This document shows, in pieces, positions 1-64,000 of a DNA stretch of 64,000 nucleotides. Position 1 is the stretch's first letter; every line of letters starts with the position of its first letter. Position numbers and translations under genes: made by a program. The notes beneath the pieces were generated by a model. That model searched no databases, was not told the origin of the DNA, and saw only the letters and a program-made list of their open reading frames with translations. This stretch comes from Oikopleura dioica (Eukaryota; Animalia; Chordata), in contig OU015568.1 in assembly GCA_907165135.1 (NCBI GenBank), forward strand, positions 8,432,001-8,496,000, given 5' to 3'.

Positions 1-3000
1 GTTGTTGATCTTTTGCATGTCATCTGGTTTGTCATTGTCCGTGGCCTGTCCGTTCTTTTTGTCAGTGTCCGGTTCCCGCTCAGCTTCAAGAATTGCCGCG
101 GCTGTAATACAAGAGTCGCAGTTAGAGACAACTCGCTCGTGGGATTTTTCAATGTTGACTAACTCAACTGCAGTGTCAACTGCAGCCTCGATCTTCACAG
201 CGTTGTTGTTGTTCGTGTTTGGGTTGGTTTCCTCGAGTTCATATTCCTTTTCCATAGTGGCGGGCTCGACAATAGCGACGGTTTCGCCATTGAGGTCAAA
301 GTCCTTGTCGTTGTTGTTGTTAGCGTTGGTGTTGTTGGAGGCGTTCTGGCCAAAGAGAGAAATGCTAACGTGGCATTCGGTCTTCTTGGCGCCAACTTTG
401 GCAGTGTAGACACCAGCATCCTCTTCGCAGATTGTCTTCTTGATGATCAAGCGGCGGATATTACCGTCAGTGACAAATTCAACGTTGTCAGACTGCTTGA
501 GTCGCTAAAAACGGAGTTAAAATTTGTTCGTTTTGTAAATTTGTTTACCTGTCCGTCCTTCTTCCAGTGAATGTTGTCGGTGTTGTTGGAATTAACTTCA
601 ACTTCGAGCTCAAGAGAAGGAGCGGCGATCTCAACTTCCTTGAATGGAGGAAGTTTGGCCATGAAGACCTGCTTAGCAAGCTTTGCAGCAGCCTTGGCGG
701 CCTCCTTGGCAGCTTCTTTCTCGGCGTTGTCGATTTGAGGACGCTTTCGCATCTCAAGAACGTAGTGCTCGACCTTGCCAGTCTTTGGAGCACCCCACTT
801 AAGAGTAGCAGTAGATTCTCCAACTGCAAGGACCTCTGGTCGACCTGGTCGGCCAGGAACAGATTCGGGATCCTTGGCGACTTCAGGCTCAGAGGGCTCG
901 GACCAGATACCAAGACCGGCCAAGTTCTCAGCACAGACGCGGAAGATGTAGTCACGGCCTTCTTTGAGGTTGGTGACCTTGAACATTCGCTTGCCAGATT
1001 CAATAGCCTTCTTGTTGATTCGGCTCCATCGGTTGGAGTTGGGCGAGGACATTTCGACCCAGTAGCCGGTGATTGGAGATCCACCATCCCATTCAGGCTC
1101 GGCCCATTTGATGGCCATACCGTTCTTAGAGATAGAAGTGTCCAAGACCTGTGGGGATCCATTTGCTCGGGCACTTCGAACAAGTAGCAAGCAACAATAG
1201 GAGCGGAAAGAGCACCGTCACCCATTCCGATGTCGTTTCGAGCAGAGACTCGGAACTCGTATTCGCGTCCTTCGACAAGTCGCTCGGCCACGTAAGAAGT
1301 GGCGTCGGGCTTAACGTCAGCGGACATCTTGCCCCAGACCTGTCGGCCGACTTCTCGCTTTTCAACGAGGTAGTTTCGGATAGGAGTTCCACCAGCATCC
1401 TTTGGCGCTTCCCAGATAAGCTTGCAGCTCTTCTTGGTGATATCAGTGATATCAAAGTTTTCTGGGATACCAGGTCGATCCATGACATTGACGGAAATGC
1501 GCTTTTCGGCCTTGCCGTTATCGTTCTCAGCAGTGATGATGTAAATACCACTGTCAGATCGGTTAAGGTCGTTCATCGTGAAGGTAGAGGACTTCTCAGT
1601 ATCCTTGATGCCGACTCGAGAGTCGACGGAAAGTGGGAAGCCATCCTTGACCCAAGAGATCTCAGGCTGAGGTTTACCCTGGATTTTGGCGGGCATGACC
1701 ATTCGGTTCTGAGTGACCTTGACGTCGAGGCCGTTTTCGGCACCTTCCCAAAGCTCGATTGATGGTGGAACCTTGTCCATCTCGACAGCAACCCATTCAG
1801 TTGGTTCGCATGGCTCGCCTGGGCCAGCTTCGGAGATGCACTTGACTCGGAATCGCCATTTGGACATGTACTCGAGTGGAGTAACGAGACATTCGGGCTT
1901 CTTGGATGGTTTTCCAGGGCTGAAGACTTGGTAGTAAATCTCTTCTTCCTTGAGCATCTCAACCATGTAACCACCAGAGGCAGTGACGGGGGCAGATGCT
2001 GGAGGCTCCCAAGCAAGAGTCACGGAATCGTTGGTTGTCTTGACGACTCGAAGGTTGGAAACGACACCTTGAAGATTAAGTTTATCAAGTGTTGTTGAAG
2101 ATCTATGCGGTTTTTGTAAAAACCAGGGGCGTATCTCAACTCAAGAGAATTCAAATCGTGAAGCTGCGAAGATCGCCTGCGATCTTCCAGTAAAGGAGCC
2201 ATTTTATGCTCTGTTTAGTCTCTAGTTTTAAATTTGCTAAATGTAAATTTAAGGACGAGGTCTAGGACTAAATTAAATACTAATTAGCAGCTGTAAGGAT
2301 CACCCCTCGTGATCCACTCAACAAGTTTAGATTGAGAATATTTCTTGAGCTGAGATTGACGACAAAAGCAAACCACACTCTAATACTTAGAATCTAAGTA
2401 AAAGCCTAAAACAAATTAAGCGTAAATTGCTTATTGTGGTGTGGATTCACAACCGGGATCGGGATAAAAATATTATCCTCGTGTGCATAATAAATTTCCA
2501 ATGGTGTTTGTGCGTGAAATAGATTTTGGTGCTCATCAAATTCAGTGAATTTGTGCATTTACCAAAGTCTTCGCTACATTGCACCATCTGATCGCGGAAA
2601 TTTCCGGATAAACGCGATACTGTGCTGCTGCAAGTATCAAGACCTTCTTGGGGTCTACCTGCTGGCACAGATTCCGGTAAGGGTTTTGGTTTTTCTTAAT
2701 AGAACACGATTTTCACAAGAAAATTGGTTTAGCTTAGAAAAACACGTTACGCTTTGCCCTTTTTAGGGCTTTTGGCATTTCAGCTTCGAAAGGTACTCTG
2801 AAATAAGCGGCGTAAAATAAGCGGACTACTATTTTTACGGCTATTTAATTATTTTTGCTTCTAATCTTAGATCGATTTTTTTTATATCAAACTTACCACC
2901 GCCATAGAAGACAGGTTTCTCGTACTCGGCGAATTCACCCTCTCCAGCACCATTGACGGCAGCGACTCGGAACTCGTAGCTATTGTTCAATGGAAGATCA

Positions 3001-6000
3001 GAGAAGGGGAAAGCTTCGCCACTTGGTCGGCCAGATTCTTGCCAGATTGACGATTCAGCCTGCTTGTGCTGGACGATGTATTCCTTGATTGGGTCTCCAC
3101 CGGACTCAAGAGGCTTGGTCCAAGTGAACTCGAGAGTGTTGCCAACCTTGACATTCAAGTCTGTGCAGAGGCCAGGAGCGTCGAGAACAGAAACCTTCAA
3201 AGCGAGTCGTTTTTCACCAGCTCGGTTTCTAGCGACGATTTCATAATCACCAGAGTCACCTTCAACAGCAGCGGGAACGGAAATGTTAGCGAAACCGCCA
3301 CCATATCGAGCATGTTCGAACCAAGGCTCACCGTTCTTCGTCCATTCAACTTCGCATTTAGGTCGTCCAACGACCTTGATCTTGGCCTGAAGTGGCTGGC
3401 CCTTGACAACCTTGAATACAGATTCTTCAGCGACAAGGTTGGGTTCAATGTCGGGAGCTTCGCCAGCGAGAGTGACACATGGGTTGGAAACTTCAGATGG
3501 CATGGATAGGCCTTCCTTATTCTGGCCAAAGACTCGGAACAAGTACTTGGTATCAGCGACAAGATCTTCGATCGTAGTAGCAGATTCGCCAGCTGGGCAG
3601 ATGCCAGCCTTAGCCCATGCATCAGTGCCATGCTGAAGGGCCTCAATGATGTACTGGTCAACTGGGTTGCCAGATGGCGCGGTCCAGGAAACGTCGATGC
3701 TGCTGTTAGTTGGATTCTGGGCGGTAACACCAGTTGGAGCGTCAGGCTTGTTGTTGGGGTCTTCGGCTCGCACCTGAGCGGATGGCTCAGAAGGACCGGA
3801 AACACCAGCGCTGTTCTGCGCCTTGACTCGGAATCGGTACATTTTGCCCGCCGAAACTTGGGTGACATCGAAGCTGGTAGAAGCAGATTCGCCACATGGC
3901 TCGAAGCTGTCAGCACCATCAATGCACTTTTCGACGATGTAGCCAGTGATTGGAGCACCACCGTCGGTAGTTGGGGCTTCCCAGGAGAGAGGAACCTTAT
4001 TGGCTCGGACTCCACCCTGGTCGATCTTGATTCCAGTGGGGAATCCAGGTGGGAAGACACCGTCGGTGATCTCGTTGGGGCCAACAATGTCACAGAATTC
4101 ACCCATACCAGCTTTGTTTTCGGCAGCGACGCGGATTTCAATGTGTTCGCCCTTGGTGAGTTTTCGTGCAACAAAAGCAGTCTCCTCAACAGCGACAGTA
4201 GATCGAGTCCAGTCTTCAGACTCAGTCTTGTATTCAACGTGGTACTTGATAATAGCAGCGCCACCGTTGTCAGCAGGGGCGTTCCAGCAGAAGCCACAGG
4301 AGTTGTTGGTCATTCGAGTGACAGTGAGGTTGACTGGAGCAGAAGGCTTGTCCACAACAAAAACGTTGATAACAGCACTGTCATCGCCATTCTCGTTCTT
4401 GGCGGTGATTGTGTAGGCACCGGCATCAGATCGTTCAACAGTAGCGAAGTTAACAATTCTGTTAACCTTGACTTCAGCATCGCGTTCAACAGTCATTTCC
4501 TTGCCAGTATCAGCATGAACAACAGTGACGTCGGCAACCGGCTTGCCCTTGACTTCAAAGGTGAACTTGTCAGCCTGGCCGCAGAGGATGTAAGCATCTT
4601 CGGAAGAACCGATCTTAGGTGCAGTACCCTTGGACTCAACAGACATGGTAGTAGAAGAAGTCTGGAACTCCTTGAGTTCTCCAGCAAGAGTCACTTCAAT
4701 CTTGGCTTCGTCGTCATCAACAGAAGCAACGAAAGAAAGGGCGAATTTGCCCTCATCAGCAGTAACTTCGTATCGAGAGTCGGAGATTTCCTTTCGGTTC
4801 ACGTACCAGGTAGCATCAGCAGCCTTGTTAGCGTCGACTTCAAAAGTGACCTTCTGACCTTCCTTGCCAGACCATTTGGTAAGTTCCTTCTGAATCTTGA
4901 GGTGTTCAATGACCTTCAAGGCGCATTCAACTGGTCGGTCTTCATATCCAACGACGTGGCATTTGACCTTGCCAGTGTGCTTAGCAGCAGCAGACTTGAT
5001 GACAAGTTTTCGGTCAAAGCCAGATGCAGGAGGAGTAAAGAACTGATCATCCTGAGTTTCGTCGTTCACAGACCAGCCGCAAGCAGCAGAAGACTCCTTA
5101 GTTCGAACTTCAAAAGCAACTTCGTCTCCGATAAAGACGGTTTTGTCCTGTGGCTCAGTATCGAATGGAGAGTCTTGGACAGTAACCTTGCCGAAAGTAT
5201 CAGAGCCACCGATGAGCTGGCAGGTGTATTTGCCAGAGTCTTCCATCTCAGCATTCTTGATGGTAAGAGATCGGTTCTTTTCGTCTTGATCCATGAAAAA
5301 TTTATCGCCAGCGGTGATTTCAGCGTCATCCTAGTTTTGATTATATATTTTTTCAAAAGCAGATGCCTCTTACCTTCTTCCAGATGACTTTGGCCCGTGG
5401 GGAAGAAACAACAACGGAGAGAGTAGTCTCTTCAGCGCCAAGTCGAACGGTTCGGTCGGAGAGTCCAGATTCGAAAACGGGAGTGAGTTCTTTAACAGTT
5501 ACTTTAGCTTCAGTGTGCTTGTCGCCAGTTTTTGCCATCCACATGCCAGTATCAGAGTACTTGGCTTTTCGGATGGTGAGACTATGGCTACGCCCGTCAG
5601 CAGTAATCTTGTACTGATCAATTTGATCGGTGCCGATTTGTTTTCCGTCGTGATACCAAACGACTGGAGCTTCTCGGAGCTTAGCATCCGAGTTTAACTT
5701 GCAAGATAGCGTAGCGCTATCGTTTTCGAGGATCATTTCATCGACAAGACCTTCCACGAATTCAATCTCCAGAGCTAAGGAAAAAAGTTCTAGCAAAGAT
5801 TCATGAACTTAGTGATAGATGAGAAGGTAGGGGGTATGAATTTCGATTGACAGTAATAGTAATCGAAAAGATTTTAATTTAGCATAAGGATTGCCACATC
5901 GATCGAAACGATCAGAAAATTCATCAGTCTTCCTTTGGTAATCGAAGATGATGAGTGTATCCTTTATGAGTGAGTATTTTGAATCGGTGCAACTTACGAG

Positions 6001-9000
6001 GTGGGGGTGGTGGTGGTGCAAATCCTAATTTATTGTATGATAGTAATTGTGATGAAATATATATATAGTGATGAATAAGAAATATCCTGGGATTGAATAT
6101 TTCGTGACTGGCTTTGTGCATGAAGAAGAACCATTTTTTTGTAATTTGCTTTGGGCGTAGAACCATGTCTCAATAACTATGGACATAAAGTTTAACCCTC
6201 AATTCAAATTACCCTTTGGTTTTTCGAGCGGCTTTCCGTCTTTTCCTATTATAAGAAGTATTACTTTGAGATCAATTATGTTGACACCCAAAATCAATCA
6301 CAATAGATGTGATGATTTAACAATACTTCGAAGAAATTAAACAAATTTCCTCGGCTAAATGACTATAACCAAATTTAATAAATTTGGAAGCTTCTTGCTC
6401 GTACTTTAAAGAAATTCTGATAATTTCTCATGTAAAGAATTGCATTGAATTCTTAATGGCCTTCATGTGAATATTTAGAATGAACAAATATTCAAGTGCT
6501 CGTGCTGAAGATCTGGTGCTTGGTGAGAATGATTCCCTCATACAAAAAGCTCCAGAAGATGTCCGAACCCGAAAAATAAATCGTCGAAAACTCGCATAGG
6601 GTGAACTTCTTTTCGCTTCGCTCACCGAGATTAAATATTTCTTGGGAAGCAAGAAGGATAAGAAGTGAACCCACAGCGATAAAGTTTAATAATTCGGGAA
6701 GATTTCTCTCTATAAAATCTCTTCTTCTTATTTTCGGATTCAGACAAGCTCTGAGGCTTTTTTGTTTTGCCTTGCGGCGTGTGGGACTGGGCATATGACC
6801 CTGCGGGAGTGATGCCCAAGTAGTTAAACTGCGATACTTGTACTGTGATGCCGGCCAAGGGCGATAATCCTCACAGCCGCATGACGGCACCATTCTCACC
6901 TTGCACCCGAAATTGCGAACCCAAAATAGCGAAAATGTACCCGAACGGGAAATTTTCGTGCAAATAAATGGACATATGATTGTATGGTAATTGGTACCTT
7001 TGATGCTGACGGCACAAGTTGACTCTTCATCTCCAGTGTCGAATGAGTAGTGGCCGACATCTTCAGCAGAAGCAACGGGAATGATGAGCTTTTGGTGTTT
7101 GCCGTCATCAAGTTCTTGGAACTTGTAGTGTGGATCCCATCTTTCCAGAGGAACTCCATCCTTTCTCCATCCAGAGGACTCGGGATCGGGCTTTCGGTCG
7201 AGTTTGACTTCAAAGACGAGTGGCATATCCAGATCTCCAGTGATTTCCTTGGGAAGAGACTGGACAAGCTTGCATGGGTCACCAGAGACCTTGACGTGGG
7301 CCTGGCATTCTTCTCCAGTTCGGCTAAGTCGGAACTTGAGAGTGCCAACGATTCCCTTGTGAGCCTTGGCGAAAGTGATCTTGTGAATTTCTCCCTTGGC
7401 CAATGGAATGTCGATGTCAGCAGACTTTCGAATCTGGTTTCCGTTGAGGTACCACTCGCCCTTCGCGTTTGGCTGGCTAACCTTGACAGAGAAAGCCGCT
7501 TGAGCGCCCATGGAGAAGGCATACTTATCGTTGAGTGGCTCAACAATCGTAAGATCAAGTCCCTTCACCATGAGCATAGCAGAAGAAAGAGCATCCTCAG
7601 CTCTGCACTGGATCTCAGACTTATTATCTTCGTCTTCAGAAGTGTTCTTGATGGTGAGTCGGGCAATCTTGCCGTCTGTCTCCATCTGAACCTGAGCAGA
7701 TTTGATGATACGGCTTCCATCTCGGTACCAGATAGCGTCAACTTCTTCATGAGAAAGCTCACATTCGAAAACGGCGGTTTCTCCTTCTGAAACGCTGACG
7801 TCCTTGAGGTTCGAAACCATAAGGATGTTTCTTGGCTGGACTTTCAGCTTAGCAGTGACAATAGCATCATCGCATGTGCAAGAGTAGTCCTTTTCGTCAG
7901 CGAATTCGACCTTTGGAATTCGGAGAATTCGGTGAGGCCCATCTTCGATCATCTCGTACTTCTTGCCTGGCTTGAGAAGTCGTCGTCCCTTGAACCATTT
8001 GACCTGAGCAGTGGCTCGAGATAGAGTGCACTTGAACTCAGCCTGGGTCTTTTCCTCAACTTCGATGTTATCCATCTCTTCTGTGAAATCAACGGGTGAC
8101 TCAAGGACGGTAAGAGAAGCAGCGGTCTTGCCATAGAACTCGACCTTGCCAGCCTGAGTAAGCTGAACGTTCTTGAGGACAAGTCGCTGGCGAGTTCCAG
8201 ATTGCTCAAAGACAACGTCTTCAGACTCCTGGAGGAGCTGGCCGTTGATAGTCCAGTGTGGGCTGACATCTGCAAAAGAAGTATCACAGGTAAAGTCGGT
8301 CTGCTCTCCTTCGTAGCACTGTTGGTCCTGGAGGTGTCGTCGGATTCTAACATCTCGAGCAGCAACTTCGAGCTTGGCAACTGCAGAGTTGACTTCATCA
8401 TCTTCTTCATCCTTGACGCCTCGAACGGTGATTTCACCAGCATCAGAAAGCCGGACGTTATCGATGATGAGCTTTCGTCGTCGTCCCTCAGAAACGATCT
8501 CGAATCGACCTTCGTTGGAAATTACAGCACCCTGACCATCGACCCACTCGACCTTGCCGTTGAGTCGGTTGATTTCGATCTCAAATTCAACAATTGACGC
8601 TTCAGTGACTGACTGATCGATCATGCTTCGAGTAAAAGTAACTGGTGGCTCCTTGACGATGATCTCGTTGGTTGACTTGGCGTTGTTGCAAACAAAGACA
8701 ACTTCGCCAGCTTCATCTCGAGTGGCGTTCTTGATGGTAAGAGTATGTTTTCCATCATCATTGGCCAGCCGGATTCGATCAGTTCGGTTAAGCTTGACGC
8801 CGTTGATGAACCATTGTCCAGTTGCTCGTGGGTCGGAAACGGTGACAGAAATAGATGCTTCGTCGCCTTCCTTGACAACAGTCTTCGGAAGCTCCTCAAG
8901 AACGTCGACAGGAGTAGCACAGACAGAAAGGCTAGCTTCTCCCTGAATACCCTCGGCATTGAAAGAAATAACTCCACCATCATCTTGTCCGATTTCTTTG

Positions 9001-12000
9001 ACAAGAAGCTTGTAGATGCAGCCATCTTCAGTCGGCTCGGAAACCATCTCAATAGTTCGAGACTTGGCAAGCTTTTGACCATTTCGGAACCAAGTGACCG
9101 CGACTTCAGTGTGAGTGAGCTCGAAGCTCATTTCACCGACAGATCCTTCAGCAGCGGTAGAGTCGGACATCTGAGCCTTGAGTTTGATATCACGGGCACA
9201 GACAGTCAGTGTCATGGTTGTCTTTGTAGACTCAGCATCACAAGTGTAAGTTCCCTCGTCATCGTAAGTCAAGTCATTGATGATGAGAGTTCGCTGGCCA
9301 TCAGTATCAACGATCTCATATTTATCAGAAGCCTGGATAGGGATTCGTCGGTCCTTGAGCCATCTGGTCTTGACAGATCGTGAAAGTCGGCAGGAGAAGG
9401 TAGCCTTAGATTTTTCTTCGCAGACCTTGTCTTCAAGCTGCTGAACGAAGCTTGGTGGAGCTTCAAGAACGGCCAAATTGGCAGTTCCTTTGACGCGGCC
9501 AGAAGTCCAAACAACCATACCGGTGTGTTCAGTGGCAGCGAACTTAACCTTGAGGATATGCTTTTTGCCTCTGACAGAAGTTTCGAAAACGTCGCCATCT
9601 TCAACAGCGATGCCGTTGACTTCCCACGAGCCAGTGACGTTCTCGTAGTTGACATCGAGCTCAAAGCTGGCAGACTCGCCCTCAGTGACCTCCATGTCGG
9701 AGAGCTTTTTAAGGATCTTGATGTCTCGTCCTTCGATCTGGAGCTGCGCAATGGTCTCATCATCTTCACTGACACACTTGACGTCTCCTTCATCAGCAGA
9801 CGAGCAGTTGGAGACGATAAGAGTTCGTCGTCGGTTGCTAACTTCGATCTGATATTTATCGCCAGCCTCGACTTCGACGTCTTTGTGGAACCACTTGACG
9901 TCAGCGTTAGGTCGAGAAATTTCACATTCAAATACAGCGGAATCAGCTTCAGTTGCAGACTGGTCAGCAAGTCGCTTAGTGAATCGGGCACCAGGCTCCT
10001 TGACATCAAATTTGCAGCTGGTGACAAGGTTACCAGCTTTGAAGATGAGCTCACCAGATTGAGAGAGCTCGCAATTATAGAGCTTGAGGCTATGAACGGT
10101 TCGGAAAGCACCGAGCTCGACAGATTTCGAAGCAACAAGTTCTTCTTCTTCATCGCCCTTCTTAAGAATCCAGACAGCTGGAATATCAGAGTGAGAGATC
10201 TCAATCTCGAACTCAGCAGTATCTCGCTCGATAACAACAGTATCTTGGATACCAGCACCGACGACAGTGATATTCTGGTCAGTGACTTCCAAAGCAGATT
10301 CGGTCTGGTCATCACCACAGTCGCAGACGTAGACACCGGCATCATCATAGTTGACGTCGCTGATGATAAGCTTGACAGAGGTTTGTCGCTTAATCATGTC
10401 GAACTTTCTGCTGGCAGCGATTTCTTCACCGTTCTTGTACCACTTGACATTTACGTTCGCTCGGTTGAGCTCAGCTTCGAAAGTAACAGACTTGGTAGCG
10501 TTCTCAACTGCAATATCGTTCAATGGAGTGGTGAACTTAGCGGCGGATTCCTTGACAGACAAAGCAGCAGTGTGCTTAGCATTGAGGATCGAAACAGAAA
10601 TATCACCAGACATTTCAAGTGAAACAGCCTTGATTCGCATGCCGTAGTTAGGTCCATCAACGAAAAATTCAACATTGTCGTCAGCTCGGACCTGAATGCC
10701 ATTGATCATCCATCGTGCCTCTTGATCAATTTCAGATGCTTTGACAACGAGCTCAAGAGGTTCCCCAACCGTCTTGGTCTCATCACCAAATGGCTCGAGG
10801 ATGTTCACTTGCATGGTGGTGATAGAGAGCTTAGCAGCGCACTTGCTGTCGCCAACTTGGCAGCTGAACTGGGCTTCGTCATCGAAAGAAGCATTCTTGA
10901 CAATAAGACTTCGGACCAAGTCCTTGGCGACCATTTCGTACTTGTCAGAGAGATGGAGCTTGGTTCGGCCCTTGAACCAGGTGACTTCAGCACCGCCCTT
11001 TGAGACAGTACATTCAAAGACACCGTTTTCGTTTTCGAGAACAGTGATGTCGTTGATAGGAGCCTTGAAAACGCATGGAGCTTCGACAACATCGAATCGG
11101 GCTTCCTGCTTGGCCCCGTCAGTCTGGAAGACAATAGAACCAGACATCTTCAGATCAGCCTTATCGATGACGATAACATGTCGTCGCCCTCGACTTGGAT
11201 ATCGATGTTATCACCAATAGTTTGTTCTTCTCCGTTGATAAGCCACTGAGTTTCAACATCTTCATGGGAGATTTGAAGTTCGAAAGAGGCTTTTTCGCCC
11301 TCAATTACTTCAAGATCCATCATCTTCTTCGTGATTCGGATGTCTCGGCCACCAACAACAAGTTCGCAAGTGGTCTCGTCATCACCGGCATCACAAGTCC
11401 ATTTACCTTCGTCTTCTTGGACAACAGATTTGATAACGAGAGCTCGTCGTCGACCATCAGAAACGAAATCATATCGATCACCAGCAGAAACTGGCTCGCC
11501 GTTGAGTTTCCATACGACCTCAGCGTTTGGTCGATTGACTTCACAGCTGAGAACACACTCTTCTTTCTCAGTAGAGGCTTCGTCTTGAAGTCGCTTAACG
11601 AACTTAGCTGGAATTTCTTTGACAGCAAGCTTGGCAGCGGTCTCAACACCTTCGACAACGAATTTGTAATCTCCAGCATCTTCCTGAGTGGCGTCATTGA
11701 TGGTAAGAATGTGTGCAGTTCCCTGAACGGACATCTCGATCTTCTTAGAAGCAGCAATTTCTTCACCATTGAAGAACCACTTGCCCTCCATGTTGACGTG
11801 AGTAATCTCAGCTTCAAAGGAAAAGCTTTCTCGCTCAAAGCATTCGGAATCAGCAAGTGGAGTGACGAATTTGATGTTAGCTGGGATAACATTCAATTTG
11901 GCAGAGGATTTGACTTCGCCAGCATCACAAGTGTACTCAGCAGCATCATCGTAGGAGATGTCGTGAATAACGAGAGATCGTTTAGCTCCATCAATGCCCA

Positions 12001-15000
12001 TTCCGAATTTTCGGGATGGGAAGATTTCAGCGCCGTTGACGAACCACTGCACGTTAGCGTTAGCTCGGCTGAGTTCACATTCAAGCTCAACAGAGGCCAT
12101 TTTGTTTTCGGCCTCTTTGTCTTCGAGAGCTTTGGTGAATCGAAGAGCAGCCTGGTTGACCTTGACCTTGGCGAGAGATCGAACACCTGCGGCGTTGAAC
12201 ATAACTTCAGAGTTGTCCATGATGTTGGAGTTGGCAATCTTGAGAGTGAAATTAGCACCCTCAGACTCCATAGTAACTCGAGGAGACTTAGGAGTAAGTT
12301 CCATGCCGTTCTGGAACCACTGAGTTGGTTTGATATCGGGAAGATTGAGTTCAACATTGAAAACAATTTCGTCTCCCTCGGTGACTTCCAAGTCGCTGAG
12401 GCTCTTGACAAACTCAACTGCAACAGTTTGAACAGTAAGAGCAGCGGTAGTTTTAGCATCTTCGGCCTTGCAGCTGTAGTTAGACTCGTCATTGTAGCCA
12501 ACATCGGAAATGGTAAGAGTTCGTTTGAGTCCGTCAGCGGCCATTTCGTACTTGGGGCCGGCCTTGATCTCATCCTTGTTCTTATACCACTTGACTGGAA
12601 CATCTCGGGAGAGAGTACATTCGAATGTTGCAACCTTGCCTTCTGCAGCACCCGCATCCATCATGTTAGAAGTGAAAGAAACAGGTGCATCCTCAACAGT
12701 CAAAGCAGAGCCAGCAGAGAGGTCGTTGAGGTGAGCAGCGTACTTTTGGCATCATTTTTGGTAAGATTGTGAACGGTAAGTCGTCGCTTTCGACCGTCCT
12801 TCTGGATAGTGTATTTACCATCGACTTGAGCAATTGGCTCGCCATCGGCGCTCCAGGTGACTTCAGCATCAACGGAGGAAACACTGATCTCATAGACAAC
12901 ATCTTCTTTCTCAGTGGCAAACTTGTCTTCAAGCTTGGAAGTAAACTTGATGTCCTTGGTAACAGCGAGCTGAGCTTCACATCGAATGTGTTCAACTTCA
13001 ACAGCGATAGTTCCGGCCATATCCATGGAAACATTGTCCATGATGCAGGTGAGAATCTTGCCTTCGTTTCTTAGGACGCTATCGCCTCCAGAAGTGATCT
13101 TGTTACCGTTCAAAGTCCAGGTGACCTTTCGAGATGGCTTAGAAAGCTCAACGAAGAACTCAGCAGATTCTTTCTCGCCAACTTCGGTGTCTTCAAGAGC
13201 GCGAACAAACTTGAATGCTTCGACACAGATTCGTCCAAAAGTCTTGGCATCAGGAGTGGCGCAGCAATATTCACCGGCATCAGAAGCCTTGACGTCTCTA
13301 ATTTCGATCTTTCTGTTAGTACCGTTAGCCTTGACGCTAAGTCGGTCGGTGTCGGAGAGTTTCTTCCAGCTGTTATCAAGCTCGTATCCTTCAACAGTAC
13401 CTCGGTAAACTGGCGGAGGAGTGTAAGTCATTGCTGGAGCAGCAACAACCTTGACATTGGCGGATGATTTTGTACCGTCCTTGAGAGTAGCAGTGTAAAC
13501 ACCACTGTCACTCTCGTCAGCATCAGCAATAGCCAAAGTTCGTCGGTAGCCATCAGTACCCATTTTGTACTTGCCACCATCCTGAATCTCCTGGCCGTCC
13601 TTGTCCCAAACAACGACGAGCTCGGGGAAGTTGACATCGCAGCAGAGCTCGGCAGTCTGGTTGATTGGGAACTCCGCATCAGAGAGCTCATTGGCGAAGG
13701 CTGGGCCTCGGTAGTACCAACTGACCTCGGTAGTTGGAACTCCAACCTCGCAATCGATGAAGACGCATTTGTCGTTCTCTTCGGCATGGGTCTCGGCTTC
13801 GATTCCCTTTGCGAATCCAGGAGCAGCTAAAATAAAAATGATATAAAACTAGAAAATATAATTCATGAAAAAATTTGAAACCGTGAAATGTATAATTCTT
13901 GATGTATACATTCGAAAATAGCGCAGACGCAATAAAAAAAATCTGCAATGTGAACATACTGGTTTTCAGATTGGCCTTGGTCGAGGCAGTCTCGCCTGCC
14001 TCCTCAACTGTGCAGACAACTTCGTAGTTATCTTTAACACCGTCACAGTCTTCGATTGTCAATTTCCTGGTAAAGCCACGAGAGGTAACTCTGAACTTGG
14101 CGCTATTCTGGACCGGCTTTCCACCAGCAGTCCATCTAGCAACTGCATCCCGGCGAGTGACGTTTGTTTCAAAGCGTGCGGTTTCTCCAGGTTTTACGAT
14201 TTGATCGTCCATGTTTAGAGTGAATCCAAGAGGCAAATCTTTTACATTGAGCGAAGCCTTCTGCTTCGCTTGGTTGCCTAGAGCAGAAAAAGTAATTTCT
14301 CCAGAGTCGTCAACAGTCTGTTTTCGCAAAATAAGTCGATATCGTATTCCACCCTCAACTTGCTCTTCCAGCATTTCAACGTCATCGCTTTCCCGGAGAG
14401 GAGCGCCATCTTTCTTCCAAAGAGGTTCAGCGTTTTTTGAGTTGAGAACCGTGTCGAAAATAGCATCGCCATCGAGTGGGCATTCAACGTTGGCGAGAGA
14501 CTTGATAACCTTGAGCTCGAGCTCGTTCACCTTCAACGAAGCGCTGGTCTTTTCTTCTCCCATTTCGCAAGAATATCGTCCTGCATCGTCGAAAGTGGCA
14601 TTTTTGATGACAAGCTTTCTCGCGCGACCTGTAAAAATGAGTATTTGGAACATGGAAAATATTACCTTTAGATTCGAAATCGTATTCCGCAGCAGGTCGA
14701 AGTTCTCGGTCGCCCTTGAACCAAACAACAGGAGCATCAGGATCGGAAACAGAGCATTCAAACTCAACTCGGTCTCGTCGATTCTTGACAAGGTCTCGGA
14801 GTGGAGAGTCGAATCTCGGTGGTGGAGCTATGTTTGATATGATATCCATTTTTAAGTGATTGACATTGAGATATCTGCTATGTCTTGGAGAATTTCTTCC
14901 GTGCCATTTGATGCAGGAAAATCAATAATCATGAATCGAGATTCTTGATTATTGAGACGCAATTCGTGTCTTTAACTGACAAAGTACTGTGACTTTGAGT

Positions 15001-18000
15001 GTGTACTTTCTTCAATCTTGATAAAAAAATAATGATCAAGATTGGTTTCCTTGGACAATCTGAACCAGTTGTTCACATTGAAGATTTAAGCGTGGTTTTA
15101 TAAGAAAGCGGGAAATTAAAAATAGCATTGTGTTGTTTACCGTTGGCGATGACTGTCAGTTTTGCTAATGTTTTGTAGTTTATATTCAGAAATGATAAAG
15201 TTGCAATAATTGAGTGTACAGTCACAGAAGGGAGGCAAGATCATCATTCACAGAGTAACTGAAAATGATGTATGGACGACTTGAAAGATATTTTTCATGC
15301 TTTTTCATCGAAGAAGTCAAAATATCGCAATTATCAAAGTCCTCCACATTTCTTTACATCCCAAACTGCTTCTACGAAATGAGAACCATTTCGGAAAGTT
15401 ACCACTGGTTGCAATGAGCAAGTCTCGTTGGCTACCAGTCGATTTGCCAAAATCCATTCTGCAGGTGACTTCGCCTTCCAAGAATTTCTTCGCAGTGAGT
15501 GACAATGAGTGTCCACCCTTTCCATCTTCTTGGACGTTGAAGCTTGAAGCTTTGTCACGTGGGTTGATGTACGTAACTCGATCACTTGAATCCTAAAAAC
15601 TGTTTTATTTATAGAATCAAGGGAAGATAAGCTTACCCTGAAATACCAGACCACCTCTTGATTCGGATCGTCGATTCGACAAATGAAATTGATCTTCTTT
15701 CCTTCATCAACATGTTGATCTTCCAGATTCTTCAAAAATACTGGTGGCTCATAAAGCACTTTCAGTTGCGCTTCAGATTTCGCCTTTTCACCATCTTCGT
15801 TTGACACCTCGACCGTGTATGTTCCAGCGAATCGTTCAATCGCTTCGTCGCATTCCAGAGAATGCTTGTTTCCCTTTGATTTGACAGCAACAAATGGGAA
15901 TTTTTGCCCTTGATCCGTTCTGTAATATTCTGCCATTGTCTTGTAGATCGGGATCTTTTCGCCATTCAAGTACCAAGTCGCTTCAAGGTCGGCATAATTC
16001 GTCGTTGATGAAAAGCTGAATTTCGTTCCCAGCATCGCTGATGTAGATTTCAACTCCTTGACGAATGAAATTGGCTCTCCTGGCGGTGGAGTTGGTGGAG
16101 GAGGAGTAGGAGTGCGTGGCGGCGGAGGTGGCGTTTTTGGCCGCTCGACGGGTGTCTTCGGTCGTTCTGGTGTTTTTGCTCTCTCTGTGTGTTGAATTTA
16201 GATTTAGAATTTGGATTGTTTTTTTTTCGAAATTTTAATTAAAATATTTAATCATGAGGATTTTCCATTTGATTGAATTCATAAACAGTAAAAGAACGAT
16301 TCCAGATACTTGATGATTCACCATGTACTGGTCGCGGATTTTCAATTGAACCGAGAATTCTCTCAGTAATTGAAGTCATCGCCAACGGATTAGTTTTTTT
16401 GTTTGTTTGTGGTTTGGTTAGTGGGTCGTGTTGGGAGGAAAAGACATTTCGTGAATGACTTTTCGGAGAATCATTAAGTCGTGAGCAAAATGATTGACAA
16501 AAAATGTTCTTTTTGTCGAGCGTTGGAAAATGGTAAATTTGCGGAATGAGCGTTTGTGCGATTTGTGGCAGTATTTACCCTTTGATTTCTGGGGAGTTTC
16601 CGACAGAACTTCTGGTTCGGGGGAAACTCTGTTAACTAAGGCATTTGATTAAGTAACTGTCAGTAAATTCTTGATATAAATGCAAGATATCGCATCACTT
16701 TATTTTTGATTATATTCTTACCACGCTCAACGGGTTTCTCCTTCTTGATTTCAATAATAGGCTCGGGCGATGGAACTGAAAAGTGATGATTGATAAACGT
16801 TAAAAGCGAAAGCGATAGTCGGACTAGCCTGACCAAAAAGATGTGCGTATCTTTTTTTTAGGCATAAAATTTTCTTTTATGCCTGTTTTGCTTATGAGGA
16901 GCGCATGGATCATATGGAGGTGCTACGAATAGGATTTTGCTTATTCGCAAAAGAAAATCTTGATAACGTCTTCTATGTTATCAAACTTGGTGATTTTGGC
17001 GGATGCGCAAAATTTTATGGCGTTTTGTCTTACCACGTGCACTCTCAACTTTTTTGATTTCTTTCGGTTTAGGAATCTCCTCTCTCGCTAAAAAAAAATC
17101 TGTGAAGAAATTGTCATAAATGCGAAGCGAGCGATAGTTTACATAATATCAGAGCTATATTATGTGACTGGATGAGCGATAAAATTTAAATGGCCCATCT
17201 AATGGGATTGAAATGGGAATTAATTCCATATAAGAATTTTATTTGGAATCTGGTGAGCGGTGGAGCTTACCGGGCTCGTCTATCTGGACGGGGGACTGTG
17301 GTTTGGGAACTTCCACAACCTTAGGTTTTGGCGGAACTATAAAATTCAATTTAATTAATTTGTACTCAAAGAAGCGAAATGAATCCGAAGCTTTCAGTGG
17401 TCCTTGTCACACTGTGTGCTATCATAATAATAATTATGATAAAATATGGAAGTGACTCTGTGTGTGCTTTGAAAGAAATTTTCAAGGCCTACTAGAATGG
17501 AAGCGATGATGCTGGTGCACAAGAATCCGTGGGGATTTCTTAAATGCAATGATGCTCATCTTACCCTCTTGTTTTACGATAGTTTTAGGGGGCGCAGTTT
17601 GAATTTCCTTCTTGATTTCAGTTTTGGGAACAGGGCTTTGCCTGTTACTGACTTTTACAGGTGTTTTGGCCTGTTTTTGCGGCGGCTTGCGTGACTCACC
17701 CTTTACTTCAAGATTGGCGGTAGACTTGGCTGGGCCAGCTTCGATGCGGTATTCACCCTTGTCCTCTTCGGTGACGTTCTTGATAACCAACGAGTGGCTT
17801 TCACCATCGTGGCTCATGTGGTACTTCTCGCCTTCTTCAAGTTGAGTGTCCTCCTAGAAATAATTGAAATCTGGATCTGCTGTAGAACTGCACAAACCTT
17901 GAACCACTTGACGTCGACGTTAGGAACATTGATGCGAATCTCAGCTTCAAAGATAGCATCACCCTGGGCAACAGCAATGACATCTCGAATATCCTGGAGA

Positions 18001-21000
18001 ATGTCAACGGGCTCTTTGCCAACGGCTTCGATGCATTTTTGCCAGATTTCTTCTTCGGGAACCAAAGAGATGGCGGATTCGGGAGTGGGAAGATTTTCGA
18101 CTTCATCGATTTCTTCCGACTCGACATTGGCGGCCACTTCTTCATAAGTGGTGAGCAAGTGTCGGAAATCTTTGACACCGAAGTGGTTGGCGTACTTTTC
18201 GTATTCCTTGGGATCGACATCTCGGAGCATCTTCACGGTATCGAACTCGTTCATATCATCCTTGACGACGGGCTTCTTTGGCTTGAGAGCAAATCGATCG
18301 ACAGACTCTCGTACTTGAGCCTTTTCAACAACATTGAGAGTGAAGCTAGCTTCTGCTTCTCCCTTGTCGTTCTTGGCAACACATCGGTAAGTTCCCTTGT
18401 CGGGCTTCTGGATTTTCTTGATGTTCAAAGTAGAGATTCCAGACTCAACGTTGAAGTCGATAGAAATTCGACCAACAGCGCTGAGCTTGCCCCACTTGCC
18501 CTTGTACCACTGGATTTCGGGCTTGGGATCACCAGCGATTCGGCATTTGACTTCAGCGGCTTCACCGATGGTGAACTCGGCGTCTTCAGGAGCAATGACA
18601 AACAGAGGTTTGCCGGCATCTGGAAGAGGAGTGAGAAGTTCCACGGGCTTGGAAAGTCGTGCAGCGTTGACAGAAGTTCGCTTTTCTTTGCCGGGAATGT
18701 TAAGCTTCAAGGGCTTCTTAGTTGACTTGCGGGCTTTCTTTTCTTCTTCGACCTTGTCAAATTTGATGAAATCTGGTGAGGTTGGGCTCGTTGGGCTTGC
18801 GCGCTTTTTGAGTTCAGGAAATTTAAGAGGCTCTTCTTGCTCTTTAACACCCTTACCAGCTGGCTTCAGCTGTATCTTTTCAGCTGGGGGAGCCGCCTCG
18901 ACAGGCTTAGTTTTAATAGGCTTTAACTTGGGCATTTCTTCTGGTTTCTCCTCCTGCTTAGGAAGTTGTTTAGGCGCGGCCTTCTTCTTCTCTGGGGGAG
19001 TCTCTCGTTTGGCCGAAGCTGGAGGAGATGCGATTGGAGGAGATATCTTTTTAGTCGCTGGGCGAGTTGACGGGTCGACCTCGACCTCTTCATTGGTGAC
19101 AACTACGTGACCATCCTGGCTAAGCCGCTGGTGGGTGATCACATCAACTGAACGCTGAGAGGAAGCAGATGTTGGTCTATCATCAACACTGACATTGATG
19201 GTGACGGTCCATCGCGCCTCGCCGAGCTCGTTTTCGGCAACCATGGTGTATTTGCCGCTATCCTTGGCGGTAGCGGACTCGAACTCCAAGCAGCAATAAC
19301 CAGCATCTTGGTACATCTTGAATCGGGTGTCGATGATTTCTTCCGAGTTGAATTCCCAGTGAACCTGTGGGGTTGGCTGACCGACGACCTTGCCGGCAAG
19401 TTTGACCTCAGAACCGATCTTATAGTTGCCGCCCTCTGGTCGCTCAACAACCTCTGGTGGAGATCCCTCGACAGTGAGGTCAGCAGCATTTGAAGCAGAG
19501 CCAGCTGCGTTCTGGAGAGTGACGGAATAGTTTCCAGAAGATCCGAGATGATCAGCAGAAGAAATGATCAAAGCAGTGTAGCCGATGTCATTAACGACTT
19601 CAGCACGGCCGCTAGAAGCATCAAGAGCAGTTCCATTTCGATACCAGGCAACGTCAACGTTGTTTCCAATGTACTCAACTTCGAGGACAACACGCTCACC
19701 AGCTTTGCAAGATGTGTTCTCGAACTTTCGAGTGATAATTGGCGCATCCACTATAACAAGTGTTAATTGTTACCTGTTTATCATTATGTTAGTGACAAGT
19801 TAAGCTGTGCTGATTCTAGTGTAGTCAATATCGTCATACTAAAGTGCCCTGTATGTAGTAAATCTGCTACTGTGCATGATCTATCTACCAAAACGTGATA
19901 TGATTGGTATCAGATGGCTCACCGAGGGTACTAGAGTCAAAATTGTAGATAGAGTCTGTTTGACCGTCGCTTGAAGATAATGACTTGTCAGGTATGCATA
20001 ATTTTCAATTAAAATTTCTTCTTCAATAAATATTTTTTCAAATATTATAAAAATTAAATCAAATTAATTTTTAAAATTTCAAGTCATAATTGGATAACCA
20101 TTTGCTTTATCCATTGTTATCAAGAATACCTTCACGAAACGGAGTCAAAATCACTCTCACCTTGGATGGGTGTGATCGGCGAGGTCTCGCCAGATCCTTC
20201 TGAGAAAATCGGGGACAGGGCTGAGCCTGTTGAGTATCTCAAAGGTGGCAAGCTGGACTCCCCGATCTCGCCCGAGTAAAGATCTTCAAGCTCGTCAAGA
20301 AGCGTTTCTATTAGTAAGGGTTAGCGAAGGTTACATTATTATAGAAATTATAATAAGCGGAAAAATGCAAAAGAGCCTGTTTCTGGTACTGAAAGATGCA
20401 ACTTTGCGTTCTGCTAAAAATTACTAAAGCGATTTTTTTTCTATACAAAAGATTGTTTATTGAAAATTGCAAAAAGAAGCAGGTATAAAAGCAGGGAGAG
20501 CATTAGAATGGTGGAATGAGAAAATTTGTTAGTATTTTTGAACATAAGCTTGATTATAAAATAGAAAAAAAAACATGTGTTCGTAATATGGTTCTCACGC
20601 TGGAAATCCGTGGTATCCATATTCGTCAGTCTCGCTCATTCTAATTCCACGAGTTTTGAAATTTGTTTTTTGACCTACTCAAAAAACCAAAGTTAAACAT
20701 GTCAGGATTAATTATGTGATTGGCGATGTAAATGTATATAAAAGGTGCTAAAGGTCAACAAAATGTTTTCCGAATGAGTCTTTTCCGATTTCAAACTCAT
20801 TCCTCGTGTTGCGTCCTCCGAAGTCGATCGTGATTTCGGAGATTGTGTCCATTCCGTCGTCGTCTGTGTCGAGGAAGACTTCGGAATCGGAGAGAAGATT
20901 CTTCCGTGTCAAATCTTCATTTTCAATGACACTGTTATGGCCGAGTTGAGCGTTTCTCAACTCTCGCCTTGCGATTTCAAGGTTGGTTGCGTTGCCTTTG

Positions 21001-24000
21001 ATGGAGTCTTCGATGAATCTCTGGGTGAGACGGTATTTCTGCTGGAAGCTCTTTTGTCGTTCCTTTTTTCGGCATTCTTCTTCGGTCATTTTTCTTTTCG
21101 TTCTTTTTATTGATAAGAAAATATTTCGAATAAACCGAGAAATCACCGTTTTCATTTATTTTTCTCTTTCAGATGATTCCGTTACTTTATATTTCAAAAT
21201 TATTATGCAACTTTTAGTTAATTTTCTAATCGTTCCTAGTGTTGAGACTAATCGATAAATTCGTCTCTAGCTCACTTTCCGTCTCGTTTGAGAGCAAATT
21301 CTCCCGGCTTGCCCTTCTCAACTGGAATTCCTGACGACTCTTCTCACTGAAGCCACTAGTCATTGAAACTGGTGATTCTAGCGCAGGTCTCATTGTACTC
21401 GTCGGCGTTGGAAAGAGGTCAGTGTTTGTTGGTGATGCTACTGTTGTCCCAGTAGCGGGAGTGTAAACTGTCGATGTGTCAGTTTCAGTGTCAGTAGTGG
21501 TCGTGTCGGTGATGTAAGACGTTTTTTCGACGAAGTTTTTAGAAACGAAGCTCATCAAATCCTCAGTGGATCGATACTTGGGTTCTTCTGGTGGGTCAAT
21601 TGTTGCATAGGAGTCCAAGGAAATAGCGTCGTCATCACCATTGATCGTGCTGAGAGACACGAGCGAATTTCGGCGACTATCGTGTCGGCTTTCGTCGGTG
21701 CTCTGGAGATCATTGACGATGGAAACTTCCGCCGCTCTATTTTTCAGGAGATTTCGATAATTTGCCTCTGCTAAGTCGATCACATCGGGGTTCTTTTCTG
21801 GTGTTGGTGTTTTATCATCACGCTCAGAGATAGGAGCGGAAATGGTGGATAGAGGAGTGAGATCTTGAATTTCCGGATTTCGTTCAACAACAAAAGACTG
21901 CGTCGGAGTCAGCATCGTTAGAGTTGATCGAATAGATTCAACAGATCGAATTGAAGAGCGACGCGAAGATGCTGCTGAGCGCAAGGATCGAGTGAGCTCA
22001 TCTTCAGTGACTTCGAAAATTGGCGAAAGCTCCCGAGGTAAATAGTCTTCAGATGTTAGGGAGTCTTCGTCGATGTCAACATCAACTTGCTCGAGTCGCA
22101 GCTCCTGAGAGAGCTCTGGAATGTCAGAAGAGTCGATTTCAGCTTCATTTTCGACGATTTCGATCATTTCAAACGGCTCATCGGAGTAAATGATGCATTC
22201 ATTTGTTGCTGATCCAGCTTCATTTTCAGCAATGACGGTAAAGACAGCTTCTTGGCGCCAATATTCGTGATAAATGGTAATAGAAACTTTGTTTCCAATC
22301 CATTTCTTGCGGTACTCATTCAATTTGAGCTCATTTGAGTTTTTGTAGAGAGAAAGAGACGGTTTCGGGAATCCGTTGATAATCATATCGAATTCTAGAT
22401 TTTGCTCTGGCGCGATTTGGAAATTTCTGAGCGGCTGAAGAAAAGCTGGTTTGGTGACAGAGGGTCGTTCTTCAGATCTTCTGATGAAATCTTTTTTCTT
22501 TTCAGAGTGTTCATTTTCCATGATCTTTTGGGGCTTTTTCGGTGAGCTCAGCGATCCGATTCTCAGCTGAGATTTTTCTATTGAAGGAATTGATAGTTCA
22601 ACGCTGACTTTATTTGAGGAAGAAAACATCTTTTTCTCGGGACTTTCGCGTTTTGTGCTCACGGCGATGATGTTGAGCGAGGAGGTATTGATGTTTGTGG
22701 CCACATCGGAGCTCTTGCCAACTTGACCAACGAGATTTTTGGCTTTTCAAAGTCTGGAGTTTTTCTGTGTTTTGGCTTTTCGGTCAAGAACAACTTTCCG
22801 CCGGCTGAAACTGCGTTCATTCCTTTAGTCGGTCCTTTCGCGGCCACCTCTTTTTGAGCATTTTGTTCTTGCTTTGGCGGAACAGGGCTTGATCTCTTTT
22901 TCGTCAATTTGACGACTTTTGTGCCTTCCGATTTTTGTTCGACTGGCTTCGCCTTTGGTTGTAATTTCGGAATCGTGAAATTTGTCGAAATTGTCTCCGC
23001 TTTTCGTTTTGTTTCGTTGGACGAAGCAGGCTGGGCCTTTGGTAAGTCGGGTTTCGCGCCTTCTGAAGCTGACGATCGTGGCGAAGATTTTGTCGAAGAT
23101 TTTGTTGATCCTCTTCGACTGCCTCTTTCCTGAAGGACTCTCATTGCGCTCTCAGAGATTTCTAAGTCGGATGTGTCTTCCAGCCGTTCTTTGATGGCTA
23201 GAAGTTTTTGGATCATTTCTTCATTTGGATTTCGATTCTTGCGCCCCGATGCTGGTCGAGACGAATCGGATTCGGATCCAGATGAGTACAGAAAAGGAAA
23301 CTTTGACTTCTGTGGCGTTATTCGAGGTGAGAAGAGAACCATCTCGGCAAGGCCTAAATTACTAATAAATAATTTGAAAAAATTAACAAGTCAGATCAAA
23401 CATATAAAGAGACAAAGATGATAACTCACCATTTTGGGGACTCCAGTTGACGCCTTCTTGAAACGTGCTTGCATCGCTCTTGTCTCACTGTTTTGTTATC
23501 AAAACTGGTTCATTTCTCTTATTTTCCATTCGCTTTGCAAGCGATACAGTAGCATATTATACTGTCAGCAAAATATAATATAAAAACAAAACAAGTCAAA
23601 CAGGGCTGCATTGCACGTTTCGAACACACCTGAGTCCCCAAAATTCACGAAAAATATGAAGAGAGATGAAGTCGAAAAGGCAATGCAGCCAGCTATGTCT
23701 AGTTACGATTGAGTGACCTGAGCCTAATGATGATAGAACGGATGAAAAGCAAGAAAACCTGCGCCTGCAGGGAACATCAAGCATATTTATAGAAATTAGA
23801 AGCGAAAAACGGTACTTACTTTGCTGCTCAGGCGCTGGCTCTTGGACTTGCTCTTCTTCCTGCTCCCAAGATTTCTTCTCGACAATGTTGAGATTGGCCT
23901 TGCACATGACGGTACCAGTTGAGTTCTTAGCAGTGGCAGAATATTGGCTGACATCAGCTTCAGTGCAGCAGTTGACAATGAGCTTGACAACATTTCCTTC

Positions 24001-27000
24001 CTGAATGATCTCGTGCTTTCCGCTGGGCATGATCTGGGTTCCTTGCTTGTAGAAGGTCACAACTGGGGTAGGAACACCAGCGACTTCAACGTAAAATTCA
24101 GCATCTTCGCTCAAATCAGCTCCAGCATCAGAGAGTTCTCGGACAAAACTGGCGGGTTCTTCCTTGGCCTGGACGTTCAAGAAAGCAGTAGCAACTTGAG
24201 TTCCGGTTTTGAAAGAATATTCACCAGAGTCGTTAATGTCGAGTTCCTTGACAATAAGCTTGTGGTAAGTTCGGTCGACAACGTAGTTGTATTTGGCTTC
24301 TTCGATGTTGACCTGGATTCCGTTGTGGAACCAGTTACCTTCGGCACCTTCCTTGTTGACCTGGAATTCGATCTCGGCGTAGTTCTTATCCAAAGAAGCG
24401 GCAACTTCGATGTTAGTGGAAGATACAAATTTGACTTCAGCAACTTCGACGAAGAGAACAGCGGTCGACTCAGTTGAGCCAACATGGCAGGTGTAAGAAC
24501 CAGCATCTTCAACGCAGACATTCTTGATGGTCAAGAAACTCTTCTTGCCCTCCATTCGGGATTGATACTTAGCATTAGGCTTAATGCGGACATTATCACG
24601 AGTCCAGAAGACAGTTGCGTTGGAAGTGGTTGTGACGGAGAAAGTAGCGTCTTCGCCCTCATTCTGAACGCAGTCAACAGCATCTTCCATGATTTCAGCG
24701 GCATTGACTTGGAGATTAGCAGCAACAGATTCATCAGCAGCAAGGAAGACGATCTCGCACTTATCCCGAACAGTACAGTTGTGAATGAGAAGCTTGTAGG
24801 AAAGTCCCTGGACAATGATCTCGTATTTATCGTCGGAAACATCGATCTCAACTCCGTCTCGGAACCAATGAGTTTCGAGGTCGGATTTGGTAACTTCGCA
24901 TTCAAAAACAGCGGTTTCGCCTTCAGCAACACTGGTGTCCTTGAAGTTCTTGGGGATGATGTAAGCGACCTCGACAAACAAATTAGCAGAGGACTGAATG
25001 TTCTGACAGGCGTAAGTGTAAACACCCTCGTCTTCTGGTCCAGCTTCGGCGATGATCAAAGATCGGACAACGCCTTCGGTGATTGACTTGACTCGGTCAG
25101 AATCAGCGATTGGCTGACCATCCTTGAACCAAGCGCCGGGAACATCGGCAGTAAGCTCAATCTGGAAGACAACGTTTTCCTTGTTCTTGACCTGAACATC
25201 CTGGAGTCCATGCTTGAACTCGACATTGGGAGTTGGGACAGCAACAAGAAGCTCACAAGCAGTCGATTTTCCACCGGCAGAGAAGGAGTAAACACCGGCA
25301 TCTTCTGGAACGACATTGTTGAGGTAGAGAGCTTGAACCTTTTCGTCGATGAAAACTTGAACTCGCTCATCCTCCATCTTGATAGGAACATCGTTCTTGC
25401 ACCAAGTACCAACAACATTGACATGAGAGAGAAGCGTCTCGAAGAGAACTTCTCCAGACAACTCAACCTGCTGATCTCTGAGTGGTTCAAGGACATTGAT
25501 CTCGACGATGCCGAATTCACACTCAGTGACTTGGTTGCCAGCGACAAAGGCGTAAACACCAGCGTCGTTGGAGTTGACATTTCGAATAACGAGCTCCTTA
25601 AATCCTCCTTGTGGCTGAGCGTAGCTCATTCGAGAGTCGAACTGAAGCTCGGCGCCATTCTTCATCCATTTACCATTAGTGTAGGACTCTGGTTCGATGA
25701 CGACAGCCAGGACAGCCTGCTCGCCTTCAACAGCCTCAGAAGGCTGAAGACCCTGGACGATTCGGACAGCATCTTGGATAGCGAGAGAAGCAGAAGTCTG
25801 AGCGCCATCAACAACGAAGGAGTAGACACCGATATCTTCTTCAGTGGCATCTTCAATGATGAGCATCTGTCGTTGATTTTCAGCAATAGCAAGAAGTCTG
25901 TCAGAGACCTGAATTTCCTCGCCATCTTTGAACCATTTTCCGTCAGAAGTTTCATCGGTGAGAAGACAATCGAACGTAACAACCTCACCAGCGAGAACAG
26001 ACTGATCTCGGAGCTGTTCAGAGATCTCAAGTTTCGCCTGGTTGACGGTAAGAGTAGCAGCGGCTCGGTCGCCAGCATACACGTACTCGTAAATTCCTTC
26101 GTCGACCTTCTTCAAGTTCTGAATAGTAAGTCGTCGTCGTCCACCGCCGATATCCTCGACAAAGTGTTTGTCAGAAACTGCGATCTCGACTCCATCCTTC
26201 ATCCAGATACCTTCGACATCTTTGTGAGAGACAACAATCTCGAATCGAGCGGTCATGTCAGAAGACCATTCCTGGGATCGAGGGCCTTCCAAGATCTTTC
26301 GCTTGATTTCGTTGACAGTAACGATGCAAGTAGAGAGTTCTTCGCCTCCTCGGTTGGAGACACGAGCAGCGTACTGACCTTCATCCTGAGCATTGACCTT
26401 GAAGATATACAATTCGCAAGTGCTGTTGTCGACAAACTTCCAGTATCGTCGGGTATCCATGGACAACTCCACACCATTATGGAACCACTGGAGCTCGGGC
26501 ATTGGCGAGCCAAAGAATCGAACTCGAATAGTAGCGTCAGTGTCAGAGTCGAACTTGATGTCCTTGAGCTTTTCAGTGATAACTGGTGGCTGGAACAAAT
26601 CGTTTTCGGTATCCTTAGCCTTGATATCAGAGAAATCAGGGATTTCGACCTGAAGAGCGTGGCTAGGAAGATCAGGCTGGCCCATAGGGGACGGAGTTTC
26701 TTCGGGAGTCTCCCAGTGCTCAAGTTCTCGCTTGGTTTTCTTGAGAAGTTCCTCCTGATCCTTTTGGTCGAAATGATCAGGCTTCTTTTGCACGGTAACT
26801 CGAGCAGCAGTCATCTGATGCTCCTCGGTCTTGACCTTGTGGAACTTTTCACGAAGTTCTGGGTCATAAGCAGCCGATGGTCGGCTTTTTGTAGGAGAAG
26901 CATTCATGGAAGTTCTTCGAAGTTGCACTTCTTCTACAATTGACGTGTTAAGACGGTGTGTAAATTAATCAAAATATTGATTAGCACCCATGGTTAGTGT

Positions 27001-30000
27001 TAAGTTAGTGATAACGAGTGCCGGTGGATGACGAATTATGTCACTTTGTCATGAGGAAAGTGGGGTTTCTTCTGGAAGAAGTACTCCATGAACTTTTGGC
27101 TATGACTTTTGATTGATTTGACGTGATAATTAGGTCTTGTTTATAGGTTGATCTAAATGAGGATGTTGCTAATGAGTCTCCTGATGAGTAAATACTGATT
27201 CTTATTACCTAAAGTCAAGGAAGGGGAAGCGGTACGTGTTATTTTGGCAGGTTTTAGCTTTTGTCTGGCAGTGAAAAGCTCTTGTTCATATTTCCATTTG
27301 TTAGTGGTTACTGCAGCTCCAGTAAAGGCGGCTTTGGCCTTTGATGTTTTAGTATTTAAGTTTTTCTTCGGCTGAATCACTTCATAAAAGTCATGACTAC
27401 CCGGAATCGGCGTGGTCGAACTGGTCATCGACTCAGTCTCGAGCGAGTCAGACAATAAAGAAGTGTTGCCAGATAAAACCTCGACGTGGTTTTGGTTTTT
27501 ATTCTGGCTCTTTCCAGCAAGCTGCAAATCTTGTTGGAAGTACTCAAGCAAACTGACGTCCGAGTTATTCAAATTCGCATCACTCACGCTAGAACTCATT
27601 CGCTTTGACTTTTTGTACTCACCAAGCTCAGCAGTTCGCTTTTCAGTATCAACCTTTCGGTCAATTCGCATCGCTCGAAGAGCAGAGTCTGGAGAAGAGC
27701 TATCGACACGCTTGAGGTTCGATCGGAGGTCTCCAAGAGGTTCAACATCAACGCAACAGCTGGCCTGAGCCTGGCCGATTTTGTTGATAGCAACAGCAAC
27801 GAGTGACCCAGTATCGTAAGCTCGTGCAGGGTTGATTTCCAAATGATGAAGTCCGTCGTTCCAGAGGGTGAATCGCTTGGACTTTCGGATCTGCTGACCA
27901 TTGAGGTACCACTCAACCTTTGGCTGGGGATTTCCAGTGCATCGCACCTTGAATCGCATAGGCTGTCCTTCGTTAGTCTTGCAATCATCTGGGATAGAAA
28001 CAATCTGTGGAGCAAACTGAGCATCATCATCGCCCTTCGTTGGTGATCGAGCGTATGGTGGAGACTCAGAATCAGCTCGGGAGTTCTTCTCGCGCTCAGC
28101 AATGAGCTGCATAGCTCGTCCCTCAGCGGCAGCAAAGGTAGTGCCTCTATCTTCCTTGACAATCAAAGTTGCTGAAGATTCAGCAGCACCATGCGCGTTA
28201 GTAACGCGGCAGGTGATCACACCGGTATCGCGAGGGTAGCAATGAGTGACAGTGAGGCTGGTGTAGCCAAACTCGAACATAGTCTGGATTCGATTGGCAT
28301 TTTCAAGTGGCTTGCCTTCAAGAAGCCACTGTACTTTCATAGTTGGATCACCAATAGGTGTAACTCGGCACTCAAAAGTAGCTTCGCCGAGAGTCTTCGT
28401 CTTGATGTTGGAGATCTTTTTCTTGAAAACTGGTTTTTGTTTCTTGCTCTTATCGAACAGATCAGCTTCGTCGAAGTCCTCAGGAGCCTGAGTAAGCTTG
28501 CCAGTGTGGCGACCAGGGCTCGCATCGGCCTTCTTCTTGAGCCCCTTTCGAGAGGACTGGAATTTTCGTCCAGTTGCAGCGTCCTGCTTCTTCTCATCGG
28601 CAGAAACGGTGATCTTGCATCGGCACAAATCTCGACCAGCTCGATTGATAGCGGTGGCAGTATACCAACCATCATGAGCCTTGGTTGCAGCATCAATAGT
28701 GAGTAAACCATGGCCATCGACACCTTCGAACTGGTAGTTGGTATGCTTCTCGGGAATCAAAAGCTGATTATCCTTGAGCCAGCAAATATCGGGAGTTGGT
28801 CGACCAACAGCAAAGACAGCTAGTCGAACAGATTCTCCAGCGTTGACTTTAGTAGAAACTGGCTTCTCAAGAATCTGTGGTCGCTGAGCTTCCTCAGATG
28901 GGAGGACGGTAATCTTAGCATTAGAGACAGCTTTTCCACCGACATTGGCAGCAACAACAGTGTATTCACCAGAATCAGCTTCTGTAACGCTATCGAAAAT
29001 AAGAGATTCGACACCGTTCTCCTTGATAATAATTCGGTGAGTGTCGTCTTCCTGAACTGGCTCGCCATTCTTCAGCCAAGTGATTTGTGCTGGAGGTCGG
29101 CCAGTCACGCGAATATTAATTCGAGTCGCCTTGCCTTCAGTAATTTCTTGATTGACGGCCTTGACGAGAAAAACAGGCTTGTAGACTTTGCTCATGTCAG
29201 CGGGGTCGAGAGTGGAGAGACGACCCTGTCCTGGAGAGGCAGCTCGTTTAGGTGAGCCAGACATTGAACGAAGTCTTGGCGAGGGGGATCTTGTTCCAAG
29301 TGGGGTTCCACCACTCTTGATGCCAACGCCTTTCTTGATATTCTTGAGATTCTCTCGGCGACCACGAGAGTCAAGTTCATCAGATGACTCAGCAGTAGTG
29401 TAGTCAGTAAGACCAGTGGGGACTTCGCCACCCTTGCGCATAAATGCAGCATAGTGTTCAGAAGAAAGGAAGAAAACGGAATGAGTGCTTTTTCCAAATT
29501 GGTTTGCAGCGACAGCAACGTATTCGCCGGCATCTTCGGGGAAGACCATGTTGAGAGTAAGAGTAGACTTGCATTTTTTCTCGTCTTCTTCAACCTTGAC
29601 TCGGTATCCACCGATGATTGGCTTGCCATCGCGCTCCCAAAATACGTGAGCGCCGGGAGCAACAGCCTCGAAAATCTGAGTTGCGCCCTCCTGGAGGAGA
29701 ACGCATCGGTCAGGGATGGTAGAGAATCGTGGAGCACCAGATGCTGGTGGCAAAGCAGCTGGAACTGGGCTAGCGGCGACGGGGCTGGTGGCCGCGAGTC
29801 GCTGCTCAGCTTGAGTCACGATTTCCATGGCTTCTTCGAGGACTTGTTCGGGGCTTTGATGGTGTCGGACGGGGGAAGCAGGAGATTGAAGACCCTCTGC
29901 GCCCTCGTGGACAGGGGAAAGAACATCAGTTCGCTTAACAATAACGGATTCATCATCTGGATCAGAAGTAGCAGTTCCAGATTCATTTGCAGACTCGTTG

Positions 30001-31504
30001 GCGGACTCTTCGTAGACTTGTTCAAATTGGTCACGTTCGCACTGCGAGGTTGACTTAACGCCTAACAAGCAGGTGCTGGAAGAGGTACCCATCTGGTTGC
30101 TAGCGGAAATAGTGAATTTTCCAGCATCATCAGGATAGCAGTTTCGAATAACCAATTGTGCAATACCGTCTTCGAATGAAACTTGGTAGTCCTCGCAGTT
30201 GTCAATAAGTGCGCCTTCTCGGTACCACTTGATCTCTGGCTCGGGCCATGCAGCAATGTGAGCCTGGAGAATAGCAACATCGCCTTCAATGACGTCAACA
30301 TCCTCTGGTGGCATTTCAAATCGAGGAGCGAATGGCTCTTGTGGCTCGTCTTCAACTGGAGCATTATCCTCGGGCTCAGGAGTAGCAGGAAGAGAATCAA
30401 CTTCAACAAGCTCTTCGTTTCCGGCTTCTTCTTCGTCGTCAATGTCAACCTGCTCGAACTCGGATTCATAGTTGCTAGTTGCATAGTTAGTACGTCGTTC
30501 CTCGGAAGCTTCTCGACTTCGTGGGCCAGAGGGAGCAGTGACATGTCGAACAACTCCACCACCTGGATTGAACTTGGCACCATACAAGATTTGCTGATTG
30601 CTAGTTCGATCGATGTTGATGTCGACCTTCTTGGAGGAAGAGATTTGGTGAATTTTGCCGGTGGTAGACTTGACGGATCGGAAACCCTGAATCTCTCGCT
30701 TCTTTCCAAGTGGGGAAGAAACTTCGATCTGGGGCTTTTTGATCAAATCAAGAGCGGTTGGTTTTCGGGGAACTTGAGGAGAGATCTTGGTCATGGAGCC
30801 AATTTGTTCGACAGAGCTGGCTTCGGTTTCAGTAAAACATTCGGCTTCAGTACAAGATTCGGCAACGGTTTCGTATTCGGTTTCGGCGGAAGACTCAACC
30901 TTGGTTTTCTTGACTTTCTTGACCTTTTTGAGACCAGTTTCGGCGGACATAAAGACCTTGGCGAACATGTTTTGCTGAGCAGATGGCTGGAAGCCGGCGA
31001 TTTTCTTGGAAGAGGCAGAGGCGGACTTTTTGACGGCTTTAACGGAGGTGGAAGATTCCGTTACAGTAGTCTTTTGAACACTTTTCTGGGTGGATTGGTG
31101 GACAGCGTATTCTTCGTCAGAGGAAGCGGCTTCAACGAAAAGGCTTGCAGTGGAAGTAGCCTTGCCGGAAGCATTGCTTGCAGTGACGGTGAAAACACCG
31201 CTGTCTTCGGGGTAGGGGGAAGTGATTGAGAGGGTGTGTCGGTTGCCGGACGAAGAGATTACAAAGTCGCCCCCATTCTGGATCGCGGCACCTTCACGGA
31301 ACCAGGCAATGACGGCATCGTTGTCATTTACCGTGACTTAAATTTGATTTACTATTTGAGATAATTTATTTCACAAAAAATTTTTTCATCGCCAAAAACA
31401 ACATTTTATCTTTTACGTTTTTTTTTCTTACCTGAAAGTTCGACGGGCTCTCCTTGCCTAGTGGCAACATTCTGTAAACGCTCCGTAAAATCTGGAGCAA
31501 CCAT
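1..31504 (-). CDS. TTN: Titin (connectin), 5' portion: Z-disc Ig domains, proximal tandem Ig, N2A, short PEVK, distal tandem Ig, I/A-junction Fn3-Ig; continues beyond window start
   Basis: Hand-built core exons: 31504-31432, 31336-27623, 26933-23820, 20307-20161, 19750-17898, 17853-17700, PEVK micro-exons, 16184-15637, 15592-15403, 14827-14666, 14628-13960, 13826-6998, 5774-5374, 5330-2897, 2067-549, 504-1. All introns are GT-AG and in frame once four single-base homopolymer deletions are allowed. Dozens of I-set Ig repeats followed by Fn3/Ig. Titin-specific motifs recognised from recalled vertebrate titin: VRHVTAP, WYLNGQQIRKSKRF, EELLKKTKRELEHW, and the N2A motif DVDPKEYEKY..FGVKDFRHLL. Confidence 0.95.
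5998..6245 (-). other. TTN: Two titin micro-exons (6245-6213, 33 nt; 6024-5998, 27 nt) in the 1.2-kb intron of the distal Ig region
   Basis: Boundaries are TAG|GAAAAG...AAGG|GTAATT and TAG|GATTTG...CCTC|GTAAGT. Both are phase 1-1 and encode GKDGKPLEKPK and GFAPPPPPP in frame with the flanking exons. Confidence 0.7.
16579..17336 (-). other. TTN: Array of four symmetric (phase 1-1) PEVK micro-exons: 17336-17271 (66 nt), 17087-17034 (54 nt), 16775-16722 (54 nt), 16635-16579 (57 nt)
   Basis: Each has an AG acceptor, a GTAAG/GTAAA donor and a length divisible by 3. They encode VPPKPKVVEVPKPQSPVQIDEP, AREEIPKPKEIKKVESAR, VPSPEPIIEIKKEKPVER and VNRVSPEPEVLSETPQKSK. Confidence 0.8.
17700..18620 (-). 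other. TTN: Titin N2A element (I80-like Ig, UN2A unique sequence, I81-like Ig)
   Basis: GDPKPEIQWYKGKWGKLSAVGRI then MLRDVDPKEYEKYANHFGVKDFRHLL then EPVDILQDI..FEAEIRINVPNVDVKWFK. These match the vertebrate I80 (GDPIPNVKWTKGKW), UN2A (LLKNVDPKEYEKYARMYGITDFRGLL) and I81 sequences as recalled. Confidence 0.88.
20748..21155 (-). CDS. 135-aa orphan ORF nested in a titin intron
   Basis: ATG-to-stop ORF with protein-like charged composition (EEECRKKERQK, DTDDDG). An in-frame TAA lies immediately before the ATG. No recognised family. Confidence 0.3.
   Translation of the reverse strand: MKTVISRFIRNIFLSIKRTKRKMTEEECRKKERQKSFQQKYRLTQRFIEDSIKGNATNLEIARRELRNAQLGHNSVIENEDLTRKNLLSDSEVFLDTDDDGMDTISEITIDFGGRNTRNEFEIGKDSFGKHFVDL
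21226..23353 (-). other. TTN: Large alternative titin exon (~2.08 kb): unique Ser/Lys-rich sequence + one Ig + acidic/Ser-rich sequence (N2B- or novex-3-like)
   Basis: Phase-1 acceptor at 23353 compatible with the 23820 donor. ORFs 22659-23342 and 21226-22704 join with one extra A near 22736-22747. Contains Ig KPAFLQPLRN..FTVIAENEAGSATNEC. Phase-1 GTGAGC donor at 21275, or stop at 21226. Confidence 0.6.
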
Positions 31505-31993
31505 AGTCGTTACGATCCCTCTAAAATCTTCTGTTATCTATCTCTGTTAAACAAAATCGGTACAAAATCTCACCGTAATATTCGTTATTTGAGGGTTTCG
31601 TAGGGTCGGGAGCGACTAATTTCAAACTGGTCAAGGCGTTCAAGATTTTTGACTTTGGAAGAGTCAGCTGCCGTGGAGGACCATTACTCGACGAGAGACA
31701 GATTATCAGCCGCGCCTTAGGAGTCAGCCCATTGAATATCCCAGTGCATGCACAAAAGATCCCTATCAAAGTACCTAACCTGCGTTTGCATCGCTTTGAT
31801 ATTGACTCTCAAACACACACTTTGTTTACAATTGTTGGATATTTATTCATAGGTTTTTCTATTTTACAGACTATTTGTCACTGTGGTTTTATTGTCAAAA
31901 TTGGTCGAGAAGTCAGAAGGAGTAGTTGGAAAATTGTACATGTTTACACTTTGTTGTTGGTTGATTCAGAAATTGAATGAAGACTTATTTTTC

Positions 31994-34900
31994 TTAGAAG
32001 GAAGTATTGTCGACGGAGATGAAGATTTCGAGACCAGGCAGAGGGTTTTGCAGATCGCGCCGGATGGTGTCTACGTTGTCAGAAAGAATTCCAATCACGT
32101 CATCGTCAAGAGTGCTGATGCCCTTGATGACAAGGTTGTAACTTCCGGAATGGAGGGTGTTGAACTAAAAATATCAATTTTTCAAGTGATTTTTTCGAAA
32201 ATTCTTACTTTATCCTTTGAAACAAGAAGAGTAGCATGAGTTTGATGCTGAACAATCTTGAAGATTCCTTTTCCATTGCCGCTTTCCACGTGATACCGGA
32301 CATTTTGCTTGAGAGGTGAGTGAGAAGGAACGAGCTCCAGAAGCTTCATGAAGCGAGTTGGTTCGTTGAGGTAATCAGCTCGAGTCAGATCGATCTATTT
32401 TAAAATATGAGTAATCCTTTTTTTCTAGTGAATTCTTTGTTACCTCAATTGGTACACCTTCGATGATTGCGGCTTGTGGATCCATGCTGTCAACGATAGT
32501 CGTGATGTTCTTCTCAACATCTCGTCTGTATCGTTTAGCATGACGTCTGCTGTGGCAAGATCCACCGTAGCATCGTCGTTCTCCGCCAATGACTCGAGCA
32601 GTTGCTGGGCCTCGTCCGGCAGGCTTACCCGCGTTCCAGCCCTAAAAAATAATAATTAATTTAGATTTTCTGACAGGTTCTCTTACCCGATGGTAGCCAG
32701 GCTGAGTAAAGCTACGCTGAGTTGAAATACAGTAGCCATTTCCAGCTTTGTAAGAGTCAGGTCCACAAGTGCACGAGTAGTTTCCATCTTCGTTATCACA
32801 ACCGTTTGAGCAAGTTCCACCGTTGATCTGGCATTCATCTACATCGGAGCAGCCTTGGCCTGCATCTCGGTAGCCACTTATCTTTTAATAGTTATCAAAA
32901 GAACTGGAAGCTTACGCTCTGCAGTTGCACTGGAATGATCCGCGGAAGTTGTTGCAGACTTGGCCAGCGCCGCAAGGAGAAGAGTTACATTCATTGACAT
33001 CGACACATCTTCCTCGGAAGTGCATGTAACCAGGTGGGCATTGTTGCGGGCATCGGAATCCTCCAGGGGTGTTGAAACAGCCAGTTGGGCAGCCATATCC
33101 TAAGAATCGTAAAGCTGGCTTGACGCTATTTTGTTAACTTACGTGATTGACATTCGTTGAGATCAACGCATTCATCACCACTATCGTTGAGTCTATACCC
33201 GCGCTTGCAAATACAGTGGAACGAGCCAGGGTCATTAACACAGATACCGCGTGGACCACAAATGTTAAATTGCTCATCGCACTTTGGTAAACGCATTAAA
33301 CACATGTATTTTAGTCACTAACTCCCACCTCGTTTCGATCAACACAAGCATTGTTGCGCTTTTTGTAACCCATTGGACATTCGCACTCGTACGATCCGAT
33401 GGTATTGGTGCAAATGTATTGACAATTGTTGTTCTTTGTCCTAGAAAATGGGCAATTTCAAATCGGCTTTTGCGAAAGAAAGGCTTACTTGCACTCGTCG
33501 AGATCTACGCAAACATTGTCAATCATTTCGTAACCCTCTGGACAAATGCAATCGTAATCGCCATCGGTATTTCTGCACATAGCTGGTGATGGACATTTAT
33601 GGGCGTCGGTAGCGCACTCATCAATATCTACAAACTCAATAAAAATCTCCTTCCATCATGCTTATCATACCAATGCACTTGGTGCCAGTTTCGTCGATGG
33701 TGTAGCCTGGGTCGCACTCACAAGTAAAGCCTGGTTGATTGTTCACACAAATACCATTCTTAATTATATTTTTATCAAATAGTTTTGAGGAATAACTCAC
33801 CTCGCAAGCGTTCGGCACAACATCACAGTCATTGATTACATTTCCATTCTTGTCATATCCGATTCCAGCTGGGCAGAGTTCTCGGAAAGCGGCTGAGTCC
33901 TTATCGGGACACGATCTGCATTCGACGGCGTTGTACTTTTGAGCTCGTCCATCGCCCCAGCCAGCACCATGTCCAGAGCAGCAGCATTCATCAAATCGAA
34001 CAGCGGCGGAAGACATTGTTGCGGATGTCTGGAGGCACATTCCAGAGACCTTTGTTGTGTAGCACATAAATTCACGAGAATCTTAAAATATTATTTTCGG
34101 TTGAAATCTGCAGGTCAAATTTACCATCACACTTGGTCATATCATTGTTGGCCACAAATCCAGGTTTGCATTTGCACCAGTAACCTCCACCGTTTGGCTT
34201 ATTGATACAGGTTCCATTGTCGCAAAGGTCTGCGTTTTCAGCACATTCGTCAATATCTATTTTTCATAAGTCAAGGAAACTAAGAAAGAAAATCTACCTT
34301 GGCATTGATCAGTGACAGGATTTCGTCGCATTCCATTTGGACATTGGCAGACGTAGTACCCGACAAAATTCTTGCAGACTTGACCCTTGAGGGCACATGG
34401 ATCAGGGTTTCTGAAAAGAGGATAACTGCAAATGAAAAAATAACTTGATATTACTGAGCGCATTCGTTGATATCCTTGCAGTGTCGACCGTCTGGTTTGA
34501 GTTCGTAGCCAGATGGACAGAGGCAAGAGTACTTTCCATTTTGTGGTGTTTCGTTCTTGCATCGGTATGCACACTGATGAGCACCAGTAGCACATTCATC
34601 GATATCTAAATTTTGCACTTTAAACAATTTATAGGATTTTAATACCTTGGCAGGATCCGTTAGGGCCGGTTGGTGCATATCCATCGTCGCATTCACAAGT
34701 GAAACCACCTTCGTCATTGAAGCATTCGCCTCGACCGCAGGGATTAACGAGAGCACTGCATTCATCAGTATCTTAAACTTGTTAGCACTTTGTTGTTTCT
34801 TGATTCAAGCTTACCGACACAAGTGGTGCCATCAGCATCGAGATGATATCCCTTGCCACAGTCGCATTTGTAGCTGCTATCTGTATTGACGCAAGTTCCG

Positions 34901-37900
34901 TTGGTACAAGCAGTATCAATCAGATCGCACTCGTTGATATCAATTGGATGTCCATCGGGTCCGGTCGACATTCCGCAGCCTTCTGGGCACATTTGGTTGA
35001 AAGCTTCAGATCCCTCGGCAGGACACTTTCCGCAACCTCCTCGGTAGCTCCAACTGTTATCGCCGTTACACATGCAGCAGCACTGGCTCTGGGTGAGAAG
35101 CTGTCCGAGAGCATCGTTGTTGCAAGATCGACTTCCAACAAAACATTTGCCTTGGCGCTCATCGAAGCAGTCAGTTCCATCTGAGGTTTGTGTATAACCA
35201 TGGGGGCAGTGGCATTGGAATCCTCCTTCAAGGTCTTCGCAGTGACCGTGCGAGCAGAGTCCAGGAACAGTCTGGCATTCATTGATATTGACACAGCTCT
35301 CGCCATTGAAAGTGTAACCTGGGTCGCATTGGCAGGTGTAGTTCCCGTTTAGATTAATGCACTCGCCGCTTACACATGGATTGCCATATTCCTCGCACTC
35401 ATCAACATCGACGCAAGTTCTGGAATCATCACTGACTTGGAAGCCATCATCACAGTCGCACATGAAACCGCCAACAATATCGACACAGTCACCATTTTGA
35501 CAGATATTGTCATGACCGGCAAATCGCTCGCACTCATTGATATTGACACAGACTTGGTCTTCGCGATCAAACTCATAACCTGGATTGCAGACACATCTAT
35601 GGCTTCCTTCAAGATCGATGCAGTGTTTGACAGCACCGGGAGATCCACAAATATTAGGGTAGTCGTTGCATTCATCAATGTTCACGCAGCTCTTGCTGTC
35701 ATTCTCTGGCTCATAACCGTTGTCACATTCGCAGTGGAAGCCGCCAACAGTATCAGTACATTTTCCGTTAGCACATGTTCCTTCAATCATCGAGCACTCA
35801 TCGATATTGACGCAGACACCATTTCGCTCAGTAAAACCGTCATCGCAGATGCAATCGTAGCTTCCTTTTTTGTTGACGCAATGGGAGAACTGTGGACATT
35901 TGGTGTTAGGATCAGCACACTCATCGTTATCAATACATTCGTATGAGCCTGGTTTGAGAGTCATTCCAGGTCTGCACTCGCATTTGATGTCATGTCCGGG
36001 ATCTTCAATACAGTAACCATCTCGGCAGAGGTCTGGAATCTGGTCACAGGCAGATTTCGCATCCTTACAGAAAGCAATTCGATCATCTCCTTGAGGACAC
36101 TCTTCACAGCTATCTCCCCAAGCTTTTCCAAGGTCATTAGCGCAGCAGCAAGCCTTTTTGGTTGCCTTGAAGCTGAACGCATTATCGCATGATAGATTCA
36201 TAAAAGGGTTGTAAGATTTGAAGCACTCGCCCATTCGAATATCTTCGCAGGCTCGGCCGTCTTCTGATGGGATGTATCCGTCTTCACAAACACACTGGTG
36301 GTGGCCTAGCTGATTGATGCACTGACCAGGTCCACATGGGTTTTCCTCGCTTTCGCACTCATTGATATCGACACAGTTTCGACCAGTGTTGTCGAGCTCG
36401 TAACCATCTGGGCAGTTGCAATCGTAGCTGCCGTCCAAATTTCTGCAGTTTCCTCCTTTGCAAGCGCCAGCCATTGCTGAGCACTCGTTAATATCCTTGG
36501 GAATGAGTCGAATGCTGTCGGGTTCAAAACCAGGGCCAAAGGGGCAAAGCTGAAGGTGCTCAGCAGATCCAATAGCTGGACAAACTTCGCAGGTACTTTC
36601 GATTGTGTCTTCAACTTCAGCCCATCCGAAACCAGCACCAGAGCAGCAGCACTCGGCTCGTCTTGTGTTTGGTCCAATAAGATCAGAGCATGTTCCGTAT
36701 TCAACTTCAGCGTAGCAATTTCCTTGTCTCAGGTCGACGCATCCGCTGCCTCCTGGAATGTAAGTGTAGTTTGGTGGGCACTCGCAAGTAAATGAGCCGA
36801 TAGTATTTCTGCATTTTCCACCGAGGCAGATGCTAGTATCTTCAGTTTCTGATCGACATTCGTTTATGTCAACACACTGGTCACCTTCGTCGTTCAATTC
36901 ATAACCTTCGTGGCATTCGCAAGCGTAAGTTCCGTCCATGTTAACACAGTTTCCGTTCCTGCAAACTGGTTTATCTCCTTTGCACTCATTGATGTCCTCA
37001 CATCGCTTGCCATTGTAGCTTGGAGTATATCCGAATTCGCACTCACAGTTGTAGTCACCAGGAGAGTTGACACAAACTCCATGAGGTCCACAAATGTTTG
37101 GATCTTGGTCGCAGTCCATAACATCAGCACATTCAGTGCCGTTGCCAACGTATCCAGGGTGGCACTCACAGTTGTAGCCGCCAGGGATATTGATGCAATC
37201 AGCGTTTGGATGACAACCATGAGTATCCGCTTCACATTCGTCGACGTCAGAGCAGTCGACTCCGTCTCCGTCGAATCCAGTCTGACAGTGGCATTGGTAC
37301 GTACCAACATTATTATTGCACTCTGCATTAGGAGAACAAATATGAGTTCCGAGCTCACACTCGTTCTCATCATCACATCGGCTTAGATCAGGAGAGATAC
37401 AGAAACCATCCCAGCAGTCGCATGTGTAACTGCCTTCCGTATTTGTGCACTTTCCGTGAACGCAAATATCTGGATTGATATCACACTCATTTACATCGAT
37501 GCAAAGCTGTCTGTTTGATACAAGCTCGTAGCCGGGGATACAGTGGCATGTGTAAGATCCTTCCAAGTTTTCGCATTTTCCGCCGCCGCAGATAGCTGGC
37601 TCTTCAGAGCACTCGTCGACATCAATGCAATCGAAACCGTTAGGAGAGAGCTCAAAGCCATCTCGGCAAGAGCAGATGAATGACCCTTCTGTATCGGTAC
37701 AGCGCTGCTCACATCCACCGTTGTCGTCCAAACACTCGTTAGTATTGACACACCCTTTGTTATCAGGAGTAGGTTTGTATCCGCTGTGACACTGGCACTT
37801 CCAATCGCCGATAAGATTGATACAACGTCCATTGATGCAAGGCTCAATTTGCAAGTCGCACTCGTTATCATCCACACAAGTCACACCATCATCAGCAAGG

Positions 37901-40900
37901 TGCGTATTTGGAGGGCAAGAACATTCAAAACTTCCCTCGGTATCGGTACAATTGCCACCTCCCAAGCAAACATTGTTCAAACACTCATTATCGTTGACAC
38001 AGACGCCATCGTTTCCTAAAACGTAGCCGGGTTTGCACTTGCACTTGAAGCTTCCTGGAGTGTTGACACACTCTCCTTCACCACAAGCATCATCTCCAAG
38101 AAGAGCACATTCGTCAATATCGACACAAGGGAAGCCCTTATCAGTTGTTCCAAATCCTGGAGCGCATTGACAGAGATCCGAGGGATCTTCAGGGTTGAAT
38201 TTACATTCGCCGAACTCGCCACAAATTTCAGGAAATTCCAAGCAGTTGTTGATCTGTTTGCAGTTTTCTCGGTCATTCGGGTTTGGATTGTAGCAATTTC
38301 CATCAGCACAGGGACAGAGTTCATCATACTCTGGAGTTCCTTCTCGTGGGCAGGCTCGGCATTCATTTCCCTCGCCCCAAGCCTCACCAGCAATAGAGCA
38401 GCAGCAAGTCTGTCGAGAATGGAGACCTTCCCATGCATCGTGGCAGAATGGATGAGTTGCATTGAAGTTGGGGAAACAGACGGACTTTCGTGTGTCAATA
38501 CATCGTCTTCCAGAATCATCGAGGGTCAAGCCGTTTGGACATTCGCAGTAGAAAGATCCATCAGTGTTAACGCATTTAGCGCCGTTGCCTGAGCAGTACT
38601 GTGGGAAAAGCTGGCATTCGTCAACTTCGACGCATCGGTCGGCGACTCTGTCAAAGACGTAACCCTTTCTGCAAGTAAGAGGAATCTCACTACAGTCGAC
38701 GCATTCGTCACCCCATGCTTTACCCTGAGTAGCACAGCAGAGCTCAGCAGTGTATCGGCCAGGAATATTGTCAACGCAAGTGTCATCTTCGTGCTGAAGC
38801 CAGCAAGCTTCTTCTCTCTTGTCGAGACAAATGAGACCAGTTGAATCAAGAACAAGTCCAGGAGCACAAACACATTCGAATCCTCCAGGAGCATTTATGC
38901 ACTGGCCGCCAGAGCAAGGTCGCTCGAGACATTCATCGTCGTCATCGCAGCTTCCGGTTTTATCGTTGAAGTGATGTCCACTTGGGCAGACGCATTCGAA
39001 GCTGCCGTCAAGCTCTGTGCAAAGACCGTTAAGGCATTTTGTATCGCATTCTGGGGTGTCAATACAAAGAGTTCCAGATGGGTGCAGCTCGTATCCCTCA
39101 TCACATTGACACTCGTAGCCTCCATCGACATCGTAGCATTGACCGTTGTTGCCACATGGATTGAGTTCCAAATCGCAATAACTGTCTGGCTTCTCAGATC
39201 CCTTGCAAAGCTCATTGAAATTTGATGTTCCTACTGCAGGACAAACATCACATTTGTTGTTGAGTCTGAATGAGGAAGTTCGGTCGAGTTCAGCGGCGTG
39301 GCAACAGCAGTCTTGTCTTGACATCTGGTTAGGAAGCATGCTGTCAGCAGCACATTTACGTCCATTCTTGTTCGATGATCTGAAACACTGGCCATTTGGC
39401 TGGTCGACACATCTTCGACCAGTAGCATCAAGCATCTGGTACTTCCCGCATTCGCATTTGAAGTCGCCGTCGGTGTCAGTGCAGGTACCACCCTGGCAAG
39501 GATGGAACTCGCATTCGTCGATATTCTCGCAAATTCCTTGCTCAGGATTGTATTTGTATCCCTTGTTACAAGCGCATCTGTATGAGCCGGGGGTATTTTT
39601 GCACTCGCCATTGATGCAAGCATGGTCATTAGCGCACTCATCGATGTCATGGCAAGATTTGCGGTCTGGTCCTCGCTCGTAGCCAACTTCACAAACGCAC
39701 TGGTAGTCTCCAATTACATTTGAGCAAACTCCGTTTGCACATTTGTTTCCGCCGATATTGCACTCATCGATATCAATACATTTTTGGTTTCGCTGAAGAG
39801 GGTCAGGCTGAAAGCCTTCATCGCACGCACAAGCCCATGTACCATCTCTATCAATGCATTTTCCATTGGCGCACTGAGCAAGACCTTCAGCGCACTCGTC
39901 GATGTTCTCGCACTCCTGGCCATTTCCGCTTGGAACGTATCCAGCATCACATTCACAGTACCATCCTCCATCGGTATTGACACATCGTCCGTTATCACAC
40001 TGTCCTTCTCCAGTTTCGCATTCGTTTATATCGCGGCACTGGAGATCAACAGTTTCAGGTTCGTAGCCATTATCGCAAAGACACATTGGGATGCCCTTTT
40101 CATCAGTGATGCAAACGCCCTTCTCACAAAGTCCCTTTGACTCGCAGATATCAGTGATTGGGTCAGGTCCGGAGCCATCGGGTCCAAGATTCTTGGGATC
40201 AATAGTCTCAGCATTATCGCAAAGCATACTGTAAGCTTCAGTTCCAACAGTTGGACAGTTGTCGATTCCAGAAGATTCTTGGCCTTGAAAGCATTGACCA
40301 GGGCTGGAAGCGAAGTTGCCAAGGCAGCAGCATTGAGTTTTTGTGAGCATTTTGCTCAGAGGATCAGTGCAGACGCTGTTTGAAACATGTTCAAAACAGG
40401 TACCTGGTCTGTTGTCAATGCAAGTTTGTTTGCCATCTTGGTCCACAGTCTTGATGTATCCCTCAGCACAGTCACAAGAGTAGCCTCCAGGAAGATTGGT
40501 GCATTCATTATCAGATCCACATGGGCTGTCAGCGCACTCGTCAAGATCGAGACATTCGTTTTTGTCTTCATCAAAGTAAAAACCTTCGGGAGCGATGCAA
40601 ACGAAGCTTCCGATCGTATCTCTGCATTTACAACCCTTGCAAATTCCGTTGATATCAATACACTCGTTAATGTTATTGCAGTTTGAGTCATAGCCGCGGC
40701 CGCAGTTACCAGGTCGAGCTGGGCACTCTTCGCATGGATCTCCCCACGCTTGTCCGACTGTGGCACAGCATTGTTCTTTCGTTGAGTATTCGGATAAAAC
40801 TTGACTAGAGCATTCGTTTTTCGCCTTGTCAATCTTTCCGAAACAAGGTCCTCTTCGATAGTCAACTTCGCAGTTATCTCCATAAAATCCATAGACACAG

Positions 40901-41850
40901 GCACACTTATCAACTCCAATACATCGACCACCATTTCTGCAGCCACTTACTCCATTAGTACTTGCCCCGCAAATAGGTTGACCACAGTGAGCACCGGTGA
41001 AACCTTCTGGGCATTCGCACTCGCCGTTGATACATCGCCCGCCATTCTGACAAGGACTCGAGCAGCGGGCTTCCGTCTCGAAGAATTCGTCCTCGTTACA
41101 GCGCTTTCGGAGCTTGCCATCGGCACAGCGGCACATGCCAGGACTGTGGCAAATTCCATCGCCACACGCGTTCGGAGCGCAAATCGGAATATTACACTCG
41201 CTGGATCCTTTATGTTGTCTCCAACCTGCGCAGCAATATCTTCTGTCTCCATTGCCGCAAACATGAGGGCCCGTTAGACTAGATAATGTTAGTTTATGGG
41301 GATTTAAGGACTTAGGGATTTGGGACTGCGCCTTTTTGTAGGCTCAAAGAGCCGTTCAGGCGTGGAGCCAACGCATCAAACAGAACACAACAATGTGCTT
41401 TTTTTCTTTGTCAACTCGACCCAAAGAGTGTCTCATCAAAGTTGAAAAAGTAAACATTTAGTCCAAGGTCATTGACAATAGTGGGATTAAATAAGAACGT
41501 TTTAGTGAAATAAGGTACTCACGGCTCTGTGGTTCCCCAGCGTCGACGGCGGGTCCCGTCTAAGCGACGATTTCTTCTTGTTTTGTATGCATTACGACCT
41601 TGACGACGGCCTGGTTCTCTGAGTTCTCTAAAAATGGGTAATAGTTAAATCGAGGTCAATGAACTTTTATGACATTTTTGGTTTATGAAATAAATGATCA
41701 TTTTATGATATATAATTCATTATTTAATTATTTTTATAAACAAATCAATTTTATAATCTTTTAAACATTTACATAAAAAAATATTGATAAGGTTGACTCC
41801 TACCTTTGTGCTAGTGCAAGAGTGCCTATCAGTAGTAAACGCCAGCGCAT
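31994..41850 (-). CDS. FBN: Fibrillin, complete (signal peptide, N-terminal furin site, EGF x3, 2 hybrid domains, 7 TB domains, ~44 cbEGF-type repeats, C-terminal furin site and unique domain)
   Basis: ATG at 41850 ([14 protein letters not shown]), exon 2 ending [10 protein letters not shown], a 6464-nt exon 41278-34815, then 14 short GT-AG introns to TAA at 31994. [15 protein letters not shown]-terminal domain, D[IV][DN]EC cbEGF consensus, CCC-containing TB domains in vertebrate fibrillin order (including 12 cbEGF between TB3 and TB4, 7 after TB7). Confidence 0.96.
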
Positions 41851-43606
41851 CCTTCTATTCTGTTGCTGTTTACGCTCTCAATTAGTAGTTGATGAAGTAC
41901 GTTGTTAAAAATTGTAAGAATCTAGGTCCGCATCGGGACGAGATGTTTCGTCTCTGAAGTAATCGGGCTATGAGAAGCCACTTTCTTTGTTTATTTGGGC
42001 ACGAGGAGGGGTGGAGGTCCTTTTTCTTCGTCTAACCGGCCAAGGTTACCTAGCTCGGCTGCCGGCACGAGAGGGCGCACGATGAGCCCATTTTTTTGTC
42101 GACAATCTATGTCCGGAAACGCTCGAGAAATTGACAAAGTACTCAAATGAACATAATGATCCGGCGCTGGAAATCTTCCAGCGTCAGGCACATGCTCGGT
42201 AATAAGTCGATGATTGATGTGCGGCGCTGGCTTTCAAATTTTTCATACTTTGAGATTTGACACAATCTCAGCGAGATATCAATTAACGCTCGTGGCTTCT
42301 GACGATTGTGCCAATGAGCAAATTTTAACATGATTTAACAACTTATTAAAATGCCAAATTCCCATAAGGGTAAGGTAAGGGCCTTGATTAGGTTTTGGTT
42401 GGGTTAAGTTGCGGGGTGAATGTTGCAAAGATTTTGTAAAAACGATAATTTACGATTTTCATTTCAACTTGGGTCACAAAAAAAGATGCAATTTCAAAGT
42501 CACGAGCACACGTCAAACTCGAAACAGCCCTGCTTTGATGATCATTTGCACTCGCTATCCATGCTCAAACCGCAGGGATGACTGTTTACTCCGCCTTTTG
42601 CCCCTTATTTGTCTCCAATATTTGAAAACAAATGTTTCGCTTATGTGGCGAAATGCACAAAAAAAGGAGGGGAAGAGATTTTGGAAATTCACTTTTGAAA
42701 TCTCGCTCGTAAAGGTCATCACAGCTGTCTGGGAGGCTCTTTGTGAAATGAACTCTTCAATCATCGTAAATGCTCGACGAATGCTTATTCGAAAAAACAC
42801 CGACGGGGATAATACCCTCATAATATCCAGTAATCGGTCTCGAACAATCCTCAATAATTTCGAATTTCCTAAGAGACGACCAAAGGTAAAAAAAATTCTA
42901 ATGACCGGGTCTACCAGTCGATGGAATGCACAAACACTTGTTTGCCTCAAATACAGAAATGACGGAGTGCGCGAATTATAGCACGATCTTGGTGCCAGAT
43001 TGCATCGTTAATTTTCGTATATCTTCGCAAGTTCTCATCGCCAGTTGCTTTTGTTTGACCAGACAATGCGCATAAACAAAAATACAAACAACCATCAAAG
43101 TGGAAGCTTCCGCTGAGGTTAGCGCTAAATGAAAGTCTCTTGTGTGGAAAGAGCTCATGTGGAGAAGACAACTTCTTACAGACAGATGATCATGATGAAA
43201 TTAGGGACACAAAAACAACTTGAAAGAAAGTACTCATCAGATAACCGCAAAGGTCGGATTTGATCATCAAAGTGTCTAGAATACAAGAAGTTTCTTTTGT
43301 AGATCAACTTTTATGTTCATTTCTGTATCGTCACTGTAATAAAATCTTCGGATTTATGAGTCACAACGACGGGAGTTGACTTTGGAATACTCTCTGTAAT
43401 AATTAGTGTAACCAAATTCACGAAAATGCCTTTGTGGTTTAAAAGTAAACATGATCTGGCTCAGTCTCAGAATTTGTTCACCCTCAGGGTCGACCACCTA
43501 CTCCCTGAATGCGCACAGAAAGAATTCATCCCTTATTAGCAATCACAAGACAAAGCCAAACTCTGATTTTGAACGGCGAGTGACCTCAAAGAGCTCCTTA
43601 GGAATC

Positions 43607-45555
43607 ATGTCGCGGCCGTTCGAAGCAAATCTGCAAGAGAAAGAGGCGTCAGAGACGATCATTCTTGACATAGTGCGCAGAAAGGGTAAGAACTTGTTTT
43701 GGAGGCAATTAGTTTAACAAAAATGTAAGGCGAATCCTGGGGTATTGAATTATGCGGCGAGGGGCCAACAGAAGTTCGAAAAATCAGACCAGGTGGGCCA
43801 GCAGATCAAGCTGGCTTACAACCCGGAGATACGATTCTTCAGGGACGGTTTTCATGATTCATATTGATCAAAATGATCAATTCTTCCTTATGACATTTGA
43901 AAACCGCAAACAGTGCAATGGAATCAATGTCACCAGATTCGGTCATCAGCAAGTTGCTTCAATCATCGCCGAAACCGACCGTCTTCTACGAATGAAAGTT
44001 CTCCCCGATGAAGAATCCTCTTCAGAAGAAGACGAAGACGAGGAAGATGCTGACCCAACAGAGAAATTAAAGAATAGAAATTTCAAAGCCGAAGAATGGT
44101 GGTGCGATCCTGAAGTTGATAAGAAGCTGCAAGAGGAGAAAGAGAAAAACAAAATTGATCCTTACGATTTCGAAAGCTTCAGTAACAATTTTGACAAAAT
44201 TGAGAAGCAACACAGAAAAGCTGGAAAAGCTATGGTCAAAAATGGTCGAGCTTCAAGGTCAAAGAAAGTGGTAAGAGCTGAATTTTGGAATTTCTAATTA
44301 ATAAAAAATTGAAGGATCTTGACTCTGACGATGATTCGGACGACGAGTACGCGAAATTCATGAGGATGAAGCAAAAAATGATTAACAAAGGACTTGTTTC
44401 GGATGAATCGGAGGACGAGGACGAAAACTCAGAGTTTGCGGAGTTTATGCGATGGAAAAAGCAAAAGAGAAAGGCACAGAGACGAGGAATCGACGATTGG
44501 GGAGACGACAACTGGGGAGATTCTGCGCCAAGGCCGGTCAATGCTCGCTCGAGCTCCGGCTACTCGTCTTATTCGTCTGGTTCGTCTCGAGCTGTTCAGG
44601 GACATGATGTTGCTTTCCGCGGACAAAAGATCGAACAAGGATCGTTTATGGTTACGAACAAAGATCTCGACCGATTCGACAAGAATTACGTTCTTGGCGC
44701 CGAGAACACCTTCGCTGGTGACAAAGCTGCGGTAGCTGGCGCTTTCACCGGCGACCACAACGTCGTTTTTAATGATAACGAAGGACAAGCAGCTGGCGAT
44801 ATCAAGGGTGTAAGGAATCGTGTCGCTGCGGGTATTATGCATTTCAAGTAAGGCTTTCAATTTTTAAAATCTTCTCTAACTTGAGCTTTTCCAGCTACGA
44901 AGATGAACAAAAGGAAGTTATGGAAGAGGATAAAAATAAAGTGGTCATTTACTCGACATCTTTGGGCGTCAACAGAGAGCTTATTGCCAATTGTCAAAGA
45001 GCAGTTGCAATTATTCGTAGTCATCGGGTAGCTTGACAAATATTATTAGCAAGGTTCAAATTTTCTTAGGTTCGTTATGAAGAGCGTGATATTTTCAACT
45101 TCGAGCACCACAAAGAAGGTCTTTGGGAGCGCCTTGGGCTTGATCGTGGAGACAAGTTTCCACCGATGCCGAGAATTTACATCGATGGCATCTACATTGG
45201 AGGTTATAAATAACGGTTTGGTATTGAAATCAACAAGGAGTTAAGGCATCAACGAGCTGGAAGCGCTTTCTGATTGCGGCGACTTGAGGATTCGTCTTCA
45301 ACATTTCTCGAAGTTTCAGGAGCGAGAACATTGCCAAACATGTCGAGCATCTGGCAAGCTTCTTTGTACAAAGTGCAACGGCAAGAAAGTAGGGTTGCTT
45401 TATTTACTGCTGTTGATGACCTTTGATTACTTTAGAAAATTACTTCAAACGAGCTCGCCGAGCTCCAGTGCTCCCTATGCGACAAGAATGGATTCGTCGA
45501 CTGTCAAGACTGCGTTGTTATGCGTGAAATCATTGATCCAGCAATTATGCAATAA
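43607..45555 (+). CDS. GRXCR1: PDZ domain + acidic linker + glutaredoxin-like domain + Cys-rich Zn-finger (GRXCR1/2-like protein with N-terminal PDZ)
   Basis: PDZ: WGIELCGEGPTEVRKIRPGGPADQAGLQPGDTILQ|CNGINVTRFGHQQVASII. GRXCR: GDIKGVRNRVAAG, KVVIYSTSLGV, MPRIYIDGIYIGG, CQTCRASGKLLCTKCNG..CSLCDKNGFVDCQDC. Downstream introns 44271-44314, 44848-44894, 45028-45069, 45203-45245, 45389-45435 are all 42-47 nt GT-AG and in frame; a 71-nt GG-AG intron at 43843-43913 splits the PDZ. Start codon uncertain. Confidence 0.8.
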
Positions 45556-45740
45556 TAATATACAATTATGTATCTTTATACAGTGGTATTTATTATACAG
45601 TTGTTATGACAGTTTGTATAGAGAAGTAAACAGCAAAATGAGATATCCGTTCAAATCAGAAGCTTTTTGAGTAAGTCACAAAGGTGATAATTATGGCAAG
45701 GAACTGTAGAATCGCTAATTTTTTCCAATACAATTAATTT

Positions 45741-48700
45741 TTACGAAAGTGAGGTTTCCTCAATTTCATCCGAACCATTTATCAGAGCTCTTTTTTCATC
45801 ATCTTTTAGTTTTCTTGATCCAAGCGGTTTCTCCGGTTTTTTGAAGACTTCCGAATCGTTCTTTACGTCGTCTTGTTTTTGAACACCATTATGATGGAGC
45901 GGCTCAAAGTTATTGTTGACATTGGCGTACATAGGTTCTGTCGGAGTGGTGTTGTTCGTGCTTCCCCAAGATGAGGTTGAGGTCTATAAAACGGTCAACT
46001 ACTGTATCTCCCAGGATCTTTTACCTGAGGTAAACTGGAATTAAAATTGTGATGGCGCTTTTGGCGCCAAGATGGTTGGACAGGAACAGGATCTAGCCAA
46101 GATTCGCTTTGAAAGTCTGATGGTGTCCTTGGCTGTGGCTGCTCTATTGTTGCATTCTGATAGTAGCTTTCTTCTCGCGAGTTTCTGGAGTCTCCCTCCA
46201 TTTCGTTGATGTAGTTATTTGGATCGCAAGCATCATCTTCGTCTATGTAATCTGGTTCATCGAAATCTAAAACTTAATTCACCACAGAAAAAAATAAGTG
46301 ATTATACAGTCTTCTTGATGAAGCGAGGATCCCAGTGACGTCAGCTGAGTTCTGACTGACGAATGTCGGAAAGAAGACGGAGTCACATAACGAGTCGGAT
46401 CTTTTTCCCATTCCGTAAGTTTCTCGGCCAGTTCAGTAAAGATCGGCCTTTGAGCCGGATCAATTAACCAGCACTGGAGCATAAGTGTGTAGAATTCTGT
46501 GGAGCAGTTGTCAGGTTGCTCAAGTCTTCCGCCACTCTCGAGCAACATCATCAGCTTCGAAGCTTGCACATTCTAGTTTTATGTTAATTTGACCATATTT
46601 TATTTTCAATAACCTGGTATGGCTTCTTTCCGTATGTAAGCAACTCCCAGATGGTAACTCCAAACGACCAAACATCAGATCTCGTCGAGTAAATACCTCT
46701 CTTCACGCATTCAACCGCGAGCCACTTGAGGGGCATTCGTCCTCCCACTTCTTTGAACTCCGAGTTTTTAGTCTAAAGAAATTCATGAGTCTGCGTTAAA
46801 ATTGTTCCAGATAAACCTTGACGAGTTGAGCAAGTCCGAAATCAGCAATTTTGACATAATGAGGAGTCTTGACTAGAACATTTCTCGCTGCCAAATCTCT
46901 GTGTACAAGCTTTTGTCCCTCCTTTGTTTCCGAAAGATAAGCCATTCCATCGGCAATCTGACGGCACCAGCTGACAAGTTGTGCTGGACGGACATTTTCT
47001 TTTTTTCGACGAATGTAGCTCAGCGCGTCGCCACGAGGAATGAATTCAGTTATGATCTTCGGTGGATCACTTTGGCAGATGCCGATAAGCTTTTTCGTGT
47101 TACTTCTGCTTGTTTCTTTATTTATTATTTTTGCCATTCTCGCAAATAATAATCATGTTTATAAAGAGATGTAACAATTTCCTGGACAAGATTAGGATGC
47201 TCGCAAGCGGCCATTGTCATCGCTTCCTCTAGAATCGAGGCTTTGGGTTCATTGAGGGTCTTGATTGCCACAGTGATTGTTTCGATCTTGGGGTCCTGTC
47301 CTTCAAAATCAGGTCGCCACAATCCTCTGTGAACAACTCCAAAAGCTCCTTTTCCAAGTTCTTTGCGCAAATCTAGGGCTTCTTCTTTGATCAAAAGAAG
47401 TTTTTGAAGATTTGGAGGGAGCAACGCCAGTGGCTCTAGCTCATCCCGGTCTCGTTTTTGAATCAGATGGCGTTTGTACAACGTAAGTCCGATGAATTGG
47501 CCGAGGAAAATTGCCAATACAACCACAACCACCCACAAAATCCATTTGGTGAATTTGTACTGCTGGCATCGGTCTGCGTTGCATTTGTTGCAGCCCTTCA
47601 AAAATTTTGAAGTTCAAAATATGTAAGGAGAAAGATCTCTTAAACTAAGACTCACTGTATATTTGAGGGAGCACTGGAAGCAAATGCTCTCAGGTTCAAG
47701 CGTATCGATAATGTTTTGAAGTTCCGGCTCCAATTGACAGGTTTCATTTTGATGCATATCACATTTGAAATGATCTTCCGGGCATTCCTTAAAAAGTTTC
47801 ATACTATCTCTGTCTTCTTGTTAATTTGGGCAGTCAATGATCTCTTTTTCATCAACTTCTGTCGAGTATATTTTCACCATATTTTTAGGTACTTTATGAT
47901 AAAAAAATTTATCATAGGCTCACCGTTAGAAGGAAAATCTGCTTGGCAGAAACTATCACCGAAAATAACCTTCTCTTTCGACATACCTCGTACTCGTGAC
48001 CGTGTCTTACCTGGCTCCTCAGCCGACAAATATGCATGGAACCTTCTTCCGTCGACTCAACAGATATTCCATCGCAATGGTTGCACCCTCCTGCTCCAAG
48101 GAAATCGCCATCGCCAGTGCAGCCTGCTTGTGCAGTACAGCGCGTGCTGCAGACTTTGCACTCTTTGGTCTCTTCGTCCATGAAATAATCAAGTGGACAG
48201 GATTCGCCCTCGGCCAAGCATTCCAACTGGCCTCTTGAAGAGCTCGATGAGCTGTCTTCACCGCTTATCCACCCGTAATTGCAAGCGCGACATTGTTGCG
48301 GACTTGGTCCAAAGCAACCTAGTTTACAAAGAGGCGAGCACGGCTGACACTGGCGTTTTGATTCTTCAGTCAGTTCGTCATAAACAAGCTCTTCATAGAG
48401 AAGAGTTCCATCTTCTTCGAGCTCCTTGTCGCAAGAGCTTTTACATTTTCCATTGTAAACTGCGTTCCGGCACCTGACACAGCCAAATGCGTCATCTGAC
48501 CAGCAACCATCAGTTGTACATTCTTTTTCCGCTGATAATTATTTTAACAACCTCGAGTCGTTTTCTGCGTCAATTAAAGTTAACATAATCTTAAATTTAA
48601 TGTTTGTAAGATATGAAGATATATATATATATATATATATGTTTCAAGTTTAACTTATTACGCATGGACACGTTGTCGAATGAACTTTCATAAATGAATT

Positions 48701-50697
48701 TACTAGCGTTCCTGGATGGCACTGAAAATTCACACACTCGGATTTTGGATCCTGGGCCGCTATAACAGACGATTTCTTAGCGATATAAACTCCGTCTTTA
48801 TAGCTATTATTTGGCCTTGGAACTGGCTTCTTGAGAATACTCTTCCAGTTAATTGTCTTCAACGGACACGCCTCGCCCATCTCAATCAGGATCGCATTTC
48901 CGTGGGATATCTTCTTCAGTCCATTAAATCCGACGCTTTTAGAAGTTTCACTTCGATTGTGAGTTCGATTGTTGCCGGCTGAAATGAACAGTGCTGAATC
49001 GCCTTAGTAAGAGTTCAAATTCAAAATTCATCCTCAATTTTGAAAAGAAGGAACTTGAGCCCTTGACTTGTGAATGAAGTTTTCCGTGGAAGCCATCAAT
49101 AACTTCGAGATTTCCAAACGCTTCAAAATTCTTGAAAGGCCAAACTTCGATCACCAAGTATCCCATGATTCTTTTGATCCCTTTCAAATATTTCAAATGC
49201 TCTTCAGTAATTTTTTCGACTCCATGCTCTTTGGTATCCGAAAATGTATGGACAAGAAAACTAAGCGAGCCGATAACAACTTCGCAATCTTCAAAAAGCG
49301 TGATTGTTTTGGAATTGAGTGTTGCAGCCCACGAAACTTCGAAAGAATCGGCTGAGATGTTCGCTACTTCTTTTGCGAATTTTGCTCGAACTTGACTTTC
49401 CCACTTGAAATTATGATATTTATAGTAGTCGGACGGCATGTGGTTACCTTTGAGTGGTTCAGCCCGACGCATGGTTTTGGGCAGTGGCCGTCTTTGCACG
49501 GCTCGCAGTGGCCGTTTCCGTTTCCGCTCTGATCTGTTTTATAAGTGTGTCCATCTGGACACTCTGTCAAGCACATGGAATCGTAGACAAACGTGTTGAC
49601 AGGGCAACGCGACAGACAACGATTCCCGAACTCGTACAGGACATCTTCGTTTCGTACCAGAAAGCCGTCTTTCTGCGAGTATAATCGAGGACATTCAGCG
49701 ACACATTCGCCCGTTACGTTGTTGATTTTGTTCTTGCAAAGATAGCAATCCGATGCTCTGGGACCTGAGCATCCTCCCTTGCACTCGCTGTGGCAGCAAT
49801 ATTCTTCTGGTGTCTTTACAACCGCAAAATTATCCTTCTCTTCCTTCTGCAAAGCTGAGCATCTATTCACTGTTCCATTAAAATTGGAGTTCGGGCAGTA
49901 CAAATTGGCCATTTGACAATGCCCATTTGGCCAGCAAAAGTTGTTGCACTCTTTGTCGCATTTTGGACACTTGCTCCATTTTTTTCTTGCAAGAGGTCAG
50001 TTCTGAGCTACGCTATTTTGTTAATATAAATGACCTTGTGAAACATTTGAATAAAATTCACTGCTTAGTAAATACAGGCGGCTATGTGGTTGATATAATT
50101 GATTTACAACTCTTGGGACATTGTGAGAGCATAATTAATTATAATCGTATCACATAGCCAGTATTTCAGATATGACCATGCCTATCAAGCCAATACGCAC
50201 GCCCCGCTGCTCTATAATCAGAATGGAGAATTTGAGCCCAGGCTATGTTATTCCAAAAGTAACACAGCTCGTGATTGTTTTTGAAAACGACGTCGCCCTT
50301 GCTGATTTCCGTCAATTTTGGAAACGAAAAGGTTTTGAAATGATTGTCTTTCACGATCAAGGAGCATCCATTTCGTCGACACTCGGGGAGGGACTTGTGA
50401 TCAGCGTTATTTCCTTCGATTACTCTCAAAGATTTCATCGAAAAATTATCCACAGTAAGGTTAGATATGAGGAGAATTCCAGTGATGCGTTCGATATTTT
50501 GAAGACCAGAAAAGTCGAAGTCGTCGGAATCTGCTTCGAGTAGGAGGACGTTTCCGTCTATGACCGTGCATTCCTTGCGCTTGGCGATCTTTGTCTGGAT
50601 GATTTGGGACTAGAAAGAACAGTTCTTATGATTTGCTGAAAATGGATTAAATCATGCAGAAAGATCATCAGTCAGGAGTTTTCCTGTGCAGGTTTGA
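45741..50697 (-). CDS. EGFR: EGF receptor / ErbB family receptor tyrosine kinase (signal-peptide exon not located)
   Basis: L1 domain ([19 protein letters not shown]), furin-like Cys-rich domain ([13 protein letters not shown]), L2 ([11 protein letters not shown]), Cys-rich [28 protein letters not shown]. Kinase has [40 protein letters not shown]. Tail has three YxN motifs (YINE, YQNA, YANV). Stop at 45741. Confidence 0.93.
48619..48640. repeat. (AT)11 microsatellite in an EGFR intron
   Basis: Direct read: at repeated 11 times. Confidence 0.9.
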
Positions 50698-53600
50698 CTG
50701 TAAAATGTTTACAATATTTGACAGCCAAATTTCAAACATGCTCAAGATCAAATCAGAATTTGTCATAAAACACAATCGGCGAACGTTTACAAGAGTTGCT
50801 TTCAAAAGAGTTTGAAAGTTAATTGCAACGATAAAAAATGCAGAATACACTCGATCAAGAGCGGATACAACTTGCGGTTTACCTTTATCACGTTTCCCTA
50901 AAATCATTTCAAATCATTTGGTCGCTGGTGTGGGCAAATACCGCCTCGGGTGATAGAGAGTTCAGGCACGGAGCTCCAGGGCCCGTCAAATTTACAACGT
51001 TTGCCAACCATTTGAGTTGGCATTTGACTTCCTCCGAAATAACGCCCTGTCTAAGTCAAGCTATTCACTACTTTCAAAATATTTCTGGACAGTTTGGTTT
51101 ACGAAAAGTCTCTCCAGAACTTTAAACATCTAGTTCCGTCCACGTGAATGGGAGTTGATAGGAACATAGTAAGAATAAAAGTGGAAAGTGTTTAATTTAC
51201 GGAAGCCGTTTTTGGGAACAAAAGCACCTGACTTCCTATTTTCCGATTATTTGAGTGGAATTATGAGATCCCTTCACCTGTCACACCTCTGACGGCACCC
51301 TTGGACAGCAAATGAAGTTCCAGTGGGTTCAATAAATACAGGCAGATATCTACAGGCATTGCATTCTTGCGCGAAATTAAAAAATCAGGATTTAAGACTG
51401 GCATAACTTCGTTTTTCCCCTTTTTTCTCAGAAAAATTTGTCTCGTACTGAATGATATCTGACTGTATAATTCTTTCCCCCACAAAAACTTCATAAGCTC
51501 TCATAAATCGATGAAACTTACGCCACTGGCATGCAGATTCCAGAAGTCTCCGAGGCATCTCTTCGCTTGAATAAATCCTTCAATGAAGTTTATACAATAT
51601 CTTTGTCGTGAGCAAAAGTATCTGCATATAAACCCCTTCCTACAAGCCAGCAGAAGACAGAAAAATACTGGAATAAAGTCTTCTTCATTATAAAAACATA
51701 GAAATGCTTCTTTAGTTCGCTCTTTTTCTTCGCAGTTCTCTCGTTGATCTCTTCAGATCTAATTCATATTGTCTCGCTAAAAGAATAATTTTTTCTCTCT
51801 GAGTTCCAGCGTTCGTCAATGGCGATAAATTATTAAACACGTAATTATTGTAAAGTTTGCACCCACTTCTGGCTGGCTAGACATCGATTTTATGAATTCA
51901 AATATTAAAAAAATGAAAAAGCAAATGAAAGATACGCGCAGCGCTTCGCACCACGAGGGGAAGTTCAACTCAAATATGGATATTTTCAAACAGTCCTTTT
52001 AATTTCTTCTTGTTATGAAATCATAAATGAGTACCTAGAACAGCAAGGAAGCAGAAAATCATCTTGAAATCTTCTCTTATACTATGTTTTGAGAATAAAA
52101 AACAATGATAGTGTCCAGTGCCCGATACTCGATATTTTAAAGAGTCACCGTTTATCTACGACTACTAAGGTGCCTTTGGAATTTAAGCGACGCTCATATT
52201 TGCGAATTATTTGATTACCAAAGTTCACCAGAAGCGTCTTCTCATTTAGTATCTCGGAAATAAAAATAAAAGTTTTTCCTCTCTTTTTGATAAAGACAAT
52301 TTTCCTTCTGGCCAAATAAATATATCTAAAGCGGGTTGCTTATCTCATTTGTCGGACATCACGAGTGGAGCTCACAACAAGAGATATCAAGACGTTAACC
52401 TCTTGATATAAATGTGGCCATAGCCTGCCCGTCCCGGCATTTCTTCATTAGTTTCAAGTTGACCTCTCATAATCGAATTCGCAGGAAGATGAGTTACTCA
52501 ATTAGACACTTTTTTGAACAATTAATGTGACAGTAACTGACTGTAATTCAAATACATCATTTTCACCTTGAATTCAAATTTATTGTCAGGCTATAAAAAG
52601 TTTGAACAAGTCTAGTAAGATAAGAAGAATTAACCTCTTCTTCCAGTATGAACATTTTCGATGCCAGTTCTGTTGAACGTCTTCATATCGGATCGAATAT
52701 GGAACTGTTTGAGGATTAATTTAAGCACGTTTTGACTAAAGATTTTTGTAAATCTCAAGTCAGTCTCAAAATTTTCGATCAGAGATTTTGAGAAAATTTT
52801 CGACTATCAAAAAGGGTAGGCTTTAATTAATCCAGTGGCCAAGAAAAGAACGCAATTCCAAAAAACAGAACCAGGATATAGAAAATAATGCTCAAAACAT
52901 GATTTCTCAGATGTTCGTCTTTTTCAATCTCTAAAAGTTTCAACTACTAAATTGATGAATTCTTCTCTATCAACCTTTTTTCGGCGGCATGATGCATCTC
53001 TTCTGGGAGGAACTTGGCGGTAAACGCATGTACGGAAGCCAACCCCTCCCTTGGGATAACTCGAGGCGCCTTTGATCAATTCCGAAATGGACTGCAAATT
53101 AAACGTGCCAAGAATCTTACTTTACAAGATCATTAAGCGAATAAGAATACAACTTCAAGTGACAGCTACTGTAGTTATGCTCATTACTAGGCTATCAATA
53201 TGCACTGCAAATGACTAAACATTCTTGCTAAAAGTCGAACCTGCTGCATTTAGCGCCAAGCATCCAAAAGAAAAACAGAACTCAATCAACCTCAAATATT
53301 ATTAAATATTCGCTGTTTGGAAAAATATCGAATTTGAATGTGAGTTTATTTCAAACAGCTAATACAGTAGTGCTTTAGAAACGTACGGAACTTGAAGATC
53401 AACGGCATTTGTGGAACAATTTTGGAGAATTGAAAATAAAGATTCAAAAAGAGAAAATAAGAGAAATTAAGGAAAGATACAACAGTTATTTTAAATAGTA
53501 ATTTAGCTATTGAATTAAGTGGATATGAACATAAAGGATTATTTATTGAGGTTTTGTGCTGAGAATTGAAGATTTTTTAGCCTTTTGAATGAACTCGAAT

Positions 53601-53869
53601 TTAGAGGTAAATAAAAAGTAGAGAAGGAACAATTAAAAACAACATCGGCCGCTACAAAATCTGTACACTATTTATTTTCTTGAAGATTTCAGGTATTCAG
53701 GTAGTTGGACAGAAATCGTGAACGGCAGAAACAGTAATCGAACAAGGATAAGGTATTTTTCTGTTGCTTTTATGTGAATTTCAAAACGGTAGTAGTTGTG
53801 TTGTTGTAGTTTGGATACGGTAAAGTATTCAAGAAATAAATAGATGGGTTTTTGGTTGGCCAAGGCGCT

Positions 53870-55459
53870 TTAGATAGGGAGGGAGAAGTCGACTCGGAAG
53901 TTCTGGTCCTTGGTGAGGTTGACGATCTCGGCCATCTTGACGGACATCTTGGCAGCTTCATCGAGGCTGTCGCAGGAGAGGATCTTCAAGCCAGACTGGC
54001 CGATAAGAGCCTTGGCGTCATCGACTCGAGTTCCCTATAATATTAATAGCTACTGAAGCCGGGGAGTGTTTTTCTACCTGGAGTCGGACGACAATGGGGA
54101 TTTTGAGTTCGAGTTCTTTGGCAGCAGCGATGATACCCTGGGCAATGACGTCGCATCGCATGATACCGCCGAAGATGTTGACGAGGATGGCTTCAACCTT
54201 GGAGTCGGATGTGATCAGTCGGAAGGCTTCCTTGACCTGGTCAGCGGTAGCTCCGCCTAAACAATGATGGCTCTAGCACTAGAAGAGGACATCATACCTC
54301 CAACATCGAGGAAGTTAGCGGGAGAGCCGCCGTGGAGGGAGATAATATCCATGGTAGACATGGCAAGACCGGCGCCATTGACGAGGCAGCCGATGTTGCC
54401 GTCAAGGCCGATGTAGTTGAGGTCGGATCGAGCAGCGACGACTTCTCGCTCATCCTCCTGTCGCCAGTCTCGGAGGTCGAAGATGTCCTTCTGTCGGTAG
54501 GCGGCGTTAGAGTCGAAGTTGATTTTAGCGTCCATGGCGAGGACCTCACCAGTAGAGTCTTCGGCGAGGGGGTTGATTTCGAGAAGAGAGCAATCCTAAG
54601 AATAATGGCAAGGAGAACGAAAAGATGACTACCTTTTCCTTGAAGAGCTTGTACATCTTCATGAAGTAGTCGGCAGCTTCGTCCTGAGAGTATGCGGGGA
54701 AGCCCATCTTGGCAGCCAATCGCTTGGCCTGTTCGATTTGAAGACCAGCTTCGATATCGACGTGTTCCTAATTTAACATCTCACTATTCAGTTAACCAGA
54801 GTCTGGTATACCTTGATGATGGCTTCAGGGTTGGTAGCAGCGACTTCCTCGATGTTCATACCACCGGAAGCGGATCCAACCAAGACTGGGCCGAATCGGG
54901 TGGCTCCTCGCTCCATGGTGATGGCGAAGTAGTATTCACCTGATAATTTAGTAAGAATCAGAGAAGAATTTTATTTCATTTACGTCGTGGGTATCGTCGC
55001 TCAACAACGAAGACCTTCTCGCATGGTCGTCCCTGCTCGCCAGTCTGCTTGGTGATAAGATCAGCGCCAATCATTTGGTCTGAAAAATTATCAGAAGATG
55101 TTTCAGGGAAGGAAGGGCTTACCAGCCAAAGCCTTGGCATCTTCGGGGGAGTAGACGATCTTGACACCGCCGTTGAGTCCGGGCTCGCCGTTCTTTCGGA
55201 AATATCCCTAGAAAATCATCGAACTTGCCCTTTGAGAACTATATTTTACCTTTCCTCGTCCTCCAGCAAGAACTTGGGCCTTGACAACGCAGTCAGGAGT
55301 AGGCAAGTTCTTGGCGATTTCGTAGGCCTGTTCTGGGGTAGTCGCCATGTGTCCTTCTGGAGTCTTGACGCCATACTCCTTCAGCAAATTGAAGGAGAGA
55401 TACTCATGGATTGAGAGTTGTCGGCGCGCAACAGTTGCAGCTGCCTTTCGAACGAACAT
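53870..55459 (-). CDS. SUCLA2: Succinyl-CoA ligase [ADP-forming] beta subunit, mitochondrial
   Basis: 8 exons with GT-AG introns. Motifs [81 protein letters not shown], and end FSLPI*. [17 protein letters not shown] and the C-terminus favour SUCLA2 over SUCLG2. Short basic presequence present. Confidence 0.93.
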
Positions 55460-56809
55460 TTCTAGGAAGAAAGAGTAAGATAAGGAAATGGCCAAAAAGG
55501 CGCTGAAGCTATTTTGACGAAACTCCAAGGTGAAAGTAGTTAATCCCTAGTTTTAGTTTTGCGGCAAACGTGCCAAATCTAACCTTGTTACTTGATAACT
55601 AAATCATCTGGGAATAATAATTGATACCATGGGAAAACATTCTAGAGATTCGCATAATCTCTTTTATAAAATATCATATTCAAAACTAGATAGATCATGC
55701 CTTCTATGGAAGAATTTCAATTAATTGAATCCAAGAAAATATCTATTCTGGCCCTTGAGATTTTGGGTTCCCTTTAGCTGCTAATCTTATGACTCGATTC
55801 TAGCAAAAATACAGTTTACATAACATCTACTTTTGCGAAAATGAGTGACTGAGGAAGAGTATCATCGGGCATATTCTCTAACTTCTGGTTTATTGGACGT
55901 GTTCACAGAAAATGAAAATTCTCGATAAAAAAGTAGGCAGGAGGATCGCTACGAAGGAGATCGACTAAAGCACCTGGCCAAGGGCCAACGCCGTCGCAGA
56001 GTTTTCAAACTGCGTATAAATAAAAAAGACAATTCTCAAATCTCAGAGCTACAAACAGAACCATCAATACATTAGCAAAGAAAAATCCGATGTTCTGGGA
56101 CGAAAAATTACCTTGATTGCTGGTTTATTTTTCACACGGATTTTCTTTCCTTTCTCTTTAGTTTTTTTTTCGCTAAAGATTCTATTTTTTAGAAAAGTGT
56201 TCTTTGAAAAGAATAAAGACCTGCGTGAATGCTGGTCTCGTGACCCTATGTTTTGTCTCACGAGGTTAGACCTGAGCTGACAAGGATACTAAATCGATCT
56301 TGCGAAAATAAGAAGCCTCAAAAAGCAATCAATTGATCAAAATTAGGTCGCTTCGGATTATCTTGCGATCTTGCTCAAGTTTCAAAATATTGATTTACTC
56401 GTAAAACTTGAATTTCCGAGTTTGTTCTCTTCGTTATCTCCAATGCCAAAATATTTTCATAAAAATTATACTATAATTTAGCAACTTAAATTAAACGAAA
56501 GGGCAAAGGGTTTTTCATTTTTAGGGTTTATTTTTTCATATTTTTTGTTTGAAGTGTTAATAGTAAAGTAGGACTAATAAAGAAAATTGCACATAAATTA
56601 AATGCCTAGGAAATACGAACACGCGCACTACCGGTACTACAGTAAGTCGAAAAGTGTTGAGTCTGAATTGTGTACAGGAAGGTTCAGTCGATGGTTGGAC
56701 TAGCTTTTGTTGTTGACGATAGGGAGTAACGATATTTTTGGTGGATATTTTTTTCTCTTGTGGGGATCCGTAGTTTTTTCGACATCTTGAGTAATTGCAC
56801 TAAGTCAGC

Positions 56810-58173
56810 TTATGCGGGCAGCACGATCTTCTGGCCCTTGACGACCTTGGTGATGTAGAGGTAAAAGAAATCACAGTAGAGAATGGTCTGATCATTGGTT
56901 TCAATTTGATCCTCTTTTTGAAGGTGGAAAACATTCAAAACGCCGAAATAGGCCAACTTTTAGGGGCAGATTCGGGCATACAAAACGAATTCTTGAAGTT
57001 TGAAAGCCTGCTATCATTCCCACAAGACCTTCCTCTACTAGCTTGTTTGCTACTTCGTAATATTCCCCTGAAAGTCGGCATATTTTGGAGAAATGAGCAC
57101 ATTTCATATTTCTTGCGAAAAATCGAAACCTTCCTGAACGACTCCAGCCACAATGGCGATCGCATCGACGTGGTTTTCGTAGTAGTATCGGTAGACCCAG
57201 TTGAGAATGTAAAGTGCTCGGTAAGAACCTTGGGCGAACAGGTAGTGCGATGTGATTGTCTCGGCTTCTCCGGTCTGAAAGCGGGTTTGGAACACATTCA
57301 TTCTCTCTTCTAGTACCTTAGAAATGAGGAAGAGCTGTGGAAGAATGGCAACAGCTTCCAAGTAAATGGAGAAGGTCCATAGGATTTCAATAACGTCGAA
57401 CTTTGAGTTGATAAGGCAGGCGAGGCCGGCAGCGGGGACGATGAGGAATTCGGCGCGCATCGAATCGTGATTTCCGTCGTAAGTCGCTTTGAATTTGAAG
57501 AAAATAAGATAGCATGTGAAAATGGACGCAGCGATGTAGATCAGCTTCATGACTTTTAAAATCGTTTCAGCAAAAGAAAACAAAATTTTATAGAAAAACC
57601 GACAGTATCTTATTCGACAAGTTTTTCCCTTGAGAACCCTGTTTGAAGCTAAGATTCGTTCCTTGAGCGAAGCGAATTTTCGCAACAACATTTTGTCAAA
57701 AAGAAAAAGGAGTAATTGTAGTGAAAATTAAATTAAATCGTTTCGGAGAAAGAATGAAGCGAAGAGGGAGAAAATTGTAGCGAAATTCTATTTGGCTTAT
57801 ATTCGGTGAAACGAAAAGAAGCGAAGCGAATCTTCGCTACAGTCCTTTACGGGACTATTCTTCTTGATAAAAGCCTGTAGCGAAAATTTCTGGCTGAAGG
57901 ATCTTAAAATTGAAGATAAGCGAATCTTCGGTCCGGTCACTTTTAGCGAAAGAAATCGGTTGCTAATTTTTTCAAAAGTTGAAACGCGCCTGTATTGTAT
58001 AAAGAAACGAAATGGAGGAAGAGATCAAGATATCTTGTAACGAATGTAAGAGCGAAGAGAAATTGTGTCTTTCCAGAGACGCCGGCGCACGATCTCGTCT
58101 TCCAAATCTTGAGGAGCAGGATGGCAATCGCCGCCAAATGCGACAAATCTCCGAAAAGTCGGAAGATATTCAT
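56810..58173 (-). CDS. KDELR: KDEL ER-retention receptor (ERD2 family)
   Basis: Exons 58173-57990, 57552-57317, 57274-57134, 56887-56810. Encodes [55 protein letters not shown]|[25 protein letters not shown]. Confidence 0.95.
57770..57951. repeat. Degenerate ~95-100 bp tandem duplication with internal inverted motifs in KDELR intron 1
   Basis: TGTAGCGAAA at 57776 and 57876; GCGAATCTTCG at 57826 and 57920; reverse-complement copy TTCGCTACA at 57833. Confidence 0.5.
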
Positions 58174-58426
58174 CCTCTGAAAATGAAGAAAATCGTTATT
58201 TCTCTGACAGTGGGGAAACGGGGAGATGTCACCTGACTCTCAAAATAGAAAGAAATAGAACAATAAAACAAAAAAGGCGATGACTGGGACTGAACACAAA
58301 GAAGTGAGCTGGGATAAGTAAACAAAACCGACCAAGACTCCGGTTTCTCTTTCTTTTATGATTCGATGTATCTTGACTGTCTATTGCTTCAGCTCAAAAA
58401 GCTCAAGCTTTTACGGATAATACCTC

Positions 58427-58590
58427 AAAAGGGGTCCCCATTTTATCGGATAAATACGTCTTGAGGTCTCAATTTAACGGATTTTCTTCTACAGACTTCT
58501 TACATGAGATTCTTCAGGTTTACAGGAATTTTTCTGAAAATCCGCTAAAATAAAAACCTCCAAGAAGTTATAAAATGGGACCCCTATTTT
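58427..58590. mobile_element. Putative MITE-like non-autonomous element (~165 bp)
   Basis: Near-perfect ~20-bp terminal inverted repeats (AAAAGGGGTCCCCATTTTAT versus ATAAAATGGGACCCCTATTTT) plus an inner inverted pair CGGATTTTC/GAAAATCCG. No ORF; no clear TSD identified. Confidence 0.45.
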
Positions 58591-60197
58591 AACGAGTAAA
58601 ATATGTTTTGACCAGCAATTAATTTTCCTAGAAACACTAAAAAGACCTGTACGAGAAGTAAATTTGTAATAATTGTATTTGTGAGGGTAAATATTCGAAA
58701 TGAATCAATAATATGATTAGATGAAGGATGTTTTCTAAGGATTTTTTCTCTAAGGAGGAAATAGGGAAAAATCAATAAAAAAAAAGATAGCCGACGGGAA
58801 ACAATCTGGGAAAAGGGCGAGAGCTGACGTGTAGTTGCTGTTTTCTTGGATTGGCCGCGCGAGCCTACACGAAAAAGCTCTGTCTGGCATCAAACGGCTC
58901 TTCAAAAAGAAAAAAAAAGACTCACATCCGGGAACTTTTTTTAACTTTACGAGGCAATTTGAAAAACCAGCGAAACGCGCTTTCTTTTTGCCAGCTGTTT
59001 TTTTTTCAAACAGCTGATGTGAATTTAATCCCTTTCAGTAATCCTTCTGTTACTTTTGACCTACCAACTACAACTCAAGGGTAGTAACTCAGGAAAAGCA
59101 GCGGGAAGCGACAATATTCGCGTTGGCGGCTCTTAGGCTCGTAATTGGTCAAAATTCACAGTCAAATTTTGTCGCCGTTTTCCCAACTTCATCTGCGCTA
59201 CCAGCGATGATTATGAGTTGTAAAAAGTTTTTAAAGATTCAATATCCGATTGACGTCAATTTTCCTTCTACATCTGGGTTAATTGTGAATCAGATATCAG
59301 ATATTGGTTTTAAATTACGGATAAAAGGACTAATTATATCAAATTAAATTCTACATACTACTCCATCGGAGCGTACATTCCTTAATTTAACTAACTTTCT
59401 ACGGATAAAGCTACTGTACTTTAGTTTACTTCAGTATGAAAAGACGTTGTCTCAGAGCTGTCTTTTCTGTCTTACAACTAACCCCTCTTGACTTGAAGAA
59501 TGTTTATTACTGTACAGCTGCTCTCCTCGTTGATTTCAGAGGAAAACAGATGTTGGCGAAAAAGGAAAAGTTCATGCTGAGCAGATAAGAAGGCGATAGA
59601 ATTGGCGCGGAATTTGACGATTCTGGTGATAGCACGCTGAGTGAGTGATCCGTGCCCGGCAATAAATTGAACTTGGCAGTTTTGGAGGCACGTCGCCGCC
59701 AGTCTGAGTGTACACGTGACCTTACTCTTACCTACTTTAGCCTTCGCCAGATCACTATTTTACGGGCTCAAATTGATATGTAAGAAAGAGAACTTGTTTT
59801 ATTTTTGGATAGAGAAAGTGGATTTATAAATATTTATTTTTTATGAAAAAATGAATGATTGAATGTATGATTTTTCTTATTGAAAGCCGGTATTATCGAT
59901 ATTTGCTTGATAACGTTACTGTTATATAATTCTTGTTCAATGTCTTTTTATTAGATTTTACTGGCAAACGACGGTGTTTGTATTACAGTTCATTTATCTT
60001 TATTTAGGCATTTTTTGTCGCGATTTTTTTTAAAGAAAGCTCAAAAAATAGAGGTTATTGCAAAAATCTTGAAAGAAATTAGGCTAGAGATTTTCAAAAT
60101 CACAAAAAATTAAAAATGAGTGTGTAAATTTGAAAGATAAAGAGGTGTTACTCGCTGTTTATTGAGGCGTAAGATTTAAAATTCTCCGGAGGTTACA

Positions 60198-60375
60198 GCC
60201 GGCAGGGATTAGGTCAAAGAGAGCACCATTCCAAAGTCGCCTAAGCCATGCTGGATTACTCTCGGCTTCAAAGTCGACGACCCAGGTCGCCCGAAACCGT
60301 CTAGCTCGCCTTCGGGCCTTCAAACAGACAGACTTCAGCCCTCAAGGTAGCCGAGAGTGTGTTTTTGACCTCGGC
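60198..60375. ncRNA. Candidate structured RNA or SINE-like element (unassigned)
   Basis: GC-rich island with nested stems: 60211-18/60364-71 (8 bp), 60258-67/60349-58 (10 bp), 60271-75/60331-35, 60290-95/60311-16, 60278-81/60286-89. Confidence 0.35.
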
Positions 60376-61166
60376 ACAGATATTTCAATAATCCTACTTT
60401 TAGGTCGGACACACACGGATAAAATCCGTACACGGACATGTCCGTTTAGAACCCTGATCAGAGGCATTGTACTGCTGAAGATTTTCAACTAACTATCGAC
60501 GAGATTACCGGTCGAAGTTTGTCGGTTTTAATTAGAAATCGGCACCAAAGATCTTTGATTTTCTTGGAAGCCTAAGTCGAGAATCTTTAGGTTATATTCT
60601 GGTTATCATAAGCGTCAAATTTGAGCAGCGATGCTTGACGAATCATTTTTCATCGAAAGAAGTCGGGAGAAGGAGAGCGCTCCTGACGAGATTTCACTAC
60701 GGAAATTGAAAGTTGCCAGCGTCGAGTCTCAAAAACACAAACGAGAGAGTTGATTCTTGGGCGCGCACGCACACAGTGCTCGGAACGCGGCACAATGCAC
60801 GAACGCACACTTGCCCCTGTGTTTCGCCCTAAATAGAGAAAAAATAACAATCGAGTAAGAGAGCAGCGCGCCCAGCGATTCATTGCGAGGGAGGGACGGA
60901 GTCAGATTAGAAAGGAATAAAGAGGGAGGGGACGAGGATCGTTTTTGTCAACTGGAGGCGACAGCACGGTCCGTGTCAGACTCAGAAAAGATAGATGGAC
61001 CGCCACATTGCTCTAGGGTACGGCGAAGTTGAGTTCTTTTAAGTGCCCTGTCAACAGCGAAAGTAGAAGAGAGTCAAAGAGAGAACCCTCCCCCAAGACC
61101 GCCGCTCTTTTCAAAAGACTCAAACGAGAGAAAAGCGAATCTGAAAGTGAATCTTATCCATTCAGA

Positions 61167-62110
61167 ATGACAGAGTCGGATCAGATGCCCAGACGATCGC
61201 CCTTAGACGAGTCGCTCGCTTCTACTCAAAGCCCAAATAGCCAACAACCAGTCAAGTGTCTTCAGAAACCAAACCAAAACAGCCATTATGACTCAAGGTA
61301 ACCATCTCAAATTCTTAAGAATATTCTCAGTGAAATAAAAATTAATTAAAAATGCACTGGAGTGTGTAAATTATGCATCGATAACTACGATTTATCACAC
61401 GATCTTTTCTTTGAAGATATACTCTTTCTATCTCAAAGGCCTCAAATAAATTCTGAGCCAGAATATCTGTTGTTCGAAGTACAGTTTTTAGCTAAAATCG
61501 TTAAAGATAGATATACTGTATATAACATATCATATACAGGAGCTGAATCTCCTAACTTATCCAAAATGGAAATGCTCTTTCCGGGAAGTCTTTACCTAAC
61601 TCCTTTAAAGTTTAGTTTGTGTTTATCTAAAGAAACCGTAACTCATACGTAAAGAAGGTTATATAATGACATAGAATTCAAACCAAAATTAAACCACTAT
61701 CAAGAAACTCGTGACTTATTATAAATTTGCCTCTTTTTTAAAGGTACGACTTAGATTTATAAAAAAAATTGTCCCTAAAAAGGCATTTCCGTTTCAGTTA
61801 ACAGGAAATGAAGTCTAATTTCAACTTATATGATCGTTTTTTCTCAGTCACCGTTCACCTTCAAGCTACAGTTATCCCTCCCGTGTGATACGACCTCCAC
61901 CGACGATGTCCATAGCCTCTCTGCACAAGAGAAATTCCAAGTCTTTTACCTCAACTCTGAAAAGCATCAACCAAAGGTACATCCCCCTGATCAAGTCCAA
62001 CTAAATATTTCTGAAGAATATCATCTGTCTTCCGCAATCGACTGGGTTCGAGCTCTTCGCGAGATTCATCCGATTCCTCCGGTTCATCCGATAGCTGCTA
62101 CAGAAAGTAA
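61167..62110 (+). CDS. Small Ser-rich orphan protein (~120 aa), three predicted exons
   Basis: CAG|aATG at 61167, donor GTAACC at 61298, acceptor at 61847, 40-nt GT-AG intron 61977-62016, stop at 62110; AATAAA signals downstream near 62.5 kb. No family recognised. Confidence 0.4.
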
Positions 62111-62606
62111 AAAAAAAGAAAAAAACCAACACACATTCAAGCAAAGAAAAGCATATTATTTAGGATAAATTAATTGTATCCTCAGCACAAGACGAGACCA
62201 GTCTCTACTATCGTATTATAGATTACGTCTGTGTGTGTTTAAAAACTGTGCCGCACGTAAAAAAAACACCAACAAAAGATATAGAGTCTTCGTAATTAAA
62301 AAAACACTCACTATCGCTTCGTTAAATACCAAAAAACAATCTGTACTTACAATACAATATGTCCAAAACCAAAAAGCAACATTGTCAGCACAGTGTTTAA
62401 CCGACAAAAAGCTGAAACGGGAAAATGAAAAAGTCAGCGTGAAACATTTTCGCCTGCTCCCTCTTTGTCTACTCGTTGTATCAATAAATCGTATTGCTCA
62501 ATAAATTCAAATAACACAAAAAAAATAATGCGCCAACCGGCATCGGAGAATTTCAAGATTTCAAGAAAATTCTCACTTTCTGTGTAAATATTCAAAATAT
62601 ATTTTT

Positions 62607-63654
62607 TCATTTCAAATTCAATTTGGCAGAAAAGATACTTCGGATAAGGGAAAGTTGCGAAGAAAGCCCTGCTCCGGGTGGAAGAATATCGTGTAGGGCC
62701 TTTTCGGATTCTAGTTTTGACAGAATTTGTTGCCAGATTTGAACTGCTTCTTTGGTTGTTGCTGGTGTTTTGGAAGACGCGAAGATTTCTTCTATCGTTG
62801 ATTCTATCAGCTTTCTTGCTTTATCATTACGAGCTACGTATTCGGGCATCTAAAAGAGATTGAGGAAAAAGTGATTTTCGACATGACAGTTGACATTTTA
62901 CCTTGTACTCTTTATCCTTCAAGAAAACGACCAACGCCGTTATGTTATCCATCGAACCACGAGAGAAACTCGTATCAACCATTCTCCAGGCTACTTCTTC
63001 GTTTTTCCCGAAAACGCTTGCCTCAAAATGTGCATATTTCGCCGCTTCGGCGCTGGTTAAAACATCGAAAACGCCATCGCTTCCGAGAACGAGTAGACTG
63101 TCGCTTTCTTCGCGAGGGATGATTGTACAGGTTGGTGCTGCGATGACTGGCTGAAAGAGGTCGTGGTAGCGTCTTGAGGGCCATGTTCCTTCGGAATTCG
63201 GCTTGAGATCTAAATCCATTGTCAAATTTGAGAAGATTTGGAAGACGCGATATTTCTGTCTATATCTTTCGATGATGTACCAAAATCACCAAAAGCGCGA
63301 CTGAGAGCAAGATTTCCATTGACTCGATTGTATCTTACAAAGCCGCCAGTTTCATAAATGCGTTTTCTTTCCTCTGTATCCATCGGCTTATGATCTTCTG
63401 TTGAAAACTTGAGCTCAGAAGACTCATCTATTCAATAGTTCAAAATAGTTTTGTTCACTATCTAAAAACAAAAGTTCGAACCGTGCCCACAAGCAGCGTT
63501 CTTGAGTCCCCGACATTCGCAAAGATGAAATTCTTCGGCGTCATCAGCACAGAGGAACACGTGCTTCCGGAACGGAGACCACTGGCCCTAATCTCGCGAT
63601 CGAACTCGAGATAAGCGCGCTCTATTTCGGAAGAAATTTCTTCCGCACTTGCAT
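62607..63654 (-). CDS. PPM1A/B: Protein phosphatase 2C (PPM1A/PPM1B-like), 3' part; upstream exons not found in the window
   Basis: Motifs [49 protein letters not shown], and C-terminal lobe LPPGAGLSS. Introns are short GT-AG. Confidence 0.85.
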
Positions 63655-64000
63655 CTGAAACAATATTGCAGATAGGGATCGAACGCAAATCAAAATGGGA
63701 ATTTTTAAAAATAAAGATATGCCTTTTATATTAAAAATTAAAATAGTAAATCGATTATGCTGATCTCAAATATGATAATCATATTGTATTTCAACTTCCG
63801 GTTTCCCGGAAACTGTCGGTTTCAGCGGCTTCCTGTGGACGCGCAATCTTGCGCCAATAACAGCAGGTTAATGAGCATTGGAAAAAGGATTTTCGAAGAA
63901 AAATATTGAAAATCGATGGCGCGTGGTTGCGCTTGCCTTTTGTACTTCTGAAGTATGACTCATGAAGCGGCGGCAAAAGCGCATAGCCCGCGTCAATGCG

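What the first reader, a model, noticed from the sequence alone, without database searches (positions are those of the whole stretch)
13215..13826. An entire Ig domain nested inside another Ig domain, flanked by 8-bp direct repeats
Seen: host strands A-C (APGFAKGI..CVFIDCEV..EVSWYYRG) are followed by a complete I-set Ig (PAFANELSD..AELCCDV..VVWDKDG..RRTLAI..DSGVYTATL..SSANVKV), a linker (APAMTYTPPPVYRG TVEGYELDNSW), and only then host strands D-G (KKLSDTDRLSVKANG..RKIEIRD..DAGEYCC..GRICVE). The same octamer (TACCGAGG on the minus strand) lies at 13706-13713 and 13400-13407, exactly 306 nt (102 codons) apart. Removing the interval restores a normal Ig with a modest CD loop. Known: titin Ig domains are normally strictly tandem; MyBP-C C5 has a CD-loop insert but not a whole domain. 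Inference: a microhomology/TSD-type in-frame insertion making a branched Ig with distinct unfolding mechanics. Alternatively the segment is an exitron (GC...AG at the repeats).
Basis: partly seen in the sequence, partly recalled or inferred. Interest (0 to 1): 0.78.

Follow-up and report, generated by a model that had tools for sequence, protein, structure and literature searches.

The report
Conserved Ig-within-Ig domain in larvacean titin
A titin-like muscle gene of the larvacean Oikopleura really encodes one complete immunoglobulin bead placed inside the loop of another, split bead; related wild larvaceans keep this layout, so it is an old, selected design and not a recent insertion, a splicing leftover or an assembly error.

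Summary
On the minus strand, one exon (13826 down to about 12703) encodes Ig strands A-C (41 aa), then a complete I-set Ig (89 aa), then a 23-aa linker, then Ig strands C'-G (51 aa).

- **Halves:** they map to complementary parts of Ig profiles. The linker matches nothing.
- **Conservation:** the layout is collinear and nearly gap-free (one extra codon in the closest) in independent marine-metagenome contigs at 89% and about 55% identity. A third lineage (about 50%) shows the guest and C-half.
- **Selection:** every segment is under strong purifying selection (dN/dS 0.05-0.15).
- **Structure:** AlphaFold2 gives a compact two-domain model (pTM 0.69). When the C-half is left out, the N-half strands disappear. 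No coordinates could be inspected, so co-folding of the halves is inferred, not seen.

The TSD/microhomology reading is not supported. The octamer follows from the YRG...YRG residues plus codon bias, has a third copy nearby, is 7/8 in the close relative, and is absent at protein level in distant relatives. The exitron reading has a poor 3' splice site and no RNA test.

The insertion point coincides with a recurrent intron position after strand C in this gene. The closest analogues are the split Ig-like domains of bacterial RTX adhesins and of lipin.

The parts
13827..13959 (-). Phase-1 intron (133 nt, GTATGT...TTTTAG) before the exon that carries the nested unit
   Evidence: Sequence read. The join gives ..LKT-T-APGF, which matches ..LKVTTTAGF in relative P0001, where the ORF is continuous.
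13705..13826 (-). Host Ig, N-terminal half: strands A, A', B, C (aa 1-41, ending WYYRG)
   Evidence: Window Ig profile positions 10-35, 9.9 bits, 0 of 200 shuffles reach it. Pfam Ig_3 positions 11-38 of 78, E 0.078. BLASTP to residues 1-38 of other Igs in the gene. dN/dS 0.147. 16 invariant residues across relatives, including the strand-C Trp.
13438..13704 (-). Guest: a complete I-set Ig domain (aa 42-130)
   Evidence: Pfam I-set, 51 bits alone. Window profile positions 2-91, 85.8 bits. AlphaFold2 pLDDT 86-96. VIA-align Z 16.0, rmsd 1.2 A over 89 residues to obscurin Ig32 (2yz8). dN/dS 0.072.
13369..13437 (-). Return linker (aa 131-153), Pro-rich, then the motif YRGTVEGYELDNS. It is the most conserved stretch of the unit and matches no Ig profile.
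   Evidence: It adds no score to the Ig profile (26.3 bits with it, 26.5 without, shuffled linker 25.5 +/- 0.5). No Pfam match (protein 4). 13 of 20 residues between 135 and 154 are invariant in four lineages. dN/dS 0.083. AlphaFold2 pLDDT below 50 for aa 141-149.
13216..13368 (-). Host Ig, C-terminal half: strands C', D, E, F, G (aa 154-204)
   Evidence: Pfam I-set positions 40-74 of 90, 23.5 bits, E 5.7e-5 (protein 3). Window profile positions 38-83, 26 bits. BLASTP to residues 44-91 of other Igs. dN/dS 0.052.
13706..13713 (-). Octamer TACCGAGG at junction 1 (codons Tyr-Arg-Gly)
   Evidence: In L002 this copy reads TACAGAGG.
13400..13407 (-). Octamer TACCGAGG inside the linker (codons Tyr-Arg-Gly), 306 nt from the first
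   Evidence: Conserved in L002.
13725..13732 (-). Third copy of TACCGAGG, out of frame with the others (codons Thr-Glu-Val)
   Evidence: It shows that this word is common in the exon.

Best explanation
The exon encodes a split-host, nested-guest pair of immunoglobulin domains within the tandem-Ig part of a titin-like gene of a larvacean tunicate. The chain makes strands A-C of a host I-set Ig. It then leaves at the C-C' loop to form a complete, autonomous guest Ig. It comes back through a 23-residue, highly conserved, Pro-rich linker, and then makes host strands C'-G, which complete the host sandwich together with the first 41 residues.

Shown: the layout, its coding status, its age and its conservation. 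Inferred: the co-folding of the two halves.

If the halves do co-fold, the line of tension in the filament runs through the host's A' and G strands. The guest would then hang off the filament axis as a side branch. It would feel no force until the host has unfolded, giving a fixed host-first unfolding order and a larger first length gain.

An Ig has its two ends about 4 nm apart, and an Ig set into a short loop cannot stay folded together with its host. The long linker is therefore best read as the strap that brings the chain back to the host so that both can be folded at once.

The unit is old and arose by a single insertion of an Ig-coding segment at the C-C' position. That position is also where this gene repeatedly carries phase-0 introns, so an Ig exon landing in such an intron, followed by loss of the flanking introns, is the most likely origin. 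The 8-bp repeat is a by-product of two Tyr-Arg-Gly triplets, not a footprint of the insertion.
For: **Layout and complementarity**
- Window Ig profile: positions 10-34, then 2-91, then 38-79.
- The same pattern appears in L002, P0001, P0002 and P0073.
- Pfam: Ig_3 positions 11-38 for the N-half, I-set positions 40-74 for the C-half, nothing for the linker.
- The linker adds no Ig score, so the C-half cannot be a whole domain on its own. The N-half is significantly Ig-like.

**Reality and age**
- There is no second copy in the genome.
- Independent contigs share the layout without gaps: JGI contig L002 at 89%, and ENA/Logan clusters P0001 (11 members) and P0002 at 54-57%. P0073 at about 50% has the guest, linker and C-half.

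**Selection**
- dN/dS is 0.147, 0.072, 0.083 and 0.052 for N-half, guest, linker and C-half, at dS 0.7-1.8. A 41-residue half Ig cannot fold alone, yet it is conserved, so it needs a partner.

**Structure**
- AlphaFold2 on the 207-aa unit gives pTM 0.69 although the guest is only 43% of the residues, with N-half strands at 21-27 and 36-40.
- The control without the C-half loses both strands, pLDDT falls from 67/73 to 56/60, and pTM 0.62 fits the guest alone.

**Origin**
- Phase-0 introns sit right after strand C in three other Igs of this gene. The closest paralogue of the N-half is one of them.
- The ORFs of relatives stop being Ig-like at the same site.

**Geometry and analogues**
- PMC5133956 describes a titin Ig placed in a short loop, which leads to mutually exclusive folding.
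- PMC10865825 and PMC7066176 describe natural split Ig-like domains.
Against: - No coordinates or contact map of the model could be read, so pairing of N-half strands with C-half strands is not directly seen.
- Host pLDDT is only 57-73 and the linker is below 50. Three of the five models scored about 60.
- The alignment has only about four effective lineages.
- In P0001 and P0002 the N-half is barely Ig-like by profile (-2.1 bits).
- BLASTP can force the linker plus C-half onto a whole Ig with three gaps. A very degenerate whole domain is therefore not excluded by sequence alone.
- P0073 shows no N-half in its ORF. This may be an intron or a true absence.
- No RNA or protein data were available.
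- Function and mechanics are inference.
Confidence: 0.65

Rival explanations
1. The two halves do not co-fold. The N-half is an orphan remnant of a truncated Ig (or a strand donor to something else), and the linker plus C-half is a shortened, degenerate Ig of its own. The chain would then still be beads on a string.
For: BLASTP aligns linker plus C-half to whole Igs of a tandem-Ig protein with three gaps: A-strand-like P.MTYT, EG, YEL, and a Trp followed by KK. Trp154 is invariant. The N-half profile score is weak, especially in P0001 and P0002. Host pLDDT is moderate.
Against: The linker adds nothing to the Ig profile score compared with shuffled linkers and has no Pfam match. 23 residues cannot supply strands A, B and C. 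An orphan half Ig would not be kept at dN/dS 0.15 with 16 invariant residues. In the AlphaFold2 control the N-half strands depend on the presence of the C-half. Two complementary deletions flanking one Ig are less parsimonious than one insertion.
Confidence: 0.17
2. The 306 nt behave as an exitron, or an alternatively spliced in-frame interval (GC...AG at the repeat). The animal would then make both a plain Ig and the nested form.
For: The length is a multiple of 3. The one possible cut gives GC...AG in the window and GT...AG with 309 nt in L002. A pyrimidine-rich run from the Pro codons lies before the 3' cut. Larvaceans are known for non-canonical donors (own knowledge).
Against: The acceptor is CGAG, with G at -3 in both lineages. 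The four introns read here all end in TAG after a T-rich run. The donor GCCCAG is unlike GTAAG or GTATG. The interval is strongly constrained as protein (dN/dS 0.07-0.08), with one clean codon indel. The protein searches found no product lacking it, but their length filter makes this weak.
Confidence: 0.08
3. A recent microhomology-mediated or transposon-like insertion, with the 8-bp repeat as its target-site duplication.
For: Identical in-frame octamers lie 306 nt apart at the borders of the removable interval.
Against: The layout is shared by lineages at 47-57% identity, and dS to the closest relative is already about 0.8. A neutral 8-mer would have decayed. The repeat is 7/8 in L002. Junction 1 reads FRP or FRA in distant relatives. 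The 8-mer match arises in 42% of codon shuffles, and a third copy lies 19 nt away. No close donor Ig exists.
Confidence: 0.04
4. An assembly artefact: a mis-join or a collapsed repeat.
For: The reference does carry at least one small error-like indel nearby, at 12745/12746.
Against: The same contiguous order is found in at least four independent metagenome assemblies.
Confidence: 0.01

Closest known systems
Split Ig-like domains of bacterial RTX adhesins (MpIBP, FrhA)
   Same: An Ig-like sandwich in a long rod of tandem Ig-like beads is discontinuous in sequence. It carries another domain that buds out sideways from the axis (PMC10865825).
   Different: Those are bacterial BIg-type domains that are extracellular. 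The guest is a sugar- or peptide-binding domain whose two ends lie close together. Here the host and guest are both eukaryotic I-set Igs in a cytoplasmic muscle protein, and a long return linker is needed. There is no sequence relationship.
Lipin/Pah split immunoglobulin-like domain (N-Lip + C-Lip)
   Same: Two distant sequence segments co-fold into one Ig-like sandwich (PMC7066176).
   Different: The intervening sequence there is a long, mostly non-Ig region in an enzyme. It is not a mechanical chain and the guest is not an Ig.
Cardiac MyBP-C domain C5, with an insert in the CD loop
   Same: It is an I-set Ig of the sarcomere with extra sequence at the same loop.
   Different: That insert is a short disordered loop of about 30 residues, not a folded domain.
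Engineered domain-insertion proteins (GL5/I27 and related constructs)
   Same: A titin Ig is placed inside a loop of a host domain. Force reaches the guest only through the host (PMC5133956).
   Different: These are artificial and have a short loop, so host and guest cannot both be folded (mutually exclusive folding). The natural unit here has a 23-residue conserved linker that should allow both to fold.
Integrin beta hybrid domain with the inserted beta-I domain; nested domains of Gram-positive pilus adhesins (RrgA)
   Same: These are beta-sandwich hosts with a whole domain inserted in a loop (own knowledge, not checked here).
   Different: They belong to different families, are extracellular, and in integrin the guest is not an Ig.
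Vertebrate titin and obscurin tandem I-set Ig domains
   Same: The guest matches them closely: Z 15-16, rmsd 1.1-1.4 A to titin I10, I27 and I82 and to obscurin Ig32. The gene has the tandem-Ig then Ig/Fn3 order.
   Different: In the best 150 hits of a full HMMER search, no protein outside the larvacean-like relatives covers the N-half, guest and C-half in one stretch. Those proteins are strictly tandem.

Membership tests
I-set immunoglobulin domain (PF07679): the guest | A contiguous match to the profile above the gathering score | tested here: met
   51.3 bits against a cut-off of 23.7, profile positions 1-80 of 90 (protein 3).
I-set immunoglobulin domain (PF07679): the guest | An I-set beta-sandwich fold | tested here: met
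   AlphaFold2 pLDDT 86-96. Z 16.0, rmsd 1.2 A over 89 aligned residues to 2yz8.
I-set immunoglobulin domain: the host (both halves) | A profile match above the gathering score | tested here: inconclusive
The C-half scores 23.5 bits against a cut-off of 23.7 (positions 40-74). The N-half matches only Ig_3 at 13.9 bits, E 0.078. The window's own profile gives 9.9 and 26.4 bits on complementary positions.
Split (discontinuous) Ig-like domain carrying a nested guest | Two separated segments map to complementary, non-overlapping parts of one fold | tested here: met
   Profile positions 10-35 and 38-83 in the window. The same split appears in four relatives.
Split (discontinuous) Ig-like domain carrying a nested guest | The two segments co-fold into one sandwich | tested here: inconclusive
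   pTM is 0.69 for 207 aa, and the N-half strands are present only when the C-half is present. No coordinates or contacts could be read.
Split (discontinuous) Ig-like domain carrying a nested guest | The intervening segment is an autonomous folded domain | tested here: met
   The guest folds with the same confidence in both models.
Titin/connectin-type giant muscle protein | Long tandem I-set Ig array followed by mixed Ig/Fn3, on one strand | tested here: met
   62 Ig matches on the minus strand between about 31.3 kb and 0.3 kb. Fn3 plus I-set below 5.3 kb.
Titin/connectin-type giant muscle protein | A C-terminal kinase and Z-disc/M-band modules in the same gene | not tested
   These lie outside the window. 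Earlier notes of the scan place a titin kinase about 1.2 Mb away, in a separate gene piece. This was not checked here.
Exitron | Lies inside a coding exon with a length that is a multiple of three | tested here: met
   306 nt here and 309 nt in L002.
Exitron | Usable splice sites at both ends | tested here: not met
   The donor is GCCCAG and the acceptor is CGAG, with G at -3. The introns read in this gene use GTAAG, GTATG or GTTTG donors and T-rich acceptors ending in TAG.
Exitron | Spliced and unspliced transcripts both observed | not testable with these tools
Insertion with a target-site duplication | Flanking direct repeats beyond what the coding sequence explains | tested here: not met
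   42% of synonymous-codon shuffles give such a repeat. It is 7/8 in L002. A third copy exists.
Insertion with a target-site duplication | An empty site in a related lineage | tested here: not met
   Every relative found carries the guest.

The most novel reading that the evidence does not exclude
Larvacean titin contains a natural 'mechanical hierarchy' module. A guest Ig hangs off the spring as a force-shielded side branch of a split host Ig, held by a conserved return strap. The guest is exposed to force, or releases a partner bound to the invariant strap motif, only after the host has unfolded. This would be the cis form of a wider habit of this animal's titin of breaking beta-sandwich domains after strand C. 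Other examples are the half Fn3 domains at gene ends noted elsewhere in the scan, and an Fn3 at 1-875 of this window that is interrupted after strand C. All may have been seeded at the recurrent intron position after strand C.
Probability: 0.3. Interest if true: 0.75.

Novelty: new variant of a known kind. Interest (0 to 1): 0.55.

Why it matters
Titin-type springs are thought of as strictly linear chains of beads, and their mechanics are modelled that way.

A conserved bead-within-a-bead would be a natural example of what protein engineers built artificially to control the order in which domains unfold. It would also be a natural answer to the geometric problem of putting an Ig, whose ends are far apart, into a loop.

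It offers a small, well-defined construct of 207 residues for single-molecule pulling and structure work. It also links domain insertion to intron positions in a genome known for rapid intron turnover.

It is limited to larvaceans so far and rests on prediction, so its weight is moderate.

Tried and rejected
1. **Second copy or haplotig.** A DNA search of the window's own genome found only the locus itself.
2. **The look-up of encoding contigs for P0001 and P0002.** No DNA of the distant relatives could be read, so their junction codons and introns are inferred from ORF ends only.
3. **Structure searches with the full model** (Foldseek pdb, pdb_via, pdb_via_wide). The guest fills every list. 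The searches say nothing about the host and found no solved nested Ig-in-Ig.
4. **Full HMMER search of 1.84 billion representatives**. The list is swamped by giant tandem-Ig proteins. Only P0002 and P0073 are true relatives.
5. **Second word search, seeded from P0001**. It found no further lineage and no empty site.
6. **ESM Atlas**. It returned generic I-set clusters only.
7. **Linker as a degenerate A-B-C.** BLASTP suggested this. It was rejected by the profile and shuffle test and by Pfam.
8. **PPxY motif in the linker** (PPPVY). It is not conserved, since the relatives read PPEKY or PPEQY, so it was dropped.
9. The C-half query and protein 2 were out of frame. They were redone (protein 3). 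One search failed on a term that was too short.
11. **Human contigs.** None was met.
Full report
**Where and what**

The window is G000:C1:8432001-8496000 of a 64.3-Mb, 19-contig genome. Earlier notes of the scan call it the larvacean Oikopleura dioica. The minus strand from about 31.3 kb down to the window's start carries a titin-like gene. A profile search finds 62 Ig matches. Pfam finds I-set arrays and, below 5.3 kb, mixed Fn3 and I-set. A separate fibrillin-like gene lies at 34.8-41.3 kb.

The finding lies in the tandem-Ig part of the gene. Its exon starts at 13826 after a 133-nt phase-1 intron. It runs in one frame to about 12746. There the reference has an apparent 1-nt frameshift relative to a close relative.

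**Check of the observation**

The parts, with coordinates, are:
- 41 residues ending WYYRG (13826-13705)
- a complete Ig of 89 residues (13704-13438)
- a 23-residue linker (13437-13369)
- 51 residues from WKKL to ICVEA (13368-13216)

TACCGAGG is at 13706-13713 and 13400-13407, 306 nt apart.

**Are the flanks two halves of one Ig?**

The profile evidence says yes:
- Pfam I-set matches the middle domain at profile positions 1-80 of 90.
- A profile that I built from 29 Ig domains of this window matches the exon in five places. Three belong to the unit: aa 13-38 to positions 10-34, aa 43-133 to positions 2-91, and aa 154-196 to positions 38-79. The other two are the next two ordinary Igs.
- Taken alone, the N-half scores 9.9 bits (best of 200 shuffles 5.3) and the C-half 26.4 bits.
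- The linker adds nothing: 26.3 bits with it, and 25.5 +/- 0.5 with a shuffled linker.
- Pfam agrees: Ig_3 positions 11-38 for the N-half, I-set positions 40-74 at 23.5 bits for the C-half, and no match for the linker.
- BLASTP against the other Igs of the gene puts the N-half on their residues 1-38 and the C-half on their residues 44-91.

Each core element of an I-set domain therefore occurs once across the two flanks. These are the strand-B hydrophobic run, the strand-C Trp, strand E, the DxGxYxC of strand F, and strand G.

A BLASTP alignment to a tandem-Ig protein can stretch the linker plus C-half over a whole Ig with three gaps. The profile and shuffle test shows that this carries no signal.

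**Is it real and old?**

The genome holds no second copy. Independent assemblies carry the same order:
- JGI marine-metagenome contig Ga0115008_10001462 (L002) is 89% identical in protein and about 88% in DNA. It has the same upstream acceptor and one extra codon in the guest.
- ENA/Logan clusters P0001 (11 members on several contigs) and P0002 are 54-57% identical. They align over all 204 residues without a gap. Their ORF runs on from the preceding Ig, so they lack the window's intron.
- P0073 is about 50% identical and sits on an 850-nt contig. It has the guest, linker, C-half and the start of the next Ig. Before the guest it has 31 unrelated residues, most simply an intron at junction 1.

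The relatives show the same complementary profile coordinates. Assembly artefact is therefore excluded, and the event predates a deep split.

Against L002, dN/dS is 0.147 (N-half), 0.072 (guest), 0.083 (linker) and 0.052 (C-half), at dS 0.7-1.8. All four parts are constrained as protein.

The linker is the best conserved stretch of all. 13 of 20 residues between 135 and 154 are invariant in four lineages.

**The octamer**

Both in-frame copies encode Tyr-Arg-Gly. The evidence against a meaningful repeat:
- Shuffling synonymous codons while keeping the protein gives an in-frame 8-mer at the two junctions in 42% of trials.
- In L002 the first copy is TACAGAGG, so the match is 7/8.
- In the distant relatives junction 1 reads FRP or FRA, while junction 2 keeps YRG.
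- With dS near 0.8 even to the closest relative, a neutral footprint could not have survived.

The repeat is therefore not evidence for a TSD or for microhomology.

**Exitron**

Only one cut is compatible with the repeat. It gives GC...AG here and GT...AG with 309 nt in L002. The acceptor is CGAG, with G at -3. The four introns that I read in this gene use GTAAG, GTATG or GTTTG donors and T-rich acceptors ending in TAG. The interval is strongly constrained as protein. I rate the exitron as unlikely but untested.

**Fold**

AlphaFold2 on the 207-residue unit, with the relatives as the alignment, gave these values:
- mean pLDDT 71.8 and pTM 0.69
- guest pLDDT 86-96
- N-half strands at 21-27 and 36-40, pLDDT 67-73
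- C-half strands at 163-166, 171-177, 185-190 and 195-200, pLDDT 57-71
- linker residues 141-149 below pLDDT 50

The guest superposes on titin and obscurin Igs: Z 16.0, rmsd 1.2 A over 89 residues to 2yz8, and Z 15.5 to I27 (1waa). The guest is only 43% of the residues, so a pTM of 0.69 requires that most of the host is placed rigidly relative to it.

As a control I predicted residues 1-135, that is the N-half plus the guest without the C-half. The guest was unchanged. Both N-half strands vanished, pLDDT fell to 56/60, and pTM 0.62 fits the guest alone. The N-half's structure in the model therefore depends on residues 136-207.

The tools give no coordinates, so the pairing itself is inferred. 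Structure searches were filled by the guest and say nothing on the host.

**Origin**

No Ig in the window is closer than 33-46% to the guest, so there is no recent donor.

The insertion point is three to four residues after the strand-C Trp. At least three other Igs of this gene carry a phase-0 intron at that same position:
- WYFR|gtaagc at 15.6 kb
- KWFK|gtttgt at 17.85 kb
- IWKK|gtaaga at 5.35 kb

The Ig at 15.6 kb is the closest paralogue of the N-half, at 42% over 38 residues. In the relatives, the ORFs of P0001 (ending QWFRG) and P0073 (ending INW) leave the Ig pattern at the same profile position. P0073 enters the pattern exactly at the guest's start.

This fits an Ig exon captured in, or duplicated into, an intron in the C-C' loop, with later loss of the flanking introns. 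It may also only mean that this loop tolerates both kinds of interruption. It is circumstantial.

**How it most likely works (inference)**

In an I-set Ig the C-C' loop lies at the end of the domain where the C-terminus leaves. The guest would therefore bud off next to the junction with the following Ig.

Tension passes through the host's A' and G strands, so the guest is off-axis and shielded until the host opens. Engineered insertions of titin I27 into a short loop force host and guest to fold mutually exclusively, because the Ig's ends are far apart (PMC5133956). Here 23 conserved residues can span that distance, which explains why a long, constrained linker exists.

Natural split Ig-like domains that project a guest sideways from a rod of tandem beads are known in bacterial RTX adhesins (PMC10865825). 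A split Ig-like domain is also known in lipin (PMC7066176). I found no report of an Ig inside an Ig in titin-type proteins. No such layout appeared outside the larvacean-like relatives among the best 150 hits of a full HMMER search. Neither search is exhaustive.

**Context from the scan (unchecked AI notes)**

Other agents report that this animal's titin is split into several genes that begin or end halfway through Fn3 domains, one of them after strands A-C. In this window, 1-875 shows an Fn3 that is broken after strand C and followed by an Ala-rich helix and an Ig (only glanced at). The present unit would be a cis version of the same kind of break.

**Verdict**

- The nested layout is real, coding, conserved and old (confidence about 0.95).
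- That the halves co-fold around the guest is likely (about 0.7).
- The mechanical role and the intron-capture origin are reasoned proposals (about 0.4-0.5).
- The TSD reading is rejected. The exitron reading is unlikely.

This is a new variant of a known kind (the split or nested Ig-like domain) in a new setting, a muscle spring protein.

Noticed in passing
window 12745-12746 (minus strand, A-run): There is an apparent 1-nt deletion in the coding exon relative to the 89% relative L002, which reads straight through (AAGAAG against AA-AAG). Both sides are conserved coding sequence. It looks like a homopolymer error of the assembly rather than an intron.
   Followed up: partly
window 15604-15650, about 17810-17853, about 5331-5375 (minus strand): Three Ig domains of the gene are split by short phase-0 introns two to three residues after the strand-C Trp. 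This is the position where the guest Ig sits in the finding. ORFs of wild relatives (P0001, P0073) also break at this position.
   Followed up: partly
window 1-875 (minus strand): An Fn3 shows only strands A-C, followed by an Ala-rich helix, an Ig (itself split by an intron) and Asn-rich sequence that runs off the window. This is a second beta-sandwich interrupted after strand C in the same gene, and it is the same as first-reader note s1-411170.
   Followed up: partly
window 34768-41343 (minus strand): A 2192-codon open frame holds about 20 calcium-binding EGF domains and 4 TB domains. It is a fibrillin/LTBP-like gene directly upstream of the titin-like gene.
   Followed up: no
window 13405-13419 (minus strand): The linker contains PPPVY, which fits the PPxY pattern of WW-domain ligands. 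Distant relatives read PPEKY or PPEQY, so the motif as such is not conserved.
   Followed up: yes
L002:2992-4190: The 89% relative shares the upstream intron acceptor of the nested exon. Its dS to the window is about 0.7-1.8, so it belongs to a deeply separated lineage, not the same population.
   Followed up: partly
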